64,000 bases of DNA from an uncultured delta proteobacterium. Lineage in GTDB: Bacteria > Desulfobacterota > Binatia > UBA9968. Location: positions 1,056,001-1,120,000 of the forward strand of contig CAVYTU010000017.1 in NCBI GenBank assembly GCA_963771465.1, read 5' to 3'. Shown in pieces: positions 1-64,000 of this stretch. The translations under genes and the position numbers were made by a program. How positions within the stretch are numbered: position 1 is the stretch's first letter; the number at the start of each line of letters is the position of its first letter. Under the pieces are notes generated by a model, which saw only the letters and a program-made list of their open reading frames with translations, did not search any database and was not told where the DNA came from.

Positions 1-336
1 GCGCCGGCGCCGTGGGGCCTGCCGGATTTTGGCCTGGCAGACGAATACATCACCTACGCGGCCAAACCTAAGGAGAACGCCGGTTTTCAAATGAAACGCG
101 CCGGCAAGCGCGCCCATGGCGTAATCGCCGAGGAGCGGGCGGTGTTCTTCGCGGATATTTTGAGCGGCGCAAAAAAGGGGCGGACTGGTGCAAAGCAAAT
201 CACCTATTCCGAGCGCGGCAACATCCAAGGCGCGCAGTTCTTCGCCGTGGCCGGCAAAGTTTATGAGCTGGCGAAAGCGCGCGGGCTCGGCAGAGAAATG
301 CCCACCGAATGGTTCCTGCAGGATATTCGAGATTAA
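1..336 (+). CDS. Ornithine cyclodeaminase/mu-crystallin family protein, C-terminal part (5' end outside the window)
   Basis: Frame is open from base 1. The C-terminus GNIQGAQF...GLGREMPTEWFLQDIRD parallels the paralog at 16924-18018 (GNQIQGIQF...GLGRQFPTDWLLQDVRN). Confidence 0.75.
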   Translation, partial: APAPWGLPDFGLADEYITYAAKPKENAGFQMKRAGKRAHGVIAEERAVFFADILSGAKKGRTGAKQITYSERGNIQGAQFFAVAGKVYELAKARGLGREMPTEWFLQDIRD

Positions 337-339
337 CAA

Positions 340-404
340 CGTGTTCGTGTTCGTGGCTCGTGTTCGTTAAGATCCGGTGCACGATCGCGAGCGACGATCA
401 CGAC
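340..404. repeat. Short CGTGTT-type tandem repeat with a degenerate inverted counterpart (CACGAT-type)
   Basis: cgtgttcgtgttcgtggctcgtgttcg ... cacgatcgcgagcgacgatcacga, intergenic. Confidence 0.5.
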
Positions 405-420
405 TCCGAGGGAGCATCCA

Positions 421-1413
421 ATGCGGCGATTCTGCGGTTTCGTTGTTGTAATCATATTACTGCTCTTTCACGCTAACGGTTTCGCCCAGAGCAAGTTTCT
501 CATGGGCTACTCTTCCTTCAGCTCTAACCAAACTCCTCTGTGGGTTGCCAAGGAAGAAGGATTGTTCCAGCGCTACGGCAGCGAGCCCGACTTGATTCTG
601 ATTGAGGGCGGCACCCGCGGCGCACAGGCGCTGATCTCCGGCGATCTTCCGATCATGGGCATGTCCGGTCAGCCCGTGATCAGCGCGCGGGCGCGCGGCG
701 CCGATCTGACGATGATCGCCGGCGTGGTCAATAAGATGAATTACATCATGGTCAGTTCCGCCGCGGTGAAGCGACCGGAAGATTTGAAGGGCAAACGGAT
801 CGGCGCGGCGCAAGCTGGAACTGCTTCCTATCACGCCGTGCTGCTCGGCTTGAAACACTGGGGGCTCGACGCGCGGCGCGACAAGATCACAATTCTCCAA
901 CTCGGCAATCAAGCCGCGCGGGTCGGCTCGCTACAATCCGGCGGCAGCGACGCGGTCATCGTCAATCCCGGCCTCGGCCCGTCACTCAAGGAACGAGGCG
1001 GCTTTCTTCTCGCAGATTTCACCGAGCTACCGATCGCCTACCCGCAACAGACGATCTGCGTGCGCGAGCGCTTGATCAAGAGCGATGGCGATTTCGTCGA
1101 ACGGGTTTTGAGAGGCGTGCTGGCAGGAAACAGTTTCAGTCTCGATCCCAAAAACAAGCAGCGCGTCAAACAAATCATCGCCAAATACTTGCGCCTCGAT
1201 TCGGTGGATAAAGCGGAGGAGCATTATCAATCGGCGCTCAAAGTGTTGGCGCCAAAGCCGTATGTCGATGTAGCCGGCATCGTGGCGATGATCGAGTTTA
1301 TCGCCGAAGCCGATCCGCTGGTGGCGAAGGTGAAACCGGAGAATGTGATCAATCACACGATTCTCAAAAAACTCGACGACAGCGGATTCGTCGATCAGTT
1401 GTCGAAGCGGTGA
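421..1413 (+). CDS. ABC transporter substrate-binding protein, NMT1/SsuA/TauA-like
   Basis: Signal peptide; PLWVAKEEGLF and DLKGKRIG motifs; C-terminal LDDSGFVDQL. Confidence 0.85.
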   Translation: MRRFCGFVVVIILLLFHANGFAQSKFLMGYSSFSSNQTPLWVAKEEGLFQRYGSEPDLILIEGGTRGAQALISGDLPIMGMSGQPVISARARGADLTMIAGVVNKMNYIMVSSAAVKRPEDLKGKRIGAAQAGTASYHAVLLGLKHWGLDARRDKITILQLGNQAARVGSLQSGGSDAVIVNPGLGPSLKERGGFLLADFTELPIAYPQQTICVRERLIKSDGDFVERVLRGVLAGNSFSLDPKNKQRVKQIIAKYLRLDSVDKAEEHYQSALKVLAPKPYVDVAGIVAMIEFIAEADPLVAKVKPENVINHTILKKLDDSGFVDQLSKR

Positions 1414-1561
1414 TGAGGACTCGCCTGTCGAGCGCCATCGTTTAGACGGCCTAGCGCCACGAAGTAAATGGAAGAGTCGACCGACCATGGGCAGACAAAA
1501 ACGTGAACGCGGTCCGTTTGGACTCTATGTTTGAATTCCTGCCGCACAAGGAGAATGTCAC

Positions 1562-1924
1562 GTGAACCATCGCAACCTTCTTTCAAACCTGCATTATCGT
1601 GGTCTCGTACGAGCGACCCGACGGAATTATCATGTGTTCGAAGGGCCGCAGGTCTTCGTCGTTCTGTCCCCAAGACCCGGCGGCCACGGAGGCAACTACC
1701 ACGTTATTGAGCGGCAGGCGCTCAATTACATTCTCAGCAGAGTGGGTGGCAATCGGTCAATCACCACTAAGGAAGTGCGTGACGCGTGCCGGCGCTCTAA
1801 ATTCCTCCAGGACCGCTTTGCTGTGCTCAACGCTCTGTATGCCCTCGCAGGGATCAAGAAGGCACGTATCACCAGCATGAGGGGTCAGTCACTCGTTTTC
1901 TCTGTGTCGAAGGGCGCCGTCTGA
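1562..1924 (+). CDS. Hypothetical basic protein carried in a probable integron-type gene cassette
   Basis: 120-aa ORF with GTG start and AGGAGA RBS; the stop codon lies inside the attC R''-like box. Confidence 0.6.
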   Translation: MNHRNLLSNLHYRGLVRATRRNYHVFEGPQVFVVLSPRPGGHGGNYHVIERQALNYILSRVGGNRSITTKEVRDACRRSKFLQDRFAVLNALYALAGIKKARITSMRGQSLVFSVSKGAV

Positions 1925-2002
1925 CAACGCGCCGAAGCCGTCGTGCCCACCGTGCGTGGTAACGTGTGACCGCAGCGCGCGGCTCAGCGCGAATCGTTAC
2001 TC
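1916..2002 (+). mobile_element. attC-like recombination site (degenerate)
   Basis: GCCGTCTGAC (R''-like, one mismatch to RYYYAAC) ... CGCGCCGAAGCCG pairs with CGGCTCAGCGCG with one extra base ... AATCGTTAC (R'). The R'' box is complementary to TTAGACGGC at 1442-1450. Confidence 0.6.
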
Positions 2003-2183
2003 CCAAGCTATTTCCGCCGCGGCGTTTTGGCCGGCGATTTTTCCGGCGGCGGCGAAGTAGAGACGCGGGATCGGTGTTTCGTCAGGTCGAGAATGCGCTG
2101 ATCAACGTCAGTACGACGAATTAGTCGTCGGTCATTTCTTCGAAGTGTTTTTTGAGTCGACGTCAGGCCAACTTCTTTGCATC

Positions 2184-2220
2184 TGCCCATCTTTTGGGCG
2201 GCGTGCCTAACTCCTAAGCA
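2184..2220 (+). promoter_or_regulatory. Two tandem NtrC-like enhancer-binding sites
   Basis: TGCCCA-TCTTT-TGGGCG (2184-2200) and TGCCTA-ACTCC-TAAGCA (2204-2220): 17-bp dyads resembling TGCACC-N5-GGTGCA, about 100 bp upstream of a sigma-54 promoter. Confidence 0.65.
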
Positions 2221-2305
2221 ATCGCCTGTTTGTTAATCTCTCGCACAGTCTGTTGACGTCGAACAACTGATTGAATTCGTTCGACTCGTGTTTCACGAAA
2301 CGTCG

Positions 2306-2321
2306 TGGCACGGCCGTTGCT
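2306..2321 (+). promoter_or_regulatory. Sigma-54 (-24/-12) promoter of the cyn operon
   Basis: TGGCACG-GCCG-TTGCT is an exact match to TGGCACG-N4-TTGCW. Confidence 0.85.
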
Positions 2322-2346
2322 CCAACACACTTAGGGTAAGGAGGGT

Positions 2347-3678
2347 GTGATGTTGGGGAAAAATAAGCAACCAATGTTGGATTCCATCGCAGATCGATCG
2401 AAGCAATCCGCGAACGCCGAAAGCTTGATCGATCAAAAGGTCGAAGAGGCGGTTACGCACGCTGTTTTCGGCTCTGACCTAAGGCGCCGAGAATTTATTC
2501 GCTACGTCGGTGTTGGCGGTGCCACGGCGATTCTCAATTCGATTTTTCCCATGGGCGCGGCGAAAGCTCTGGCTCAGGGTAAGACGGGACCGATCGAAAA
2601 AAAGGAGCTTAAGGTCGGCTTTATCCCGATTACCTGCGCGACACCGATCATCATGGCCGAGCCGATGGGGTTCTATAAAAAACACGGCCTCGATGTTCAA
2701 GTGCACAAAGCCTCCGGTTGGGCGATGATCCGCGATCTGTCCATCAACGGCGAGACCGACGCGACGCATATGTTGACGCCGATGCCGCTGGCGATCAGCA
2801 TGGGCACGGGCTCCCAGTCGGTGCCCTTCGTCATGCCGGCGATCGAAAACATCAACGGTCAGGCGATCACCCTCGCCAACAAACACAAAGGCGTCAAAGA
2901 AGCCAAGGAGATGAAAGGTTTTAAGTTTTGCGTCCCCTTTGACTACTCGATGCATAATTTTCTGCTGCGCTATTTCCTCGCCGAAGGCGGTATCGATCCC
3001 GATAAGGACGTGCAGATTCGCGTCGTGCCGCCGGCCGAGATGGTGGCGAACTTGAGAGCGGGCAACGTCGACGGCTATCTCGCGCCGGATCCGTTCAATC
3101 AGCGCGCCGTGTATGAAGGCGAAGGTTTCATTTTCATGCTCAGCAAAGACATCTGGCCGGGCCATCCGTGCTGCGCCTTTGCCACGCGCAAAGACTTCGC
3201 CGAAAAAAATCCCAACACGTTTCAGGCGCTCTTCAAAGCCATCGTCGACGCCACCCAATACGCTCACGACGCCGGGCACCGCAAGGAAATCGCCAAAGCG
3301 ATTGCACCGCGCAACTTCTTAAACCAGCCGGTGGAGCTGCTCGAACAGGTTTTAACCGGCGTGTATCCCGACGGCTTGGGAAACACCAAGAATGTGCCGG
3401 ACCGCATCGACTTCGATCCGTTCCCGTATCATTCCATGGCGATTTGGATTCTCACACAGATGAAACGCTGGGGTTATATCAAGCAAGATGTCGACTACAA
3501 AAAACTCGCCCAAGAAGTCTACCTGGCGTCGGGCTGCCGCGAAGTCATGAAGTCACTCAGCTACAAGGCGCCGGCGCAGGATTCGACCAAGCACCAGTTT
3601 ACCTTTGGCAAAAATAAAACTTTCGATCCCAATGCTCCCGCGGAATACATTCGTTCGTTCCCGATTCGCCGGGCCTAA
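2347..3678 (+). CDS. cynA: Cyanate ABC transporter substrate-binding protein (CmpA/NrtA/CynA family)
   Basis: Tat-like RREF, GFIPITCATP, PDPFNQR, HPCCAF and DRIDFDPFP motifs; in an operon with cyanase. Confidence 0.85.
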   Translation: MMLGKNKQPMLDSIADRSKQSANAESLIDQKVEEAVTHAVFGSDLRRREFIRYVGVGGATAILNSIFPMGAAKALAQGKTGPIEKKELKVGFIPITCATPIIMAEPMGFYKKHGLDVQVHKASGWAMIRDLSINGETDATHMLTPMPLAISMGTGSQSVPFVMPAIENINGQAITLANKHKGVKEAKEMKGFKFCVPFDYSMHNFLLRYFLAEGGIDPDKDVQIRVVPPAEMVANLRAGNVDGYLAPDPFNQRAVYEGEGFIFMLSKDIWPGHPCCAFATRKDFAEKNPNTFQALFKAIVDATQYAHDAGHRKEIAKAIAPRNFLNQPVELLEQVLTGVYPDGLGNTKNVPDRIDFDPFPYHSMAIWILTQMKRWGYIKQDVDYKKLAQEVYLASGCREVMKSLSYKAPAQDSTKHQFTFGKNKTFDPNAPAEYIRSFPIRRA

Positions 3679-3698
3679 AGGAAGTCGAGGCATTCATC

Positions 3699-4502
3699 AT
3701 GGAGCAAATCGGTGTCCTATCGGGACGAATGCGGGCGATCCTATCTTCAGCCGTCCTACTGACAATCTTTCTCGCTATTTGGCAAGTCTCGGTGAAATCG
3801 ACCTTGCCAGGCGCAAAGGCCGAAGGGCTGCCGGGTCCGGTGGCCGTAGCGACCCGTGCCTGGGAAATGATCTCGGATCCCTTTTACGATAACGGACCCA
3901 ACGACAAGGGTATCGGCATTCAACTCGGTTACAGCGTCGGTAGGCTTACGATTGGTTACAGCGCCGCGGCATTGGTGGCGATCTTCATGGGCGTCATGTT
4001 GGGTTTGTCGCCGGGTTTATACCGGGCGCTCAATCCCTACATCCAGGTATTGAAACCGATCTCACCGCTGGCTTGGATGCCGCTGTTTCTTTACACGATC
4101 AAAGATTCGACGCAGTCGGCGATCATGGTGATCTTCATGTCATCGCTGTGGCCGATTTTGGCGAACACGGCCTTCGGCGTCGCCGGCATTAAACGGGATT
4201 ATCTCAATGTCTCCGCTCTGCTTCAGCTCTCTTGGTTCAAACGGCTTTGGAAAGTTATTCTTCCCGCTGCCGCCCCGGCGATCGTCGCTGGTTTACGAAT
4301 CTCCATCGGCAGCGCGTGGGTCGCCATCGTCGCGGCGGAAATGCTCATCGGCGGCACCGGCATCGGCTACTTCGTCTGGAACGAGTGGAATAACCTGCAA
4401 CTCACCAGCGTGATCTTCGCGATTCTGCTTACCGGATTTGTCGGACTTGTCTTGGATTTCGGCTTCGCCAGCTTGGCGAAAACCTTGACCTACAAGGAGT
4501 AG
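3699..4502 (+). CDS. cynB: Cyanate/nitrate ABC transporter permease (NrtB/CynB)
   Basis: DPFYDNGPNDKGIG, KPISPLAWMP and IVAAEMLIGGTGIGYFVWNEWNNL motifs. Confidence 0.85.
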   Translation: MEQIGVLSGRMRAILSSAVLLTIFLAIWQVSVKSTLPGAKAEGLPGPVAVATRAWEMISDPFYDNGPNDKGIGIQLGYSVGRLTIGYSAAALVAIFMGVMLGLSPGLYRALNPYIQVLKPISPLAWMPLFLYTIKDSTQSAIMVIFMSSLWPILANTAFGVAGIKRDYLNVSALLQLSWFKRLWKVILPAAAPAIVAGLRISIGSAWVAIVAAEMLIGGTGIGYFVWNEWNNLQLTSVIFAILLTGFVGLVLDFGFASLAKTLTYKE

Positions 4503-4505
4503 ACC

Positions 4506-5354
4506 ATGGCGTTTCTCGAAGTCGAGTATGTCAGCAAATTTTTTCCCGAGGCGGGCGGCCGACAGCTTTGCGTATTTAAAGATGTTCGTTTGCACATCGA
4601 GAAAAGCGAGTTCGTTACCACGGTCGGCCACTCGGGCTGCGGCAAGAGCACGTTACTAAACATCATCGCCGGGTTGGAAAAGGCCAGCGCGGGCGCGATC
4701 ATCTTGGACGGTAAGGAAACCGACACTCCCGGCCTCGACCGCATGGTGGTGTTCCAGAATTTCTCGCTGCTGCCTTGGATGAGCGTCTACGAAAATATCC
4801 ATCTGGCAGTGAAGGCGGCGTTTTCCGACTGGCCGGCGCAAAAGATCAATGACTACGTGCAGCGCTATATCAATATGGTCGGCCTGGCCGGCTCGGAACA
4901 TAAAAAACCGGCGGCGCTCTCGGGCGGCATGCGGCAAAGAGTGGGACTGGCGCGCGCCTTCGCGGTGCAGCCGAAGGTGCTTTTGCTCGACGAGCCGTTT
5001 GCGCAGATCGACGCTCTGACTCGCGGCACGATTCAGGACGAGCTCATGCGCATGTGGACGGCGACGCGGAATACCGTCTTCATGGTCACCCATGATGTCG
5101 AGGAGGCGATCCTGCTCTCCGACAAGATCGCTTTGATGACCAGCGGCCCGTCGGCCGAGCTGGCGGAAGTGGTGGAGATCAAGTTTCCCCGGCCGAGGGT
5201 GCGCGAGGAAATTTTGGATCTGCCTGAGTTTATACGCATCAAGAAACATATCATTCAGTTCCTCAAGAACTGCGCGCGCGAACACCCTGTTGAAAGCTCG
5301 ACACCCAATGCCGATGCGTTGATTGTCGCCCAGCAGATCGGCGTCGAAACGTGA
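4506..5354 (+). CDS. cynD: Cyanate/nitrate ABC transporter ATP-binding protein (NrtD/CynD)
   Basis: Walker A GHSGCGKST, signature LSGGMRQR, Walker B LLLDEPF. Confidence 0.85.
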   Translation: MAFLEVEYVSKFFPEAGGRQLCVFKDVRLHIEKSEFVTTVGHSGCGKSTLLNIIAGLEKASAGAIILDGKETDTPGLDRMVVFQNFSLLPWMSVYENIHLAVKAAFSDWPAQKINDYVQRYINMVGLAGSEHKKPAALSGGMRQRVGLARAFAVQPKVLLLDEPFAQIDALTRGTIQDELMRMWTATRNTVFMVTHDVEEAILLSDKIALMTSGPSAELAEVVEIKFPRPRVREEILDLPEFIRIKKHIIQFLKNCAREHPVESSTPNADALIVAQQIGVET

Positions 5355-5413
5355 GATGGCGCATACGTAGCAGCTCAATGAGCTTATATTAATTAGTGAG
5401 GAGGTAAGGAAAA

Positions 5414-5872
5414 ATGATCACACGGCAGGAAGCTACGGCGAAGATTCTCGGCGCGAAGCAGAAACAGAAGCTTACTTGGGAACAGATCGCCAAGGGCGTC
5501 GGACGTCACAAGATCTGGACCACGGCGGCGCTGCTCGGCCAGCATCCGATGTCAGCTGAGGAAGCCGATAGTGTCATTAAAATCCTTGGTTTTTCCGGCG
5601 CGGAGGCGGAAGTGGTCGCATCAGCTCTCCAAGAGTTCCCGATGCGAGGATCATTGGACAGCGCGGTGCCCGTGGACCCGACGATCTATCGCTTCTATGA
5701 GCTCATCCAAGTCTACGGCCCGACGATCAAAGCGCTGATCCACGAAGAATTCGGCGACGGCATCATGAGCGCCATCGATTTCGACATGGAAATTCAACGG
5801 AAAGCAGATCCCAAGGGAGATCGCGTGGTGTTGACGCTCAACGGCAAGTTTCTGCCGTATAAGAAGTTTTAG
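5414..5872 (+). CDS. cynS: Cyanate hydratase (cyanase)
   Basis: DPTIYRFYE, HEEFGDGIMSAIDF and GKFLPY hallmark motifs. Confidence 0.97.
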   Translation: MITRQEATAKILGAKQKQKLTWEQIAKGVGRHKIWTTAALLGQHPMSAEEADSVIKILGFSGAEAEVVASALQEFPMRGSLDSAVPVDPTIYRFYELIQVYGPTIKALIHEEFGDGIMSAIDFDMEIQRKADPKGDRVVLTLNGKFLPYKKF

Positions 5873-5878
5873 CTTTAG

Positions 5879-7381
5879 CTATTCCCAGCTCGGTTCTTGG
5901 CCGGCATTCTGACCGGCGATCTTGCCGGCCACGAAGCACTCGGTGATATTTCCCGCTTCTAAATAGAGATGGCCGTAAATCGAGCTGATCTCACCGGCGA
6001 CGTAGAGGCGCGGGATCGGCCGTTTCATCGGGTCGAGGACGCGCTGTTTCACATCGTGTTCCGGGCCGCCTTGGGTATTGTTGACAATGGGCCATGCTTC
6101 CATGACGTAGTAAGGCGGATTTTTGATCGGCATCATGGTTTTCGACGGCCGCTTGTGGTCTTCGTCCTGGCCTTTGGCGCATAGCTCGTTCCAACGCTCG
6201 ACCGTGGCTCTCAGCACTTTCGGATTGACATCGATCTGCGCGGCGATGTCTTCCAGTGAGTTGCCCTTCTTAATCCAACCTTTGTCGAGTTCGGCGAGAT
6301 TGTCCTCGCTCCAACTGGCGTCGTAGCGCTCGTCGTTGACGATCGGTATGCCGATGGGTCCGAGCTTGCGACCTTCTTCGTCGAAGATCAGATGGCAGGG
6401 GATACGCGGATAATCTTGAATATCCGCGTCATAATATTCCAGCGGCCGCGTGCCGGTATCCTGCGGCGCGGGCGGATACTCGTCCATGAAGCGCTTGCCG
6501 AACTTGTCGACGCCAATCCAGATCATTTTGCGATTTTCATTTCTCGGTCCGGCCCAAACGTGGCGAATCGCAAACGGCAGCTCGGGGAATTTAAAGCCAT
6601 AGCCGCCGTGGAAATGCCACATATGCCAGAGCGACGCGCCGGCTTTCTGCGCCATCTTGACGCCATCGCCGGTGTTGCCGAGATAGACGGGGTAGACCGG
6701 CTGCGCTTCGAAGTATTGCAGCTTCATGGCGTCATCGTTTTCGTAGCCGCCGCAGGCGAGGATCACGCCTTTGCGCGCTTTGATGTTGAAGGCTTTACCC
6801 TCGCGCTCGGTTTGCAGTCCGATTATTTCTCCGTCCGCGTTGGTGATCAGCTCTTTTGCCGGCGTCGACAGCAGCACTTCGATGTTGCGCGTGTGGACGT
6901 TGTCGTAGACGACTTTGAACAAGCGCGCGCCGCCGCGCAATCCTTTAGCCCAGGGAAATTCCGTGTAGGCTTGAAAGTCTTTGAGTTTGATCGAATCGAT
7001 GTCGTTGGTGCCGGGGAAGGGATAAGTGCCGTGACCGCGGGTTTCAGTTTTAGTCGGCTCGGTGCCGCTGACTTTGGCTAGCTCGGTGAGCCAGTCAATC
7101 ATGCCGACCATCTCTTCGGCCATCTTGCGCAAGATGTCGTCCGGCGTAGTGCCGTTGCAGGTACGCTGCAAATATTGAAAAGCACCCTCGGCGTTATGCG
7201 CAAACGCCACGCCACCGCCGGAGAGAATCGAAATGCCGCCGGGATGGGGCATCTTTTCGATCAGCAATACTTTCGCGCCGGCATCGTGTGCGGTGATCGC
7301 CGAGATGCCGCCCGCCGCGCCGAAACCGACGACGATGACGTCGACTTCTTTGTCCCAGTGAGTTTGCCCGTTGTTTGTCAT
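5879..7381 (-). CDS. FAD-dependent oxidoreductase (fumarate reductase flavoprotein / 3-ketosteroid dehydrogenase-like, FAD_binding_2)
   Basis: VVGFGAAG, LACGGYE, NTGDG, TQGG and PIPRLYVAGE motifs; AAGGAG RBS before the ATG at 7381. Confidence 0.85.
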   Translation of the reverse strand: MTNNGQTHWDKEVDVIVVGFGAAGGISAITAHDAGAKVLLIEKMPHPGGISILSGGGVAFAHNAEGAFQYLQRTCNGTTPDDILRKMAEEMVGMIDWLTELAKVSGTEPTKTETRGHGTYPFPGTNDIDSIKLKDFQAYTEFPWAKGLRGGARLFKVVYDNVHTRNIEVLLSTPAKELITNADGEIIGLQTEREGKAFNIKARKGVILACGGYENDDAMKLQYFEAQPVYPVYLGNTGDGVKMAQKAGASLWHMWHFHGGYGFKFPELPFAIRHVWAGPRNENRKMIWIGVDKFGKRFMDEYPPAPQDTGTRPLEYYDADIQDYPRIPCHLIFDEEGRKLGPIGIPIVNDERYDASWSEDNLAELDKGWIKKGNSLEDIAAQIDVNPKVLRATVERWNELCAKGQDEDHKRPSKTMMPIKNPPYYVMEAWPIVNNTQGGPEHDVKQRVLDPMKRPIPRLYVAGEISSIYGHLYLEAGNITECFVAGKIAGQNAGQEPSWE

Positions 7382-7416
7382 CGCTAGAAACTCCTTCTCA
7401 TTCATCCAGTCAGATT

Positions 7417-7492
7417 CCTTCCCCTTGATGGGGAAGGACAAAGGAAGGGGTGATTTTGAATTTTCACTGGCACCCCCATCTCAATCTTCGCC
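7417..7492. repeat. REP-like palindrome (CCTTCCCC-N5-GGGGAAGG) with a degenerate second arm
   Basis: Perfect 8-bp inverted repeat at 7417-7437, followed by GGGGTG...CACCCC. Confidence 0.55.
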
Positions 7493-7501
7493 TGCTAACT
7501 C

Positions 7502-8611
7502 TTACAGCCGCTCCTCCAGCCAATCCAACATGTACGGCAGATTATGCGCCCAGTAGTCGTGACTGCAATGGATGCGGCCGGCGCCGTCTGCTTCGCCGTA
7601 AATTTTCAGTGTCTTGTCTTTGGCGCCAATCTCTTCGAATAGCCGTTTGGCGCCTTCGACTGACATCAGTGTGTCTTTATCGCCGTGGGTGATAAGTGTG
7701 GGGCAAGTGATGTTTTTGGCGATGCCGGCCATGGTGAAATCTTTCAACTGCCGGCGCGCCTCTTCGTGGCTGACGCCGCCGAGTAGTCTTTGACACACCG
7801 GTTGCAAGTGCACGCACCAGTCGTAGAGGTCGTCGAGAATGCTGTAACAGCCGCTCCACGCGACTAGAGCCTTGATGCGCTTTTCAAATGCAGCGACCCG
7901 CGGCGCGTAATAGCCGGCCATGCTGATGCCGAGCAGCCCGACTCGGCTGGCATCGACTTCCGGCCGGGAGATTAAATAATCGATGCAAGCTTTGCCCGGC
8001 ACTTCGTAATCGGGCCGGGTCTTGATTCCTTTCAAGTACATCGACGAACCGCGCCCGGGAGTGTCGACTAACAGCATCGCCCAGCCACGATCGAGCATCT
8101 GTTTGCCGCCGAAGTAGATTTCTTCGGCGTAGGCGTCGGCACCGCCGAGGAATAGCACCGCCGGCCACTTGCCCGGTTTGGGATTCACCGGATGGCAGAA
8201 ATAGCCGTCGTATTCCTCGTCGCCACAGCGCACCGAGACGACTTCGATCTTCGTCGGGTTGAGCTTGGCGGCGGCGCGAAAGTTTTCTTGTGACTTGCGA
8301 AAGCGCTCGCCCCGTTTGGTTTCCTCGGCGCTGGTCAGAAGCACGTCGGACATTCGATAATAATTGCTGGCGTGAAAGAAGTTTTGCCGCGCGGTTGCGC
8401 TATGCCCTGCTGCTAGCGCGGCTTTGGCGCGCGCTTCGCTCTTCTCGGCCAGCGCCAGCCATTCGCGCTCCCAAGCGTCTTTATCGCCAGCTTCCACGTT
8501 CTTCATCGCCCGGGCGATATCGAAGACATCGGCGCCGCCCTGCTGCGCCTGGGCGACGAGCCGCAAGGTATGGCCGCCGAAAGGGTGATTGGGAAATAGA
8601 AAGTCGAACAT
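7502..8611 (-). CDS. Alpha/beta hydrolase, FrsA / 2,6-dihydroxypseudooxynicotine hydrolase-like
   Basis: GISMAG nucleophile elbow, DTPGRG, CPTLITHGDKD, C-terminal HC. Confidence 0.8.
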   Translation of the reverse strand: MFDFLFPNHPFGGHTLRLVAQAQQGGADVFDIARAMKNVEAGDKDAWEREWLALAEKSEARAKAALAAGHSATARQNFFHASNYYRMSDVLLTSAEETKRGERFRKSQENFRAAAKLNPTKIEVVSVRCGDEEYDGYFCHPVNPKPGKWPAVLFLGGADAYAEEIYFGGKQMLDRGWAMLLVDTPGRGSSMYLKGIKTRPDYEVPGKACIDYLISRPEVDASRVGLLGISMAGYYAPRVAAFEKRIKALVAWSGCYSILDDLYDWCVHLQPVCQRLLGGVSHEEARRQLKDFTMAGIAKNITCPTLITHGDKDTLMSVEGAKRLFEEIGAKDKTLKIYGEADGAGRIHCSHDYWAHNLPYMLDWLEERL

Positions 8612-8806
8612 CAAACCTCCGATGAGTGACTCGCAAGTTGCAACTAGTAACGCCGGGTAATTTACCCGCTACGAATCCAAAGAAATAATCCCAATCGAAG
8701 CGAAAGTACAAGTGTGTTGTCAAGTGAAGACAAAAAGATCTGCTTGACAGCTGCAATGGGGGTTGCTAACTCTCTCATCACAACAAGATTTCCTCAACTT
8801 TGACAG

Positions 8807-8921
8807 ACTCTCGCGATTCAGAGCAGCAGTGCAAGGAGCGCGGCGTGATCTTCAGAGGGGAATTACACGGCGGAAAGCCGGTTGCTTTTGCGAATAGTCG
8901 CGGGAGTAGGCCGGCTTTTTT
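8807..8921 (+). ncRNA. Candidate riboswitch/attenuator leader of unknown class, with intrinsic terminator
   Basis: 12-bp stem 8807-8818/8896-8907 enclosing a multi-hairpin junction; an alternative long hairpin 8874-8918 ends in a U-tract; the two folds are mutually exclusive. Confidence 0.5.
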
Positions 8922-8948
8922 ATTTCCTGTTGCCGGAACGAGGCCTTG

Positions 8949-9266
8949 ATGGCGACCTATGTCTCGCTGGTAAACTTTACCGAAGAGGGCGCGCGCCACA
9001 TTCGCCAGACCACCGAGAGAGCCAAAGGTTTGATCAACGCTGCGGCCAATCTTGGCATCAAGATCAAGGAGATTTACTGGACCATGGGCGCGTTTGACGC
9101 GGTGTTTACCGCCGATGCGCCGGACGATGAGACGATGACAGCGTTCGCCGTGAGCATCGCTTCTCTCGGCAATATCCGCACGCAGACGTTGAGAGCCTTT
9201 TCCGTAAATGAAATGAACAAGATTGTCGCGATGCTGCCGACAACCGAAGTGACTTCGAGGAGATAG
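8949..9266 (+). CDS. GYD domain-containing protein
   Basis: YVSLVNFTEEG...YWTMGAFD...GNIRTQTLRAF pattern typical of the GYD family. Confidence 0.85.
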   Translation: MATYVSLVNFTEEGARHIRQTTERAKGLINAAANLGIKIKEIYWTMGAFDAVFTADAPDDETMTAFAVSIASLGNIRTQTLRAFSVNEMNKIVAMLPTTEVTSRR

Positions 9267-9294
9267 CAGCTAAAGAACAGAGGAGGTATCGGGT

Positions 9295-11085
9295 ATGGCG
9301 CAAGTCGATCTTTCAATCGCAATCGGCGGCGCAGCCGGCCAAGGTATCGCGACACCGGGCGATATCTTGGCGCGCATCTTCGTCCGCCGCGGACTACATC
9401 TTAACGCCTACAACGCTTACCAGTCGATCGTGCGCGGCGGTCACATCTTTTTGACCTTGCGCACCAGCGACGCGCCGGTGCTGAGCTTCGGCGACAAGCT
9501 CGATGTTTTAATCGCGCTCAATCAAGACACCATGAATCGCCATTTGGGTCTGATGCAGTCAGGCTCCTCCGTGCTTTACAACAAAGACAAGATCAAGCCT
9601 GACAACGCTGCGGACGGGGTTCAACTTTGCGGCTTTTCGGTGAAGGAACTGGCGCCGGCGGTTCGAGGCGACCTGGTGCAGAATACGATTGCGTTGGCCG
9701 CGGTGCTGCGGCTGATCGGCGTCGACTTCAAAATTCTCGAAGAGATACTCACTCTCCAATTCAAACGGAAAGGCGAGGCGGTGGTAGCGGAAAACGTCGG
9801 TGTCGCACGGGCAGGTTACGATCATGCGGCGACCGAGTTCAAAGGGCTTCCCTTCGCTCTGCCGGACACCGGAAAAAAACTAGCGTTCTTCGAAGGCAAC
9901 CAGGCATTGGCGATGGGCGGTGCGGCGGCGGGTGTGCGTTTTTACTGCGCCTATCCGATGAGCCCGTCCTCTGGGGTGCTTCATTGGATGGCACGCCACG
10001 CGCGCCAGTTGGGCATTATGGTGCGCCAAGTGGAAGATGAGATCGGCGTCATCAACATGGCGATTGGCGCCGCGCATGCGGGCTGCCGCGCCATGTGCGC
10101 GACCTCGGGCGGCGGTTTTGCTTTGATGACCGAAGGCCTCGGCGCTGCGGCGATGATGGAAATCCCGGTCGTCTGCATCAACGTGCAGCGCGCCGGCCCC
10201 GCTACCGGCGTGCCGACTAAAACGGAACAAGGCGATCTGTGGCAAGTGCTGGGCGCGGGACAGGGCGATTACCCGCGCATCATCGTGGCGCCGACGACGA
10301 TCCCGGATTGTTTCAAAACCGTGCCCCAACTTTTTAACTTGGTCGACAAGTTTCAGTGCCCGGGAATTGTTCTCTCCGATTTATTGCTCTCCGAAGGCCG
10401 ATCGAGTGTCGACCCAGCTGAGTTGGATTTCAACGTCGCCATCGAGCGCGGCGAGGTGATCGGTCTAAACGGCGCGACGCCGCCGCTCAACGGCGGCTAC
10501 AAACGCTATGAGATCAATGACAGCGGCATTTCGCCGCGGGCGCTGCCGGGCACTCTGGGTTTCGAGCATGTCGTCGCCACCGACGATCATGATGAAGATG
10601 GCGTGCTGATCAGCGACGAGTACACCAACCCGCACAAGCGCCAGGCGATGCATGAAAAACGCATGCGCAAGATGGAAAGCATTCTGCCGCTGCTCGATGC
10701 GCCGAAGCTTTGGGGAGCCCAAGACGCTCAAGTCACGCTCGTCGGTTGGGGCTCTACCGAAGGGGTCGTCCAAGAGGCGATACAGCAGCTGGCCGACAAG
10801 GGAGGAATATCTGCCAATCTTCTCCAGATCAAATGGCTTGTGCCCTTACATGGCGAAGTGATTACTTCAACCCTGGCGAACAGCAAGAAAGTTATCATCG
10901 TCGAGAACAACTACAGCGGCCAGTTTGCGCGCTACCTACGGTCGGAGACCGGCATCGTCGCGGACGGCCATATTCGTAAATACGACGGTGAGCCATTCAT
11001 GCCGCATCATGTCGTCGACGGCGTAAAGGCGATTCTAAGCGGAACGACACATCAGTATGTCCCAGTGCACGAGATTATGGTCTAA
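9295..11085 (+). CDS. korA: 2-oxoacid:ferredoxin oxidoreductase alpha subunit (with fused gamma domain)
   Basis: GGAAGQGI, YQSIVRGGH, AYPMSPSS, QVEDEI, ATSGGGFALM and RAGPATGVPTKTEQGD motifs; substrate specificity not resolved. Confidence 0.9.
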   Translation: MAQVDLSIAIGGAAGQGIATPGDILARIFVRRGLHLNAYNAYQSIVRGGHIFLTLRTSDAPVLSFGDKLDVLIALNQDTMNRHLGLMQSGSSVLYNKDKIKPDNAADGVQLCGFSVKELAPAVRGDLVQNTIALAAVLRLIGVDFKILEEILTLQFKRKGEAVVAENVGVARAGYDHAATEFKGLPFALPDTGKKLAFFEGNQALAMGGAAAGVRFYCAYPMSPSSGVLHWMARHARQLGIMVRQVEDEIGVINMAIGAAHAGCRAMCATSGGGFALMTEGLGAAAMMEIPVVCINVQRAGPATGVPTKTEQGDLWQVLGAGQGDYPRIIVAPTTIPDCFKTVPQLFNLVDKFQCPGIVLSDLLLSEGRSSVDPAELDFNVAIERGEVIGLNGATPPLNGGYKRYEINDSGISPRALPGTLGFEHVVATDDHDEDGVLISDEYTNPHKRQAMHEKRMRKMESILPLLDAPKLWGAQDAQVTLVGWGSTEGVVQEAIQQLADKGGISANLLQIKWLVPLHGEVITSTLANSKKVIIVENNYSGQFARYLRSETGIVADGHIRKYDGEPFMPHHVVDGVKAILSGTTHQYVPVHEIMV

Positions 11086-11095
11086 GGAGTAATTT

Positions 11096-12034
11096 ATGAA
11101 CGAGCCCGCGATTGAGATGAGAGCAAAACCTTCGAGCCCACGGGATAGCGGCGGCCGCGGTCCGCAACTCACGATCAAGGATTTCAAAGGCAAAGCGGAA
11201 CCGGACTGGTGTCCCGGCTGCGGCGACTTCGGCGTCCTGGTCGCATTGAAGCAGGCGCTCGCGGAGCTCGGTGTTCAACCTCACCAGGCGATGGTGATCA
11301 GCGGCATCGGCTGCTCGTCCAACCTTCCCGGCTACATCAGCACCTACGGCATGCACACCTTGCACGGCCGCGCGCTGGCAGTCGCCACCGGCGCCCAGAT
11401 GGCGAATCATGAACTGAAAATCATCGTCACCGGCGGCGACGGCGATGGCTACGGCATCGGCGGTAACCATTTCGTGCACACAATGCGCCGCAACGTCGAT
11501 CTCACCTATATCGTGATGAACAACCAGGTTTACGGTCTCACCACCGGGCAGGTGTCGCCGACCAGCACCAAGGGTATGAAAACCAAGAGCACGCCGGCGG
11601 GAAGCGTGGAGAATCCGCTCAATCCGATCCCTCTGGCGATCGCTGCCGGCGCGACCTATGTGGCGCGCGGTTACACCGGTCAGGTAAAGCATTTGGTCGA
11701 GCTCATCAAAGGCGGCATTCAGCATCGCGGATTTTCATTGATCGACGCCTTCAGTCCGTGTGTGACATTCAATCTCGAAAACGATCACGACTTTTTCAAA
11801 CAACGGACTTTTAAGCTCGAGGATAAGAAGCATGATCCGACCGACTTCGCCGCCGCCATGAAATACGGTTACGAATGGGGCGATGAAATCGCCATCGGTT
11901 TATTTTGGAAGCGAGACGATCTGCCCGCTTTGGATCAACTGGAGCCGGTTCTCGACGAAGGTGGTGCGCTGGCGCGACGCAAACTTGGAATTTCTCCTGA
12001 TGCCGCAAAATCGCTGATTCGAGAATTGATGTGA
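11096..12034 (+). CDS. korB: 2-oxoacid:ferredoxin oxidoreductase beta subunit
   Basis: WCPGCGD, SGIGCS, TPP-binding GGDGD...NN, YGLTTGQ and SPCVTF motifs. Confidence 0.9.
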   Translation: MNEPAIEMRAKPSSPRDSGGRGPQLTIKDFKGKAEPDWCPGCGDFGVLVALKQALAELGVQPHQAMVISGIGCSSNLPGYISTYGMHTLHGRALAVATGAQMANHELKIIVTGGDGDGYGIGGNHFVHTMRRNVDLTYIVMNNQVYGLTTGQVSPTSTKGMKTKSTPAGSVENPLNPIPLAIAAGATYVARGYTGQVKHLVELIKGGIQHRGFSLIDAFSPCVTFNLENDHDFFKQRTFKLEDKKHDPTDFAAAMKYGYEWGDEIAIGLFWKRDDLPALDQLEPVLDEGGALARRKLGISPDAAKSLIRELM

Positions 12035-12116
12035 CGACCGACCATTAATTCCGTTCACAGCGCACCGATTAGCGAAATCCTTTGCGAAGCGAACCCGACG
12101 GAACCTTTCCGAACTC

Positions 12117-12194
12117 CGTCATTCCCGCATGCTTTAAGCGGGAATCCAGACGGGCCCGGAACTGGACCCCCGGTAAAGACACTCGGGGGTGACG
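12117..12194. repeat. REP-like element (GTCATTCCCGC...GCGGGAATCC family)
   Basis: cgtcattcccgc-atgcttta-agcgggaatccag ... ctggacccccg...cgggggtgacg; related to 25187-25263. Confidence 0.65.
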
Positions 12195-12411
12195 TCTTCA
12201 AGACCAATCTCATCGCCGAGTTCTGATACTTCGCAGTTTGCTGCGGGGTTGTTTGTTTCTCCCTTCGCCCGGCTTCTAGTCTCGGCGGTAGGTGGCAGAT
12301 GTGCGCCTGCGAAAAACGCGTATCGTTCACGAGATCTTTGACCTGTTCCGTAGTTGACATCGCGATGGCGGATCGTGATACTCCTGAAACAAAAATATCG
12401 GAGCGGTAGTA

Positions 12412-13521
12412 ATGAAAAACGGTTTCAAGATTCTCGATTCCGACATGCATCTGCGCGAGCCGGCAAATCTCTGGGACAAATATATGGAACCGGAGTGGCG
12501 CGCGCGCGCGCCGAAGATCCTAAGTTCCACGGCGCGCAGCTCGGCGATGGTGATGATTGACGGAAAAATACTCCAGGGCTACCAACCGACCTATCGCGGC
12601 GGAATTTTTGACGCGACGCGAATTGACAAAGAGATCGCCGATTATCGCGCTGACGGTTTCGACGCCAAGACCCAGTTAAAAGCGATGGATCGTGAAGGTT
12701 TGGATGTCGCGGCGCTCTATCCGTCGATCGGTCTGGGCATCATGATGCGCGATGACATGGACCCCAAGCTAGCCGCAGCCATCGCGCGCGCGTACAACAA
12801 CTGGCTCTATGATTTTTGTCAGACCGATCCGAAACGTCTTAAAGGCGTGGCGATGATGCCGCTGCAGGATCCCAACGAGGCGGTGAAAGAAGCCGAGCGT
12901 GTCGTCGGCAAGTTGGGTTTCGTCGGTGTCTTCGCGCGACCTGAGCCGCTGCGTAACATGCCGTGGCACGCGCGCTATTTCGACTCCGTGTGGTCGTGCT
13001 TGGAAGAGCTCGGCGTTCCCATCGGCTTCCATTCCGCCACGGCTGCCGGCGAAGTGCCACAGATCGGCGATCGCTTTGGTGATAATTTGCTGCTCCGTCA
13101 CGTGGTGTCGCATCCACTGGAAAACATGGTCGCCATGGCCGACACCATCGGCGGCGGCGTGTGCGAGCGCCATCCGAAACTCAAGCTGGCTTTCTTGGAA
13201 TGTTACTGCGGTTGGGTTTCTTTCCTGCTGCACCGTATGGACAATGCCATGGCGAAGGGCCGCTTTCCGACCGCCGGCAAGCTGAAGCCGAGCGAATATT
13301 TTCAACGCCAATGTTGGATCTCCACCGAGCATGAAAAAGAGCTGCCGATGATTATCGATCTGATCGGCGACGACAAGATCGTTTTCTCCACCGACTATCC
13401 GCACGGCGATTCGGATTTCCCCGAGGCGGTCGATGAGTTTCTTGAAATGAAAGGTGTGTCGAAGCAAAGCCAGAAGAAAATTCTTTGGGACAATTGCGCG
13501 GCGCTGTATGGACTCGGATGA
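12412..13521 (+). CDS. Amidohydrolase family protein (Amidohydro_2; decarboxylase/hydratase-like)
   Basis: DSDMH, PIGFH, HPKLKLAFLE, FSTDYPHGD and ILWDN motifs. Confidence 0.85.
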   Translation: MKNGFKILDSDMHLREPANLWDKYMEPEWRARAPKILSSTARSSAMVMIDGKILQGYQPTYRGGIFDATRIDKEIADYRADGFDAKTQLKAMDREGLDVAALYPSIGLGIMMRDDMDPKLAAAIARAYNNWLYDFCQTDPKRLKGVAMMPLQDPNEAVKEAERVVGKLGFVGVFARPEPLRNMPWHARYFDSVWSCLEELGVPIGFHSATAAGEVPQIGDRFGDNLLLRHVVSHPLENMVAMADTIGGGVCERHPKLKLAFLECYCGWVSFLLHRMDNAMAKGRFPTAGKLKPSEYFQRQCWISTEHEKELPMIIDLIGDDKIVFSTDYPHGDSDFPEAVDEFLEMKGVSKQSQKKILWDNCAALYGLG

Positions 13522-13534
13522 ACAAGGAGAACAC

Positions 13535-14525
13535 TTGAAAAGAACGATTGTTCTCTTCGTAGTTACATTCTTGCTTCTGGCGATTATCCATCCAGGTCAT
13601 GCGCAGCAGTCCGGGAAAATCTTCCGCATCGGTTTCCTGGATAGAAGCACTGCTTCCGGTAACGCGGTCCTCGTGAAGGCGTTCCTGCAAGAGCTGAGCA
13701 AGCTTGGATGGATTGAGGGAAAGAATTTCACCATCGAGTACCGGTTTGGGGAGGCAAAAGCCTGAGCGCCGGCCTGAGCTTGCGGCGGACTTGGTTCGTC
13801 TTAAGGTCGATCTGATCGTGGTCTACAGGGACGCGCCGGCGACAGCGGCGAAGAACGCGACTACTACCATACCCATCGTGATGGCGAACGTTGGGGACCC
13901 TGTGGGTGAAGGTCTGGTTGCCAGTCTGGCGCGGCCAGGAGGCAATGTCACCGGTTTCTCGAGTTTAGCGCCCGAGCTAAATACCAAAAGGCTAGAGATA
14001 CTCAAGGACGCGGTCCCTAAGCTCCTGCGAGTTGGACTTCTGCGGTTGGGGGTAGGCGCCATAGCAGCAGACCTCCAACTGAAAGAGCTCAGACCTGCGG
14101 CTTGGCACCTGAAGCTCAAATTGGAGGAGATCGAGACTCAAGTCGACGCCAAAGGTTTAGAGAGCGCCTTTAAAACCGCAAAGCAGAAACAGGTCGGGCG
14201 ATTATGACGACCGCCACTCGCCGCTTTTTCGCCGAAAGAAAGCGGATCGTCGAGCTTGCCGGCAAATACCGGTTGCCTGCTATTTACTTCGCAGAAGGGG
14301 TATGTCGATGAGGGCGGCCTCATGTCCTACGGGGCGGACTACGATGACATGTACCGCAAGGCCGCCCACTACGTAGACAAAATTCTCAAGGGAACGAAAC
14401 CTGCTGATCTGCCTGTACAGCAGGCGACGAAGTTTGAATTCGTCATTAACCTCAAGGCGGCGAAACAAATCGGTCACACGATTCCGTACGAACTGTTGGC
14501 GCGGGCGAATCAAGTGATCAAGTGA
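13535..14525 (+). pseudogene. ABC transporter substrate-binding protein (ABC_sub_bind type) split by three 1-nt frameshifts (pseudogene or assembly error)
   Basis: Fragments 13454-13765, 13704-14207 and 14256-14525 rejoin into IEYRF...LKVDLIV...TIPIVM...SLARPGGNVTG...GGLMSYG...VDKILKGTKPADLPVQQATKFEFVINLK; indels near 13754, 14197 and 14289. Confidence 0.8.
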
Positions 14526-14630
14526 AGAAGGCAACGGGCATCAGGCAGTAGGCAGTAAGAAGTTTGGATTCTGGTCTTTGCGTTTTAGTTCGACAATCAA
14601 AATCCAAAATGAAATCAGGAGGTCGTCATC

Positions 14631-16875
14631 GTGGCTTATCGCACCATAGGTAAAACACTGCCGCGCGTCGAAGGGTACGGCAAAGTAACGGGGCAAACCA
14701 AGTACGCGGCGGATTTGCCGTTTGAAGGTTTGCTCTGGGCTAAAGTGCTGCGCGCTTCGCTGCCGCACGCGCGCATCGTTAAAGTCGATACTTCGAAGGC
14801 CAAGGCGTTGAAGGGCGTCCGCGCTGTCCTGACTGGCGCGGATGTGAAGGACATCTTCGTCGGCACTCGGCTGAAAGATCAGCCGGTATTAGCATACGAC
14901 AAGGTGCGCATGAGCGGCGACGCCGTCGCGGCGGTAGCGGCGGACGATGAAGCGATCGCCGAGGAAGCGATTGGTATGATCGACGTCGAATACGAGGCGT
15001 TGCCGTACGTCGAGGACCCGGTGGAAGCGCTCAAGCCGAGCGCGCCGCTGATCCATGAGGACCGCGGCGAAATACAGAAATGCCGCGAAGCTGCCGGAAG
15101 GCATGTCCGGTCATAATTTACAGTCCTATGTGCAGTGGAAGAACGGCGACGTTGACGCCGGCTTCGCTAAGGCAGCGAGAGTTTTCGAACACACTTTTCG
15201 CACGCCGCTGTCGCACCACGGCTATCTTGAGCCTTGCGCTTGCACCGTGCAGATTCACGCCGATGGGCGCGTTGAAGTTTGGCCTTCGAATAAGGGTCCG
15301 TGGGGCTTGCGCGAGCAGATGTCGGAAGACTTCGGCGTGCCCCAGGAAAAGATCAAGATTCACATCGTTCACGTCGGCGGCGACTTCGGCGCCAAGGCGT
15401 CTTTGATCGACGTGCCGGTCGCTTACTATTTGTCCAAAGCCGCGGGCGGCAAGCCGGTCAAGCTGGTGTTCGATTATACCGATGAACTTCTCGCCGGCGG
15501 CCACCGCCATCCCTCGGTGATCACTTTAAAAACCGGCGTTGCCGCTGACGGAACACTGCTCGCTGTGAGAGGCGATATCTACTTCAGCGGCGGCGCTTAT
15601 GGTTCGCAAAAGGCCAATCCCCAAGCAACGGTTCTCGGCGGGCGGCGCTTGGCGAGCATGTATCGCTGTCCGGCCATCGATGTGCGGACGTTTTGTTCGT
15701 ACACCAATCAAGTGCCGTGTACCCAGACGCGCACGCCGGGCAGCCCGCAGGTCGTCTTCGCCTTCGAATCGCAAATGGACATCATCGCCAAGGAAATGGG
15801 CATCGATGCGCTCGAATTGCGCCGAAAAAATATTCTCCACGACGGCGACGCCAATCCCATGGGCGAAAAGTGGAGTGATATTCTAATGGGCGAAGTGTTG
15901 GAGCGCATCGTTAAAACCTCCGGTTGGAAAAAAGGCGGCGCGAAGAAAAATCACGGTTGGGGCATGGCGCTCTATGATCGCGGCACGCCGGAAGGAAAAG
16001 CCAGTTCGGCGTTGATTTTGGAAGCCGATGGCAAAGTCAATATTCTCACCGGCGTGCCGGATGTTGGTCCTGGATATTACACCGTCAGCCAGCAGATGGT
16101 TTGCGAGACGCTCGGTCTGGCGCCGGAAAAAGTCGGTGTGGTTTTCAAAGACACCGACAGCTTGCCGTTTGATCCTGGCACCGGCGGGAGCAAACAAACC
16201 AATACTTCAGGTCACGCAGTGAATCTATCGGCGCGCGAGGTGCGCGAGATACTGGTCAACTTGGCGGCGCGGGAATTGGGTTGTCAGCCGGAGGAAGTTC
16301 AGCAGCAGGATGGCAAGCTGACCGCACCCAATAAGAAATCGACGACCACCGAGAATATGATCAAGCTTGCGGTAAAAGAAAACGGCGGTCCGGTTTTTCA
16401 CCTGACTAATTTTGTGCCGAAAGACATGCCAAAGGTCACTGGCTTCGCCGCCCAAGTAGCTGAAGTCGAAGTCGACCCGACCACCGGCGGAGTGACGGTA
16501 TTGAATTTGACCACGGCGCACGACACCGGGACCGTGCTCAATCATCTAACACTCACCGGGCAGATCGAAGGCGGCATCGTCACCGGCTTCGGTTTCGCGA
16601 CGATGGAGGAGAATCCGATGATCGACGGCAAGATCGCGACACTAACATTGGGCGAGTCCAAGATGCCGTGCATCGCTGACGTGCCGCCATTGAAGACGGT
16701 TCTCGTCGAAAGTCCCACGGGCCCGACGCCTTACGGCGGCAAAGCGATCGCGGAGAATCCTAACGTGCCGACGGCGGCGGCGATCTCGAATGCCATCGCC
16801 GACGCCTGCGGCGTGCGGCTTTTCGAGTTGCCGCTGTCAGCAGAGAAAATCTATCGCGCAATGAATCGAAAATAG
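14631..16875 (+). CDS. Xanthine dehydrogenase/CoxL-family molybdopterin-binding subunit (one frameshift near 15066)
   Basis: KVTGQTKYAAD, HGYLEP, VGGDFGAK, GAYG, GQIEGG and PYGGKAIAE motifs; two ORFs join if one G is removed. Confidence 0.85.
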
Positions 16876-16886
16876 GAAACGCACGC

Positions 16887-18018
16887 ATGGCTCGTTCTTA
16901 TCAGCAATCAAGATATCGAGCAGGTGCTCGATATGAACATTTGCCTCCAAGCGATCGAGGAAGGCATCAAGGAATATTATCGTGGCGATGCGACTTGCCG
17001 GCCGCGCATCGATGTTTGGGCGCCGTCCGGCGATCCGCGCGGCTATTATCAGTGGGGCTCGATGGAAGGCACCAGCCGGCGCTACGGCGTGTTCGCGACG
17101 CGGATCAAGTCCGATATCGCTTACTGGACCGAAGGCGAAGGCGGCGTCAAGACGCAAGAAAAATATTGCCAACGCCCGGGGTTATTCTGCGGTTTGATTC
17201 TTTTGTTTAGCACGGAGAACGGCGAGCCGCTGGCGGTGATGAACGATGGCTATTTGCAGCATATGCGCGTTGGCGCCACCGCCGGCATCGCAGCTAAATA
17301 TCTGGCCCGGGAAGACGCCGATACCGTCGGCATGATCGGTTCAGGCAGCATGGCGTGGACTCACGCGCTGGCGTTCGCCGAAGTGCGCAACATAAAGCGC
17401 ATCCGCGTTTTTAGTCCGACACCAAAGAATCGCGAAACCTATGCTGGTAATTTGTCGGCGCGGCTGGGTATAGATATCGTGCCGGTGGACTCGGTGGTTG
17501 AAGCGGTCAAAGGCGCGCAAATCGTCTCGGCCTGTACGGATTCCATCGTGCCGGTCATTCCAGGCCGCTCCATCGAGGCCGGCGCGTTTGTGACCACTGT
17601 GAAGGGCACCGTCGAACTCGACAAATCATCCGTCGAACGCATCCGCACGTTTTACACCTTCGCGCCAAACAGCGACGCGATTTCACATTCGCAGCCAGGC
17701 GAAGCGGCCTCACGAGCGCAAAAAATCTCGGGTACGCACCGTGCGTACGTGGCGGGACAAGCGGAAGATCTGGCGCGCATTCCTGAAGTTGAGCGCGAGG
17801 GCGGTTTCGACAAGCGCAAGCTTGTCAGCTTCAAAAATCTTTTAAACGGTCAAGATCCCGGCCGGCGCGACGCGGAGGAGATTTTAGCCGTCGGCGGCAA
17901 TCAAATTCAGGGTATTCAGTTTGCTTCGGTCGGCGGCGCGACTTATCGTTTGATCAAGGAAAAGGGGTTGGGCCGGCAGTTTCCGACGGATTGGCTGTTG
18001 CAGGATGTGAGAAACTGA
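16887..18018 (+). CDS. Ornithine cyclodeaminase/mu-crystallin (imine reductase-like) family protein; probable 1-nt indel just after the ATG
   Basis: RVGATAG, GMIGSG Rossmann motif and ACTDS; the in-frame N-terminus LVLISNQDIEQVL has no start codon, but the ATG at 16887 is one base out of frame. Confidence 0.8.
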
Positions 18019-18043
18019 CAACCAAGATTGGTAGAGCGGGCCG

Positions 18044-19264
18044 ATGGTGACATTTAGTATTTTAGATTTTCGATTTTGGATTTTGGATTGGGGAATCAGG
18101 CGGATCGGTCGGAGCTTCTCCGACAATCTAAAATCCAAAATCCAAAATCTAAAATGGGTAGGGCTGGCTGCAACTTGGTTTGTGGCAGCGACTCTGCATG
18201 CCGCAGAGCCTGCAAAATGGCAGGCCGAATGGGAACGCACGGTGTCGGCGGCGGAGAAGGAAGGACAGCTGGTTGTCTATATCGGTGGCTATGGCGCGCT
18301 TATCGAGAGCGGCGTATTTCAGAAGGCCTATCCGAAGATCAAGATCACGCACATCACCGGCGCGGGCACCGATCTCACGCAGCGTATTTCAGCGGAGCGG
18401 CGCGCCGGCAAGTATCTCGCCGACGTCTACAACGGCGGTGGCAACTCGCTTCATCAGGTTCTCTACACCGGAAAGATGATCGACTCGATCAAGTCGGCGT
18501 TGATCCTGCCGGAAGTATTGGACACGGCCAAATGGTGGGAGGGCAAACACAAATACGCCGACAAAGAGGGCCAACATATTTTCGTTTACGAAGGCAATGT
18601 GTCGGCCGGCGCCGGGGCAGGTTACAATACCCAGCTGCTCGATCCGCGCGAGTACAAAACTTATTGGGACTTCCTCAACCCCAAGCTCAAGGGAAAACTT
18701 ATTTCCACCGATATTCGCCGGGTGCGCGGCGCCGGCATCCCGTGGCAGTTTCTCTATTATCATCCCGATCTCGGCCCGAAATATTTGCGCCGTCTGTTTG
18801 GCGAGATGGATGTGACGATGAGCGCCGATCTGCGCCAGGCTGGAGACTGGCTGGCGACGGGAAAGTTCACTCTTTGCATGCCGATCCAAGGCGGTGTTGT
18901 CAGTAAGGCGAAGAGTCAGGGCTTGCCTGTGGACCAATTCGATTCTTACCACTTCAAGGAAGGCGTCAATCTTTCATCCGCCTTCGGTTCGCTGGCGTTG
19001 ATGAACCGCGCGCCCCATCCCAATGCCGCCAAGGTGTTTATCAATTGGCTATTGTCGCGCGAAGGGCAGACGTTGTTCCAAAAAGTGATTAGTCTAACCG
19101 GCGATCCGCGCAACTCGCGCCGTATCGACGTCCCCAAAGACCACATCCCGGTCGATGAACAGCGGCGCGACAAAATGACCTATTTCGACACCGACGATCC
19201 CGACACCAAGGATTTGACGCCGGCAATGAAATTGTTGGACGAGATCGTGCCGCTAAAAAAATAG
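18044..19264 (+). CDS. Extracellular solute-binding protein (Fe3+/polyamine-type ABC SBP), array I copy 1
   Basis: AAEKEGQLVVY, YNTQL...YWDFLNPKLKGK and APHPNAAKVFINWLLSREGQ motifs. Confidence 0.85.
   Translation: MVTFSILDFRFWILDWGIRRIGRSFSDNLKSKIQNLKWVGLAATWFVAATLHAAEPAKWQAEWERTVSAAEKEGQLVVYIGGYGALIESGVFQKAYPKIKITHITGAGTDLTQRISAERRAGKYLADVYNGGGNSLHQVLYTGKMIDSIKSALILPEVLDTAKWWEGKHKYADKEGQHIFVYEGNVSAGAGAGYNTQLLDPREYKTYWDFLNPKLKGKLISTDIRRVRGAGIPWQFLYYHPDLGPKYLRRLFGEMDVTMSADLRQAGDWLATGKFTLCMPIQGGVVSKAKSQGLPVDQFDSYHFKEGVNLSSAFGSLALMNRAPHPNAAKVFINWLLSREGQTLFQKVISLTGDPRNSRRIDVPKDHIPVDEQRRDKMTYFDTDDPDTKDLTPAMKLLDEIVPLKK
18059..18155. repeat. Heptamer tandem repeats (ATTTTGG)n and inverted (CCAAAAT)n inside the SBP N-terminal coding region
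   Basis: attttag attttcg attttgg attttgg ... ctaaaat ccaaaat ccaaaat ctaaaat. Confidence 0.85.
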
Positions 19265-19307
19265 CGATGGGGATCGCCAGCGATCCTTTCGCTCCTGGGA
19301 AAGCGAG

Positions 19308-20462
19308 ATGAAGACGGCGAAGTTCATGCTTGGAATCGTTCGCTGCGGCGTAGCTGTTTCGGCGGCCATCGTATATTTCATGCTGGCCGCGGTTAGCTAT
19401 GCGGCCGATGCCAAGCCGGCGCAGCCGAATTGGGAAAAAACCCTCGCCGCGGCGAAGAAGGAAGGGCGGCTTAACTTATACGTCGGTCGCTACGGCACCG
19501 AGCCGCTGCTCAATGAGTTCCGCAAAGAGTTTCCCGAAATCAAGATCGTTTCAGTCAACGGCACCGGCAATTCTTTAGGCACGCGAATCATCACCGAGAT
19601 GCGCGCCAACAACGTCGTCGCCGATCTATTCAGCGGCGGCGCCAACACGAATCACGAGGTGCTTTACGAAGGCAAGGCGCTCGATTCGATAAAGTCAGCA
19701 TTGATCCTGCCGGAGGTGCTCGACGAGAGTAAGTGGTATGAAGGACGGCACCGTTACACTGATTCGGAGCAACGCCATATCTTTGTCTACATCGCCAATC
19801 CGACGTCATCCGGTTTTTACTACAATACCACGCTAGTCAATCCGAAAGAGACCAACTCTTTTTGGGATCTGGTGGCGGCCAAGTGGAAAGGTAAATATGT
19901 ATCCCAGGATCCCATGGGCACCGGGCTTGGCGGCGGGCTCCAGTTCATGTACTACCATCCCGAGCTTGGACCGGAATTTATCAAGCGGCTGTTCGGCGAC
20001 ATGCAGCCGACCTTTGGACGCGATCGAAGGCAAATTACCGACTGGCTGGCGCAGGGGCGCTACGCGCTCTGTCTCGGCTGCCGCGACACGGCGCGGGCAA
20101 AATCGCAGGGTCTGCCGGTGGATGAGTTCGATAACCTCAACTGGAAAGAAGGAGCGGAGCTGACCACGGGCGGCGGCACCATGAGCTTGATCAAGGGTGG
20201 ACCCAATCCCAATGCGGCAAGAGTTTTCATCAACTGGTTTCTCTCCCGCCGCGGCCAGATTGCGCTGCAGAAATATAGCGACCTTTACGGCGAAGATCCG
20301 CCCAACTCGCGGCGCATCGATATACCCAAAGAGATGCTCCCGGCCGTTAACCGTTTGCATGCCGACAGAAAATACTTCGATGTCTCCGATCCCAAGTACG
20401 CCGACATGACGCCGATCGTTGATCTGGTCAAGCAAGTGATGAAAGGGCGTGAAGTAAAATGA
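19308..20462 (+). CDS. Extracellular solute-binding protein, array I copy 2
   Basis: Signal peptide; AAAKKEGRLN; PNPNAARVFINWFLS; close paralog of the next two genes. Confidence 0.88.
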   Translation: MKTAKFMLGIVRCGVAVSAAIVYFMLAAVSYAADAKPAQPNWEKTLAAAKKEGRLNLYVGRYGTEPLLNEFRKEFPEIKIVSVNGTGNSLGTRIITEMRANNVVADLFSGGANTNHEVLYEGKALDSIKSALILPEVLDESKWYEGRHRYTDSEQRHIFVYIANPTSSGFYYNTTLVNPKETNSFWDLVAAKWKGKYVSQDPMGTGLGGGLQFMYYHPELGPEFIKRLFGDMQPTFGRDRRQITDWLAQGRYALCLGCRDTARAKSQGLPVDEFDNLNWKEGAELTTGGGTMSLIKGGPNPNAARVFINWFLSRRGQIALQKYSDLYGEDPPNSRRIDIPKEMLPAVNRLHADRKYFDVSDPKYADMTPIVDLVKQVMKGREVK

Positions 20463-21592
20463 TCTCGAACGCGCTCTTGAGCGTCGTTTTGCTATTCGGC
20501 GGTTTCGTCTGGGTGGCGCCCGGCTCGGCTGCGGACGCCAAGCCGGCTTGGCAGCTGACCTGGGAGAAAACCGTCGCCGCGGCGAAGAAAGAAGGACGGT
20601 TAAATTTCTACGTCGGGCGCTACGGCAGCGAGCCGCTGCTCAATGAGTTCCGCAAAGAATTTCCCGAGATCAAGATCGTCACGGTTAACGGCGCCGGCAA
20701 CTCACTGGGTACGCGCATCGTGTCGGAGGCGCGCGCGGGCGCGGTGGTCGCCGATCTTTACAGCGGCGGCGCGGTAACCAATTTCGAGATCCTTTACAAA
20801 GGCAAGGTGCTCGATTCGCTCAAGGCGGCGTTGATCCTGCCGGAGGTGCTCGACGAGTCGAAATGGTACGGCGGCAAGCACCGCTATAACGATCCGGAAC
20901 AAGAGCATGTATTCATCTACATCGCCAATCCGACCTCGGCGAGCATTTATTACAACACCAGCTTGGTCAATCCCAAAGATTTCAAATCCTTTTGGGATCT
21001 AGTCCAGCCCAAATGGAAAGGCAAATTCGTCTCCCAGGAGCCCACCGGCACGGGTATCGGTCCGTCGTTGCAGTTTTTCTTTTATCATCCGGAGCTCGGG
21101 CCGGAGTTTTTGCGCAAGCTATTCGTCGATCAGCAGCCGGTCTATTCACGAGACCGGCGCCAGATGACCGACTGGCTGGCGCAGGGGAAATTTGCCTTGT
21201 GCATGGGCTGTCGCGATTCCGAAAAAGCCAATAAGCAGGGACTGCCAGTGAATGACATGGACATGGTCGATTGGAAGGAAGGGGCGCATGTTTCCTCCGG
21301 CGGCGGTTCCATGAGCTTGATCAAGGGCGGACCGCACCCCAATGCCGCCAAGTTATTTATCAACTGGTTTTTAACCCGCCGCGGCCAGATCGCGCTGCAA
21401 AAATACGAAGATCTTTATAACGAGGAGCCGCCCAACTCGCGGCGCATCGATATACCCAAAGACATGTTGCCGGCCAGCAGCCGGCTGGTGGATGGCAGGC
21501 GGTATTTCGACTTCTCCGATCCGAAGTATTCCGATATGACGCCGATCTTTCAGTTGGCCAAGGAATTTATGAAGGGGCGTGAAACAAAATGA
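20459..21592 (+). CDS. Extracellular solute-binding protein, array I copy 3
   Basis: ATGA overlap with the previous gene; same motifs. Confidence 0.88.
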   Translation: MISNALLSVVLLFGGFVWVAPGSAADAKPAWQLTWEKTVAAAKKEGRLNFYVGRYGSEPLLNEFRKEFPEIKIVTVNGAGNSLGTRIVSEARAGAVVADLYSGGAVTNFEILYKGKVLDSLKAALILPEVLDESKWYGGKHRYNDPEQEHVFIYIANPTSASIYYNTSLVNPKDFKSFWDLVQPKWKGKFVSQEPTGTGIGPSLQFFFYHPELGPEFLRKLFVDQQPVYSRDRRQMTDWLAQGKFALCMGCRDSEKANKQGLPVNDMDMVDWKEGAHVSSGGGSMSLIKGGPHPNAAKLFINWFLTRRGQIALQKYEDLYNEEPPNSRRIDIPKDMLPASSRLVDGRRYFDFSDPKYSDMTPIFQLAKEFMKGRETK

Positions 21593-22722
21593 TTATGCAC
21601 GCGCTGTTGAGTATCGCTTTGATGCTCTGCGGTTTTGTCTGGGTCGCGCGCGGTTTAGCCGCCGACACCAAGCCAGCCTGGCAGGTCACTTGGGAAAATA
21701 CCGTTGCCGCGGCGAAGAAGGAAGGCCGATTGAACTTCTACGTCGGCCGTTACGGCACCGAGCCGCTGCTCAATGAATTCCGCAAAGAATTTCCCGAGAT
21801 TAAAATCGTCACGGTCAACGGCGCCGGCAATACCTTGGGCACGCGAATAATCACCGAGCTACGCGCGGGCAACGTCCTGGCCGATCTATTTAGCGGCGGC
21901 GCGAATACGAACTATGAAATCCTTTATGAAGGTAAAGCGCTCGATTCGATCAAGTCGACGCTGATTCTCCCCGAGGTGCTCGACGAAAGTAAGTGGTTCG
22001 AAGGGCGGCACCGTTACACGGACCCTGAGAGCAGACATATCTTTGTCTATATCGCCAACCCTTCGACTTCCGGCTTTTACTTCAATACCACGCTGGCGAG
22101 TCCCAAGGATTTTAAATCCTACTGGGATTTGGTCGCGCCCAAGTGGAAAGGCAAATACGTTTCCCAAGACCCCACGGGAACCGGGCTTGGCGCGTCGATG
22201 CAATTCTATTACTACCATCCCGAGCTGGGGCCGGAGTTTGTCAAGAAATTATTTGGCGAGATGCAGCCGACTTTCGGCCGCGATCGCAGACAAATAACCG
22301 ACTGGCTCGCACAGGGACGTTTCGCGCTGTGCGTCGGCTGCCGCGACACCGCGCGGGCGAAATCCCAGGGACTGCCGGTCGATGAACTTGATATGGTCGA
22401 CTGGAAAGAAGGCTGGCATATCACGTCGGGCGGCGGCTCGATGAGCTTGATCAAAGGCGCGCCCAATCCCAACGCGGCTAAAGTTTTCGTCAATTGGTTC
22501 CTCTCGCGCCGCGGCCAGATCGCGATGCAAAAATACAACGATCTCTACGGCGAAGATCCGCCCAACTCGCGGCGCATCGATATCCCCAAAGACATGCTTC
22601 CCGCGGTCAACCGCATGCAGCCGGGAAAAAAATACTTCGATGTCTCCGATCCCAAGTACGCCGACATGACGCCGATGTTCGATCTCATCAAGCAGATCAT
22701 GAAGGGGCGGGAGGCGAAGTAG
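21589..22722 (+). CDS. Extracellular solute-binding protein, array I copy 4
   Basis: ATGA overlap with the previous gene; same motifs. Confidence 0.88.
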   Translation: MIMHALLSIALMLCGFVWVARGLAADTKPAWQVTWENTVAAAKKEGRLNFYVGRYGTEPLLNEFRKEFPEIKIVTVNGAGNTLGTRIITELRAGNVLADLFSGGANTNYEILYEGKALDSIKSTLILPEVLDESKWFEGRHRYTDPESRHIFVYIANPSTSGFYFNTTLASPKDFKSYWDLVAPKWKGKYVSQDPTGTGLGASMQFYYYHPELGPEFVKKLFGEMQPTFGRDRRQITDWLAQGRFALCVGCRDTARAKSQGLPVDELDMVDWKEGWHITSGGGSMSLIKGAPNPNAAKVFVNWFLSRRGQIAMQKYNDLYGEDPPNSRRIDIPKDMLPAVNRMQPGKKYFDVSDPKYADMTPMFDLIKQIMKGREAK

Positions 22723-22806
22723 TCTTTCTCAGGGTTATCCCTTAGAGATTGTCTTCGCTGGCTCATAGGACAACCGCCGGGAGATTGAAACGCGCCGAAT
22801 CGACGC

Positions 22807-22835
22807 TTGACCCTCCAGTGATCTGCCGATATCCT
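22807..22835 (+). promoter_or_regulatory. Putative sigma-70 promoter
   Basis: TTGACC-N17-TATCCT, 28 nt upstream of the ATG at 22863. Confidence 0.5.
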
Positions 22836-22862
22836 CGCGGCTAAATCTTGTTCTCCACACCT

Positions 22863-23975
22863 ATGGATCAGGAAATCATCAGGCGGCTCAAAGCGCGCAT
22901 CGCGGCAGAAGGTCTCGATGCTATCGTCGCGATGTCGCCGGAAAATGTTACCTACGTCTCCGGCTTTGTCGTGCCGTCGCAGGCGTTGATGCGCTGGCGC
23001 CACGCGGCTTGTATCGTCACCGCGGACGGGCGGATTTCCATGGTCGCCATCGACATGGAAGCGACGACGGTTAAGGCGAATGCGGGTATCGACGACCTAC
23101 GCATCTATCGGGAATTCTCAGACGACCCATGGATAAGCTTGCCGAAGCCGCTCAAGGATTTGAGACTCGATCGTGGCAAGGTTGCCATCGAGATGGAGTT
23201 TCTGCCTGCAAAGGATTTTGCCACGCTGCAAAAGAATTTGCCGAACGTTCATTGGCTGGCGGCCGATGCAATTTTCAATAAGGCGCGGCAAATTAAAACT
23301 CCCGACGAGTTGGCGTTGCTGCGCGCGTTGAGCAAGCTCACCGACAAGGCCATCGGTGCGGCATTGCGTTCGGCTAAAATCGGCATGAGCGAAATGGAAT
23401 TGGCCGGCACGCTTCTGACTGCGCTGTTTAGCGGCGGCGCGGAAAGTTACAAGTTGATGATCATCGCCAGCGGCGAGCGCAGCCAATTTCCCAATGTCGG
23501 ACCGACCGAGCGCAAATTGCAACACGGCGACATCATCCGCATGGAGATATTCGGCCAGAAGTGCGGCTATTTAACCGGTGTCTGCCGCACGGCGGTGGTC
23601 GACGACGCGACGCCGGAACAGTATAAGATTTGGTCGAACCTGATCGAATGCAAATATCTGGTCATGGACTTGATCAAGCCGGGTGTGAGCTGCCCGGAGG
23701 TTTATCGGAAATTCTTGACGAAGTTCAGCGAGCTCGGCTTTGAGCCGATCAGTTTTGTCGCCCACGGCATCGGACTGCATTTGCACGAAGAGCCCTACAT
23801 GGGACGATACGGCGATGAGATTGTCGAGACGGGCATGGTCGGCGCCTTTGAACCGCTAGTTTATATTCCCGGCCGATTCGGCATGCAGAACAAAGACATG
23901 TTCTGCGTGATGGAAACCGGCTGCGAATTGCTCTCGGACGTGACCCCGACCGATACGCTATTGAGAGTTGGCTAA
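22863..23975 (+). CDS. M24 (Xaa-Pro peptidase/creatinase-fold) hydrolase with a non-canonical metal site
   Basis: Creatinase_N-like start (SPENVTYVSG), RQIKTPDEL, HGIGLHLHE and FEP motifs. Confidence 0.8.
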   Translation: MDQEIIRRLKARIAAEGLDAIVAMSPENVTYVSGFVVPSQALMRWRHAACIVTADGRISMVAIDMEATTVKANAGIDDLRIYREFSDDPWISLPKPLKDLRLDRGKVAIEMEFLPAKDFATLQKNLPNVHWLAADAIFNKARQIKTPDELALLRALSKLTDKAIGAALRSAKIGMSEMELAGTLLTALFSGGAESYKLMIIASGERSQFPNVGPTERKLQHGDIIRMEIFGQKCGYLTGVCRTAVVDDATPEQYKIWSNLIECKYLVMDLIKPGVSCPEVYRKFLTKFSELGFEPISFVAHGIGLHLHEEPYMGRYGDEIVETGMVGAFEPLVYIPGRFGMQNKDMFCVMETGCELLSDVTPTDTLLRVG

Positions 23976-23976
23976 A

Positions 23977-25131
23977 ATGAAAATCACCAGGATCGAAACG
24001 ATTCCCATCCGTCTGCCGACGCGCCGCGTGCATCAGTGGGCGAGTCTGACTACGCCGATCGGTGTCTACGTCATCATCAAGCTCTACACTGACGAAGGGT
24101 TGATCGGTCTCGGCGAAGCGCCGGTGCTCAAAGACTGGGGCGGCGATCACGGTAAATATTTCGGCGAGACGCCGCAGACCACGGCGCATATCGTCAACGA
24201 CATTCTCGCCCCGGCGCTGAAAGGCCAAGACCCGAGCCGCTTCGAAGCGATCCACGCGCTGATGGACAAAGCGGTAAAAGGTTATCCCTATTGCAAAGCG
24301 GCCATCGACGCGGCGCTTTACGATGTCGTCGGCAAGGCATTGAAAGTTCCCGCGTATCAATTGCTCGGCGGGCTTTTTCGCCAACGCATTCCCATCGCTC
24401 ACAGCTTGGGCCTGATGGAAATCGAAAAGGCGGTTGAAGAAGCACTGCAAGCCAAATCCGAAGGCGTCAAAACCATCAAGCTCAAAGGCGGCCTCGACCA
24501 GAAACGGGATGTCGAGTTGGTGAAGCAGATTCGCCGCGCCATTGGACCGGATTTGAATATCTGCGTCGATGCCAATCAGGGCTATCCGTCAGCCAAAGCC
24601 GCCGTGAAAATTACCAAGGCGATGGAAGAATATAACCTGCTTTACATGGAGCAGCCGGTGGAAGGCATCGACCAGATGGCCGAAGTGGCGCGCCGCGTCG
24701 ACACGCCGATCATGGCCGACGAAAGCGCCTGGACGGCGCAAGATGTCATCGAGATCGTGCGCAAGAAGGCTGCCGATATGATTTCGATCTACACGACCAA
24801 GCCAGGCGGTATGTTTAAAGCCAAGAAAGTCGCCGCCGTGGCCGAAGCTGGCGGCCTCAAGTGCAACGTCAACGGTTCGGTGGAGACCGGCGTCGGCAAC
24901 GCGGCCAATATTCATCTGGCGGCATCGACTGGTGTGGTGACTTACGGTTGCGTGGTTCCAGTCTCCACACCGAAGGGAAAAGGCAAAGGCGGCATCGCCG
25001 GCATTTACTATCAGGACGATATCATCACCGAAGCGCTGGACTATGCCGATGGCGACGTGCTTGTCTCGTCAAAGCCGGGACTCGGCATCGAGCTGGATGA
25101 AGATAAGATCAAGCATTACCGGATTGCGTAA
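23977..25131 (+). CDS. Enolase superfamily, muconate cycloisomerase (MLE) subgroup enzyme
   Basis: GLGEA, KLK, DANQG, EQP, MADES and PGLGIELD motifs. Confidence 0.85.
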   Translation: MKITRIETIPIRLPTRRVHQWASLTTPIGVYVIIKLYTDEGLIGLGEAPVLKDWGGDHGKYFGETPQTTAHIVNDILAPALKGQDPSRFEAIHALMDKAVKGYPYCKAAIDAALYDVVGKALKVPAYQLLGGLFRQRIPIAHSLGLMEIEKAVEEALQAKSEGVKTIKLKGGLDQKRDVELVKQIRRAIGPDLNICVDANQGYPSAKAAVKITKAMEEYNLLYMEQPVEGIDQMAEVARRVDTPIMADESAWTAQDVIEIVRKKAADMISIYTTKPGGMFKAKKVAAVAEAGGLKCNVNGSVETGVGNAANIHLAASTGVVTYGCVVPVSTPKGKGKGGIAGIYYQDDIITEALDYADGDVLVSSKPGLGIELDEDKIKHYRIA

Positions 25132-25186
25132 TGAGTATCTGACGAAGAAGGTTTACTTTCCCGTCGCGAAGTTGAATGGAATGAGA

Positions 25187-25263
25187 GTCATACCGGCGCA
25201 AGCCGGTATCCAGGGGTGGCGGGAAATGGCAGGGAGCCTGGATTCCCGTTCGCGGGAAAGACG
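25187..25263. repeat. REP-like element (same family as 12117-12194)
   Basis: gtcataccggc-gcaa-gccggtatccag ... ctggattcccg-ttcg-cgggaaagac. Confidence 0.65.
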
Positions 25264-25304
25264 GACTACGTGAAGTTGTTCGGTTCCTACCATTCCTTTG
25301 AGTT

Positions 25305-26411
25305 ATGACCATCAAGAAAATCGCGATTCTCGGCGCTGGTAACGGCGGCTGCGCAGCCGCGGCTGATCTCAGCTTGCGTGGTTTCCAAGTACGACTTTTC
25401 TCCCGCTCAGAAAGCACGATGGTCAAACTTGGCAAGCTCGGAGAGATCGAGCTGGTCGAGAACGGTGTGAGTAAAAAAGCCGCGCCGTATTTCATGAGCC
25501 CGCATCTGCCGCCCGTCGTTCAGGGTGCTGATCTTATCGTCATCGCCACGCCGTCGGTTGGCCATGAGTATCTGGCGAAGAATCTGGCGAATCATCTTGC
25601 CGACGGTCAGCGCATCTTACTCAACCCCGGCCACACCGGCGGCTCGCTCCACTTCGCCAATCTCCTGCGCGGGCTGGGCTGCAAAGCCGACGTGAAGCTC
25701 TGCGAAACCGTAACGCTCACTTACATTTGCCGCATGCCGCAGTTTGGCCGGGTCGAAGTTTATCGGCGCACGACAAACCTGCGCTGCGCCGCGTTTCCCG
25801 GAAAGTATACGGCTAATCTTGTCAGCGAGATTCAGCAAGTTTTTCCAAACATCGTGCCGGCGGCTAACGTGCTGGACACCGGTTTCTCGAACATCAACGC
25901 GATCATGCATCCGGCGGGAATGCTCGGTAACGCCGGTTGGATCGAGAAGAGCGGCGGCGACTTTCTTTGGTATCGTGACGGCATCACGCCGTCCATCGGC
26001 GCGTGGATCGATGCTGTCGATTGCGAACGGCTGGAAATCGTTCGCTTGCTTGGACTCAAGCCGCTGCGCTTCGTCGACATCTTTCATCAGGCCGGTTTGA
26101 CGACTGCGGCGGCGCGCGATTCAGGATCGGCTTACGAGGCGATTCATAACAGCGAACCAAACTTCACGATCAAATCGCCGCCGACGCTCGATCATCGCTA
26201 TATTCGCGAAGATGTCGGCTACGGTCTGGTGCCGATGGCGGAGATCGGCAATTTGCTCGGGGTGAAGACGCCGGTGATGGACGCGCTGATCACGCTGGCG
26301 TCGACCGCGCTCGGAGCGAATTTTCGACAAGATGGTTTGACCCTCAGCAAAATGGGGCTCGCGGGAATCGCACCGCAACAGTTGCCGAGTACTGTTTTAG
26401 ACGGATTTTAG
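25305..26411 (+). CDS. NAD/NADP octopine/nopaline (opine) dehydrogenase family protein
   Basis: ILGAGNGG, LNPG, NINAIMHP and HRYIREDVGYGLVP motifs. Confidence 0.85.
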   Translation: MTIKKIAILGAGNGGCAAAADLSLRGFQVRLFSRSESTMVKLGKLGEIELVENGVSKKAAPYFMSPHLPPVVQGADLIVIATPSVGHEYLAKNLANHLADGQRILLNPGHTGGSLHFANLLRGLGCKADVKLCETVTLTYICRMPQFGRVEVYRRTTNLRCAAFPGKYTANLVSEIQQVFPNIVPAANVLDTGFSNINAIMHPAGMLGNAGWIEKSGGDFLWYRDGITPSIGAWIDAVDCERLEIVRLLGLKPLRFVDIFHQAGLTTAAARDSGSAYEAIHNSEPNFTIKSPPTLDHRYIREDVGYGLVPMAEIGNLLGVKTPVMDALITLASTALGANFRQDGLTLSKMGLAGIAPQQLPSTVLDGF

Positions 26412-26420
26412 GAGACGGTT

Positions 26421-27404
26421 ATGCGCGTAGGTCTTTGCTTTGACGGCTTTTATTCGATCCAAGAAATGATCGAGCTGGCCCAGTTGGCCGATGATATCGG
26501 CATGGACTCGATCTGGATGTCGGATCACCTTTGCTTCCGCGACTCGTTCACCACTTCGATGGCATTGCTGGCATCGACTAACAAGATAAAAGTCGCCGCC
26601 GCGCCCATGAGTCCGTACACGCGCAATCCGATAATCACCGCCATGTCGATTGCGACGATGGCGGAGTTCGCGCCGGGGCGGGTGATCGCGAGCCCAGGGA
26701 CAGGCAATGCGGCGGCACTCAAAGAGGCCGGCATCGACTCGCCGCATCCGCTGCAGACCATGCGTGAGTATGTCGACGTTCTGCGCCGCTATTTGAAGGG
26801 GGATGCGGTGAATTTCCAGGGCCAGATGATTCAAGTAAACGGCGCTAAGATGGGCTTCATTCCCGCCGATCCGATCGCCATGTACATCACCGCGGTACGC
26901 CCGCGGATGCTGCAACTTGGCGGTGAGATCGGCGACGGTGTTTTGCTCTCCGGCGGATGTTCGCCGGGCTACATTGCGCAGTGTGTCGAAGAAATTGCTA
27001 AGGGTGCAGCGAAAGCGGAGAAATCTCGCCCCGATGTCGACGTCGCCGGATTCGTCATTGCGGCCGTATCGGACAACGCCAAGGAAGCGATCGAGGCTAA
27101 CAAGATGTTTCTCGCTTACATTTTTCGCAACGTGCACCACACAGAAAATATCCGCCTGGGTGGCGGCAGGGTCGATCAGCAAGGGCTAGCGGCGGCGGTC
27201 GGCAAACGCGACTGGGAAGCGGCAAAGAAATTCATCAGCGATGAAGTGGTATTTGCCCATTCGGTGGCCGGCACGCCGAACGATTGCGCTAAACAGCTTG
27301 AAGCGTTTACCAAGGGCGGACTAGATTTACCCATCGTTTTGCCGACCGGAACGCAAGATGCGCGCAAGAAGGTCGTTCGCATGGTACGTGAGATCGTTGG
27401 CTAG
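26421..27404 (+). CDS. LLM-class flavin/F420-dependent oxidoreductase (Mer-like)
   Basis: DSIWMSDH, SPYTRNP and PRMLQLGGEIGDGV motifs. Confidence 0.85.
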   Translation: MRVGLCFDGFYSIQEMIELAQLADDIGMDSIWMSDHLCFRDSFTTSMALLASTNKIKVAAAPMSPYTRNPIITAMSIATMAEFAPGRVIASPGTGNAAALKEAGIDSPHPLQTMREYVDVLRRYLKGDAVNFQGQMIQVNGAKMGFIPADPIAMYITAVRPRMLQLGGEIGDGVLLSGGCSPGYIAQCVEEIAKGAAKAEKSRPDVDVAGFVIAAVSDNAKEAIEANKMFLAYIFRNVHHTENIRLGGGRVDQQGLAAAVGKRDWEAAKKFISDEVVFAHSVAGTPNDCAKQLEAFTKGGLDLPIVLPTGTQDARKKVVRMVREIVG

Positions 27405-27474
27405 AAGTTATTTGCGCTGGGTTTTTTCCGATGACGATCGTCTAAACCGCATACTGGTTGAATACGAGGTGGAT

Positions 27475-28612
27475 ATGGAATCTGTCGCTGCTGCGAAAAG
27501 AAAATCCCCCTCACTCCCTCTTTTTCTAAGGGGGAAATGGGATCGGAAAGAGATTTACCCCTCTTTGAAAAAGAGGGGTAAGGGGAGATTTTCTTCTCAC
27601 CTAATTTCACTTATGCAGTGGGGATTGCTAACGTTGCTTTGGTTATTTGTCGCTCCGCTGGCGCAAGTATCGGCCCAAGGCGTCAGTCTCGAGGCGGCGA
27701 AGAAGGAAGGTAAAGTTTACGTCTACGGCACAATCATTCCGCAGGTGATGAAGCTGATCGAAGCCGGCTTCGAAGCCAAGTACGGCGTCAATATCGAATA
27801 TTGGCGCGGCGACGCGACCAAGGTCGTTGACCGCGTGCTGACGGAATGGCGCGCCGGCAAGCCTGGCTTTGACATGGTGATCGGCGCCCGTGGGCCGTTG
27901 TCTTTGGCCAAGGTCGACGGTGTTTACGCCAAGTTCACACCGGCGAGCGCGGCCAACTTCCCTGCTAAGTTTCGCGACCCGGACGGACAACTGACTGCGT
28001 GGCGCATCACTCCCGTAGGGATTCTCACCAATACCGACTTGGTCAGAGCCAACGACGTCCCAAAGAGTTGGGATGATTTGCTCGATCCCAAGTGGCAGGG
28101 AAAAATCACCATGCCCGATCCTTCGCGCCACGCTAGCACGGCGACGTTTCTGTGGAATCTGCAGAAGATCAAAGGTGACAAGTGGCTCGACTTCGTGCGC
28201 GCGCTGGCGAAACAAAGGCCGCACTTGGTGGAATCCTATTCTTCCGTGCCCAACGCCATCGTCCGCGGCGAAGCGGCCCTCGGCATTTCCTACATACAGT
28301 ATGTGCCGCAAACCAAGGGGCCCATCGGCTTCGCTCCCATTGACCAGGTGTTTGCCGATCCCAGCGATGCAGCAATCAGTGCCAAGGCGGCCAATCCCAA
28401 CGCGGCGAGGTTTTTGATCGACTATCTCTGTTCGCCCGAGGGCCAGAAGAAAGTCGCCGAGACGCATGAGTTTGTGTTGTCGCCGGGCGTTTTTCCCGCC
28501 ATCAAGGGCGCCGATCGGATCGTGGCCAATCTGCAGCTCCTGGAAGATCCAAGCGCGGAGCAGCTGCAGAAGCTGCAGAGCCGATTTTCGCCAACTGTTC
28601 GTGGCCAAATAG
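27475..28612 (+). CDS. Extracellular solute-binding protein (probable 1-nt insertion near 28581; the uncorrected ORF ends at 28632)
   Basis: GAGGTGG RBS; AAKKEGKVYVY and PKSWDDLLDPKWQGK motifs; removing one C gives ...DFRQLFVAK*, matching the paralog's FREIFFAK*. Confidence 0.8.
27499..27594. repeat. 96-bp palindromic element (CCCCTCTTT..AAAGAGGGG type) in frame in the SBP N-terminus
   Basis: Terminal inverted repeats agaaaatccccct / aggggagattttct; internal hairpin cccctcttt-gaa-aaagagggg. Confidence 0.75.
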
Positions 28613-28687
28613 ATTTTCGACTGCCAGCTTGACTTAGATAGGGTCGGTCGATACTTGTTGAACGTTTTCCACTAATCGGAGGGATGG

Positions 28688-29705
28688 ATGAAAAGCATTA
28701 GAAGATTTTTCGTACTGATGGTCGGGCTGCTTATGGTCGTGTTTGGTAGCGCGCCGCTGCCGGCGCAGCAGGCCAACATCGACGCCGCAAAGAAGGAAGG
28801 CAAGATCGTCGTTTATGGCTCGGTGGTGCCGCAGGCGATGGAGGGATTGCATCAGGCGTTCAAAAAAAAATATGGCATCGACGTGGAATACTGGCGCGGC
28901 TCTTCGACTCAAGTGTCGGAGCGCGCGCTTGACCGAATGGCGCGCCGGGAAGCCGGGATTTGATATCGCTGAAGGCAATCGCGGCGTGCAATTGATCATG
29001 AAGAGCGAGGGGTTGTTTCAGAAGTTCGTGCCGCCGAACTCGGAGAAGTTTCCGGCGCAGTACAAGGAAAAGGATGGCCTGATCACGCCTTGGCGCGTGC
29101 TGCCGATCAGCATCCTTTACAATACCGAGCTGGTTAAGGCCGGCGACTTGCCCAAGACCTTCGACGATTTGTTAAATCCAAAGTGGAGCGGAAAAATCTC
29201 CATCCCCGATCCGACCCGTCATACCACCACCGCGCAGTTTCTCTGGAACCTGGAGAAATTCATGGGCAACAAATGGTTGGACTACGTCAAGGCGTTGGCC
29301 AAACAGAAACCGATTTTGGTGGAGTCGTTGGCGCCAGTGACAACGACGATCATCAAAGGCGAGGCGCCGGTGGGAATTACTTATATAAAGTACATCAAAC
29401 AGTACAAAGGACCGGTGAATTACATCCCCATGGACAAATATCTCACCGACCCCAATTATTTGAGCCTGGGCGCCAAAACCACCCGTCCGAATGCGGCAAA
29501 GCTGTATATCGATTTCGCGTGCTCGCCTGAAGGACAAAAGGAAATTGCCGAAGACGGTGAATTCGTCTTGGCGCCCGATGTTTATCCGCCGATTAAGGAT
29601 GCCGAAAAAGTAGCACCGCGAATGGTTTTTATGGATAATCCGTCTGAGGATGAGTTCAAAAAACTCATGAGCGGGACCTTCCGCGAGATATTTTTCGCCA
29701 AGTAA
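28688..29705 (+). CDS. Extracellular solute-binding protein (frameshift near 28928)
   Basis: ORFs 28688-28963 and 28743-29705 join to SERALTEWRAGKPGFD, as in the upstream paralog. Confidence 0.8.
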
Positions 29706-29738
29706 GAATTGGCAAGCGCAATTCAAATTGGCTTATCG

Positions 29739-29770
29739 AGGGCCGGCCGTATGACCGGCCCTTTTTATTT
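29739..29770 (+). terminator. Intrinsic terminator between the SBP and permease genes
   Basis: AGGGCCGG-ccgtatga-CCGGCCCT followed by TTTTATTT. Confidence 0.75.
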
Positions 29771-29811
29771 TGCGTGATGGACTGACCCGGTGAAGGAGCA
29801 TTGAGACGTCG

Positions 29812-31530
29812 ATGGTAAATCGGGTTCTGGGTATATTTCGGCGCGACCCGCAACTTTCAATTGTGCTGTTTGTCGGTGTGGTGATTGCCTACTTGAGCCT
29901 GTCGCCGACCCTGATGCTTTTCTATGGCAGCTTTCGCAGCAAGCCCCTCGGCGTGCCGGGCGACTTTACCTTGGCTCACTACATCAGCGCTTACGCCGAT
30001 CCGCTGACGTACCAGCTGCTGTTCAATTCCTTTATCTTCGCCGGCGGCTCGGCGCTGCTGGCGACCGCCTTGGCGGCGACTCTGGCTTGGATATCGATTC
30101 GCACCAACGCTCCCGGCAGAAGATTGTTCGAGCTGATTTCCATCGTGCCGAATATTTTTCCACCGGTGATGCTGGCGGTGTCGTGGACCGTGCTCCTCAG
30201 TCCGCGCACCGGTTTGATCAACCGATTGTTCATGCAAATCTTCGATCTGTCGGAGGCGCCGCTCAATCTCTATTCACTTTGGGGCATGATTTACGTCGAG
30301 GCTTTGATCACTGTGCCGCTGGCTTTTTTGATGGTGTCCGCGTCGCTCTATTCGATGGACCCTGCGCTCGAAGAATCGGCGCGGGTAGCGGGATCAAGCA
30401 ACGCGCAGATCGCCTGGCGCATCACTTTGCCGATCGTGCGCCCGGCGCTGTTGGCTTCAGCCATGTTGAACTTCGTACGCGCCATTGAAAGCTTCGATAC
30501 GCCGGCGATCATCGCCCTGCCGGCGCGCATCGAAGTGTTTACGACCAAAATATATCGCGAAGCGATCGGCGCTTTTCCGCCGAACCAGAATCTCGCCGCG
30601 GCCTACGCCGTATCGTTGCTCGCCGTGACGATGGTGTTCGTTTATTTCTACCGGCGTCTGACGGCGCGCTCGGAACGCTATGTGACCGTGACCGGGCGCG
30701 GTTATCGGCCGATGATCATCGATCTCGGCAAGTGGCGTTACGCCGCCTCGGCGATCGCTAGCGTGATTCTGATCCTGATCGTGGTGTTGCCGTTTCTGGT
30801 TTTGATTTATGTTTCCTTTATCACTTATATTCACGTGCCCGGCGCCAAGACTTGGGAACTTTTGACGCTGGATAATTATTGGAGCAATTTGACCGACGCG
30901 CGCACCTATCGCGCTCTGAAAAATAGCTTGTTCCTCGCCGTCGTCGGCGCGACGCTTTGTATGTTGCTGGCGGCGATCACCGCGTGGGTGACGACCAAGA
31001 CCAAAGCCGCCGGCCGAGGACTCATCGAGGCGTTGACGTTCATTCCCTGGGCGTTCCCGGGCACGGCGCTAGCCATCGGATTGCTCTGGACCTATGTCTA
31101 CGTGCCGCTGCCGATCTACGGCACCTTGTGGATCTTGCTGATCGGCTATATCACGCGTTTCTTGCCCTACGGACTGCGCACCATGACCAGCACGATCGTG
31201 CAATTGCACGACGACTTGCAGCAGGCTTCGATGGTTTGCGGCGCGAGTTTTCTGACGACCTTTCGGCGCATTCTCCTGCCGTTGCTGCGGCCCGGCTTCA
31301 TCGCCGGCTGGATTATTCTTGCGACGATTTATTTACGCGAGTTCAGCACGTCGATCTTTCTCTATTCGCCGGGGGCGGAGCCTTTGGGGCCGCTGCTTTA
31401 TCATTTTTACGTGGACGGCAACTTGGGACCGATGTGCTCGCTGGCGCTGATCGTCAGCGTGGTATGTATCGTTTTGATCCTGAGCGCAAAAAAGATCGCC
31501 GCCGCGGGTGGAGCCTTCGAGGGACATTGA
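29812..31530 (+). CDS. ABC transporter permease, FbpB-type (two BPD domains)
   Basis: Hydrophobic; MDPALEESARVAG EAA loop; second loop LQQASMVCGA. Confidence 0.9.
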   Translation: MVNRVLGIFRRDPQLSIVLFVGVVIAYLSLSPTLMLFYGSFRSKPLGVPGDFTLAHYISAYADPLTYQLLFNSFIFAGGSALLATALAATLAWISIRTNAPGRRLFELISIVPNIFPPVMLAVSWTVLLSPRTGLINRLFMQIFDLSEAPLNLYSLWGMIYVEALITVPLAFLMVSASLYSMDPALEESARVAGSSNAQIAWRITLPIVRPALLASAMLNFVRAIESFDTPAIIALPARIEVFTTKIYREAIGAFPPNQNLAAAYAVSLLAVTMVFVYFYRRLTARSERYVTVTGRGYRPMIIDLGKWRYAASAIASVILILIVVLPFLVLIYVSFITYIHVPGAKTWELLTLDNYWSNLTDARTYRALKNSLFLAVVGATLCMLLAAITAWVTTKTKAAGRGLIEALTFIPWAFPGTALAIGLLWTYVYVPLPIYGTLWILLIGYITRFLPYGLRTMTSTIVQLHDDLQQASMVCGASFLTTFRRILLPLLRPGFIAGWIILATIYLREFSTSIFLYSPGAEPLGPLLYHFYVDGNLGPMCSLALIVSVVCIVLILSAKKIAAAGGAFEGH

Positions 31531-31568
31531 AACAAGCCTTGAGGCGGGAGACACGAGGGACGAATAAG

Positions 31569-32756
31569 ATGGATGACGGCACCGCTAAAAAATTAATCGA
31601 GAAAAATTTGTCCTATGACGAGGTAAAACGGCTTACGGTAAAACTCGTGCAGCACGCCAGTCCGCAGACTCAGCTGCTCGAGGCCGAGCCGCAGGTACTG
31701 GCGCTGATTCACGATGTCGTCAAGCCGGAGCTCGAGCAAGCCGGCCTCCATCCCGCCATCGATAAGATGGGCAATCTAATCTTGCGTCTGCAGGGGCGCT
31801 CGTCCGAGGGTCGGCTGATGTTGGTGGGCTATGCTATGTGTGCGGCGCCGAGCACGATGGCGAATCCCTATTCTGGCGAGATCGTCGATGGCACGCCGTA
31901 CAAACTTCAGGGAGAATGTGTTTGGGGCCGCGGCGCTTGCGAACAGAAGGGCAGTCTGGCGGCGATGATGGCGGCGGTTAAATTTATCGGCGCGAGCAAG
32001 ATTGAATTGCCCAGCGATCTCTACTTCGTCGTCAGCACCGCCGGAGAAACCGGCAAGCACGACTCTCTCGCTTACGTCTTGGACCACGGCAACGTCGAGG
32101 CGGATTGGTGCATCATCGACGGCCCGCCGGAAATTCAACTAGGCAATAAAGGGCGCGTCGATGTTTTAGTGATCGTCAAAGGCAAGCAGGCGCACAGCAG
32201 CCGGCCATGGGAAGGCATCAACGCTATCGATGGCGCGATGAAGGTGCTGGAAAGGCTCAAACCCTTGATGCCATTTCCGGAAGAGCGGACGCACCCCGAT
32301 CTCGGCGACGTCAGTTTAACCACCAACGCGATCGAAAGTTTTCCCAAAGCGACGCACACGATCCAGAGCGAGTGCCGTATCATGTTCGATCGCCGCTTGT
32401 TGCCCGGCGACGATCCAACCAAGGCGATTCAGCAAATGAGAGATGCCATCGGCAAGATCGAGCCGTTCGAAATAGAAGTGCAGCCGCGCGATTTCATGTA
32501 TCCAAGCGAAGTTAGCAGAGACGCGGAGGTGGTGCAGGTCTTGGAGCAGGGGATACGGACGATGCTCAATTACGAGCCCAAGTTTAGTTTTTCCACGGCG
32601 GCCAACGATACCGGGTTATTTAATCATCGCGGCATTCAGGCGATCAATTACGGCTCGCGCGATATCCGCTTTCAGCACACCGATCATGATCTCGTGGCGT
32701 TGAATAATGTTTTCAATGCGGCGAAGGTGTTCGCGTTTCTAGCGATTCATCGCTAG
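31569..32756 (+). CDS. M20 (ArgE/DapE-like) family protein with a non-canonical metal site
   Basis: DKMGNLI, WGRGACEQKG, GKQAHSSRPWEGINAI, FDRRLLPG and QHTDHD motifs. Confidence 0.8.
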   Translation: MDDGTAKKLIEKNLSYDEVKRLTVKLVQHASPQTQLLEAEPQVLALIHDVVKPELEQAGLHPAIDKMGNLILRLQGRSSEGRLMLVGYAMCAAPSTMANPYSGEIVDGTPYKLQGECVWGRGACEQKGSLAAMMAAVKFIGASKIELPSDLYFVVSTAGETGKHDSLAYVLDHGNVEADWCIIDGPPEIQLGNKGRVDVLVIVKGKQAHSSRPWEGINAIDGAMKVLERLKPLMPFPEERTHPDLGDVSLTTNAIESFPKATHTIQSECRIMFDRRLLPGDDPTKAIQQMRDAIGKIEPFEIEVQPRDFMYPSEVSRDAEVVQVLEQGIRTMLNYEPKFSFSTAANDTGLFNHRGIQAINYGSRDIRFQHTDHDLVALNNVFNAAKVFAFLAIHR

Positions 32757-32761
32757 AAACG

Positions 32762-32853
32762 CCGTTCAAATCGTTCCAGCAGTTCAAGTCGTTCAAACCG
32801 TTTTGTTCGGACGTTTTGAACGAAGGTTGCATTCAACCGGTTGAACGATTAAC
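32762..32853. repeat. Nonamer tandem repeats (CGTTCAANN) with inverted copies
   Basis: cgttcaaat cgttccagc agttcaagt cgttcaaac ... ttgaacg ... ttgaacg; between convergent genes; same family as 61412-61489. Confidence 0.75.
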
Positions 32854-33541
32854 TGTTCTCTAGCTTTTTCAGCATCCGCACATAGTAATCCCACAAATTA
32901 ATCATCGCATCCGGCCGGTAAATTCGTTTCCGCTTCAGCATCGCATCGGCATCGGTGGCCCAAGAGAACGCGCCCATCGACGCCGCGGCGACTTGGGTCT
33001 TGGCGCTATGTTCGAGCAGGACGCCGCGAATGCAGGCCTCTTCGATGGACGTGCCGGCTACGACGATACCGTGATTGCGCAGCAGCACGATCTTATGCTC
33101 GCCGAGTAGTTTTGCCACGGCCGTGCCTTGCTCGGCGGTGACGATCAAATCGGAGGATTCCTCGAATTTATTGATCGCCGGTGGATAGAAGGCGCAGCTT
33201 AGATTGGTGATCGGCAGGAGCCGGTGCTCGGATGACGCGATGATTGTCGAGTAGGTCGGATGAGTATGAATCACGCATTTGATCGCCGGATTGGTGCGGT
33301 ACACCTCGCTGTGGATCGGAAATTCGTTATGCCGCTTGCGCTTGCCGGCAAGCGTGTTGCCTTCAAAGTCGATGAGCACCATGTCGTCTTCGGTCGCTTC
33401 TTCGAGACCGATGCCCGAACCTTTGATCCAGTATTCGTTGGGTTTATCTGTTAACGCTGATACATGGCCGTAGATCATGTCGTTGTGTCCCTGCATGGCG
33501 AGTATGCGGCATGCCAAGGCAAGCTTTTCCGGTAGGGTCAT
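32849..33541 (-). CDS. Class II aldolase/adducin family protein
   Basis: GHVS, EFPIH, IHTHP and LLRNHG motifs. Confidence 0.9.
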   Translation of the reverse strand: MTLPEKLALACRILAMQGHNDMIYGHVSALTDKPNEYWIKGSGIGLEEATEDDMVLIDFEGNTLAGKRKRHNEFPIHSEVYRTNPAIKCVIHTHPTYSTIIASSEHRLLPITNLSCAFYPPAINKFEESSDLIVTAEQGTAVAKLLGEHKIVLLRNHGIVVAGTSIEEACIRGVLLEHSAKTQVAAASMGAFSWATDADAMLKRKRIYRPDAMINLWDYYVRMLKKLENS

Positions 33542-34338
33542 CGAATCCCTCCTGCAAGATTAGGCGGCAGCTTTGCGAGCAAATTGGCGCCGTGGGTTAG
33601 CCGCGCGTCGAATGAGATTGTCGTTGGCGAGCTAGTATTAAGAACAGCCGAGTAGGGCGACGGACCATATTCCCGAAGCCAATTGACCAATGGGCTGTCG
33701 GCACTGCGCGGCGACAGAAAGTCCAACACATGCGGACCAGCTTTGAATCGTAAGCCGTCAGCGCCAAGAGTCGGCTCGCTAATCGGCTTGCCCGGTGCTC
33801 CGAGCAGCGCGCCATAACAGTTTTCGATTAGGCCCATCTCGCCGACAGCGACGGTTATACTTTCGATGCCGGTTATACCGTTCTTATGGTTCCACTGTCG
33901 GGGAATGCGCTCGGGTCTCGGCGTTACATCTTCGATGAGAAACGGCGCGACGCCACGATGGCTACCGGTGGCGAGCGCTAGTAGCCACTTAAGCTCATAG
34001 CCGTCTGGCCGTTTCCGCGACCATGGCACGGGGTTATTGATTGTCACGCCGGCGTCGTGAAGTTTTTGGGTGTCGCCGGTGAGATCGTCCGTCTGAAAAC
34101 AAAAGTCGACCAAGCGCTCGCCCTTGGTAAGCGGTTCCCACCAGCGGTGATCGATGGCATCGCGATAGAAGGCGATGATTTCCAAATACGAACCATCTTG
34201 GAACGAGATCAAGGCGTTATGACTGCCCACCGGATGCTGGCCGCCAGGGACTACGGTGAAGCCTAGCTGTTCGTAGTCCTTGGCGACTCGATCAAGGTCT
34301 TTCACGACCACAACTAGATGATCGATCCCTTTTATCAT
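33538..34338 (-). CDS. VOC family protein (Glyoxalase_3)
   Basis: IDHLVVVV, PGGQHP..SHNALI, YLEII, RKRPDG..LKW and PFLIED motifs. Confidence 0.85.
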   Translation of the reverse strand: MIKGIDHLVVVVKDLDRVAKDYEQLGFTVVPGGQHPVGSHNALISFQDGSYLEIIAFYRDAIDHRWWEPLTKGERLVDFCFQTDDLTGDTQKLHDAGVTINNPVPWSRKRPDGYELKWLLALATGSHRGVAPFLIEDVTPRPERIPRQWNHKNGITGIESITVAVGEMGLIENCYGALLGAPGKPISEPTLGADGLRFKAGPHVLDFLSPRSADSPLVNWLREYGPSPYSAVLNTSSPTTISFDARLTHGANLLAKLPPNLAGGIR

Positions 34339-34367
34339 TGCCTATTAGCTCTTGATTTAATTGCAGT

Positions 34368-35366
34368 TTATTTGAAGGCCGGCACCACTTCCTCAAGAAA
34401 ACGTTTAAGCTGTCCGCCTTGATCCCAAGAGGTCATGCGCAGGGTGATATGCTCAATGCCCGCGGCGAAGTAGGCTTTGAGTTCATCGATACACTGCTGC
34501 GGGCGTCCCGCCGTGGTGAATCCTTCGACGAACTTCATGCTGAAATTCGACGTGTAGTATTTGTCGAGAAACGCCTTGCTCTCATCCAGCGCCGTCTGAC
34601 GGTTCTCATTGATGTTGATGTTGTGGTAGAGCGAGCTGCCGATCTTCGTGGGGTCGCGGCCTTCTTCCTTGGCCATCGCCAAGATACGCGTCCACTGGGA
34701 TTTGAATTCTTCCGGCGTCACTTTGTTGGTCATCCAACCGTCCGCGTATTTCGCCACGCGGCGCAGCCCCTTTTCGACGGCAGGTGAAGGCGCACTGGCG
34801 CCATCTTTCCAGGTGAGGCCGGTGGGATTGCTGGCGATCCAGATCGGCAGCGGGTTTTGCACCGGGCGCGGTTGAATGGTCACGCCCTCGAATTCGTAAA
34901 AGCGCCCTTTGTGCGACGCCTTCTCTTCGTGAAAAAACTTTTTCAGTATGACGATACCTTCTTCAAGGCGGCCAACGCGTTCGGTGTCTTTGATGCCCAT
35001 GACTTTATGTTCGAGCGCTTGCGCCGGGCTCTGTTCATTGGGGCCGCCGAGACAGACAGCGAGCCAAGAGCGGCCGCCGGAGATCACGTCCAAGCTGGCC
35101 CACTGTTGTGCAAGTAATGCCGGATGACGATGCGGAAAGGTCGCCATGCAGCCGACGGCGAGTTTTACTTTCTTGGTAACCACCGCTAGAGCCGACAACA
35201 GTGCGATGGATTCCAAGCGCGGCTTTGCCAGCAAGCTATCGCCGACCCAGACAGCGCTAAACGCACCCGAATCTTCGCCGCGCTTGGCCATGTCGAATAG
35301 GTCGGGAACCGTCACCGCGCCAATGATCACGCCGCGGTTGGCCAAAGTTAGTCCGAAGGAAGCCAT
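34368..35366 (-). CDS. LLM-class flavin-dependent oxidoreductase
   Basis: VWVGDSLLAKPRLE, WASLDVISGGR, PRPVQNPLPIWIA and RRVAKYADGWM motifs. Confidence 0.88.
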   Translation of the reverse strand: MASFGLTLANRGVIIGAVTVPDLFDMAKRGEDSGAFSAVWVGDSLLAKPRLESIALLSALAVVTKKVKLAVGCMATFPHRHPALLAQQWASLDVISGGRSWLAVCLGGPNEQSPAQALEHKVMGIKDTERVGRLEEGIVILKKFFHEEKASHKGRFYEFEGVTIQPRPVQNPLPIWIASNPTGLTWKDGASAPSPAVEKGLRRVAKYADGWMTNKVTPEEFKSQWTRILAMAKEEGRDPTKIGSSLYHNININENRQTALDESKAFLDKYYTSNFSMKFVEGFTTAGRPQQCIDELKAYFAAGIEHITLRMTSWDQGGQLKRFLEEVVPAFK

Positions 35367-35547
35367 AGAAAAACCTCTCACTCGTGCAAGATTATCATTG
35401 CGCTTATAACACATGGTATTGCACTGGCGAAAGAAGAGGAACGATGCCTGCACCGTGAAGCTGACGAAGGAATTTCTTGGCTAACTTTTGCGTTCTTGGC
35501 GGTTAAATGATCTTCTCCGGAATATGGTTGCGGCAAGGAGATAAAAC

Positions 35548-37129
35548 ATGAAAGCGAGCTTTCGCGACTACATTAACACGCTGCGTAGAAACGACGAGTT
35601 GTTGGAAATTACCAAGCCGGTGGATCTACGCGATGTCGCCGCTTTGGTCGCGCAGTCGGAGAAGGCGCTGCTGTTTAAGAATTTACCGGGCTATTCCATG
35701 CCGGTGGTCTCCGGCCTGCTGCAATCGCGCAGCCGCATCGCTCTGGGCATGGGCGTCGCTTATGAAAATATCGGCGACAAGCTCGGCAAGGCGATGGACA
35801 AACCGATCCAGCCGAAGCGCGTCGCCAACGCGCCGGTGAAGGAAGTTGTTCACACCGGCAAGAAAGTAAATCTCTTCGACCTGCCGGTGCCGGTGTTCTC
35901 GATCATGGACGGCGGGCCGATGATCACGGCCGGCGTGGTCATCGCCGAGGACCCGGAGTTTGGCATCAACGCGGGCATTTACCGCCTCATGCTCAAAGAG
36001 AGAAATATCACCGGCATCGACATCGTCACGCCCAACAACATGCGCAAGTTCGCCGAGCGCGCCTTGGCGAAAAAGAAAGCACTGCCGATATCGATCTCCA
36101 TCGGCACCCATCCGTACGAACTCGTCGCATCGACGTTCAAAGCCAACCTCGGCGTCAACGAGCTGACATTCGCCGGCGGCTTGCGCAATGAGCCGCTGCG
36201 TCTTGCCGACGGCGAGACCGTGCCGGTGCCGTGCATCGCCGACGCTGAGATTGTTTTAGAAGGGGAGATTCTTCCCGAAGGTTGGGTGCACACCGAAGGA
36301 CCGTTCTCGGAATTCAACCGGCTCATGGGCGGCATGCACATGAACCCGCGGGTGCGCATCAAATCGATCATGCACCGCAAAGACGCGATGTACTACGCGC
36401 TGCAGATGCCCTGGGAAAATATCTGGATGTCGGCGCCGATCTACGAAGCCGCAGCGCGCCGTGTGCTGTTCGAAGCCGGCGTGCAAACCAAAGCGATCAA
36501 CGTCACCCCCGGCGGCTGCTGCCATTGGCACATTATCGCGTCGATCAAGAAAGTCCCCGGCGACGGCAAGAACGCGATCATGGCGCTCTTGTCGATCGCC
36601 GACATCAAGCATGTAACGATCGTTGATGACGATATCGACGTCTTCGATCCCGTCGACGTCGAATGGGCGGTCGCGACCAGAGTGCAAGCCGACCGCGATG
36701 TCGTCGATTGTCTCCAACGCGCGCTCGAAACCGTTGGACCCGTCGCTGCCATTGCCGCAGCACGGAAAGATTCCTACTACGGCAAAAATGGGTATCGACG
36801 CGACGATTCCAGAAAATATTCCAGCAGAGCGTTACACACGGATCATTTATTTCAATCAAGACAAGGTCAAGTTGAGCGACTATGTCGGCCTGGCTGACAC
36901 GATGGTAAAACCGAAGGCGGAAGCCAAGACAACAGAAACTGTAGATTCACTTGTTGAAAAGATCGTCGCAGCACTCGGCAAGTCACATTGTTTCTTCGCT
37001 GACCTTTTAGAAAAGTTTCCCAAGGCGGATTACAAGACTGTCGCGAACGCAGTGGCGCGCCTATATGAGAACGGGAAGATTAGTCAGGACAAGGAGGGGA
37101 AGTTCGAACTAAAAGTATTGCAAAACTAG
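35548..37129 (+). CDS. UbiD-family (prFMN) decarboxylase with C-terminal extension (frameshift near 36706)
   Basis: DGGPMIT, NAGIYRLM, AEIVLEG, EGPFSEF and VDDDIDVFD..DVEWAVATR motifs, continuing in the other frame as PLDPS...KMGIDAT. Confidence 0.85.
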
Positions 37130-37191
37130 CACGTAACCTAGTGTTCTCATCACGGGTAACCCTAGTGTTGTGATTTCAATTTGCAGCGGTT

Positions 37192-37602
37192 TCAGAACGC
37201 GCTCGGCTGCAGGAAAATGTCTCCGCTCTGACCACTCGCAATTCGCAGGATTCGCTGACGCTCCGGCATGATCACAACTACCGCTTCCGGAGTGCCGCCG
37301 CCGCAAATGCCGTTGGAACTAGCAACGACGTTATGTTCCCCCAGTGATACGAATAGTTCGACCATCTCTCCCGCCGCGAGATCTGCGACCGGTGCGGCAT
37401 CTAGAAAAACTCGAATCGTACAGGCCGACCCCATGAAACCACTGTCACGCTTTACGATGAGGCTGCCCGAACTCGATGTCCGAGTTAACCACTGCGGTGC
37501 CAATACACGAGAAGCGGGCACGATGGAGGCCTGTTTGATTGTCAGCGGCGTCGTGGCACAGGCCGTAATAGATAACATGAGAAGCATAGCTAATAAGTAC
37601 AT
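37192..37602 (-). CDS. Putative lipoprotein
   Basis: GGAGG RBS; lipobox-like SITAC; VKRDSGFMGSAC. Confidence 0.7.
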   Translation of the reverse strand: MYLLAMLLMLSITACATTPLTIKQASIVPASRVLAPQWLTRTSSSGSLIVKRDSGFMGSACTIRVFLDAAPVADLAAGEMVELFVSLGEHNVVASSNGICGGGTPEAVVVIMPERQRILRIASGQSGDIFLQPSAF

Positions 37603-37797
37603 AAGGCCTCCGAGCAAAATTTGACGATAGTATAATGTGGATGTAGCTTTCATTCCAGACTTGAAAATGTGCAAATTGGACAGAGTGAGGATGGGAAAAT
37701 TTCGGCCAGAATCTGCTGCGAAACGATTACGTACCCGGTTACTCGTGATACGGGGGTGCGACTCGTCGAACGGGTGCATTGAAGCGTGAAACAGTCG

Positions 37798-38901
37798 CTA
37801 CACATTGAACTTGAATAACATCACGTCGCCGTCGGCGACGACGTAGTCTTTTCCTTCCATCCGATACAAGCCTTTGGTGCGCGCGGCGGCGACTGAACCG
37901 CACTGCACCAAATCATCGTAAGAAACCGTTTCCGCCTTGATGAAGCCGCGTTCGAAGTCGGAGTGGATGACGCCGGCGGCCTTGGGCGCCGTGTCGCCGG
38001 CGTGAATCGTCCACGCACGCACTTCTTTTTCCCCGGCGGTGAGAAACGTGCGTAAGCCAAGCAGATGATAGGTGGCGCGGATGAGCGCGCCGATGCCGCT
38101 CTCTTGGACGCCCAACTCTTTGAGGAACAGCTCGGCTTCGGCCGGTTCGAGATCGACCAGATCGCTCTCGATCTGCGCGCTGATAACGACCGCTTCGCAG
38201 GCGAGATGGGTTTTTACGTAATCGCGCACTTTTTGGACGTAAGGATTCTGGTCCGCGTTGGCAAGATCGGATTCCTTGACGTTGCAGGCAAAGATCGTGC
38301 GCTTGTCGCTGAGCAGGAACAATGGATTCGAGAGCGCGCGTTCCTCCGGTGTGAGGTTGACGTTGAGGGCGGGCTTGCCTTGGTCGAGGTCAGCCTCGAT
38401 CTTTTCCAGCACCGCATCTTCCGCGGCGGCGGCTTTGTCGCCGCGCTTGAGGTCTTTGGCGATACGCTCACGGCGTTTTTTTACCGATTCGAGATCGGCG
38501 AGCATGAGCTCGGTGTTGATGACCTCGATGTCGCGCACCGGATCGATGTTGCCTGAAACATGATGAACGTCTGGATCTTCGAAGCAGCGGACGACCTGGA
38601 CGATGGCGTCCACTTCGCGAATATGGGTGAGAAATTTATTTCCCAGTCCCTCGCCTTGGCTGGCTCCTTTGACCAGACCGGCGATGTCGACGAATTCGAT
38701 CACCGCCGGAATGACGACGTTGGTTTTGACCATCTGTTGCAAAACATAGAGCCGCGCATCCGGGACCGTGACCATGCCGAGGTTGGGATCGATGGTGCAA
38801 AACGGATAATTGGCCGCTTCGGCTTTGCGCGTGCGTGTGATCGCATTAAACAAAGTCGACTTGCCGACGTTGGGCAGACCGACGATTCCAGCTCTCAGCA
38901 T
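37798..38901 (-). CDS. ychF: Redox-regulated ATPase YchF
   Basis: [44 protein letters not shown] and [14 protein letters not shown] motifs. Confidence 0.98.
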
Positions 38902-39409
38902 GATGGTATGATCCTCTTGGCAATGAATTAGCGAAGTCGAGTGCAGCGATCGTGGCAGACACCGACAGTGTCTTGCTAAACGTTGGGAGCATGGACTCGA
39001 AACGTTATCGACAGTTCTAGCAAGTTATCGACTAATCTTAAAGCGGCGCCGCGGCGGCGCAATCGGCGAAGTGTGCACCTAGTCTAGCACGATGGGCTTG
39101 AAGAATTGCGGGATGATGACGCTAATCTTATCATCGACAAATTTTATCACCTTGGCAAATCGCTGTACTCGGCGCGGCGAACAGCGAATGGCTTGACCAA
39201 AGCGGCACAGGCGAGACAAAAAGAATCGATAGCAGCCGTTTAATATTCTTTTTCCTTTGTTGAAAGCCAGCATTAAGGCTAATAGCCGATAGCGCGCCAA
39301 TCCTGAGGCCCGACGAGAGCCGGCATCCAGACAGTCCTGCTTAAAGCTCTCACTTTTGCAGGAACTTCTCGCCTGTATTACTTTGTTCTTCGAAAGCTAT
39401 GAACCGGTG

Positions 39410-39742
39410 TCATTCTATTCCTAGAATTGGCATTTTAGTTGCCTTAAGCCTCACTCTACTGCCGGCTCTCGCGAACACGTGAGCGCCAATCGTTGCGCTT
39501 GCGGTGACTCCATCGTCGAGCCGAACATGAATTAGAGATCTGACCCGTGGACTTTCGCCGTCTGCCTTAGTTTCGAAGGACACTATAGTCCCCGATATCT
39601 CTCGACTCTCTCCCGGGACATACAGCGCGTAATAACCCAGAGCTAAGATGATCAGAAAAACAGTGCTAGCCAGGATTCCACACGTCATCGCCCAGCGTCG
39701 TGACCTTTGATACTTGTCGAGTCGTTCTCGGGACGTGTTCAT
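39410..39742 (-). CDS. Hypothetical membrane-anchored protein
   Basis: One N-terminal transmembrane helix followed by a small beta-rich domain. Confidence 0.55.
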   Translation of the reverse strand: MNTSRERLDKYQRSRRWAMTCGILASTVFLIILALGYYALYVPGESREISGTIVSFETKADGESPRVRSLIHVRLDDGVTASATIGAHVFARAGSRVRLKATKMPILGIE

Positions 39743-39770
39743 GGATCGCTTGCGGATCGTTAGTCACAGA

Positions 39771-40478
39771 TCAGTTCACTGCCGGCCGGGGATAACTCCG
39801 TACGCTATGCGTCAGCCCCATCCGCACCATCATCTCGGCGGTCTGAATGCTGGTCTTGAGCGCGTCCATCACCGGCACGCCGAGCTCTTTTGCCATTTCC
39901 TGGGGCGAATATTGCACCGGTACCATGGTCACGCCCATGGGCACGATGATTTCAGCGTCGTATTTGTCGATCAGCTCGCGCGCGACTTCGATGAAGCGGC
40001 CGCGCATCGCTTCGCGATTCTTCGTGCTTTCCGGCAGCGGGATGCCGATACCACGCATGCCGACGACGCTGTCGGCAACGCGCCACGCGTGCATCTGCTT
40101 GCGCATGAATGGAATGCTCTTGTCTTCATAGGCGACCACGCCCAGGCGATGAGTTAATTGCGCACCCAGATGAAGCACCGCCTGTCCCGCGCCGACCATT
40201 GGAATGCGCACAAGATTGCGAGCTAGTTCGACGCCGGCATCCAGAGTGCCGAATGGCACAACCGCGTCATAGCCCTCGGCTTCCGCTTTCACGGCGATCT
40301 CGGCGACTAACGGCCCGGCGGAAAGGGAGTTGACCTGGGAGTTGGAATGACGAAAGAACGTCGCCTTGATTACATCAAAACCGATTTCAGTCCCCGGCGA
40401 AGCGCAGCGCAAGACTGCCTGGCGGCGCCGTTCGCCTTCTTCAGGTGGATACTCGCCCATGACAACCATGATTTTCAT
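39771..40478 (-). CDS. Asp/Glu/hydantoin racemase family protein lacking the canonical cysteines
   Basis: AEAEGYDAVV..., D.GVELAR..VRIPMVG and ELGVPVMD motifs; GGGGG/AGGAG RBS. Confidence 0.8.
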   Translation of the reverse strand: MKIMVVMGEYPPEEGERRRQAVLRCASPGTEIGFDVIKATFFRHSNSQVNSLSAGPLVAEIAVKAEAEGYDAVVPFGTLDAGVELARNLVRIPMVGAGQAVLHLGAQLTHRLGVVAYEDKSIPFMRKQMHAWRVADSVVGMRGIGIPLPESTKNREAMRGRFIEVARELIDKYDAEIIVPMGVTMVPVQYSPQEMAKELGVPVMDALKTSIQTAEMMVRMGLTHSVRSYPRPAVN

Positions 40479-40647
40479 TGTTAAACCCCCGCTCCTGAAA
40501 GCTCTTCGATATATCGCCTATCCATAAAACGACTGTCAATCACCATCGATTAACGATCGCGCAAGATCGAGCATGTTGTAACACATAAGCCTTGTGCCTG
40601 CCGCGTGGCGCTTGACACATCTGGCGCCGGCCATTAATGCTTTTAGC

Positions 40648-41085
40648 ATGCTGGTCACCAATGGGGCACTCGGTCACATCGTGCTCAACGTCGCCAATCT
40701 CAAGAAGTCCGAGCGATTTTACACTTCGGTGCTTGGTTTGAAAGTCTCGGCGCGCAACTTGCACACGAAGATGACATTTTTGAGCTATGGCCGCGAACAT
40801 CACGATATCGCGCTCCAAGCGCTGCCGAAGGGCGCCAAGCATGTCAGCGGCGTGGGCTTAGCCAAGCTGCATCATTTTTGTATCTACGTCGACCGCAACG
40901 AACTCATCGATGGGCTCTATCCGATTTTAAAGCGGCGAAAAATTCCCATCGTCAGCGGTCCGGAGACGCTGGTGGTCGCGGGCAACCGGTCGATCAGCTT
41001 TCTCGATCCTGATGGCAATCGGGTCGAGATCGCCTGCAACGCCAACAAATTCAAATTCGATAGCCGAAAAAGGGCTATGCGTTAG
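40648..41085 (+). CDS. VOC family protein (glyoxalase / extradiol dioxygenase-like)
   Basis: LGHIVLNV, FYTSVLGL, HHDIAL, LHHF and FLDPDGNRVEI motifs. Confidence 0.85.
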   Translation: MLVTNGALGHIVLNVANLKKSERFYTSVLGLKVSARNLHTKMTFLSYGREHHDIALQALPKGAKHVSGVGLAKLHHFCIYVDRNELIDGLYPILKRRKIPIVSGPETLVVAGNRSISFLDPDGNRVEIACNANKFKFDSRKRAMR

Positions 41086-41114
41086 ATTTCGGACAAACCC
41101 AGGAGAAGTGCATC

Positions 41115-41891
41115 ATGTCAATCGAAGCGGTGCTGAGCGGAAAGACTTTGCCGACCAAGGAATTATGCCAAGTCTTGATGGACGAGGTGAAGCATCGCCA
41201 CGCGCGGCTTTATCATCCATTCTATCTCGATCTCTACGAAGGCAAGCTGCCCATCGAAGCCGTGCGCGTTTGGGCGAAGGAGGCCTGGGGTATCTTTGCG
41301 TACAACGTCGCGATCAATACCGCCAAGTTGGTGCGCTGCCAGCTTTCCGGCATTCACGATCCGGAGATTCATAAAAAATTCGTCGATGTCATCCATTCTG
41401 AAGTCGGTTACACCTACTTCGAAGATTCTCCGCGCGCAGTCTTGGGCCATCGGGCGCTCTTTCTCCGTTATGGCGAGGCCATCGGTATTCCAGCAGGCGA
41501 ATTAGAACGGCGCGAAACGGAAGAGGACTTCTTGCCGACGACGGTGCTCGCGCGTGTCGGTTGGCTCGATATCGCGCTACGCAGCAACCATATTCTCGAA
41601 CAGGTCGCATCGACGAATTGCTGCAACGAGTTCTCGAATCAATTGACCGGCGGCAAATTCTTCAAAACATTTCGCGATCACTATGGTCTGAAGCCGCACG
41701 ATATCGAATTCTTCGCCGAGCATGGCGAAGCGGACACCGAGCACAGCAATATCGGTTACGAACTGGTCGAGCAATTCGCCACCACCAACGAACTGCAAGT
41801 CCGAGTGGTCAAGGCGCTGCGCAAAGGTTTGTCGATCTGGTGGGCGCTCACTGACGGCGTGGCGCGGGAATGCGCGAAGCTCAAGAGGTAG
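41115..41891 (+). CDS. Heme-oxygenase-like diiron enzyme (TenA/PqqC/CADD superfamily)
   Basis: HPFY start; E..G...H (SEVG...GHRAL), NEF and HGEADTEH metal-ligand pattern. Confidence 0.75.
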   Translation: MSIEAVLSGKTLPTKELCQVLMDEVKHRHARLYHPFYLDLYEGKLPIEAVRVWAKEAWGIFAYNVAINTAKLVRCQLSGIHDPEIHKKFVDVIHSEVGYTYFEDSPRAVLGHRALFLRYGEAIGIPAGELERRETEEDFLPTTVLARVGWLDIALRSNHILEQVASTNCCNEFSNQLTGGKFFKTFRDHYGLKPHDIEFFAEHGEADTEHSNIGYELVEQFATTNELQVRVVKALRKGLSIWWALTDGVARECAKLKR

Positions 41892-41957
41892 GATAGTTAA
41901 CCGCCAAGGGCGCAAAGAAGATCGATTCAATCTGGAGCGCCCCATTGAGGATCAGTA

Positions 41958-42515
41958 ATGGAGTTGCTTTCGACGTTTCATCTGAAGAAGTGGGTTAAAG
42001 ACAACGCGCAGTTGTTCAATCCACCGTTCCGGACCAATCAGTTGCTGGTTCATCACAAAGATTTTCTCGTCATGATCCTGCGTGGGCCGAACACTCGGTT
42101 GGACTTTCATATTCAACCCGGCGACGAGTTTTTCTATCAAGTGCAAGGCGAGATGGAGCTGGTGGTCAAGCCGCAAGGCGAACGGCGCCAAAGCGTGACG
42201 ATCAAAGAAGGGGAAATCTTCGTCTTGCCCGGTGGTACACCGCACTCGCCGCGGCGCTTTGAAAACACCTGGGGGTTGGTGATCGAACGCAAACGACGAC
42301 AAGAAGAGAAAGAAGAGTTCGCCTGGTACTGCGAAGAGTGCGACGAATTGGTGCTTTCGCGCATCGTCAATCAAGGTGATATCCCGTCGCAGGTGTCGGC
42401 GGTCTACGGTGAATTTAACGCCGACCCAAAAATTCGCACGTGCAAGTCTTGCGGTTATGTCTTTCCCGAAACGCCGATGGCGGAGCGGTTGAGCTTTCTC
42501 GAGCCGAAGCAGTAG
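41958..42515 (+). CDS. nbaC: 3-hydroxyanthranilate 3,4-dioxygenase-like cupin
   Basis: GPNTRLDFH, EFFYQ, PHSPRR and GLVIERKR motifs; rubredoxin-like WYCEEC and TCKSCG. Confidence 0.85.
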   Translation: MELLSTFHLKKWVKDNAQLFNPPFRTNQLLVHHKDFLVMILRGPNTRLDFHIQPGDEFFYQVQGEMELVVKPQGERRQSVTIKEGEIFVLPGGTPHSPRRFENTWGLVIERKRRQEEKEEFAWYCEECDELVLSRIVNQGDIPSQVSAVYGEFNADPKIRTCKSCGYVFPETPMAERLSFLEPKQ

Positions 42516-42539
42516 ACTTCAGGAGAGCCAGGAGGAGCG

Positions 42540-43085
42540 ATGACCAACAAATATCAAGAACAATTCGGCTATCCGATTGAGCGGACCCTGGGGAAAGTGC
42601 GCCCGGCCATGGTTCCTTGGATTCAGGATTTTATTCGCAATTCGCCGTTTTGTGTCATGGCCACCAGCAACTCCAACGGTGATTGCGATGCGTCACCCAA
42701 GGGCGGATTGCCAGGCTTTGTCAAAATCCTCAACGATAAGCAATTGTTCATCCCTGACGTTGCCGGTAACAAGCTATTTCACGGTTACGGCAACGTTGAG
42801 AGCAATGCCAAAGTAGGCTTGGTGTTTTTCATCCCTGGTCACAACAGCACAGTTAGGATCAACGGTAGGGTCAAGGTAATCGATAGGGACGAACTCAATA
42901 ATGTGCGGTTGGAGGTCAGCAATCCTGACGAGAAGGCGGAAGTTCTTCAGGGCCTGTTGCTCGATGTCGAAGAGTCCTACAGTCACTGCCCGCGCGCCCT
43001 AAAGTTCTCCAACCTGTGGGACGTCAATCAGATTAGCAAGAACACCGCCACGCCACCGGTCGGTGCGAAAGAATCGGGAATCTAA
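42540..43085 (+). CDS. Pyridoxamine 5'-phosphate oxidase-like FMN-binding protein
   Basis: FIRNSPF..MAT, DASPKGG.PGFV, IPD..GN and YSHCPRA motifs. Confidence 0.85.
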   Translation: MTNKYQEQFGYPIERTLGKVRPAMVPWIQDFIRNSPFCVMATSNSNGDCDASPKGGLPGFVKILNDKQLFIPDVAGNKLFHGYGNVESNAKVGLVFFIPGHNSTVRINGRVKVIDRDELNNVRLEVSNPDEKAEVLQGLLLDVEESYSHCPRALKFSNLWDVNQISKNTATPPVGAKESGI

Positions 43086-43101
43086 CACTACTTGCTAATT
43101 G

Positions 43102-44523
43102 ATGGGCAGTGAATTCTGTTTCACCAACGCTCGTGAGTTGACGCAACTGCTGCGTTCACGCGCTGTCTCGGCGCGCGAAGTCATGGCCGCATTTCTCGAC
43201 CAAATCGCGCGGCTCAATCCCAAGATGAACGCCATCGTCGCCAAGCTCGATGATGAGAAGTGCCTTGCGCTCGCCAACGAGGCCGACCGACGATTGTCTC
43301 GCGGTGACGACGTGGGACCGCTGCATGGCCTGCCGTTCGCTTTCAAAGAATTAGATGCCGCAGTTGGCTTTCCGATGACGCGCGGCTCGCCGATCTTTAA
43401 AGATTTCATGCCGAGCGAAGATTCAGTACTGGTCGAGCGCTTGCGTGGCGCCGGAGTGATCGCGATCGGCAAGACCAACGTTTCTGAGTTCGGCATGGGC
43501 TCGCATACCTACAACCAAGTTTACGGAACCACGCTGAATCCGTATGACTTTAGCAAAACCGCCGGCGGCTCTAGTGGCGGCGCAGGTGCTGCGCTTGCGG
43601 CTGGCCTGCTGCCATTAGCCAGCGGCAGCGATCTCGGCGGCTCGCTGCGCAATCCAGCCAACTTCAACAACATCGTCGCGTTGCGGCCGACCGTCGGCTT
43701 GGTGCCGTCCGCGCCAGTGGCGTTGCCGTTCTTGGGATTCACAGTCAAAGGACCGATGGCGCGCTCGGTCTCTGATGTTGCATTCTTACTGAGTGTCATG
43801 GCCGGCGCCGACCCGCGCGATCCCGCGGTTTATCCTTCCGATCCCACAGTGTTTGCACGGCCATTGGATCGCGATTTAAACAACGTGCGAGTCGCGTGGT
43901 GTCCCGACTTGGGCGGCTTACCGCTCGACCGACGGGTTCGTTCAGTCTTGGCCGCGCAACGTAAAACTTTCGCCGATCTTGGCTGCGTCGTCGAAGACGC
44001 CGTTCCCGATCTTAGCGGCGCGGACGAAGTATTTCTCACGCTGCGGGCGTGGCATTACTATCACACACTCGGTCCGTTGCTCGCCGAGCATCGCGGCCGT
44101 ATGAAAGACGAAGCGGTGTGGCAGATCGAGTCCGGTCGCGATCTCACTGGCGCTGAGATCGCCAAAGCGATGAGCCTACACGGCGAGCTGATGCAGCGCA
44201 TGCGCCGCTTTCAGGAGAAATATGAATTTGTCCTTTGTGCGGTCAATCAAGTACCGCCCTTCGATGCATCCATCGATTGGCCGCGCGAGATCGAAGGCGC
44301 AAAGATGGAGAACTATCTCGATTGGATGAAGTCGGCGTATTGGATTACTTCAACTTTTTGTCCGGCGCTTTCAGTGCCGGCGGGATTTACCGAAGACGGT
44401 TTGCCGGTCGGCATCCAGATAGTCGGCCGCTATCGTGACGACCTCGGTGTGCTACAGCTCGCCCACGCATTCGAGCAGATAACTGGTTTCGGCAAACGCC
44501 GGCCCGCGATTGTTCTAGGCTGA
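43102..44523 (+). CDS. Amidase (amidase-signature family)
   Basis: GPLHGLPFAFK, GKTN, AGGSSGG and GSDLGGSLRNPA motifs. Confidence 0.93.
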   Translation: MGSEFCFTNARELTQLLRSRAVSAREVMAAFLDQIARLNPKMNAIVAKLDDEKCLALANEADRRLSRGDDVGPLHGLPFAFKELDAAVGFPMTRGSPIFKDFMPSEDSVLVERLRGAGVIAIGKTNVSEFGMGSHTYNQVYGTTLNPYDFSKTAGGSSGGAGAALAAGLLPLASGSDLGGSLRNPANFNNIVALRPTVGLVPSAPVALPFLGFTVKGPMARSVSDVAFLLSVMAGADPRDPAVYPSDPTVFARPLDRDLNNVRVAWCPDLGGLPLDRRVRSVLAAQRKTFADLGCVVEDAVPDLSGADEVFLTLRAWHYYHTLGPLLAEHRGRMKDEAVWQIESGRDLTGAEIAKAMSLHGELMQRMRRFQEKYEFVLCAVNQVPPFDASIDWPREIEGAKMENYLDWMKSAYWITSTFCPALSVPAGFTEDGLPVGIQIVGRYRDDLGVLQLAHAFEQITGFGKRRPAIVLG

Positions 44524-44618
44524 TCTCGCAGTCTTATAACAAGCAGCGCTTTCGCGAAATCCATCAAGCAGACAAACTCTCAAAGTAGTCAATTCGTAAA
44601 CCAAACGTCCCTAATAAG

Positions 44619-44655
44619 TTGCTATTGGTTTCTGTCGACGATGACCCAATAGCAA
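44619..44655. promoter_or_regulatory. Perfect 10-bp inverted repeat (operator or terminator)
   Basis: TTGCTATTGG-N17-CCAATAGCAA. Confidence 0.4.
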
Positions 44656-44747
44656 ATTCCTTTCAGATTCCATTCAGATAAGCGCCAGCGGCGCTCTACC
44701 TCTTCGTGGCATCAGTGTTGCTCCTTCATCTTCTGGTGGGGGAACAC

Positions 44748-45797
44748 GTGGGAAGCCTGAAGCGATCTTACACTCTTATTCTTTTTCTTGTGAGTCTGAC
44801 GCTCTCGTGTATGCCGAGTAACGGCACGGCGGATTCAAGCCGCGATGAAGCGATTCAGCCGCTGGTCACGACTGCAGAGTTAGTTGTCGGTAGCAATCGT
44901 TTCGCCTTCGGCCTGTTAAAGGCCGGAAAGCTTATCGAACGCGCGGACGTGATGCTGCGTCTCTTTTCCCTCGATGGATCGGAAGCGAATCTTGCTGCCG
45001 AAGTCCAAGTTCCATATCAAACCGTTTCTAAAGTGAAACAAGAGCGTGCACTGCATCGCCATGCCGACGGCACGGCACATGTGCATGGGGACGACTCGAT
45101 GGTGCGCGGGCTTTACGTTGCGCAACTGAGTTTTTCTCGCGGCGGGGATTGGGGCGTCGAATTGCATGTGAGCCAGAGCAACGGCGCTGTTGAGCCGGTG
45201 CGTTTTGCGGTTACAGTACAAGACAACTCGCCAACGCCAGCGGTCGGTTCCGCTGCGCCCCGGAGCCGTAATCTCATCGCCCGCGATGTCAAGAATTTAC
45301 GTCAGATCGATACCAGCCCCAAGCCCGATGCTCGGCTGCACCAGGTCCGCATCGCCGACGCCATCGCCCAGCGCAAGCCGCAGTTAATTGTTTTCGCCAC
45401 GCCGCAGTTCTGTACGAGCCGCATGTGCGGACCGGTGGTCGATATCGTGCGGACGTTGCTTCCTGCTTTTGGTAAACGAGTGGCATTTACGCATCAAGAG
45501 ATCTGGCAGGACTTCGGCGAGAAGAAAATGTTTTCGACCGTCGAAGAGTGGCAGCTCGATACGGAGCCATGGGTATTTATCGTCGATGGTGGCGGAATCA
45601 TCCGGGCGAAGTTCGAAGGGCTCATGACCGCGCACGAGCTGGAAAGCAGTCTGCAGCAAATACTGACGCGCGTGCCGACCGGCCTCCGGCAGTCGTCGCG
45701 CCTCATTCCTTGGAAGGGAACAGTTATCGATGGAGAAAATAGATTCTCTGAGAAGAGCGGCGCAAAGCGGTCCGCCCGGTTGAACATCGTCCCATGA
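44748..45797 (+). CDS. Thioredoxin-fold lipoprotein with a His-rich loop (start uncertain; ORF open from 44706)
   Basis: Lipobox-like TLSC; HRHADGTAHVH; FATPQFCTSRMCGP; TEPWVFIVD..G.I..KFEG. Confidence 0.65.
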   Translation: MGSLKRSYTLILFLVSLTLSCMPSNGTADSSRDEAIQPLVTTAELVVGSNRFAFGLLKAGKLIERADVMLRLFSLDGSEANLAAEVQVPYQTVSKVKQERALHRHADGTAHVHGDDSMVRGLYVAQLSFSRGGDWGVELHVSQSNGAVEPVRFAVTVQDNSPTPAVGSAAPRSRNLIARDVKNLRQIDTSPKPDARLHQVRIADAIAQRKPQLIVFATPQFCTSRMCGPVVDIVRTLLPAFGKRVAFTHQEIWQDFGEKKMFSTVEEWQLDTEPWVFIVDGGGIIRAKFEGLMTAHELESSLQQILTRVPTGLRQSSRLIPWKGTVIDGENRFSEKSGAKRSARLNIVP

Positions 45798-45896
45798 CGG
45801 TTCTCCGTGGGCCGTTGAGGGGGCGAATGGTGAGCGCCATGGAGTTGGTTGTGAACGATTACTTTTATGAGCTTGAAAATAGTGGAGAAGACACAA

Positions 45897-46490
45897 ATGA
45901 AACGTTCAATACTATCGATGATCGGAATTTTGAGTTTCTGTGGTATCGGCCTGATCTCTTCCTCGGCGACGGCGATCGACGGTCCCATGGCCAACGCAAC
46001 TGTAAGCTTTGGTCAGTGGGACCCGAATGATCCCGACCTTCCATCGCCAACACTGAATAGGTTGCTGGGTGACCCGGCGGGCGGATTGGGTAACAACCAT
46101 GAGCTCATTCCTAACATTGCGACCATAAAGGCAGGTGGTGCAGTCAATTTCATCATTAGCGGCCAGCACATCGTCAGCGTTTACGATAACGGACACCAAC
46201 CTAGTGACATCAATACAACGATAGAAGTGGATAACCCTGCCACACTAACGGTGAATGAAGCTTGTGCTACTAACGCCGGTGGAGTTCTCAGTGACTCCAA
46301 TAGACGAATCTATAGGGGGCCATGCCATGTTTCTACCGCTATTCCTCCCGTTGCTTCTGCGACTCGGCGCGACGGCGTTGAAGTAGTGAAGTTCTCAAAG
46401 CCCGGCACTTATCTGGTAATCTGTGCGCGGACGAATCATTTCGTTGACGACGGCATGTTCGGTTATGTGAGAGTGTTGCCGGGGCACTAA
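45897..46490 (+). CDS. Secreted cupredoxin (type-1 copper protein)-like
   Basis: Signal peptide; GQHIV His; C-terminal F.KPGTYLVICARTNHFVDDGMFGYVRV (Cys-His-Met). Confidence 0.75.
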   Translation: MKRSILSMIGILSFCGIGLISSSATAIDGPMANATVSFGQWDPNDPDLPSPTLNRLLGDPAGGLGNNHELIPNIATIKAGGAVNFIISGQHIVSVYDNGHQPSDINTTIEVDNPATLTVNEACATNAGGVLSDSNRRIYRGPCHVSTAIPPVASATRRDGVEVVKFSKPGTYLVICARTNHFVDDGMFGYVRVLPGH

Positions 46491-46592
46491 AACTGTCAGA
46501 TGAAACTAGCGCACGGCGGAGTCTGCGACTTCGCCGTGCGCTGGGTGCGTAGATATCGGCTGGACTGGAAACGTTTCTCTACGGAGGGGACT

Positions 46593-47828
46593 ATGAAAAC
46601 TTTTACTAAATCGCTGCTGATTGTGTTCGTCGTAGCGATGGCAGCCTCGTCAGTGAAGGCGGACATCATCGCCGATTGGAACGAAATGGCGGTCAACGCC
46701 GGTGCTAAGGCGCGCGTCGGGAATACTCCGACCGCTAGAGCCATAACGATGGTTCATTTGGCAATGTTCGAGGCGGTCAATTCGATCGAGCCGCGTTACA
46801 CGCCTTATCGAGCGCGGTTATCGGCGGATGCTGGCACGTCGCGCGATGCCGCAGCCGCGAGCGCCGCCCATACCGTTTTGGTCCGGATATATCCCGAGCA
46901 AACTGCGGAACTGGATAAGGCGCTCCAAGCATCGCTCGCGACCGTGCCGGAGGGAACATCCAAATCCCAAGGCGTTCAACTCGGCCAACAGAGCGGCACT
47001 GCTATAGTCAGCGAACGGCGTGACGACGGTTCGGACGCGCCCAACACCTACCGGCCGTTCACGGTCGTTGGCAAGTACGTTCCAACTGTTTTCCCAATTA
47101 ATTCAAGTGTTGGCGCCATGAAACCTTTTTCGCTTAAGTCCGGTAGTCAGTTGCGGCCGCCGGCGCCTTACTCGCTCAAAGGCGCACAGTGGGCAAAGGA
47201 CTTCAGCGAAGTAAAAAACTTGGGAGCAAAGACCGGTTCGGTGCGTACAACGGAGCAGACCGATATCGCTCGCTTTTGGGAATTGACAGGACCAGCGACG
47301 TACAACCCGGTGGTACGTCAGCTTTCAGCGGCTAAAGGACTCGATATTTTAGATAACGCGCGCTTGTTCGCGCTCTTCTCCATGGCAACGGCCGATGCTG
47401 GGATCGCCATCTTCGATGCTAAATACACCTACAACTTCTGGCGCCCGGTGACGGCGATCCGTAATGCAGACCTAGACGGTAACAATGCTACCGAGCGAGA
47501 TCCGACGTGGGAGCCGTTTATAGCAACGCCCATGCACCCGGAATATCCCTGCGCCCACTGTATCTCCCAGAGTAGTGCAGCCAGTGTACTCGAGGCGTTT
47601 TTCGGCGACGCCGTGCCAACGTTTACGATGACCAGCACGACCGCGCCGGGAGTGACACGTAAATTTTCCAAGCTATCCGACTACGTCACGGAAGTCGTCA
47701 ATGCTCGAGTTTATGATGGTGTGCATTACCGCACCTCCGGCGAGGTCGGCGCTGCGATGGGCCGCAAGAACGGCCAATATGCGGTGCAGAATTATTTGAA
47801 ACCGGTCGCTCAAAGCGCGGCGCGTTAG
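46593..47828 (+). CDS. Vanadium-dependent haloperoxidase / PAP2-superfamily protein, secreted
   Basis: Signal peptide; KYTYNFWRP, PEYPCAH and ARVYDGVHY motifs. Confidence 0.8.
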   Translation: MKTFTKSLLIVFVVAMAASSVKADIIADWNEMAVNAGAKARVGNTPTARAITMVHLAMFEAVNSIEPRYTPYRARLSADAGTSRDAAAASAAHTVLVRIYPEQTAELDKALQASLATVPEGTSKSQGVQLGQQSGTAIVSERRDDGSDAPNTYRPFTVVGKYVPTVFPINSSVGAMKPFSLKSGSQLRPPAPYSLKGAQWAKDFSEVKNLGAKTGSVRTTEQTDIARFWELTGPATYNPVVRQLSAAKGLDILDNARLFALFSMATADAGIAIFDAKYTYNFWRPVTAIRNADLDGNNATERDPTWEPFIATPMHPEYPCAHCISQSSAASVLEAFFGDAVPTFTMTSTTAPGVTRKFSKLSDYVTEVVNARVYDGVHYRTSGEVGAAMGRKNGQYAVQNYLKPVAQSAAR

Positions 47829-47940
47829 AGCTGTGTGATTTTCGAGTTGCGAACGAAAAAAAGAGAAAAACGACTCTCAGATTTTACCGAGATGACCAGG
47901 TCGGCGAATATGCCGGTTTGTCACTAAGCCGGTAGCGAAA

Positions 47941-48954
47941 TCATTTCTGATAGAGCTTGGCAGCAAAGCCGCTCTTTTCGATCTCGCGCAAAATCGTCCC
48001 GTCGATGAACTGCTCGGGCTTGGCATTTTTTGCGCGTGGGTCACGCTCGGCCATCCAGGTAAGCTGGGTTTGGATCGCGGCAGGCGATGGATGCGGGATA
48101 GGCTGATACAGTTCTTTGTAAAGCCGATAGACTTCTTCCAAAGCTTCGCGATCATCGATTTTCAAATATTTTCTGAGCGCGTTGATCGACGGCTCGGGAT
48201 TCTGCTTGACCGTGTAGATGCCTTCGATGATTGCGCGCATGTAGCGCGTCACGACATCGGGTTGGGTTTTGAGAAAAGCCCGGCTGGTGATCACTTCGAG
48301 CTGAGGAAAGGGGATGTCATATTGGGTCGGGTCGACCAGTATGGCGAAGCCGGCCTTCTTGGCGAGGCTAAAAAACTCCGGGGTCAAAACCGTCGAATCA
48401 ACGCTGCGCTTGCTCAAGGCCGATAATCGAGTGCTGGTGCCGCCGGTCTGAAGAATCGTCACATCTTTGTCGGGCGTGAGGCCGTAGCGCTGCAGAATCA
48501 AGCGCGCCGCCAAATCAGAGGCGCTGCCGAAGCGTGACACGGCTAACCGTTTGCCCTTCAATTGCTCGATGGTTTTAGTCTCTTTTTGCGCCAGCAGCGC
48601 ATACGGCATGCGACTTTCGATGCTGGAGATCGACACGATGTCGCTGCCGGCCAAGTTGCTGCTCACCGCCACGGTGCCGCCGCCCATGGCGATCTGGGTT
48701 TCGCCGGCGGTGAGCGCTTGCACCGTGGTAACGCCGCTTTCGATTAGCACGACATCGACGCTCAGGCCGTGTTTCTCGAAGATCTTCGCTTCCTTCGCGA
48801 GCCAATACGCCGCCATGTTGGCGGTCAGCGCGCTGTAGGAAGTTTTCAGGCGGGTCAGTTGGGCGTGTGCGTTACCCACCGTCAACAGGCTGACAAAAAA
48901 GATCAGACCGATCGGTCTGATCCGGCGGATCTGTCTGATCCCTTCATTACTCAT
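47941..48954 (-). CDS. ABC transporter substrate-binding protein, NMT1/SsuA-like
   Basis: WLAKEAKIFEKHGL, LKGKRLAVSRFGSASD and EIEKSGF motifs. Confidence 0.85.
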   Translation of the reverse strand: MSNEGIRQIRRIRPIGLIFFVSLLTVGNAHAQLTRLKTSYSALTANMAAYWLAKEAKIFEKHGLSVDVVLIESGVTTVQALTAGETQIAMGGGTVAVSSNLAGSDIVSISSIESRMPYALLAQKETKTIEQLKGKRLAVSRFGSASDLAARLILQRYGLTPDKDVTILQTGGTSTRLSALSKRSVDSTVLTPEFFSLAKKAGFAILVDPTQYDIPFPQLEVITSRAFLKTQPDVVTRYMRAIIEGIYTVKQNPEPSINALRKYLKIDDREALEEVYRLYKELYQPIPHPSPAAIQTQLTWMAERDPRAKNAKPEQFIDGTILREIEKSGFAAKLYQK

Positions 48955-49784
48955 GGGCGACCCTCACCCAGCAAAAACTCCGTTAGCACACGGTTAAACT
49001 CTTCGGTCTCCTCGATCTGGGGTTCGTGCGCCGAGCGTTTGAAACGATAAACTCTTGAGCCTGAGACGATCTTTTGAAAGTTTACGTCCCAATCGCTCTG
49101 ATTGAGCAGATCGTGATCACACGACATGATCAGCAGCGGCGTAGTCAATTGCGCTAGCTGCTTGACGAACTCTTCGGTTGTCGAGCGCACTTGGTGCGCC
49201 GGACTGCGCAAACGCGCGGCGGACAACGTTTCCCATGCGCCGGGGATGATCGAGCTGGCGTAGCGCTCGCGAATATTTTCCTCGCTCTGCCACTTGGCGT
49301 CGTGGTAGAGCAGCGCGACGATCTTTTTCATATTTTCCGGCGACGGGGTGTAGTTTTCCAAGTCGGCTTGGGAGTTGGTCTTGAACACGCTGGCGTTGCC
49401 GCAGATGGTCACCATTTTTTGAATCTGAAACGGCGCTGGAGTGCGCACTGAAGCGCGCAGAACCAAGCCGCCGCCGGCGGAATTGCCGACGAAGAATGCT
49501 CTGCCGATGCCCAATATTTCCAGAAAGCGCTGCACATGCTTGATGCGCAAGCCCGCCGGGTCGGTGAAGCTGTAGAGTTTATCGGTTTGACCCCAGCCCA
49601 AAATATCCGGCGCCACGATATGGAAACGTTTAGCCAGCGCGTCGATATTGTAGCGCCAGGTGATTTCCGCTGACGCGCCGTACTCGCCGCCATGGAGCAG
49701 AACCAGATCGGGCCCGCTGCCGGCTTCGAGGAAATGGGTCTTGACGTCGCCGACCAGAATCGTGCGGTGTTGGTAACTTGCCAT
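48951..49784 (-). CDS. Alpha/beta hydrolase (meta-cleavage product hydrolase-like)
   Basis: LLHGG, APDILGWG, VGNSAGG and SAHEPQIE motifs. Confidence 0.85.
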   Translation of the reverse strand: MASYQHRTILVGDVKTHFLEAGSGPDLVLLHGGEYGASAEITWRYNIDALAKRFHIVAPDILGWGQTDKLYSFTDPAGLRIKHVQRFLEILGIGRAFFVGNSAGGGLVLRASVRTPAPFQIQKMVTICGNASVFKTNSQADLENYTPSPENMKKIVALLYHDAKWQSEENIRERYASSIIPGAWETLSAARLRSPAHQVRSTTEEFVKQLAQLTTPLLIMSCDHDLLNQSDWDVNFQKIVSGSRVYRFKRSAHEPQIEETEEFNRVLTEFLLGEGRP

Positions 49785-49796
49785 GCTTTGGAACGT

Positions 49797-50567
49797 CTAA
49801 AGAAAAGCCACGCCGCCGTCGACGGCGACGGTTTGACCGGTCATAAAATCGCTCAGCGGCGAGGCGAGAAAGAGCATGGTGCCGACCAAGTCCTTGGGCA
49901 ACTGCACGCGCTTCAAGGCGCGATCGGCCAAGCGCGCGCCGCGCATTTTGAGCACTTCTTCGGTGGGATTTTCCTCCGAAAGCGTCGAGCCCGGCGCGAT
50001 CGCGTTGACGTTGATGTTGTCGTCGCCGACTTCGCGGGCCAACGTGCGCGTGAAGCCGATGACGCCGGCTTTCGATGTCACGTAGTGAATTCGCCCGGCG
50101 CTGCCGTTGAGCGCGGTGCCAGAAGAGATATTGATGATCTTGCCTGATTTTTGTTGGCGCATGGTCGGCAAGACGGCGCGGGTGCAGAAAAATAAACCTT
50201 TGAGATTGACCGTCATCATCCGGTCCCATTCCGCTGGATCGATGGTATCGATGCCGCCGCGATTCATCGGAATCGTCGAAAAAATCGCCGCGTTATTGAC
50301 CAATACATCGATGCGACCGAATTTATCGAGCGTTAGCTTTGCCATGTCTTTGGTCGACTGCTCGTTGGCGACGTCGACTTTGGCGCCAAGCGCTTTGCCG
50401 TCAAACTGTTTGACGGCTTCGCCGGCGACTTTGTCCGCCGCCGGCGCGTCGATGTCAGCGACGACGACTTTAGCGCCGGCTTCGGCGAATCCGTGGCAAT
50501 AGGCGCGGCCAATGCCATGACCGCCGCCGGTGACGATGACAACCTTGTCTTTGAGTCCTTGGATCAT
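49797..50567 (-). CDS. SDR family oxidoreductase
   Basis: TGGGHGIG, NNAA and YVTSK motifs. Confidence 0.92.
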   Translation of the reverse strand: MIQGLKDKVVIVTGGGHGIGRAYCHGFAEAGAKVVVADIDAPAADKVAGEAVKQFDGKALGAKVDVANEQSTKDMAKLTLDKFGRIDVLVNNAAIFSTIPMNRGGIDTIDPAEWDRMMTVNLKGLFFCTRAVLPTMRQQKSGKIINISSGTALNGSAGRIHYVTSKAGVIGFTRTLAREVGDDNINVNAIAPGSTLSEENPTEEVLKMRGARLADRALKRVQLPKDLVGTMLFLASPLSDFMTGQTVAVDGGVAFL

Positions 50568-50644
50568 TTGTTTGCTCCCATGAATTGATTTGGCGTCAAA
50601 ATAGCCTTAGAACTTTTTGAGTGTCAAGCTGACAATTTGCTTCT

Positions 50645-51427
50645 ATGCAAAAAAGTAGTGATATTGCGCTGAAGGTAATGGATTCAATGAGATGTCTCGA
50701 TAAGTTTTATTTTCAACCTTTCATCGTCTTGCTGTGCGGACTGGTTCTTTGGGTCGACCTGGGGCCGGCTGCCGAGGTCGCACCGAACCCGGACACGTTG
50801 CCGATGTACGGCCAGCCGAAGATTCCCCGCTCGGAAGCGCAGAAGTCCGCCGATGAGGGGTTCGTTCGCGACAACACGCTGAGATTTAGAAACCGTGCGG
50901 CGGGAAGTGTCGCGTTTGCGGCGCAAGGTTGGACGGCGCTGCGCGCCAAGCAGGTCGATGTCGCCATGCAACGATTTAATCAGGCCTGGTTGATGAATCC
51001 GAAATACTACGGCGCGTTCTGGGGTTTCGGCGCGGCCCTGAGCGAGCGCGGCCGCTTGATCGAAGCGATTGAGCAGCTTGAAACCGCACGCACTCTGATC
51101 GACGAGCCCGCCCAGCGCCCTGCATTGCTCGCCGACTTGGGCGCACTGCATTCCGAGTACGCTGTACGCTTGCCCGCCGATAAGCAGCTCGACCGCGCCC
51201 AGCATTTCGTCTTGGCCAATTCTCGCTTCACCGAAAGCGTCGATAACGACCCCAATTTTGCGTCGGCTTGGCGCGAGTGGGCGATGTCGCTCTATGATCA
51301 GGAGCGCTATTCCGAAGCTTGGGTAAAGGCGAAGCGGGTGCAGGAACTGGGAGGCGAGCCGTTGCCAGCGGAATTTCTAAAAAAACTTTCGGCGAAGCTG
51401 CCGGAACCCAAGTCACCTGACAAATAG
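50645..51427 (+). CDS. Tetratricopeptide repeat protein, probably exported (start uncertain)
   Basis: LPMYG, AMQRFNQAWLMNP; helical repeats. Confidence 0.7.
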   Translation: MQKSSDIALKVMDSMRCLDKFYFQPFIVLLCGLVLWVDLGPAAEVAPNPDTLPMYGQPKIPRSEAQKSADEGFVRDNTLRFRNRAAGSVAFAAQGWTALRAKQVDVAMQRFNQAWLMNPKYYGAFWGFGAALSERGRLIEAIEQLETARTLIDEPAQRPALLADLGALHSEYAVRLPADKQLDRAQHFVLANSRFTESVDNDPNFASAWREWAMSLYDQERYSEAWVKAKRVQELGGEPLPAEFLKKLSAKLPEPKSPDK

Positions 51428-51456
51428 ATTCACAAATATTATCCCGCGACTGGCGA

Positions 51457-52308
51457 TTGTCTCGCTGCGCCCGGACAGGCCGCAGGCAAGAGCACGGTCG
51501 GCGACGTCTAATTCTGATATTGTTCGCTTGCGCGCTCGTGTTGCCGCTTCAAGCGCTGGCACAAAAGAGCAACGATGCTAATAGATTTTTATCAATCTGG
51601 GCGGGCAGCTTGCCGCTGATACTTTCGGCGCCTCACGGTGGGCGCGAAGCGATTCCTGGCGTGCCGCTACGCCGCGGCGTCGGAGTGGCGCAGTTCAGCA
51701 CCGGCCGTGACAACAATACCGACGAACTCGCGGCGGCGATAGCGCTCAAAATTGGCGCTAGTCTCGGCGTAAAACCGTTCGTCGTGATCGCTCGCTTCGA
51801 TCGCAAGTTTCTTGACGTGAACCGACCGTCGACCGGAGCCTATGAGTCGGCGGCGGCACAGCCGTTCTACGACGCCTATCATCGTGCACTTGAAGAGTCG
51901 GCTGAGAAAGTTCGCGCGCAATGGGGCGGTGGTCTGCTGCTTGATCTGCACGGTCAGGGTGCCGAGATCGACACGATCTACCGCGGCACCGACAACGGTG
52001 AAACCGTTGCCGCGTTAGTGCAGCGCTACGGCAAGGAAGCCATAAACGGCGCCCATAGTATTTTTGGACAGCTTGCTGCCAAGGGTTACAAAGTTCTGCC
52101 CGATCCGAGCGGGATCGAGCGCGAGCGCCGCTACATCGGCGGCTACACAGCGCGGACCTACGGCAGTCACCGCGGTACGAAGATCGATGCCATTCAAATT
52201 GAGCTCGGCACCAACCTGCGCGCCAAGGCCAATCTGCAACGCACGGCGCAGGATTTGGCAGCGGCCATCGAGGTGTTTGCCAAAGCCTTCCTGCCCGTCG
52301 ACAAATAG
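51457..52308 (+). CDS. N-formylglutamate amidohydrolase family protein with a signal-like N-terminus (start uncertain)
   Basis: PLILSAPHGG, R..LDVNR, YH, LLDLHG and AIQIE motifs. Confidence 0.75.
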   Translation: MSRCARTGRRQEHGRRRLILILFACALVLPLQALAQKSNDANRFLSIWAGSLPLILSAPHGGREAIPGVPLRRGVGVAQFSTGRDNNTDELAAAIALKIGASLGVKPFVVIARFDRKFLDVNRPSTGAYESAAAQPFYDAYHRALEESAEKVRAQWGGGLLLDLHGQGAEIDTIYRGTDNGETVAALVQRYGKEAINGAHSIFGQLAAKGYKVLPDPSGIERERRYIGGYTARTYGSHRGTKIDAIQIELGTNLRAKANLQRTAQDLAAAIEVFAKAFLPVDK

Positions 52309-52479
52309 TTCGACAGCTTGCGCACCACGGCATCACCACCAACCACGTTACTGTGCTTGCGACGCTTCTGTCTTTTCTCGCGGGTGCGTCGATCGCCGGT
52401 AACCCGGTGCCGAGGGAAATTTTCAATCGTGGGATTGATCATTGTATACTGGGCTTCGATTCGAGCTCGGGAGGTTTTC

Positions 52480-53001
52480 ATGGTGAACCGGGTGATTTTC
52501 TTATGTGGTGTGTTTGCTTGTGTTGCAATTGCGAATTCTGCTGAGCGGAATTGGCCTGGCGCGCCGCCGGATTGCTGGCAGGAAGCGCGCAACGTTCATG
52601 GCGGCGATTCTGCCGATATGTGGAAAATCAACACGGTCATTCGGAAACTCAAAGATGGCAAACTCAAACCTGGCGTTCATTCGCTCAATAGAGGTTATTT
52701 CTTTGTCGCCGAAGAAGGCCGGCCAAATGGCGTGGTGACTATCTTCGCGGAAAAATCTTATCTCATTCGCATCGAGTTTAGTCACCTCTTCGGTCTTTCA
52801 GAAGTAAAGTGGGTCAATGAGAAATTGCTATTCATGCGTCCCTGGTGGGGCCGGATTGCCGCGACGGATTTGATCTACGACGTCGAGGCGGAAAGGTTTA
52901 TCTACGCCGAAAGCGTCACAGATGCGTACTTGGCGTTGCAACAGTTTCGTGAAAGTTGCCCGGTGCACGGCTGTGAGTGTATCAAAAAGAAATTGGAGTA
53001 A
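52480..53001 (+). CDS. Hypothetical exported protein
   Basis: GGAGG RBS; signal peptide; KWVNEKLLFMRPWWGR; Cys-rich C-terminus. Confidence 0.6.
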   Translation: MVNRVIFLCGVFACVAIANSAERNWPGAPPDCWQEARNVHGGDSADMWKINTVIRKLKDGKLKPGVHSLNRGYFFVAEEGRPNGVVTIFAEKSYLIRIEFSHLFGLSEVKWVNEKLLFMRPWWGRIAATDLIYDVEAERFIYAESVTDAYLALQQFRESCPVHGCECIKKKLE

Positions 53002-53080
53002 TAGAGTGTTGAAATAATGGAGTACTGGGTTTCACTCCCCATGACTCCAATACTCATGACTCCAATAGCCCATTCCTCCC
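52995..53080. repeat. Octamer-like repeats (GGAGTAAT) with inverted copies (ACTCCAAT) between convergent genes
   Basis: ggagtaatagagtgttg..ggagtactg ... actccaatactc..actccaat. Confidence 0.6.
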
Positions 53081-53081
53081 C

Positions 53082-53915
53082 TCACACCGCTATGGTTTGT
53101 CCGCCGTCGACGACCAGCGCGTGGCCAGTAACGAACGAAGCTTCATCGGAAACCAAAAAGAGTACGCCGTAGGCGATCTCTTCCGGGCGGCCCATTCGAA
53201 GCATTGCTTTGTTGCTGCTGCCCATCTTTTTTCTTTGCTCATCGGTCATGCCTTCGCCAAGCGTTGGCCGGGGTGGAAACCCCCTGAAGCGCGGTGTCTC
53301 GATGGCGCCCGGGCAAACGCAGTTGATGCGAATTCCCATCGGGCCGTAATCAATCGCCATCTCGCGAGTCAAATTGATGATCGCCGCTTTGGTCGCGCAG
53401 TAGCCGGGATATTCCGCCGACGCGAGCAGACCGAAGGTCGATGCGGTGGTTACCATGTTGCCGCTGCCTTGTTTGATAAACTGTGGCATGACTGCGCGTG
53501 CGCCGCGATACATCGCGTTGAGATTGGTGTTCAAGACGAAGTTCCATTCTTCGTCGGTGTGTTCGTGGATTTTTTTGCGAATGCCGGCGCCGGCGTTGTT
53601 GTAAAGAATATCGATCCTGCCGAACGAATCCAGCGCCGTTTTCACTGCGTGGTCTAAATCTTCCTGCTTAGTGACGTCGCAATTGGCGAAGATCGCCGCG
53701 CCGCCTTCCTTGTCCTTAATCAATTGATCGATGCGCGGCGCAATGGTTTCCTGAATATCGCAGCAAACTACTTTTGCTCCCTCGCGCGCGAACAAGCGCG
53801 CCGTCGCGCGGCCGATGCCGCTGTTGGCGCCGGTAATGATCGCGACTTTGTCTTTTAGCCGTCCGAGGCCGGGCCGAAGCATTTCGTGCTCGTCTTTCAA
53901 AATTATTTCCGCCAT
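53082..53915 (-). CDS. SDR family oxidoreductase
   Basis: TGANSGIG, NNAG and YCATK motifs. Confidence 0.92.
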   Translation of the reverse strand: MAEIILKDEHEMLRPGLGRLKDKVAIITGANSGIGRATARLFAREGAKVVCCDIQETIAPRIDQLIKDKEGGAAIFANCDVTKQEDLDHAVKTALDSFGRIDILYNNAGAGIRKKIHEHTDEEWNFVLNTNLNAMYRGARAVMPQFIKQGSGNMVTTASTFGLLASAEYPGYCATKAAIINLTREMAIDYGPMGIRINCVCPGAIETPRFRGFPPRPTLGEGMTDEQRKKMGSSNKAMLRMGRPEEIAYGVLFLVSDEASFVTGHALVVDGGQTIAV

Positions 53916-53982
53916 AAGCTTTGTCTCCGTTGGTGAATTTGATCGCTATGGAGTACTGGCCCACGTCCTGTGAAGGATCGGA

Positions 53983-54969
53983 TTATTTTTTATACAGCTG
54001 CTTGATAAACCCGGATTTTTCCAGCTCGGCGACAAGGCTCAGATCGACATACGTTTTAGGATCGGCGGACGCCGCCTTAGGGTTCTTGGGCGCCATATCA
54101 TCAAGCATGGTTTTCACGCCATCGGCGGTTGGATAGGGGACTTCGGGAAACACGTTCGAATAGTCCTTGTACGCTCGCTCCAGGCCCTCGGGATCGGCGA
54201 CGCCGAGATTTTTCTTGAAGAGGCCCTTGGCATACTCCTTCTCGGTTTTGATGATATGGATCGCCTCGATCATGGCGCGGGTCAGTTTTAGCATAAGCGG
54301 CCTTTTGGTTTTGACGATGGCTTCCCGGCTGAGGATGCCGTTCCACCAGAAGGGGATCTTGAGATCGGTGATGTTGTAAAGATTGCGAAAGCCGAGTTTT
54401 TCCGCCTGGGTCAGGAAAGGTTCCGGTATGATGGTGAACTGAGTTACGCCCTTTGAAAGTGCCGCGAATCTTTCGGCGGTGCCTCCCGTGGGAATAATCT
54501 TCACATCCTTGTCCGGGTCAACCCCAAGTTTTCTCAGCGCCAGCCGCAATCCTAGATCAGACGTGCTGCCCAGGCGATTGACACCGGCTGTTTTGCCCTT
54601 GAGTTGTTCGACTGCGGTAACGTTCGACAATGAGACAATGTGGTCGACGAACGTAGGAACCACGCCTACGATCATCACCGTGTCGGCGCCGGCGAGGCGC
54701 GAGCTCGTTAGCGTCGTCACTGAAATGCTCGCCGCGTCGATTTCATTTGCCAGTAGCGCTTGCAGCACGGTCGGGCTGGCGTTGATCGCGATGATTTCCG
54801 GCGTCACGCCTTGTTTCTGCATGAGCTTGCGGTCTTCGATGACCCAGATCGGACTGTTGGTCGGGCTGAAGCCAGCCCATGCCAGGCGTAATCTTTCCTG
54901 AGCGCCGGCAAATGGTAATTGCGCGGTCATGGCGAGAGTGCCGGCGAGAGCGAAGATGACTCTATTCAT
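53983..54969 (-). CDS. ABC transporter substrate-binding protein, NMT1/SsuA-like
   Basis: Signal peptide; PIWV, LKGKTAGVNRLGSTSD and ELEKSGFIKQLY motifs. Confidence 0.85.
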   Translation of the reverse strand: MNRVIFALAGTLAMTAQLPFAGAQERLRLAWAGFSPTNSPIWVIEDRKLMQKQGVTPEIIAINASPTVLQALLANEIDAASISVTTLTSSRLAGADTVMIVGVVPTFVDHIVSLSNVTAVEQLKGKTAGVNRLGSTSDLGLRLALRKLGVDPDKDVKIIPTGGTAERFAALSKGVTQFTIIPEPFLTQAEKLGFRNLYNITDLKIPFWWNGILSREAIVKTKRPLMLKLTRAMIEAIHIIKTEKEYAKGLFKKNLGVADPEGLERAYKDYSNVFPEVPYPTADGVKTMLDDMAPKNPKAASADPKTYVDLSLVAELEKSGFIKQLYKK

Positions 54970-55089
54970 TGCGATTCCTCCTGAACGGTTAGACGCCAGA
55001 CGTTACCCCGTGAGCGCTTCGAGATCAACAAATAAGACGACTGGTTCGCGCCCGATTACATTGACTCAATATTTCAATTGGTATACCTA

Positions 55090-55315
55090 AGAGCGGGCTC
55101 CGGAACGAGTCCGGTTTATGGCTAATAGGGCACTATCCTCGCGGTTAGGAAAGCCAGTCTCAAAAGTACCTCTTCCATATGGACAATGCCGACTACCCAA
55201 TAGCCGAAAGCGGTCAAAGACTATGGCGTGCGGCTAAGAAGCTGGAAAACCTTTACGTAGCCTGAAGCCGGCAATGCGGCCAACGTCTAAGTATTGAGGC
55301 TATAGCCGCGCTTTC
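55090..55315 (+). ncRNA. Candidate structured RNA of about 225 nt (class unknown)
   Basis: Nested complementary segments across an ORF-free interval; promoter-like TTGACT (55061) ... TGGTATACC directly upstream. Confidence 0.45.
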
Positions 55316-55357
55316 ACTATTAAAAAGAACCAGGCAACGGGGGATTTGAACAAGGAT

Positions 55358-56440
55358 ATGATTCTGAGAAATTGGTTCCTAGCACTCAATCTAGCTATAG
55401 CTTTGCTCGCCCAGTCGGCGACCGCTGCCCAGCCGGCGGCGCCCAAAGCGGCCTTCGATGAAAAAGCGGTGGCGGACTTCTATCGGGGCAAGACCGTGAG
55501 AATCGTCGTCGGCTTCTCCGCCGGCGGCGGCTACGATCAATATTCCCGCGTGATCGGCCGTCATCTGTCCAAACATATCCCTGGCAACCCCAACGTGCTG
55601 GTCGACAACATGCCCGGCGTCGGCAGCATCATCGCCGCCAATCACCTCTATAACGCCGCTCCCAAAGACGGCACCGTGGTGGCAAACATCTCCGGTCCGA
55701 TCGTTCTCGAGCAGCTGTTTGGCGCGCCGTCGGTACAGTTCGATATGGCGAAGTTTCGCTATCTCGCGGTGCCGGTGAGCGAAAGCTACCTGATGATTGT
55801 CCATAAGCGAACTGGCATCACGAGGTTCGACGACCTGCGCGGCGACAAGGGCAAACAGGTGACTTTCGGAGCTATTCCCGGTTCAACCGTCGAACACGCG
55901 CCGATCATGGTCAAGGAAGCGCTCAACCTTAATCTCAAAATCGTTTCCGGCTACAAAGGGACGGCAGACGTTCGCTTGGCTCTCGATAGCGGCGAAGTCG
56001 ATGGCTTCTTCAATACCTGGACATCGTCGAAAGTCACTTCAATCGACAAGGTGAAGAGCGGCGAGTGGGTGCTATTGGCACAGTTGACGGAAAAACCGAT
56101 GAAGGACCTAATCGTGTCCAATGTCCCCACGATTCAGCAGATCTCTCGCTCCGAGGAGCAGCGCATGCTGCTTAAGTTTGGCACGAGCACACCCAATGAC
56201 TTCGGCAAGGTTTATGTTTTGCCGCCCGGTGTTCCAGTCGAGCGGGCCGCGGCGCTCGAAAGCGCGTTCGCGAAAGTATTCAAAGACAAGGAGCTGATCG
56301 CCGAGGCCGACAAAGGCCGGTTGGAAATCGATCCGCTGATCGGCAACACGATAACCAAGCTCGTGACCGAATTCCTCGGCATGCCGAGCGATGTGAAGAA
56401 TAAATTGCAAACTGTGCTTAAAACGCCGGTAAAGAGGTAA
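55358..56440 (+). CDS. Tripartite tricarboxylate transporter substrate-binding protein (Bug/TctC family)
   Basis: FYRGKTVRIVVGFSAGGGYD, NMPGVGS, PKDG and GYKG..LALDSGEVDG motifs. Confidence 0.88.
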   Translation: MILRNWFLALNLAIALLAQSATAAQPAAPKAAFDEKAVADFYRGKTVRIVVGFSAGGGYDQYSRVIGRHLSKHIPGNPNVLVDNMPGVGSIIAANHLYNAAPKDGTVVANISGPIVLEQLFGAPSVQFDMAKFRYLAVPVSESYLMIVHKRTGITRFDDLRGDKGKQVTFGAIPGSTVEHAPIMVKEALNLNLKIVSGYKGTADVRLALDSGEVDGFFNTWTSSKVTSIDKVKSGEWVLLAQLTEKPMKDLIVSNVPTIQQISRSEEQRMLLKFGTSTPNDFGKVYVLPPGVPVERAAALESAFAKVFKDKELIAEADKGRLEIDPLIGNTITKLVTEFLGMPSDVKNKLQTVLKTPVKR

Positions 56441-56484
56441 GGCATCTTCAAGAGTAACGTTGCAGTCGCAATAGGAGGTTCACG

Positions 56485-57498
56485 ATGATTCAAAGGATTC
56501 GATGGCTATTCGCGGCCCTTATCGTTCTTATGATTTTCGGGCCGTCAACGATTTCGGCGCAAACGGAAACAATCTTGGAACTTTACAAGAAAGCACTCAA
56601 AGAAGAAGGAGTGCTCAACTGCTATTGCTCCCTGGCGCAAATCAATGCCGAGAAGATTTATCCGGTTTTTGAAAAGCGCTTTCCTGGAATCAAAATCAAC
56701 CACGTAGACGCCACTTCGGACAAGCTGTCAGCGCGCGCCATCACCGAAGCTAGAGGCGGCAAAACCATCGCAGACATAGTCGAATTCGGCCTGGAAGACA
56801 TCAACAAGATTTACGAGCAGCAGCTTATCTTGGAAAAGGCTCCGCCAGAAGCGGCCGAATATCCGGCAAATCTGAAAGGATCGTACTGGGTTGCCAACAA
56901 TCTGATCTTTTTCGTCGGCGCATGGAACACGGACAAGGTGAAAAAAGGCGAAGAGCCAAAATTTCTCGATGATTTCGGTGATCCGAGATGGAAAGGGCGG
57001 CTCATTGCTGAACCCAGGGACTACGAGATTCTCATCGGTCTCACCCATAAGCATAAGGACTTAGAGAAGGCCCGTGCCATCCTTGCGCGCATCGCTGCGA
57101 ATAATGTTGAATTCCACAAAGGCCATTCGCAGCTCGCCGAGTTCTTAGTCGCGGGCCAAGCGGCGGCGTGTTTCACCTGCTATTCCCATCACTATCCCGA
57201 ACGCAAAAGAAAAGGCGCGCCGGTAGATTTTATGCTCTCGGAAGGCGCGGCCGGCATCATCGCCGTCGCGGTGTTGAAAAATGCGCCTCATCCCAATACC
57301 GCGTGGCTCTTCGCTCGTTGGGCCGCCTCGGCGGACGGACAGAAAGTTTATTCCGAGGGCGGCCGCACCCCCGCTCATCCAAAGGTTGAGCCCACGGAAA
57401 AAATTCGGCCCAAGGCGATTTACGCCGTCGGCGTCGAGGATCTGAAGCAATATTCAAAGTATGAAAAAATTTGGAAAGAAGTTTTCAAGCTGAGATAG
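56485..57498 (+). CDS. Extracellular solute-binding protein, array II copy 1
   Basis: ALKEEG, FEKRFPGIK, PRWKGRL, CFTCYSHH and APHPNTA motifs. Confidence 0.88.
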   Translation: MIQRIRWLFAALIVLMIFGPSTISAQTETILELYKKALKEEGVLNCYCSLAQINAEKIYPVFEKRFPGIKINHVDATSDKLSARAITEARGGKTIADIVEFGLEDINKIYEQQLILEKAPPEAAEYPANLKGSYWVANNLIFFVGAWNTDKVKKGEEPKFLDDFGDPRWKGRLIAEPRDYEILIGLTHKHKDLEKARAILARIAANNVEFHKGHSQLAEFLVAGQAAACFTCYSHHYPERKRKGAPVDFMLSEGAAGIIAVAVLKNAPHPNTAWLFARWAASADGQKVYSEGGRTPAHPKVEPTEKIRPKAIYAVGVEDLKQYSKYEKIWKEVFKLR

Positions 57499-57528
57499 CG
57501 GTTCCTATTACGACCAAAAGCGGAGGAA

Positions 57529-58539
57529 ATGATGAAAATTTTTGGCAAACTAACTTTCGGAGCAATCTTGTTAGCATTGACGACTGCGGCCAATGTCGGC
57601 GCGCAGTCGCTCGACGAGCTGCATAAGCTGGCGCTCAAAGAGGGCGGCGTGGTGAACTTCTACGCCACTCTGGCGCAGCTCAACGCCGAGAAAATATTAC
57701 CGGTATTCGAGAAGCGTTTTCCCGGAATGAAAGTGAATCATGTCGACGCGACGGCCGACAAGCTCGCCGCGCGGGCGATTACCGAAGCGCGCGGCGGGCG
57801 GGTAATTAGCGACCTGTTTCAGATGGCTCTGGAAAACGTTTTGCAGGTAAGCGAACAAAAACTCCTGGTCGATCGGTTGCCGCCGGAAGCGGCCGACTAT
57901 CCGGCGACGCTCAAGTCGGCCAATTGGTTGGCCGCGGATCTGGTGATTATCATCGGTTCGTGGAACACGGGACTGGTCAAGAAAGAAGACGAACCCAAAC
58001 AGTTCGACGATTTTGCCGATCCCAAATGGAAAGGCAAATTGATCGCCGAGGCGCGTGACGTGGAATTGCTGATCGGGTTGGCACGGCATAAATATAAAAA
58101 CGATGAGAAAGCTTTCGACTTTCTGCGCAGGTTGGCGGCTAATAATATTGAGTTTCACAAAGGTCACTCGGAGCTTGCCGAGTTTCTCACCGCGGGCCAA
58201 GCCGCCGCCTGTGTGACCTGTTACGCGCACCACTATCCACCGCGCATCAAGAAGGGCGCGCCGCTGAACTACATGCGCAACGAAGGCGTTGCGACCATCA
58301 CTGCCAACGCGCTGGCCAAGGATGCGCCCCACCCCAACGCAGCCTGGCTTTTCTATCGCTGGTCGGCCAGCGAAGAAGGGCAGAAGGCTTATGCGGCCGG
58401 GGGACGCTTGCCGCCCCATCCGAAAGTAGAGCCGGTGGAGAAGATTCGACCGGCGACGATCTATCCGATCGGCACCGAAGAAATCAAAGAGTGGCGGCGC
58501 TATGAAAAGAGCTGGAAGGAGATATTCAAGCTGCGTTAG
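57529..58539 (+). CDS. Extracellular solute-binding protein, array II copy 2
   Basis: Paralog of the previous gene; CVTCYAHH. Confidence 0.88.
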   Translation: MMKIFGKLTFGAILLALTTAANVGAQSLDELHKLALKEGGVVNFYATLAQLNAEKILPVFEKRFPGMKVNHVDATADKLAARAITEARGGRVISDLFQMALENVLQVSEQKLLVDRLPPEAADYPATLKSANWLAADLVIIIGSWNTGLVKKEDEPKQFDDFADPKWKGKLIAEARDVELLIGLARHKYKNDEKAFDFLRRLAANNIEFHKGHSELAEFLTAGQAAACVTCYAHHYPPRIKKGAPLNYMRNEGVATITANALAKDAPHPNAAWLFYRWSASEEGQKAYAAGGRLPPHPKVEPVEKIRPATIYPIGTEEIKEWRRYEKSWKEIFKLR

Positions 58540-58619
58540 GAGCGGCTTGACTCCGTAATTGAAGCTGATATCACCGTTGCACCGGAGTTGCCGGCATAGA
58601 TTTTCTGGAGGTTTCTTAG

Positions 58620-59633
58620 ATGTCTCGCGTTGTTTTACTAGTTTTCAGCACACTGATGATTGCCGGCATTATCGGTAGTTACGCGCCGGCGCGCGCCCAA
58701 TCCCTCGACGAATTGCATAAGGCGGCGCTCAAGGAAGGCGGCGGGCTCAACTTCTACGGTACTCTGGCGCAGATCAATGCCGAGATCATCCTGCCGCTCT
58801 TCGAGAAGCGCTTCCCCGGCATCAAAGTCAATCATGTCGATGCGACTTCGGACAAGCTGGTGGCGCGGGCCGTGAGTGAAGCGCGCGGTGGCAAGACCAT
58901 CGGCGATGTCTTGCAAGTGCCGCTGGAAAACGTGGTTCAGCTCCACGATCAGGGATTGTTACTCGACGTGGCTTTGCCGGAATCGGCAGCGTATCCCGAC
59001 GGATTAAAAGGCTCCTTCTGGACCTCCTCGGATTTGCAGTATTTTGTCGCTGCGTGGAATACCTCGCTGGTCAAGAAAGAAGAGGAGCCCAAGACATTCG
59101 ATGATTTCGTCAATCCGCGCTGGAAGAATCGCTTGATTGCCGAACCGCGCGACCTGGAGATGCTTCTATCCTTCGCCAAGTACCGCTTCAAGAGCGATGA
59201 AAAAGCGATCGACTATTGGAGGAAGGTTGCGGCGAACAATGTCGAATTTCACAAGGGCCATTCACAACTAGCCGAGCTCCTGGTTGCCGGTCAAGCCGCC
59301 GTCTGTCTGACCTGCTACTCGCACCACTATCCGATTCGCATCAAGAAGGGCGCGCCGGTAAATTACATGCTGAGCGAAGGCGTCGCGTCGATTAATGGCA
59401 CGGCGGTGTTTAAGAATTCGCCGCACCCGAATACGGCGTTGCTGTTCGCGCGTTGGGTGGCGAGCGAGGCAGGGCAGAAAGTGATGGCTCAGGGCGGGCG
59501 CAACCCGGCCCATCCCAAGGTCGATCCGGTCGATAAGACCAAGACGGAGAAAACCTACTTTATTACGGCAGCCGATCTAAAAGAGTTTCCCAAGTACGAG
59601 AAAATTTGGAAAGAAATTTTTAAGTTACGTTGA
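58620..59633 (+). CDS. Extracellular solute-binding protein, array II copy 3
   Basis: Paralog; CLTCYSHH; same C-terminus WKEIFKLR. Confidence 0.88.
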   Translation: MSRVVLLVFSTLMIAGIIGSYAPARAQSLDELHKAALKEGGGLNFYGTLAQINAEIILPLFEKRFPGIKVNHVDATSDKLVARAVSEARGGKTIGDVLQVPLENVVQLHDQGLLLDVALPESAAYPDGLKGSFWTSSDLQYFVAAWNTSLVKKEEEPKTFDDFVNPRWKNRLIAEPRDLEMLLSFAKYRFKSDEKAIDYWRKVAANNVEFHKGHSQLAELLVAGQAAVCLTCYSHHYPIRIKKGAPVNYMLSEGVASINGTAVFKNSPHPNTALLFARWVASEAGQKVMAQGGRNPAHPKVDPVDKTKTEKTYFITAADLKEFPKYEKIWKEIFKLR

Positions 59634-59674
59634 GTCGTGATTAGTTCAGGACCGCAAAGCCTTATCGTAGCCCC

Positions 59675-61405
59675 ATGGCCACAGCGACAATAGCTAGAGA
59701 CGCGAGCCCGAGCACGTCAAAATTCGCAGATCCGGCGCTGCTGGTGCCGATCGTTGGCGCTGGCGTACTGATCTATCTAGCGGTGCTGCCGTTGTTTATG
59801 CTCTTGATTGGCAGCTTCCAGGCAGAAGTGGGGCCGCGGGAGTTCGTCTACACGCTGAAGAACTACCAAAACGCCTACGCCAGCGAACACACCTATTCGA
59901 CATTCATGAACTCGCTCATTTTCGCGTCGGGTTCAGCGGTGATGACGTTTCTTTTTGGGACGATGTTGGCTTGGCTTACCGAACGCACCAATACGCCTTG
60001 GCGGAGCTTATTCGTACCCGTTGCCGTCGTGCCGTTGATTCTTCCCGGCGTGTTGGAGTCGATTGCCTGGATTTTTCTGCTCAGTCCCAAGTTTGGTTAT
60101 CTCAACGTCTGGTTGATGCAGTTGTTCGGCATCCAGTCGCCGCCGTTCAATGTCTTTTCTCTGCCCGGCATGATCTGGGTGCATTCGGTGGGGCAGGTGC
60201 CGTTGGCCTTCTTAATAATGACGGCGGCTTTCAAATCGATGGACCCTTCGCTGGAAGAGTCGGCGATGATGTCCGGGGCCAATACTTGGCAGACTTTTAA
60301 GCGTGTGACCTTGCGCTTGCTGATGCCGACAGCCGGTTCCGTCATGCTCATATTATTCGTCCGAACTCTCGAATCGTTCGAGACCCCGGCATTGATCGGT
60401 ATTCCGGCGCGCATTTACGTCTATACCAGTGAAATCTTTCTCGCCTTCAATGAATATCCGCCCGACTACGGCCGCGGCGGCGCGCTTGCCGTCGGCTTGC
60501 TGCTGCTGAGCGCCGTCGGCGTGTGGCTCTACACGCGGGCGACCAAAGAAGGCAAAAAATTTCAAACTGTAACGGGAAAAGCGTTTCGCCCGCGGCAGTT
60601 CGATCTCGGTCCTTGGCGGTGGGTGGGTTTTTCTTTTCTCATGGTCTATTTCATTTTCGTGGTTCTACTGCCGTTCTTGGTTCTTTTCTGGGCGTCGTTT
60701 CTGCCATTTTTCGCGGCGCCGAGCTGGTCCGCGCTCGATAAGCTGAGCTTGGACAATTACCGTTACTTGTCGACCTTCCGGCCATTTTGGGAGGCGATGA
60801 AAAATAGCATCATATTGGCGACGTTCACCGCGACCATAGCGATGGTTCTGACATCGCTGGTCGCCTGGATCGTCTACAAGAGCAAACTGCGCGGCGCGTG
60901 GATACTCGACTTTCTCGCCTTCGTGCCGATCACGATCCCCGGTATCGTCATGGGTATGGCACTTATCCTCTTGTACGTTGCTTTCCCGGTTCCGATCTAC
61001 GGTACGATTTGGATGCTCTTGATCGCTTACGTGACGCGCTTCATTCCCTACGGCATGCGTTCATCATCCGGATCTATTTTACAAATTCACAGCGAGCTCG
61101 AAGAAGCGGCTGCGGCTTCCGGTGCTTCGTGGTGGGAAACGTTCAAACGAGTGACTCTGCCGCTGCTTCGTCCTGGTTTCGTCGCCGGCTGGATTTATAT
61201 CTGCATCGTGTCGTTCAGAGAGTTTTCCACCTCCGTCCTGCTCGCCACCGGCGAAAGCCGCGTGCTGTCGATTTTGCTTTTCACCATGTTCGAGCAAGGC
61301 CAAGTGACCATTGTGGCGGCAATCGGCATCTTAATGATCGTCACATTGCTGAGCGTGGTGGGAATATTCTATAAACTCACTGGCAAAGTGGGCATACAAA
61401 CATAA
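59675..61405 (+). CDS. ABC transporter permease, FbpB-type
   Basis: MDPSLEESAMMSGA and ELEEAAAASGA EAA loops. Confidence 0.9.
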   Translation: MATATIARDASPSTSKFADPALLVPIVGAGVLIYLAVLPLFMLLIGSFQAEVGPREFVYTLKNYQNAYASEHTYSTFMNSLIFASGSAVMTFLFGTMLAWLTERTNTPWRSLFVPVAVVPLILPGVLESIAWIFLLSPKFGYLNVWLMQLFGIQSPPFNVFSLPGMIWVHSVGQVPLAFLIMTAAFKSMDPSLEESAMMSGANTWQTFKRVTLRLLMPTAGSVMLILFVRTLESFETPALIGIPARIYVYTSEIFLAFNEYPPDYGRGGALAVGLLLLSAVGVWLYTRATKEGKKFQTVTGKAFRPRQFDLGPWRWVGFSFLMVYFIFVVLLPFLVLFWASFLPFFAAPSWSALDKLSLDNYRYLSTFRPFWEAMKNSIILATFTATIAMVLTSLVAWIVYKSKLRGAWILDFLAFVPITIPGIVMGMALILLYVAFPVPIYGTIWMLLIAYVTRFIPYGMRSSSGSILQIHSELEEAAAASGASWWETFKRVTLPLLRPGFVAGWIYICIVSFREFSTSVLLATGESRVLSILLFTMFEQGQVTIVAAIGILMIVTLLSVVGIFYKLTGKVGIQT

Positions 61406-61411
61406 AAGAAC

Positions 61412-61489
61412 GGTTCAAATCGTTCAAACCGTTCAAGCCGTTCAACGTTAACTCTTTGAACGGAGCGAAGCGGTTGAACGGTTTGAACC
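61412..61489. repeat. Nonamer tandem repeats (CGTTCAANN) with inverted copies
   Basis: ggttcaaat cgttcaaac cgttcaagc cgttcaac ... ttgaacgg ... ttgaacggtttgaacc. Confidence 0.8.
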
Positions 61490-61499
61490 AAGAGAAAAT

Positions 61500-62603
61500 A
61501 TGATCGAAGTTAAGTCACTGGTTAAAATCTACGAAGACGGCTCAAATGCCGGCGTGACGGCCGTCAATGAAATTTCCTTTACGGTTGAAGAGGGACGATT
61601 CTATACCTTGCTCGGCCCTTCGGGTTGCGGCAAGACAACCACGCTGCGCTGCATCGCCGGGTTGGAGAAGGCCAATGGTGGCGAGATCCTCGTCGCGGGA
61701 AACAAAGTCTATTCGGCGCACGATAACACTTACGTTCCGGCGTACCGCCGGCCCATCGGTATGGTGTTTCAAAGCTACGCGATTTGGCCGCATCTTACCG
61801 TATTCGAAAACGTCGCCTTTCCGCTGCGCGTGGGGAAACAGAAAGTCAGTAACGCCGACGTTAAAAAGAAAGTTTCCACGGCTCTCGAACAGGTTGAATT
61901 AGCCGGCTATGAAGAACGGATGGCGACTCAACTATCAGGCGGGCAGCAGCAGCGCCTTGCGCTCGCCCGCGCGTTGGTGCGCGAGCCGCTGGTGCTGTTG
62001 CTCGACGAGCCGCTCAGCAACCTCGACGCCAAGCTGCGCGAGCGCATGCGCTTCGAGCTCCGTGAACTACAGCGCCGCCTGCGCATCACGACGTTGTACG
62101 TAACCCACGATCAGATCGAAGCGCTGTCGATGTCCAACGTCATCGCCGTCATGAACTCCGGCGTGATCGTTCAGGAGGGCGCTCCGCGGGATATCTATTT
62201 GCAACCGAAGACCAAGTTCGTCGCCAATTTCATCGGCTCGACCAACCAGATGACCGGCCAGGTGACCAAGCTGGAAGGAAACGGCACAGCGACGGTTCGC
62301 ACCGACGACGGCGAGATCTCTTGCGGCATCCTTGATGGCTTGACTGCCGGCAGCAAGGTGGTTGTCGTGGTGCGACCTGAGAGTATTAACCTGCACCAGC
62401 AGCAGCCAACCAACGGTTCGAACGTTATCGCGGGTAAAATCGGCGCCGCCATGTTTTTGGGTGAATACGTCGACTGCACGATTGAACTCGGCAATAACAT
62501 TCTGCAGACCCATCAGCGCTACACCTTGCAAGTGCGCCGCGGCGACCCGGTTTGGGTAGAGTTGCCGGCGGGCGAATGCATGGCGCTGCCCGCGGAACAG
62601 TGA
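61500..62603 (+). CDS. ABC transporter ATP-binding protein (FbpC/PotA-like, with TOBE domain)
   Basis: GPSGCGKTT, LSGGQQQR and LLLDEPLSNLDAKLR motifs. Confidence 0.93.
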   Translation: MIEVKSLVKIYEDGSNAGVTAVNEISFTVEEGRFYTLLGPSGCGKTTTLRCIAGLEKANGGEILVAGNKVYSAHDNTYVPAYRRPIGMVFQSYAIWPHLTVFENVAFPLRVGKQKVSNADVKKKVSTALEQVELAGYEERMATQLSGGQQQRLALARALVREPLVLLLDEPLSNLDAKLRERMRFELRELQRRLRITTLYVTHDQIEALSMSNVIAVMNSGVIVQEGAPRDIYLQPKTKFVANFIGSTNQMTGQVTKLEGNGTATVRTDDGEISCGILDGLTAGSKVVVVVRPESINLHQQQPTNGSNVIAGKIGAAMFLGEYVDCTIELGNNILQTHQRYTLQVRRGDPVWVELPAGECMALPAEQ

Positions 62604-62731
62604 TCAAGACCGGCGCGCCGTTCCGCTAGTCCGAAACGCTTTTCTCGCCTTGTTGATTCATTGATCGCTGTTGAGTTAAATCAAGATACAGTTGCATCCG
62701 CTCGCTGTGTGAGGGATTCGAAGCAGGAGGT

Positions 62732-63733
62732 TTGTTGGGCATGGTAAACCGAAGCAGCATTGGATTGTCGCTTTTAATCCTATTGTCTTTCGGAAGTTAC
62801 ACTCCCAGCGCCGCCCAGGAGCGCGTCAAGATCGCCTACAGCTCGGCCGACGCGTCCAACGTCGTATGGTTCACCGCCTTGGATGGCGGCATTTATCGGA
62901 AGCACGGTTTGGACGTCGAACTCATCTTCATCCAAAGCTCGACCATGAGCGTCTCCACGTTGGTTTCGGGCGATATTCAGATTGCTAACAGCTCGGGTGG
63001 CGCGGTGGCGAGTGCCGTCGTTGCTGGGGCCAATTTGGTGATGACCGCCTGCTACATCAATACGCTGCCCTACGAACTGGTGGTTCAGGAGTCGGTCAAA
63101 TCGATCGAAGACTTGAAAGGCAAAAGCGTTGGCATCAGCCGCGTGGGAAGCGCCTCGGATGTGGCGGCACGGGTACTGATCAAAGGGTTGGGTTTGGAGC
63201 CGGTGAAGGACGTGCCGATCATGCAGGTGGGCGGTCCGTCGGAGCGGGCGGCGGCGTTTAGGACGGGTAAAATCGTCGGCTTTCCGTCACCGCCCGGAAC
63301 AATTCACCTTGCCAAAGGCATGCCCCATCGGATCATGATCAGCACGGCGGATTTTCAAAAGCGTTTCGATTTTCCGTATATTTGCTCGACGACCACAAAA
63401 AGCTATCTGGCGAGCAACCGGGAAACCATGAGAAAGCTCACGATGGCGCTCGTTGAAGCGACGCATTTTCTGAAGACCCGCAAGCAAGAGACCATGAAAT
63501 TCATCGCCAAGTACACGCGTCAGAACAATCCGCAGTTCTTAGAGTCATCCTGGGCCGCCAACGTAAAGTTGCATGATCGCGTTCCATTGGTTACCCGGGA
63601 AGGAACTGAGGTCCAGATCAAAGAGGCGCTGGCGCGAAAGCCCGGCGCTACTTTGCGCGTCGAGGATATCGTCGACGATAGTATTGTCAGAGAACTCGAA
63701 AAGAGCGGCTTCATCGACAAGGTTTACAAGTAA
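62732..63733 (+). CDS. ABC transporter substrate-binding protein, NMT1/SsuA-like
   Basis: Signal peptide; KHGLDVELIFI, DLKGKSVGISRVGSASD and ELEKSGFIDKVY motifs. Confidence 0.85.
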   Translation: MLGMVNRSSIGLSLLILLSFGSYTPSAAQERVKIAYSSADASNVVWFTALDGGIYRKHGLDVELIFIQSSTMSVSTLVSGDIQIANSSGGAVASAVVAGANLVMTACYINTLPYELVVQESVKSIEDLKGKSVGISRVGSASDVAARVLIKGLGLEPVKDVPIMQVGGPSERAAAFRTGKIVGFPSPPGTIHLAKGMPHRIMISTADFQKRFDFPYICSTTTKSYLASNRETMRKLTMALVEATHFLKTRKQETMKFIAKYTRQNNPQFLESSWAANVKLHDRVPLVTREGTEVQIKEALARKPGATLRVEDIVDDSIVRELEKSGFIDKVYK

Positions 63734-63757
63734 GCGCGTCGTTGAGGCCCGCAGCCA

Positions 63758-64000
63758 ATGATCAGCGCAGTGATTCTTTCCGCCGGTGAGTCGAGCCGCA
63801 TGGGACGGCCTAAAGCGCTGCTGCCGATCGACGGCCAGACTTTCATTGAGAAAATCGTCGGCGCGCTGAAAGGCGCTCAAATCGGCAAAGTGATCGTCAT
63901 CCTCGGTCATGATGCCGAGGAAATGCGCCGGCGCATCGAACATCTTCCGGTCGAGTTTCTGGTTAATCCGGACTATAAACTCGGTCAGTTGTCATCGCTG
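63758..64000 (+). CDS. mocA: Molybdenum cofactor cytidylyltransferase MocA-like NTP transferase (runs off the window end)
   Basis: Hand translation: MISAVILSAGESSRMGRPKALLPIDG...VNPDYKLGQLSSL. Confidence 0.75.
   Translation, partial: MISAVILSAGESSRMGRPKALLPIDGQTFIEKIVGALKGAQIGKVIVILGHDAEEMRRRIEHLPVEFLVNPDYKLGQLSSL

Follow-up and report, generated by a model that had tools for sequence, protein, structure and literature searches.

A lineage-restricted, multicopy structured leader RNA and its divergent copy upstream of GYD and korAB genes in the Binatia: a candidate transcription attenuator

Organization of the GYD-korAB upstream region

The window, i.e., the whole stretch of 64,000 nucleotides of DNA analysed here, carries a GYD-domain gene followed on the same strand by korA and korB, in whose products the Pfam domains POR_N, POR, TPP_enzyme_C and PFO_beta_C were identified. 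The region between these genes and a divergently oriented upstream gene contains a promoter, a structured leader and a long intrinsic terminator, arranged as follows:

7502-8614, minus strand: alpha/beta-hydrolase gene, upstream and divergent
8744-8749, plus strand: -35 hexamer TTGACA of the leader's own promoter, read from the sequence and conserved in homologs
8767-8772, plus strand: putative, weak -10-like hexamer TAACTC, 17 nt after the -35 hexamer
8779-8925, plus strand: leader RNA, its presumed start placed from the promoter and its end at the U-tract
8789-8795, plus strand: C-run UUUCCUC, 5′ strand of the outer long-range helix, paired with 8855-8864 in the MFE structure
8796-8803, plus strand: conserved block AACUUUGA, kept in the type 1, type 2 and canonical alignments
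8834-8852, plus strand: P3 hairpin AAGGAGCGC-GGC-GUGAUCUU, containing the invariant AAGGAGCGCGG, recognized by comparison
8855-8864, plus strand: G-run GAGGGGAAUU, 3′ strand of the outer helix, from the MFE structure and the alignment of 46 relatives
8873-8925, plus strand: long two-part intrinsic terminator with its U-tract, stem at 8873-8919, from the MFE structure, the centroid and covariation
8949-9266, plus strand: GYD-domain gene (PF08734; Pfam E = 6.8e-28)
9295-11085, plus strand: korA, 2-oxoacid:ferredoxin oxidoreductase subunit
11096-12034, plus strand: korB, 2-oxoacid:ferredoxin oxidoreductase subunit

An earlier note on this DNA, made by reading its letters, had placed a TTGACA at 8744 and the GYD start 28 nt downstream of the element. 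Both are found there, the GYD ATG (8949-8951) lying 28 nt after position 8921, which is inside the U-tract. By eye, we found no better -10 hexamer than TAACTC, and a consensus promoter scan was silent at this site; in the homologs, the -10 region reads TGG-TAGCGT. The promoter scan also found no promoter between the U-tract of the window copy and the GYD ATG. The hairpin at 8873-8919 was not reported by a simple terminator scan because it is long and bulged. The whole leader span, 8779-8925, is matched by two covariance models of the family, R1 (181.5 bits) and R2 (76.8 bits).

A search of Rfam 15 at the gathering score gave no matches in the 64-kb window and none in 20 homolog loci. Within positions 8600-8960 of the window, nothing was found below E = 0.19, and a canonical copy of the family described below had no Rfam 15 match even at E <= 5. 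The earlier note had proposed a candidate new cis-regulator and had named an Rfam search as its first check; the absence of any known family bears that proposal out. Additionally, we found no published description of such an RNA in Binatia/Binatota or tied to the GYD domain, and we base the view that the family is unpublished on this limited literature search together with Rfam 15.

Conservation of the leader among close relatives

When 60 related genomes were searched with the DNA sequence, seven same-genus homologs with 79-85% identity were recovered, in which the similarity runs exactly from the -35 hexamer to the U-tract and then stops. The hexamer TTGACA/T lies upstream of the leader in 39 of 40 genome copies and in 41 of 43 metagenome copies. 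In eight of the nine loci compared, the element stands ahead of GYD-korA or of korA alone in the same orientation, and it keeps this position in loci without a GYD gene (G002, G004) and in one with another upstream gene (G014). R1 matches were obtained in 20 of the 31 genomes of the genus and in 36 of the 123 genomes of the order. We collected 43 metagenome copies, all of which end just upstream of a GYD gene. The genes that follow the 46 aligned type-1 and type-2 leaders are GYD (40), korA (3) and a transposase gene (1), with two unassigned.

Two groups of matches were set aside. The R1 matches confined to the terminator (L031, L033-L036 and L038) are terminators of other genes with the same long two-part shape and were not counted as members. 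The 22-nt exact matches to 8832-8853 in five relatives are same-sense coding sequence and not homologs of the RNA.

Conserved secondary structure of the leader

The earlier note described two mutually exclusive folds. In the first, fold A, 8807-8818 pairs with 8896-8907 and 8820-8827 with 8881-8888, closing a junction with three hairpins; in the second, fold B, the same bases form a terminator that spans 8874-8921 with its U-tract. Together, they were likened to the architecture of ON riboswitches and read as a ligand- or protein-responsive switch for a TPP/Fe-S enzyme. All the listed base pairs are present, 33 of 33 being standard in fold A and 20 of 20 in fold B (8874-8918). The segment 8780-8930 is predicted by RNAfold to fold with -54.5 kcal/mol, compared with -42.7 ± 3.7 kcal/mol for 200 shuffled sequences (z = -3.19), and none of the 200 was as stable. 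Both its MFE and its centroid structure combine fold B with a long, irregular hairpin on the 5′ side (8787-8864), and neither includes fold A. In the MFE structure of the window copy, the 5′ strand of P3 pairs upstream with 8813-8819 instead of forming P3.

We compared the folds over alignments of relatives, made both with plain MAFFT and with the covariance models, and judged significance against shuffled alignments. A set of 13 non-redundant sequences is restricted to type 1, metagenome copies included, and a set of 46 adds the more distant type 2 (33 sequences). For fold A, 82.4% of cells pair in nine sequences, and its covariation score was reached by 360 of 500 shuffles; in the set of 13, the values are 83.4% and 149 of 500. 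Over the 46 sequences, pairing falls to 58.4% of cells (53.4% for the closing helix P1), and the score was reached by 169 of 500 shuffles. The 5′ hairpin together with the terminator gave 87.6% paired cells in the nine sequences, with eight pairs changed on both sides and none of 500 shuffles as good, and 89.1% in the set of 13, with seven such pairs and 0-1 of 500 shuffles. In the 46 sequences, the terminator pairs in 83.4% of cells, with 14 of its 20 pairs changed on both sides. For the 5′ domain, scored there as the outer C-run:G-run helix together with a further helix, P3a and an apical hairpin, 77.4% of cells are paired; its covariation score is 0.240 versus 0.201, and none of 500 shuffles did as well. 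Among these 46 relatives, the values for the outer helix are 93.3% and 77.5% paired cells, and for P3 75.0%.

Covariation analysis, another check proposed at the outset, thus supports the terminator and the 5′ stem-loop (8787-8864). Judged by these alignments, the conserved structure is the terminator plus the 5′ stem-loop, and the three-hairpin fold A is not the conserved one. Fold A as a conserved aptamer finds no covariation above shuffles in 9, 13 or 46 sequences, and the mutually exclusive aptamer/terminator pair is unsupported because fold A is neither conserved nor covarying. The element AAGGAGCGCGG, assigned in the earlier reading to the loop of a small hairpin, is instead the 5′ strand of P3 and common to the wider family, since the window sequence AAGGAGCGC-GGC-GUGAUCUU maps onto the canonical P3. 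The earlier interpretation holds in that a structured RNA, conserved and flanked by its own promoter and a strong terminator, lies directly ahead of GYD-korAB; its aptamer fold is not supported.

A riboswitch specific for korAB, turned on by the competition between the fold A junction (8807-8818/8896-8907) and the terminator, would explain why every pair of fold A is standard in the window. Additionally, when cut before the 3′ arm of the terminator, three of eight type-1 genome sequences (L020, L022 and L023) are predicted to form a related junction that uses the terminator 5′ arm, and one metagenome copy (L154) shows a compensatory change from C-G to U-A at 8824/8884. We regard this explanation as very improbable: none of the fold A measures exceeds shuffles, both predicted structures of the full segment leave fold A out, and the family, as described below, is not specific for korAB.

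Other pairings that would compete with the terminator were also considered. An alternative antiterminator, 8811-8816/8888-8893 plus 8821-8827/8881-8887, is 91.7% paired in the 13 type-1 sequences and shows no covariation there. Pairing of the P2 5′ strand with the terminator base is 79.5% paired, and 42-50 of 500 shuffles were as good. None of the three candidates competing with the terminator (fold A, 8811-8827/8881-8893 and P2 with the terminator base) therefore showed covariation above these controls. In a search for a common antiterminator, transcripts truncated before the 3′ arm of the terminator were predicted to fold heterogeneously in type 2. All-against-all pair scans on the MAFFT alignments were dominated by pairs of purine runs with U-runs and were uninformative.

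A larger multicopy RNA family

The window element belongs, as a diverged copy, to an RNA family of far greater size. A typical copy of this family consists of a TTGACA promoter, a structured RNA of ~150 nt and a long intrinsic terminator. The canonical order is the TTGACA promoter, RGCCUC-CCCCC, A(U/G)CAUUGA, a small hairpin and UGAGGCY, followed by P3 (GAGGAACG...CGUUCCUC), GGAGGGGGAA, a purine-rich linker and the long two-part terminator.

Model R2, built from 25 canonical copies, matches 60 of the 123 genomes of the order, in 23 of its 27 genera, with ~203 matches overall (150 listed plus 53 unlisted). The richest genomes carry 23 (G045), 18 (G041), 13 (G043) and 10 (G037) copies, and in G045 three of them lie within ~3 kb of one contig. 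The genome of the window itself holds a second, degenerate copy matched by R2 (C14:306008-306172). Elsewhere in the phylum, R2 had no match in 150 sampled genomes. Upstream of GYD loci from other lineages, it was absent in 92 of 94; one of the two positive loci is a full copy already known (L205), and the other is a weak match of 14.1 bits (L127). The tallies for R1 and R2 include genomes flagged as unpublished (G005, G085 and G088), whose loci are absent from all alignments.

Such copy numbers, the cluster of three in G045 and the degenerate second copy in the genome of the window might suggest a repeated cassette of a promoter and a leaky terminator without any sensing, for example an insulator that caps read-through or the remnant of a mobile element. 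Additionally, no covarying alternative structure was found among those examined. This explanation appears improbable, given that conservation of the 5′ domain, with compensatory changes, extends well beyond what a promoter and a terminator need, that no flanking repeats or transposase were associated with the copies inspected by reading, and that the orientation relative to the downstream gene is consistent.

A masked Shine-Dalgarno-like run and a short ORF in canonical copies

We aligned 80 canonical copies to R2; their 5′ part is aligned by sequence alone, because R2 carries structure only for the terminator. For P3 in this alignment, 82.2% of cells pair and both sides have changed in all eight pairs; for the C-run:G-run helix, the values are 80.8% and four of six pairs, including three swaps from CG to GC. 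The terminator helices are 95.4% and 82.2% paired. The whole canonical structure scores 0.252 versus 0.186, a value reached by none of 500 shuffles. An alternative, shifted register of the long-range helix is 79.0% paired, and UGAGGCY has two mutually exclusive candidate partners, the 5′ RGCCUC (70.5%) or a local GGCUUC (78.8%).

The canonical G-run, GGAGGGGG, is followed by an ATG. This codon lies 5-7 nt after the GGAGG-containing G-run in 60 of the 80 copies and is missing in the other 20; GTG (10), TTG (10) and CTG (3) are the further start-like codons in the segment after the G-run among the 80. The resulting ORFs range from 3 to >20 codons. In 27 copies, the ORF has exactly 5 codons and its stop is located 2 nt before the terminator stem, and in 32 of the 60 the stop lies between -5 and +2 nt relative to the start of the stem, most of the others being open through the stem. 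The canonical G-run looks like a Shine-Dalgarno (SD) sequence masked by the C-run, and from this arrangement we infer that the canonical copies are ribosome-gated attenuators. In E. coli, a terminator located a few bp past a translated gene is reported to be almost completely repressed (PMC4824070). In canonical copies, the terminator is placed where a ribosome on the leader ORF would affect its stem, which is not so in the window copy.

No ATG follows the G-run in the window copy or in its 45 type-1 and type-2 relatives; the ribosome model is therefore not transferable to the window copy. An NUG at 8845 is kept in 45 of the 46 sequences, and in about 38 of them its frame runs on through the terminator without a stop; this frame has stops in 7 of 46 relatives versus 40 and 18 in the other two frames. 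An upstream ORF from GUG 8845, with AAGGAG as its SD sequence, was nevertheless rejected: AAGGAGCGC and GUGAUC form the P3 hairpin, with the GUG in its 3′ strand; the peptide lacks a coding signature in the 33 type-2 sequences; and the stop positions show no preference beyond the effect of the conserved GYD sequence.

Genes downstream of the family

We inspected 61 further copies from 26 genomes, of which 58 are followed within 420 nt by a same-strand ORF (at least 50 codons, with an SD-like motif), often 9-80 nt from its start codon. Pfam assigned GYD to 17 of these 58 ORFs, solute-binding proteins to six and korA to one, and 20 had no family. The remaining ORFs include tRNA_edit (2), PspA, CBS, TenA-like, GFA, dehydrogenase, amylase and esterase proteins, as well as MOSC, NosD-like, glyoxalase, TIR, cupin and ABC ATPase proteins; other copies precede TPR, ABC_sub_bind and ABM proteins. 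Since the downstream genes are this heterogeneous, no single metabolite is indicated. A switch specific for a TPP/Fe-S enzyme, as first proposed, does not agree with this distribution either: GYD genes of three paralog groups follow the RNA, as do genes for solute-binding proteins and many others. The GYD genes of the three groups are 20-68% identical to the GYD gene of the window, so the link between the RNA and GYD is not simple inheritance of one locus.

The spacing to the next gene bears on whether the RNA acts in cis. Three relatives, G003, G020 and G023, have 109-403 nt between the terminator and the next gene; in the first two, the spacer to GYD is 109-180 nt, and in the third, a DUF772 transposase gene follows the element. 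These copies may act independently of the downstream gene. A stand-alone trans-acting sRNA, one of a family of siblings whose C-rich or 5′ CA-rich region pairs with mRNAs and whose place next to GYD reflects synteny, would account for them, and also for the own promoter, the strong terminator, the end of conservation at the U-tract and the presence of up to 23 copies per genome. The 5′ end CACAACAAGA, conserved in type 1 and type 2 copies, and the CA-rich linker that precedes the terminator are compatible with such an sRNA as well. We nevertheless consider this rather unlikely. The RNA precedes a same-strand ORF in almost all of the further copies, many of them within 9-80 nt, and lies directly upstream of GYD in 43 of 43 metagenome copies, so that its position is not independent of its neighbours. 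It recurs ahead of three different groups of GYD paralogs, and its C-run is paired inside the RNA itself, with covariation. In the window, the gap between 8921 and the ATG is only 28 nt, and no promoter was found in it. A cis-acting leader is favoured by the consistent orientation, by the closeness of the next gene and by these 28 nt, which are too few to hold a promoter.

The GYD protein of the window was modelled with a pLDDT of 91.6 as a ferredoxin-like beta-alpha-beta fold. Its nearest matches are TTHA0845 and RAM and ACT domains of the stand-alone kind, with ribosomal protein S6 as a weaker one; no solved structure matching GYD by sequence was found. GYD is present in 78 of the 123 genomes of the order. 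A hand tally of the 95 genomes of f1 and f2, which counts three flagged unpublished genomes (G005, G088 and G035), gave 43 genomes with both the RNA and GYD, 12 with the RNA only, 12 with GYD only and 28 with neither, so that GYD is missing in 12 of 55 RNA-positive genomes. G037, assembled in one contig and 97% complete, has 10 copies of the RNA and no GYD match. GYD is thus the commonest target and, because of G037 and the RNA-only and GYD-only genomes, not an obligatory partner.

These data also bear on whether the GYD protein might itself be the effector, i.e., an RNA-binding attenuation protein in the style of PyrR or HutP acting on its own and other leaders. GYD is by far the commonest gene after the RNA, with three paralog groups among the further copies, and follows most of the aligned type-1 and type-2 leaders; its fold is ferredoxin-like, and the matches include a ribosomal protein. 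The proposal is quite improbable in view of the 10 RNA copies that G037 keeps without GYD, the 12 genomes of each single kind in f1 and f2, and the 92 of 94 GYD loci of other phyla at which the RNA is missing. Additionally, the best fold matches are RAM/ACT-like domains that bind small molecules.

Transcript evidence at the locus

Contigs from four RNA libraries (X15, X16, X17 and X19) cover parts of 8525-9672 at a depth of 1-5. X15 spans 8749-8903, and X16 spans 8793-8993, i.e., across the terminator and into GYD. The libraries may hold DNA, because X19 (8637-8824) crosses the promoter. The contigs carry neither ends nor strand, and their apparent ends and coverage gaps were not used. The X16 contig is compatible with read-through; given the low depth and possible DNA carry-over, it is weak in this respect and no evidence of regulation.

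Discussion

We interpret the window element as a cis-acting 5′ leader that attenuates the transcription of GYD-korAB and as a korAB-linked, diverged copy within a multicopy RNA family restricted to one lineage, with a probability that we put at roughly 0.55. What the data show is the anatomy of the element, its conservation, the covariation of the 5′ domain and of the terminator, and the association with downstream genes. The sigma-70-type promoter (TTGACA at 8744) would start an RNA of ~147 nt, which would fold into a 5′ domain closed by 8789-8795/8855-8864 and enclosing P3, and the terminator at 8873-8925 would stop transcripts 28 nt before the GYD start. Because these 28 nt leave no room for another promoter, expression of GYD-korAB would need read-through, the amount of which would be set by an effector acting on the 5′ domain.

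For canonical copies, the proposed mechanism involves translation. The C-run would mask the GGAGG of the SD-like G-run, which is followed by the ATG of an ORF, often of 5 codons, whose stop abuts the terminator stem. A ribosome loaded at the SD-like site would sit over the terminator's 5′ arm and thereby suppress termination. The window copy would have lost the ATG, and its candidate triggers are a metabolite, a protein or a re-pairing of 8811-8827 with 8881-8893. Conditional termination, the existence of an effector and the role of the ribosome are steps that we infer from this architecture.

A broader reading, which we offer tentatively, is that the family represents a new class of sensory leaders. 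In such a class, the covarying long-range anti-SD:SD helix would gate the loading of ribosomes on a 5-codon mini-ORF with its stop next to the terminator, and initiation would be converted directly into read-through, with a 5′ domain that senses a ligand or condition co-regulating a regulon of GYD, korAB and binding-protein genes throughout the uncultured order. The window copy might then be a derived form that lost the mini-ORF and kept the sensor and the terminator.

Several known leaders share parts of this architecture. In the pyrBI attenuator of E. coli, the leader ORF runs through an intrinsic terminator. The family resembles pyrBI in its order of elements, with a promoter and a leader followed by an intrinsic terminator close before the first structural gene, and in many canonical copies the frame reaches or crosses the terminator, so that a closely following ribosome could block the hairpin. 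In contrast to pyrBI, the family shows no sign of a UTP-sensitive pause logic, half of its ORFs have only 5 codons, and its SD-like run is masked by an additional structured domain on the 5′ side; the window copy is without such an ORF. In the bmrCD system of Bacillus subtilis, the BmrB leader peptide reportedly mediates a ribosome-dependent transcription attenuation, in which antibiotic-induced stalling is said to be the trigger and a drug pump the target. Here too, a short leader ORF before an intrinsic terminator would couple translation to read-through, whereas the downstream genes are GYD, korAB, binding-protein and other genes.

The preQ1-II and SAM-II riboswitches sequester the SD sequence in a pseudoknot. 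Similarly, the purine-rich SD-like run of the family is the 3′ strand of a covarying long-range helix; unlike these riboswitches, the family is without an Rfam match at E <= 5, combines the masked SD-like run with a terminator and precedes a set of genes that does not point to one metabolite. Genomes can carry many copies of the c-di-GMP-I (GEMM) riboswitches; the genes behind them are diverse and often functionally uncharacterized, and a terminator ends many of the copies. The family is also multicopy, terminator-ended and placed ahead of heterogeneous genes, but it has no Rfam 15 match and is restricted to one order, with none of the 150 genomes sampled elsewhere in the phylum carrying it. 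Finally, the sucA RNA motif is an orphan leader ahead of 2-oxoglutarate dehydrogenase genes. The window element is likewise an orphan structured leader before an enzyme that oxidises 2-oxoacids; it differs in that it has no Rfam match and in that its family goes with GYD genes, not with the oxidoreductase.

Comparison with relatives corrects the fold proposed earlier for the window element. If our interpretation is true, a structured leader RNA with no entry in Rfam occurs in >200 copies in a single uncultured, soil-dwelling order, and this RNA would provide the first regulatory handle on the GYD domain (PF08734), which is scarcely mentioned in the literature searched. The canonical arrangement, in which a masked SD-like run is followed by an ATG and a mini-ORF whose stop lies at the base of the terminator, would offer a compact test of the coupling between ribosome and RNA polymerase, and it could serve again as a synthetic part. 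For the order itself, the RNA would link the GYD genes of three paralog groups with a 2-oxoacid:ferredoxin oxidoreductase and several binding proteins in a single putative regulon.

Regions flanking the leader RNA

A conserved block, AGAAATAATCCCAATCGAAGCGAAAGTACAAG, lies at about positions 8673-8715 of the window, 30-70 nt 5′ of the -35 element of the leader promoter. Comparison of eight type-1 loci (close relatives of the window leader) showed that this block is kept in five of them, namely the window's own locus and those of the related genomes G002, G004, G023 and, in part, G024; it is not conserved in G003, G020 and G014. A regulator may bind there, or the block may be the promoter that serves the divergent alpha/beta-hydrolase gene. 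Directly upstream of the hydrolase gene are two genes of ordinary annotation:

5414-5872, cyanate lyase gene (Cyanate_lyase and CYNS_N domains)
5879-7441, FAD_binding_2 oxidoreductase gene

At three loci, L019 (G003), L022 (G023) and L156, the terminator and the GYD gene are separated by a long spacer of 109-400 nt, which contains a GTGAA-N7-TTCAC-like inverted repeat (…CTGTGAATNNGGTTTTCAC…) resembling a CRP/FNR-family site. GYD-korAB may have a second promoter at these loci.

Partial matches to the leader

A 22-nt stretch of the P3 hairpin region (window 8832-8853) is identical in five related genomes (L010-L013 and L017), where it lies in the same sense within a coding sequence (…AKERGVIFDVGH…) that, by eye, is amidohydrolase-like. 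The chance expectation for such matches in the 60 genomes searched is roughly estimated at 0.008; since all five hits fall in one orthologous gene, they count as a single event.

In this genus, a long two-part terminator whose shape is AGCCAGC…GCG…CGC…GCTGGCTTTTT is repeatedly found after unrelated genes (L031, L033-L036 and L038), and such terminators draw partial matches to R1, the covariance model of the window-type leader. This shape looks like a terminator style typical of the lineage.

Additional copies of the family

The family has a second member in the window's own genome, a degenerate copy (G000:C14:306008-306172, corresponding to L233:1501-1665) that scored 42.8 bits. Both its G-run, the 3′ strand of the outer helix, and its terminator are eroded, and it is located 95 nt upstream of a gene for an NMT1/THI5-like binding protein.

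In L060, a copy of the canonical form precedes the gene of another small protein, an ABM-domain protein of 95 aa (1148-1435, minus strand). ABM probably shares its broad architecture with GYD, an alpha+beta barrel or ferredoxin-like fold.

On contig G045:C413 of a related genome, three copies lie within approximately 3 kb, all on the same strand, and two of the three were seen in L141:

2986-3155, shared strand, family copy
5228-5371, shared strand, family copy
5709-5852, shared strand, family copy

This same-strand clustering suggests tandem leader-gene cassettes.
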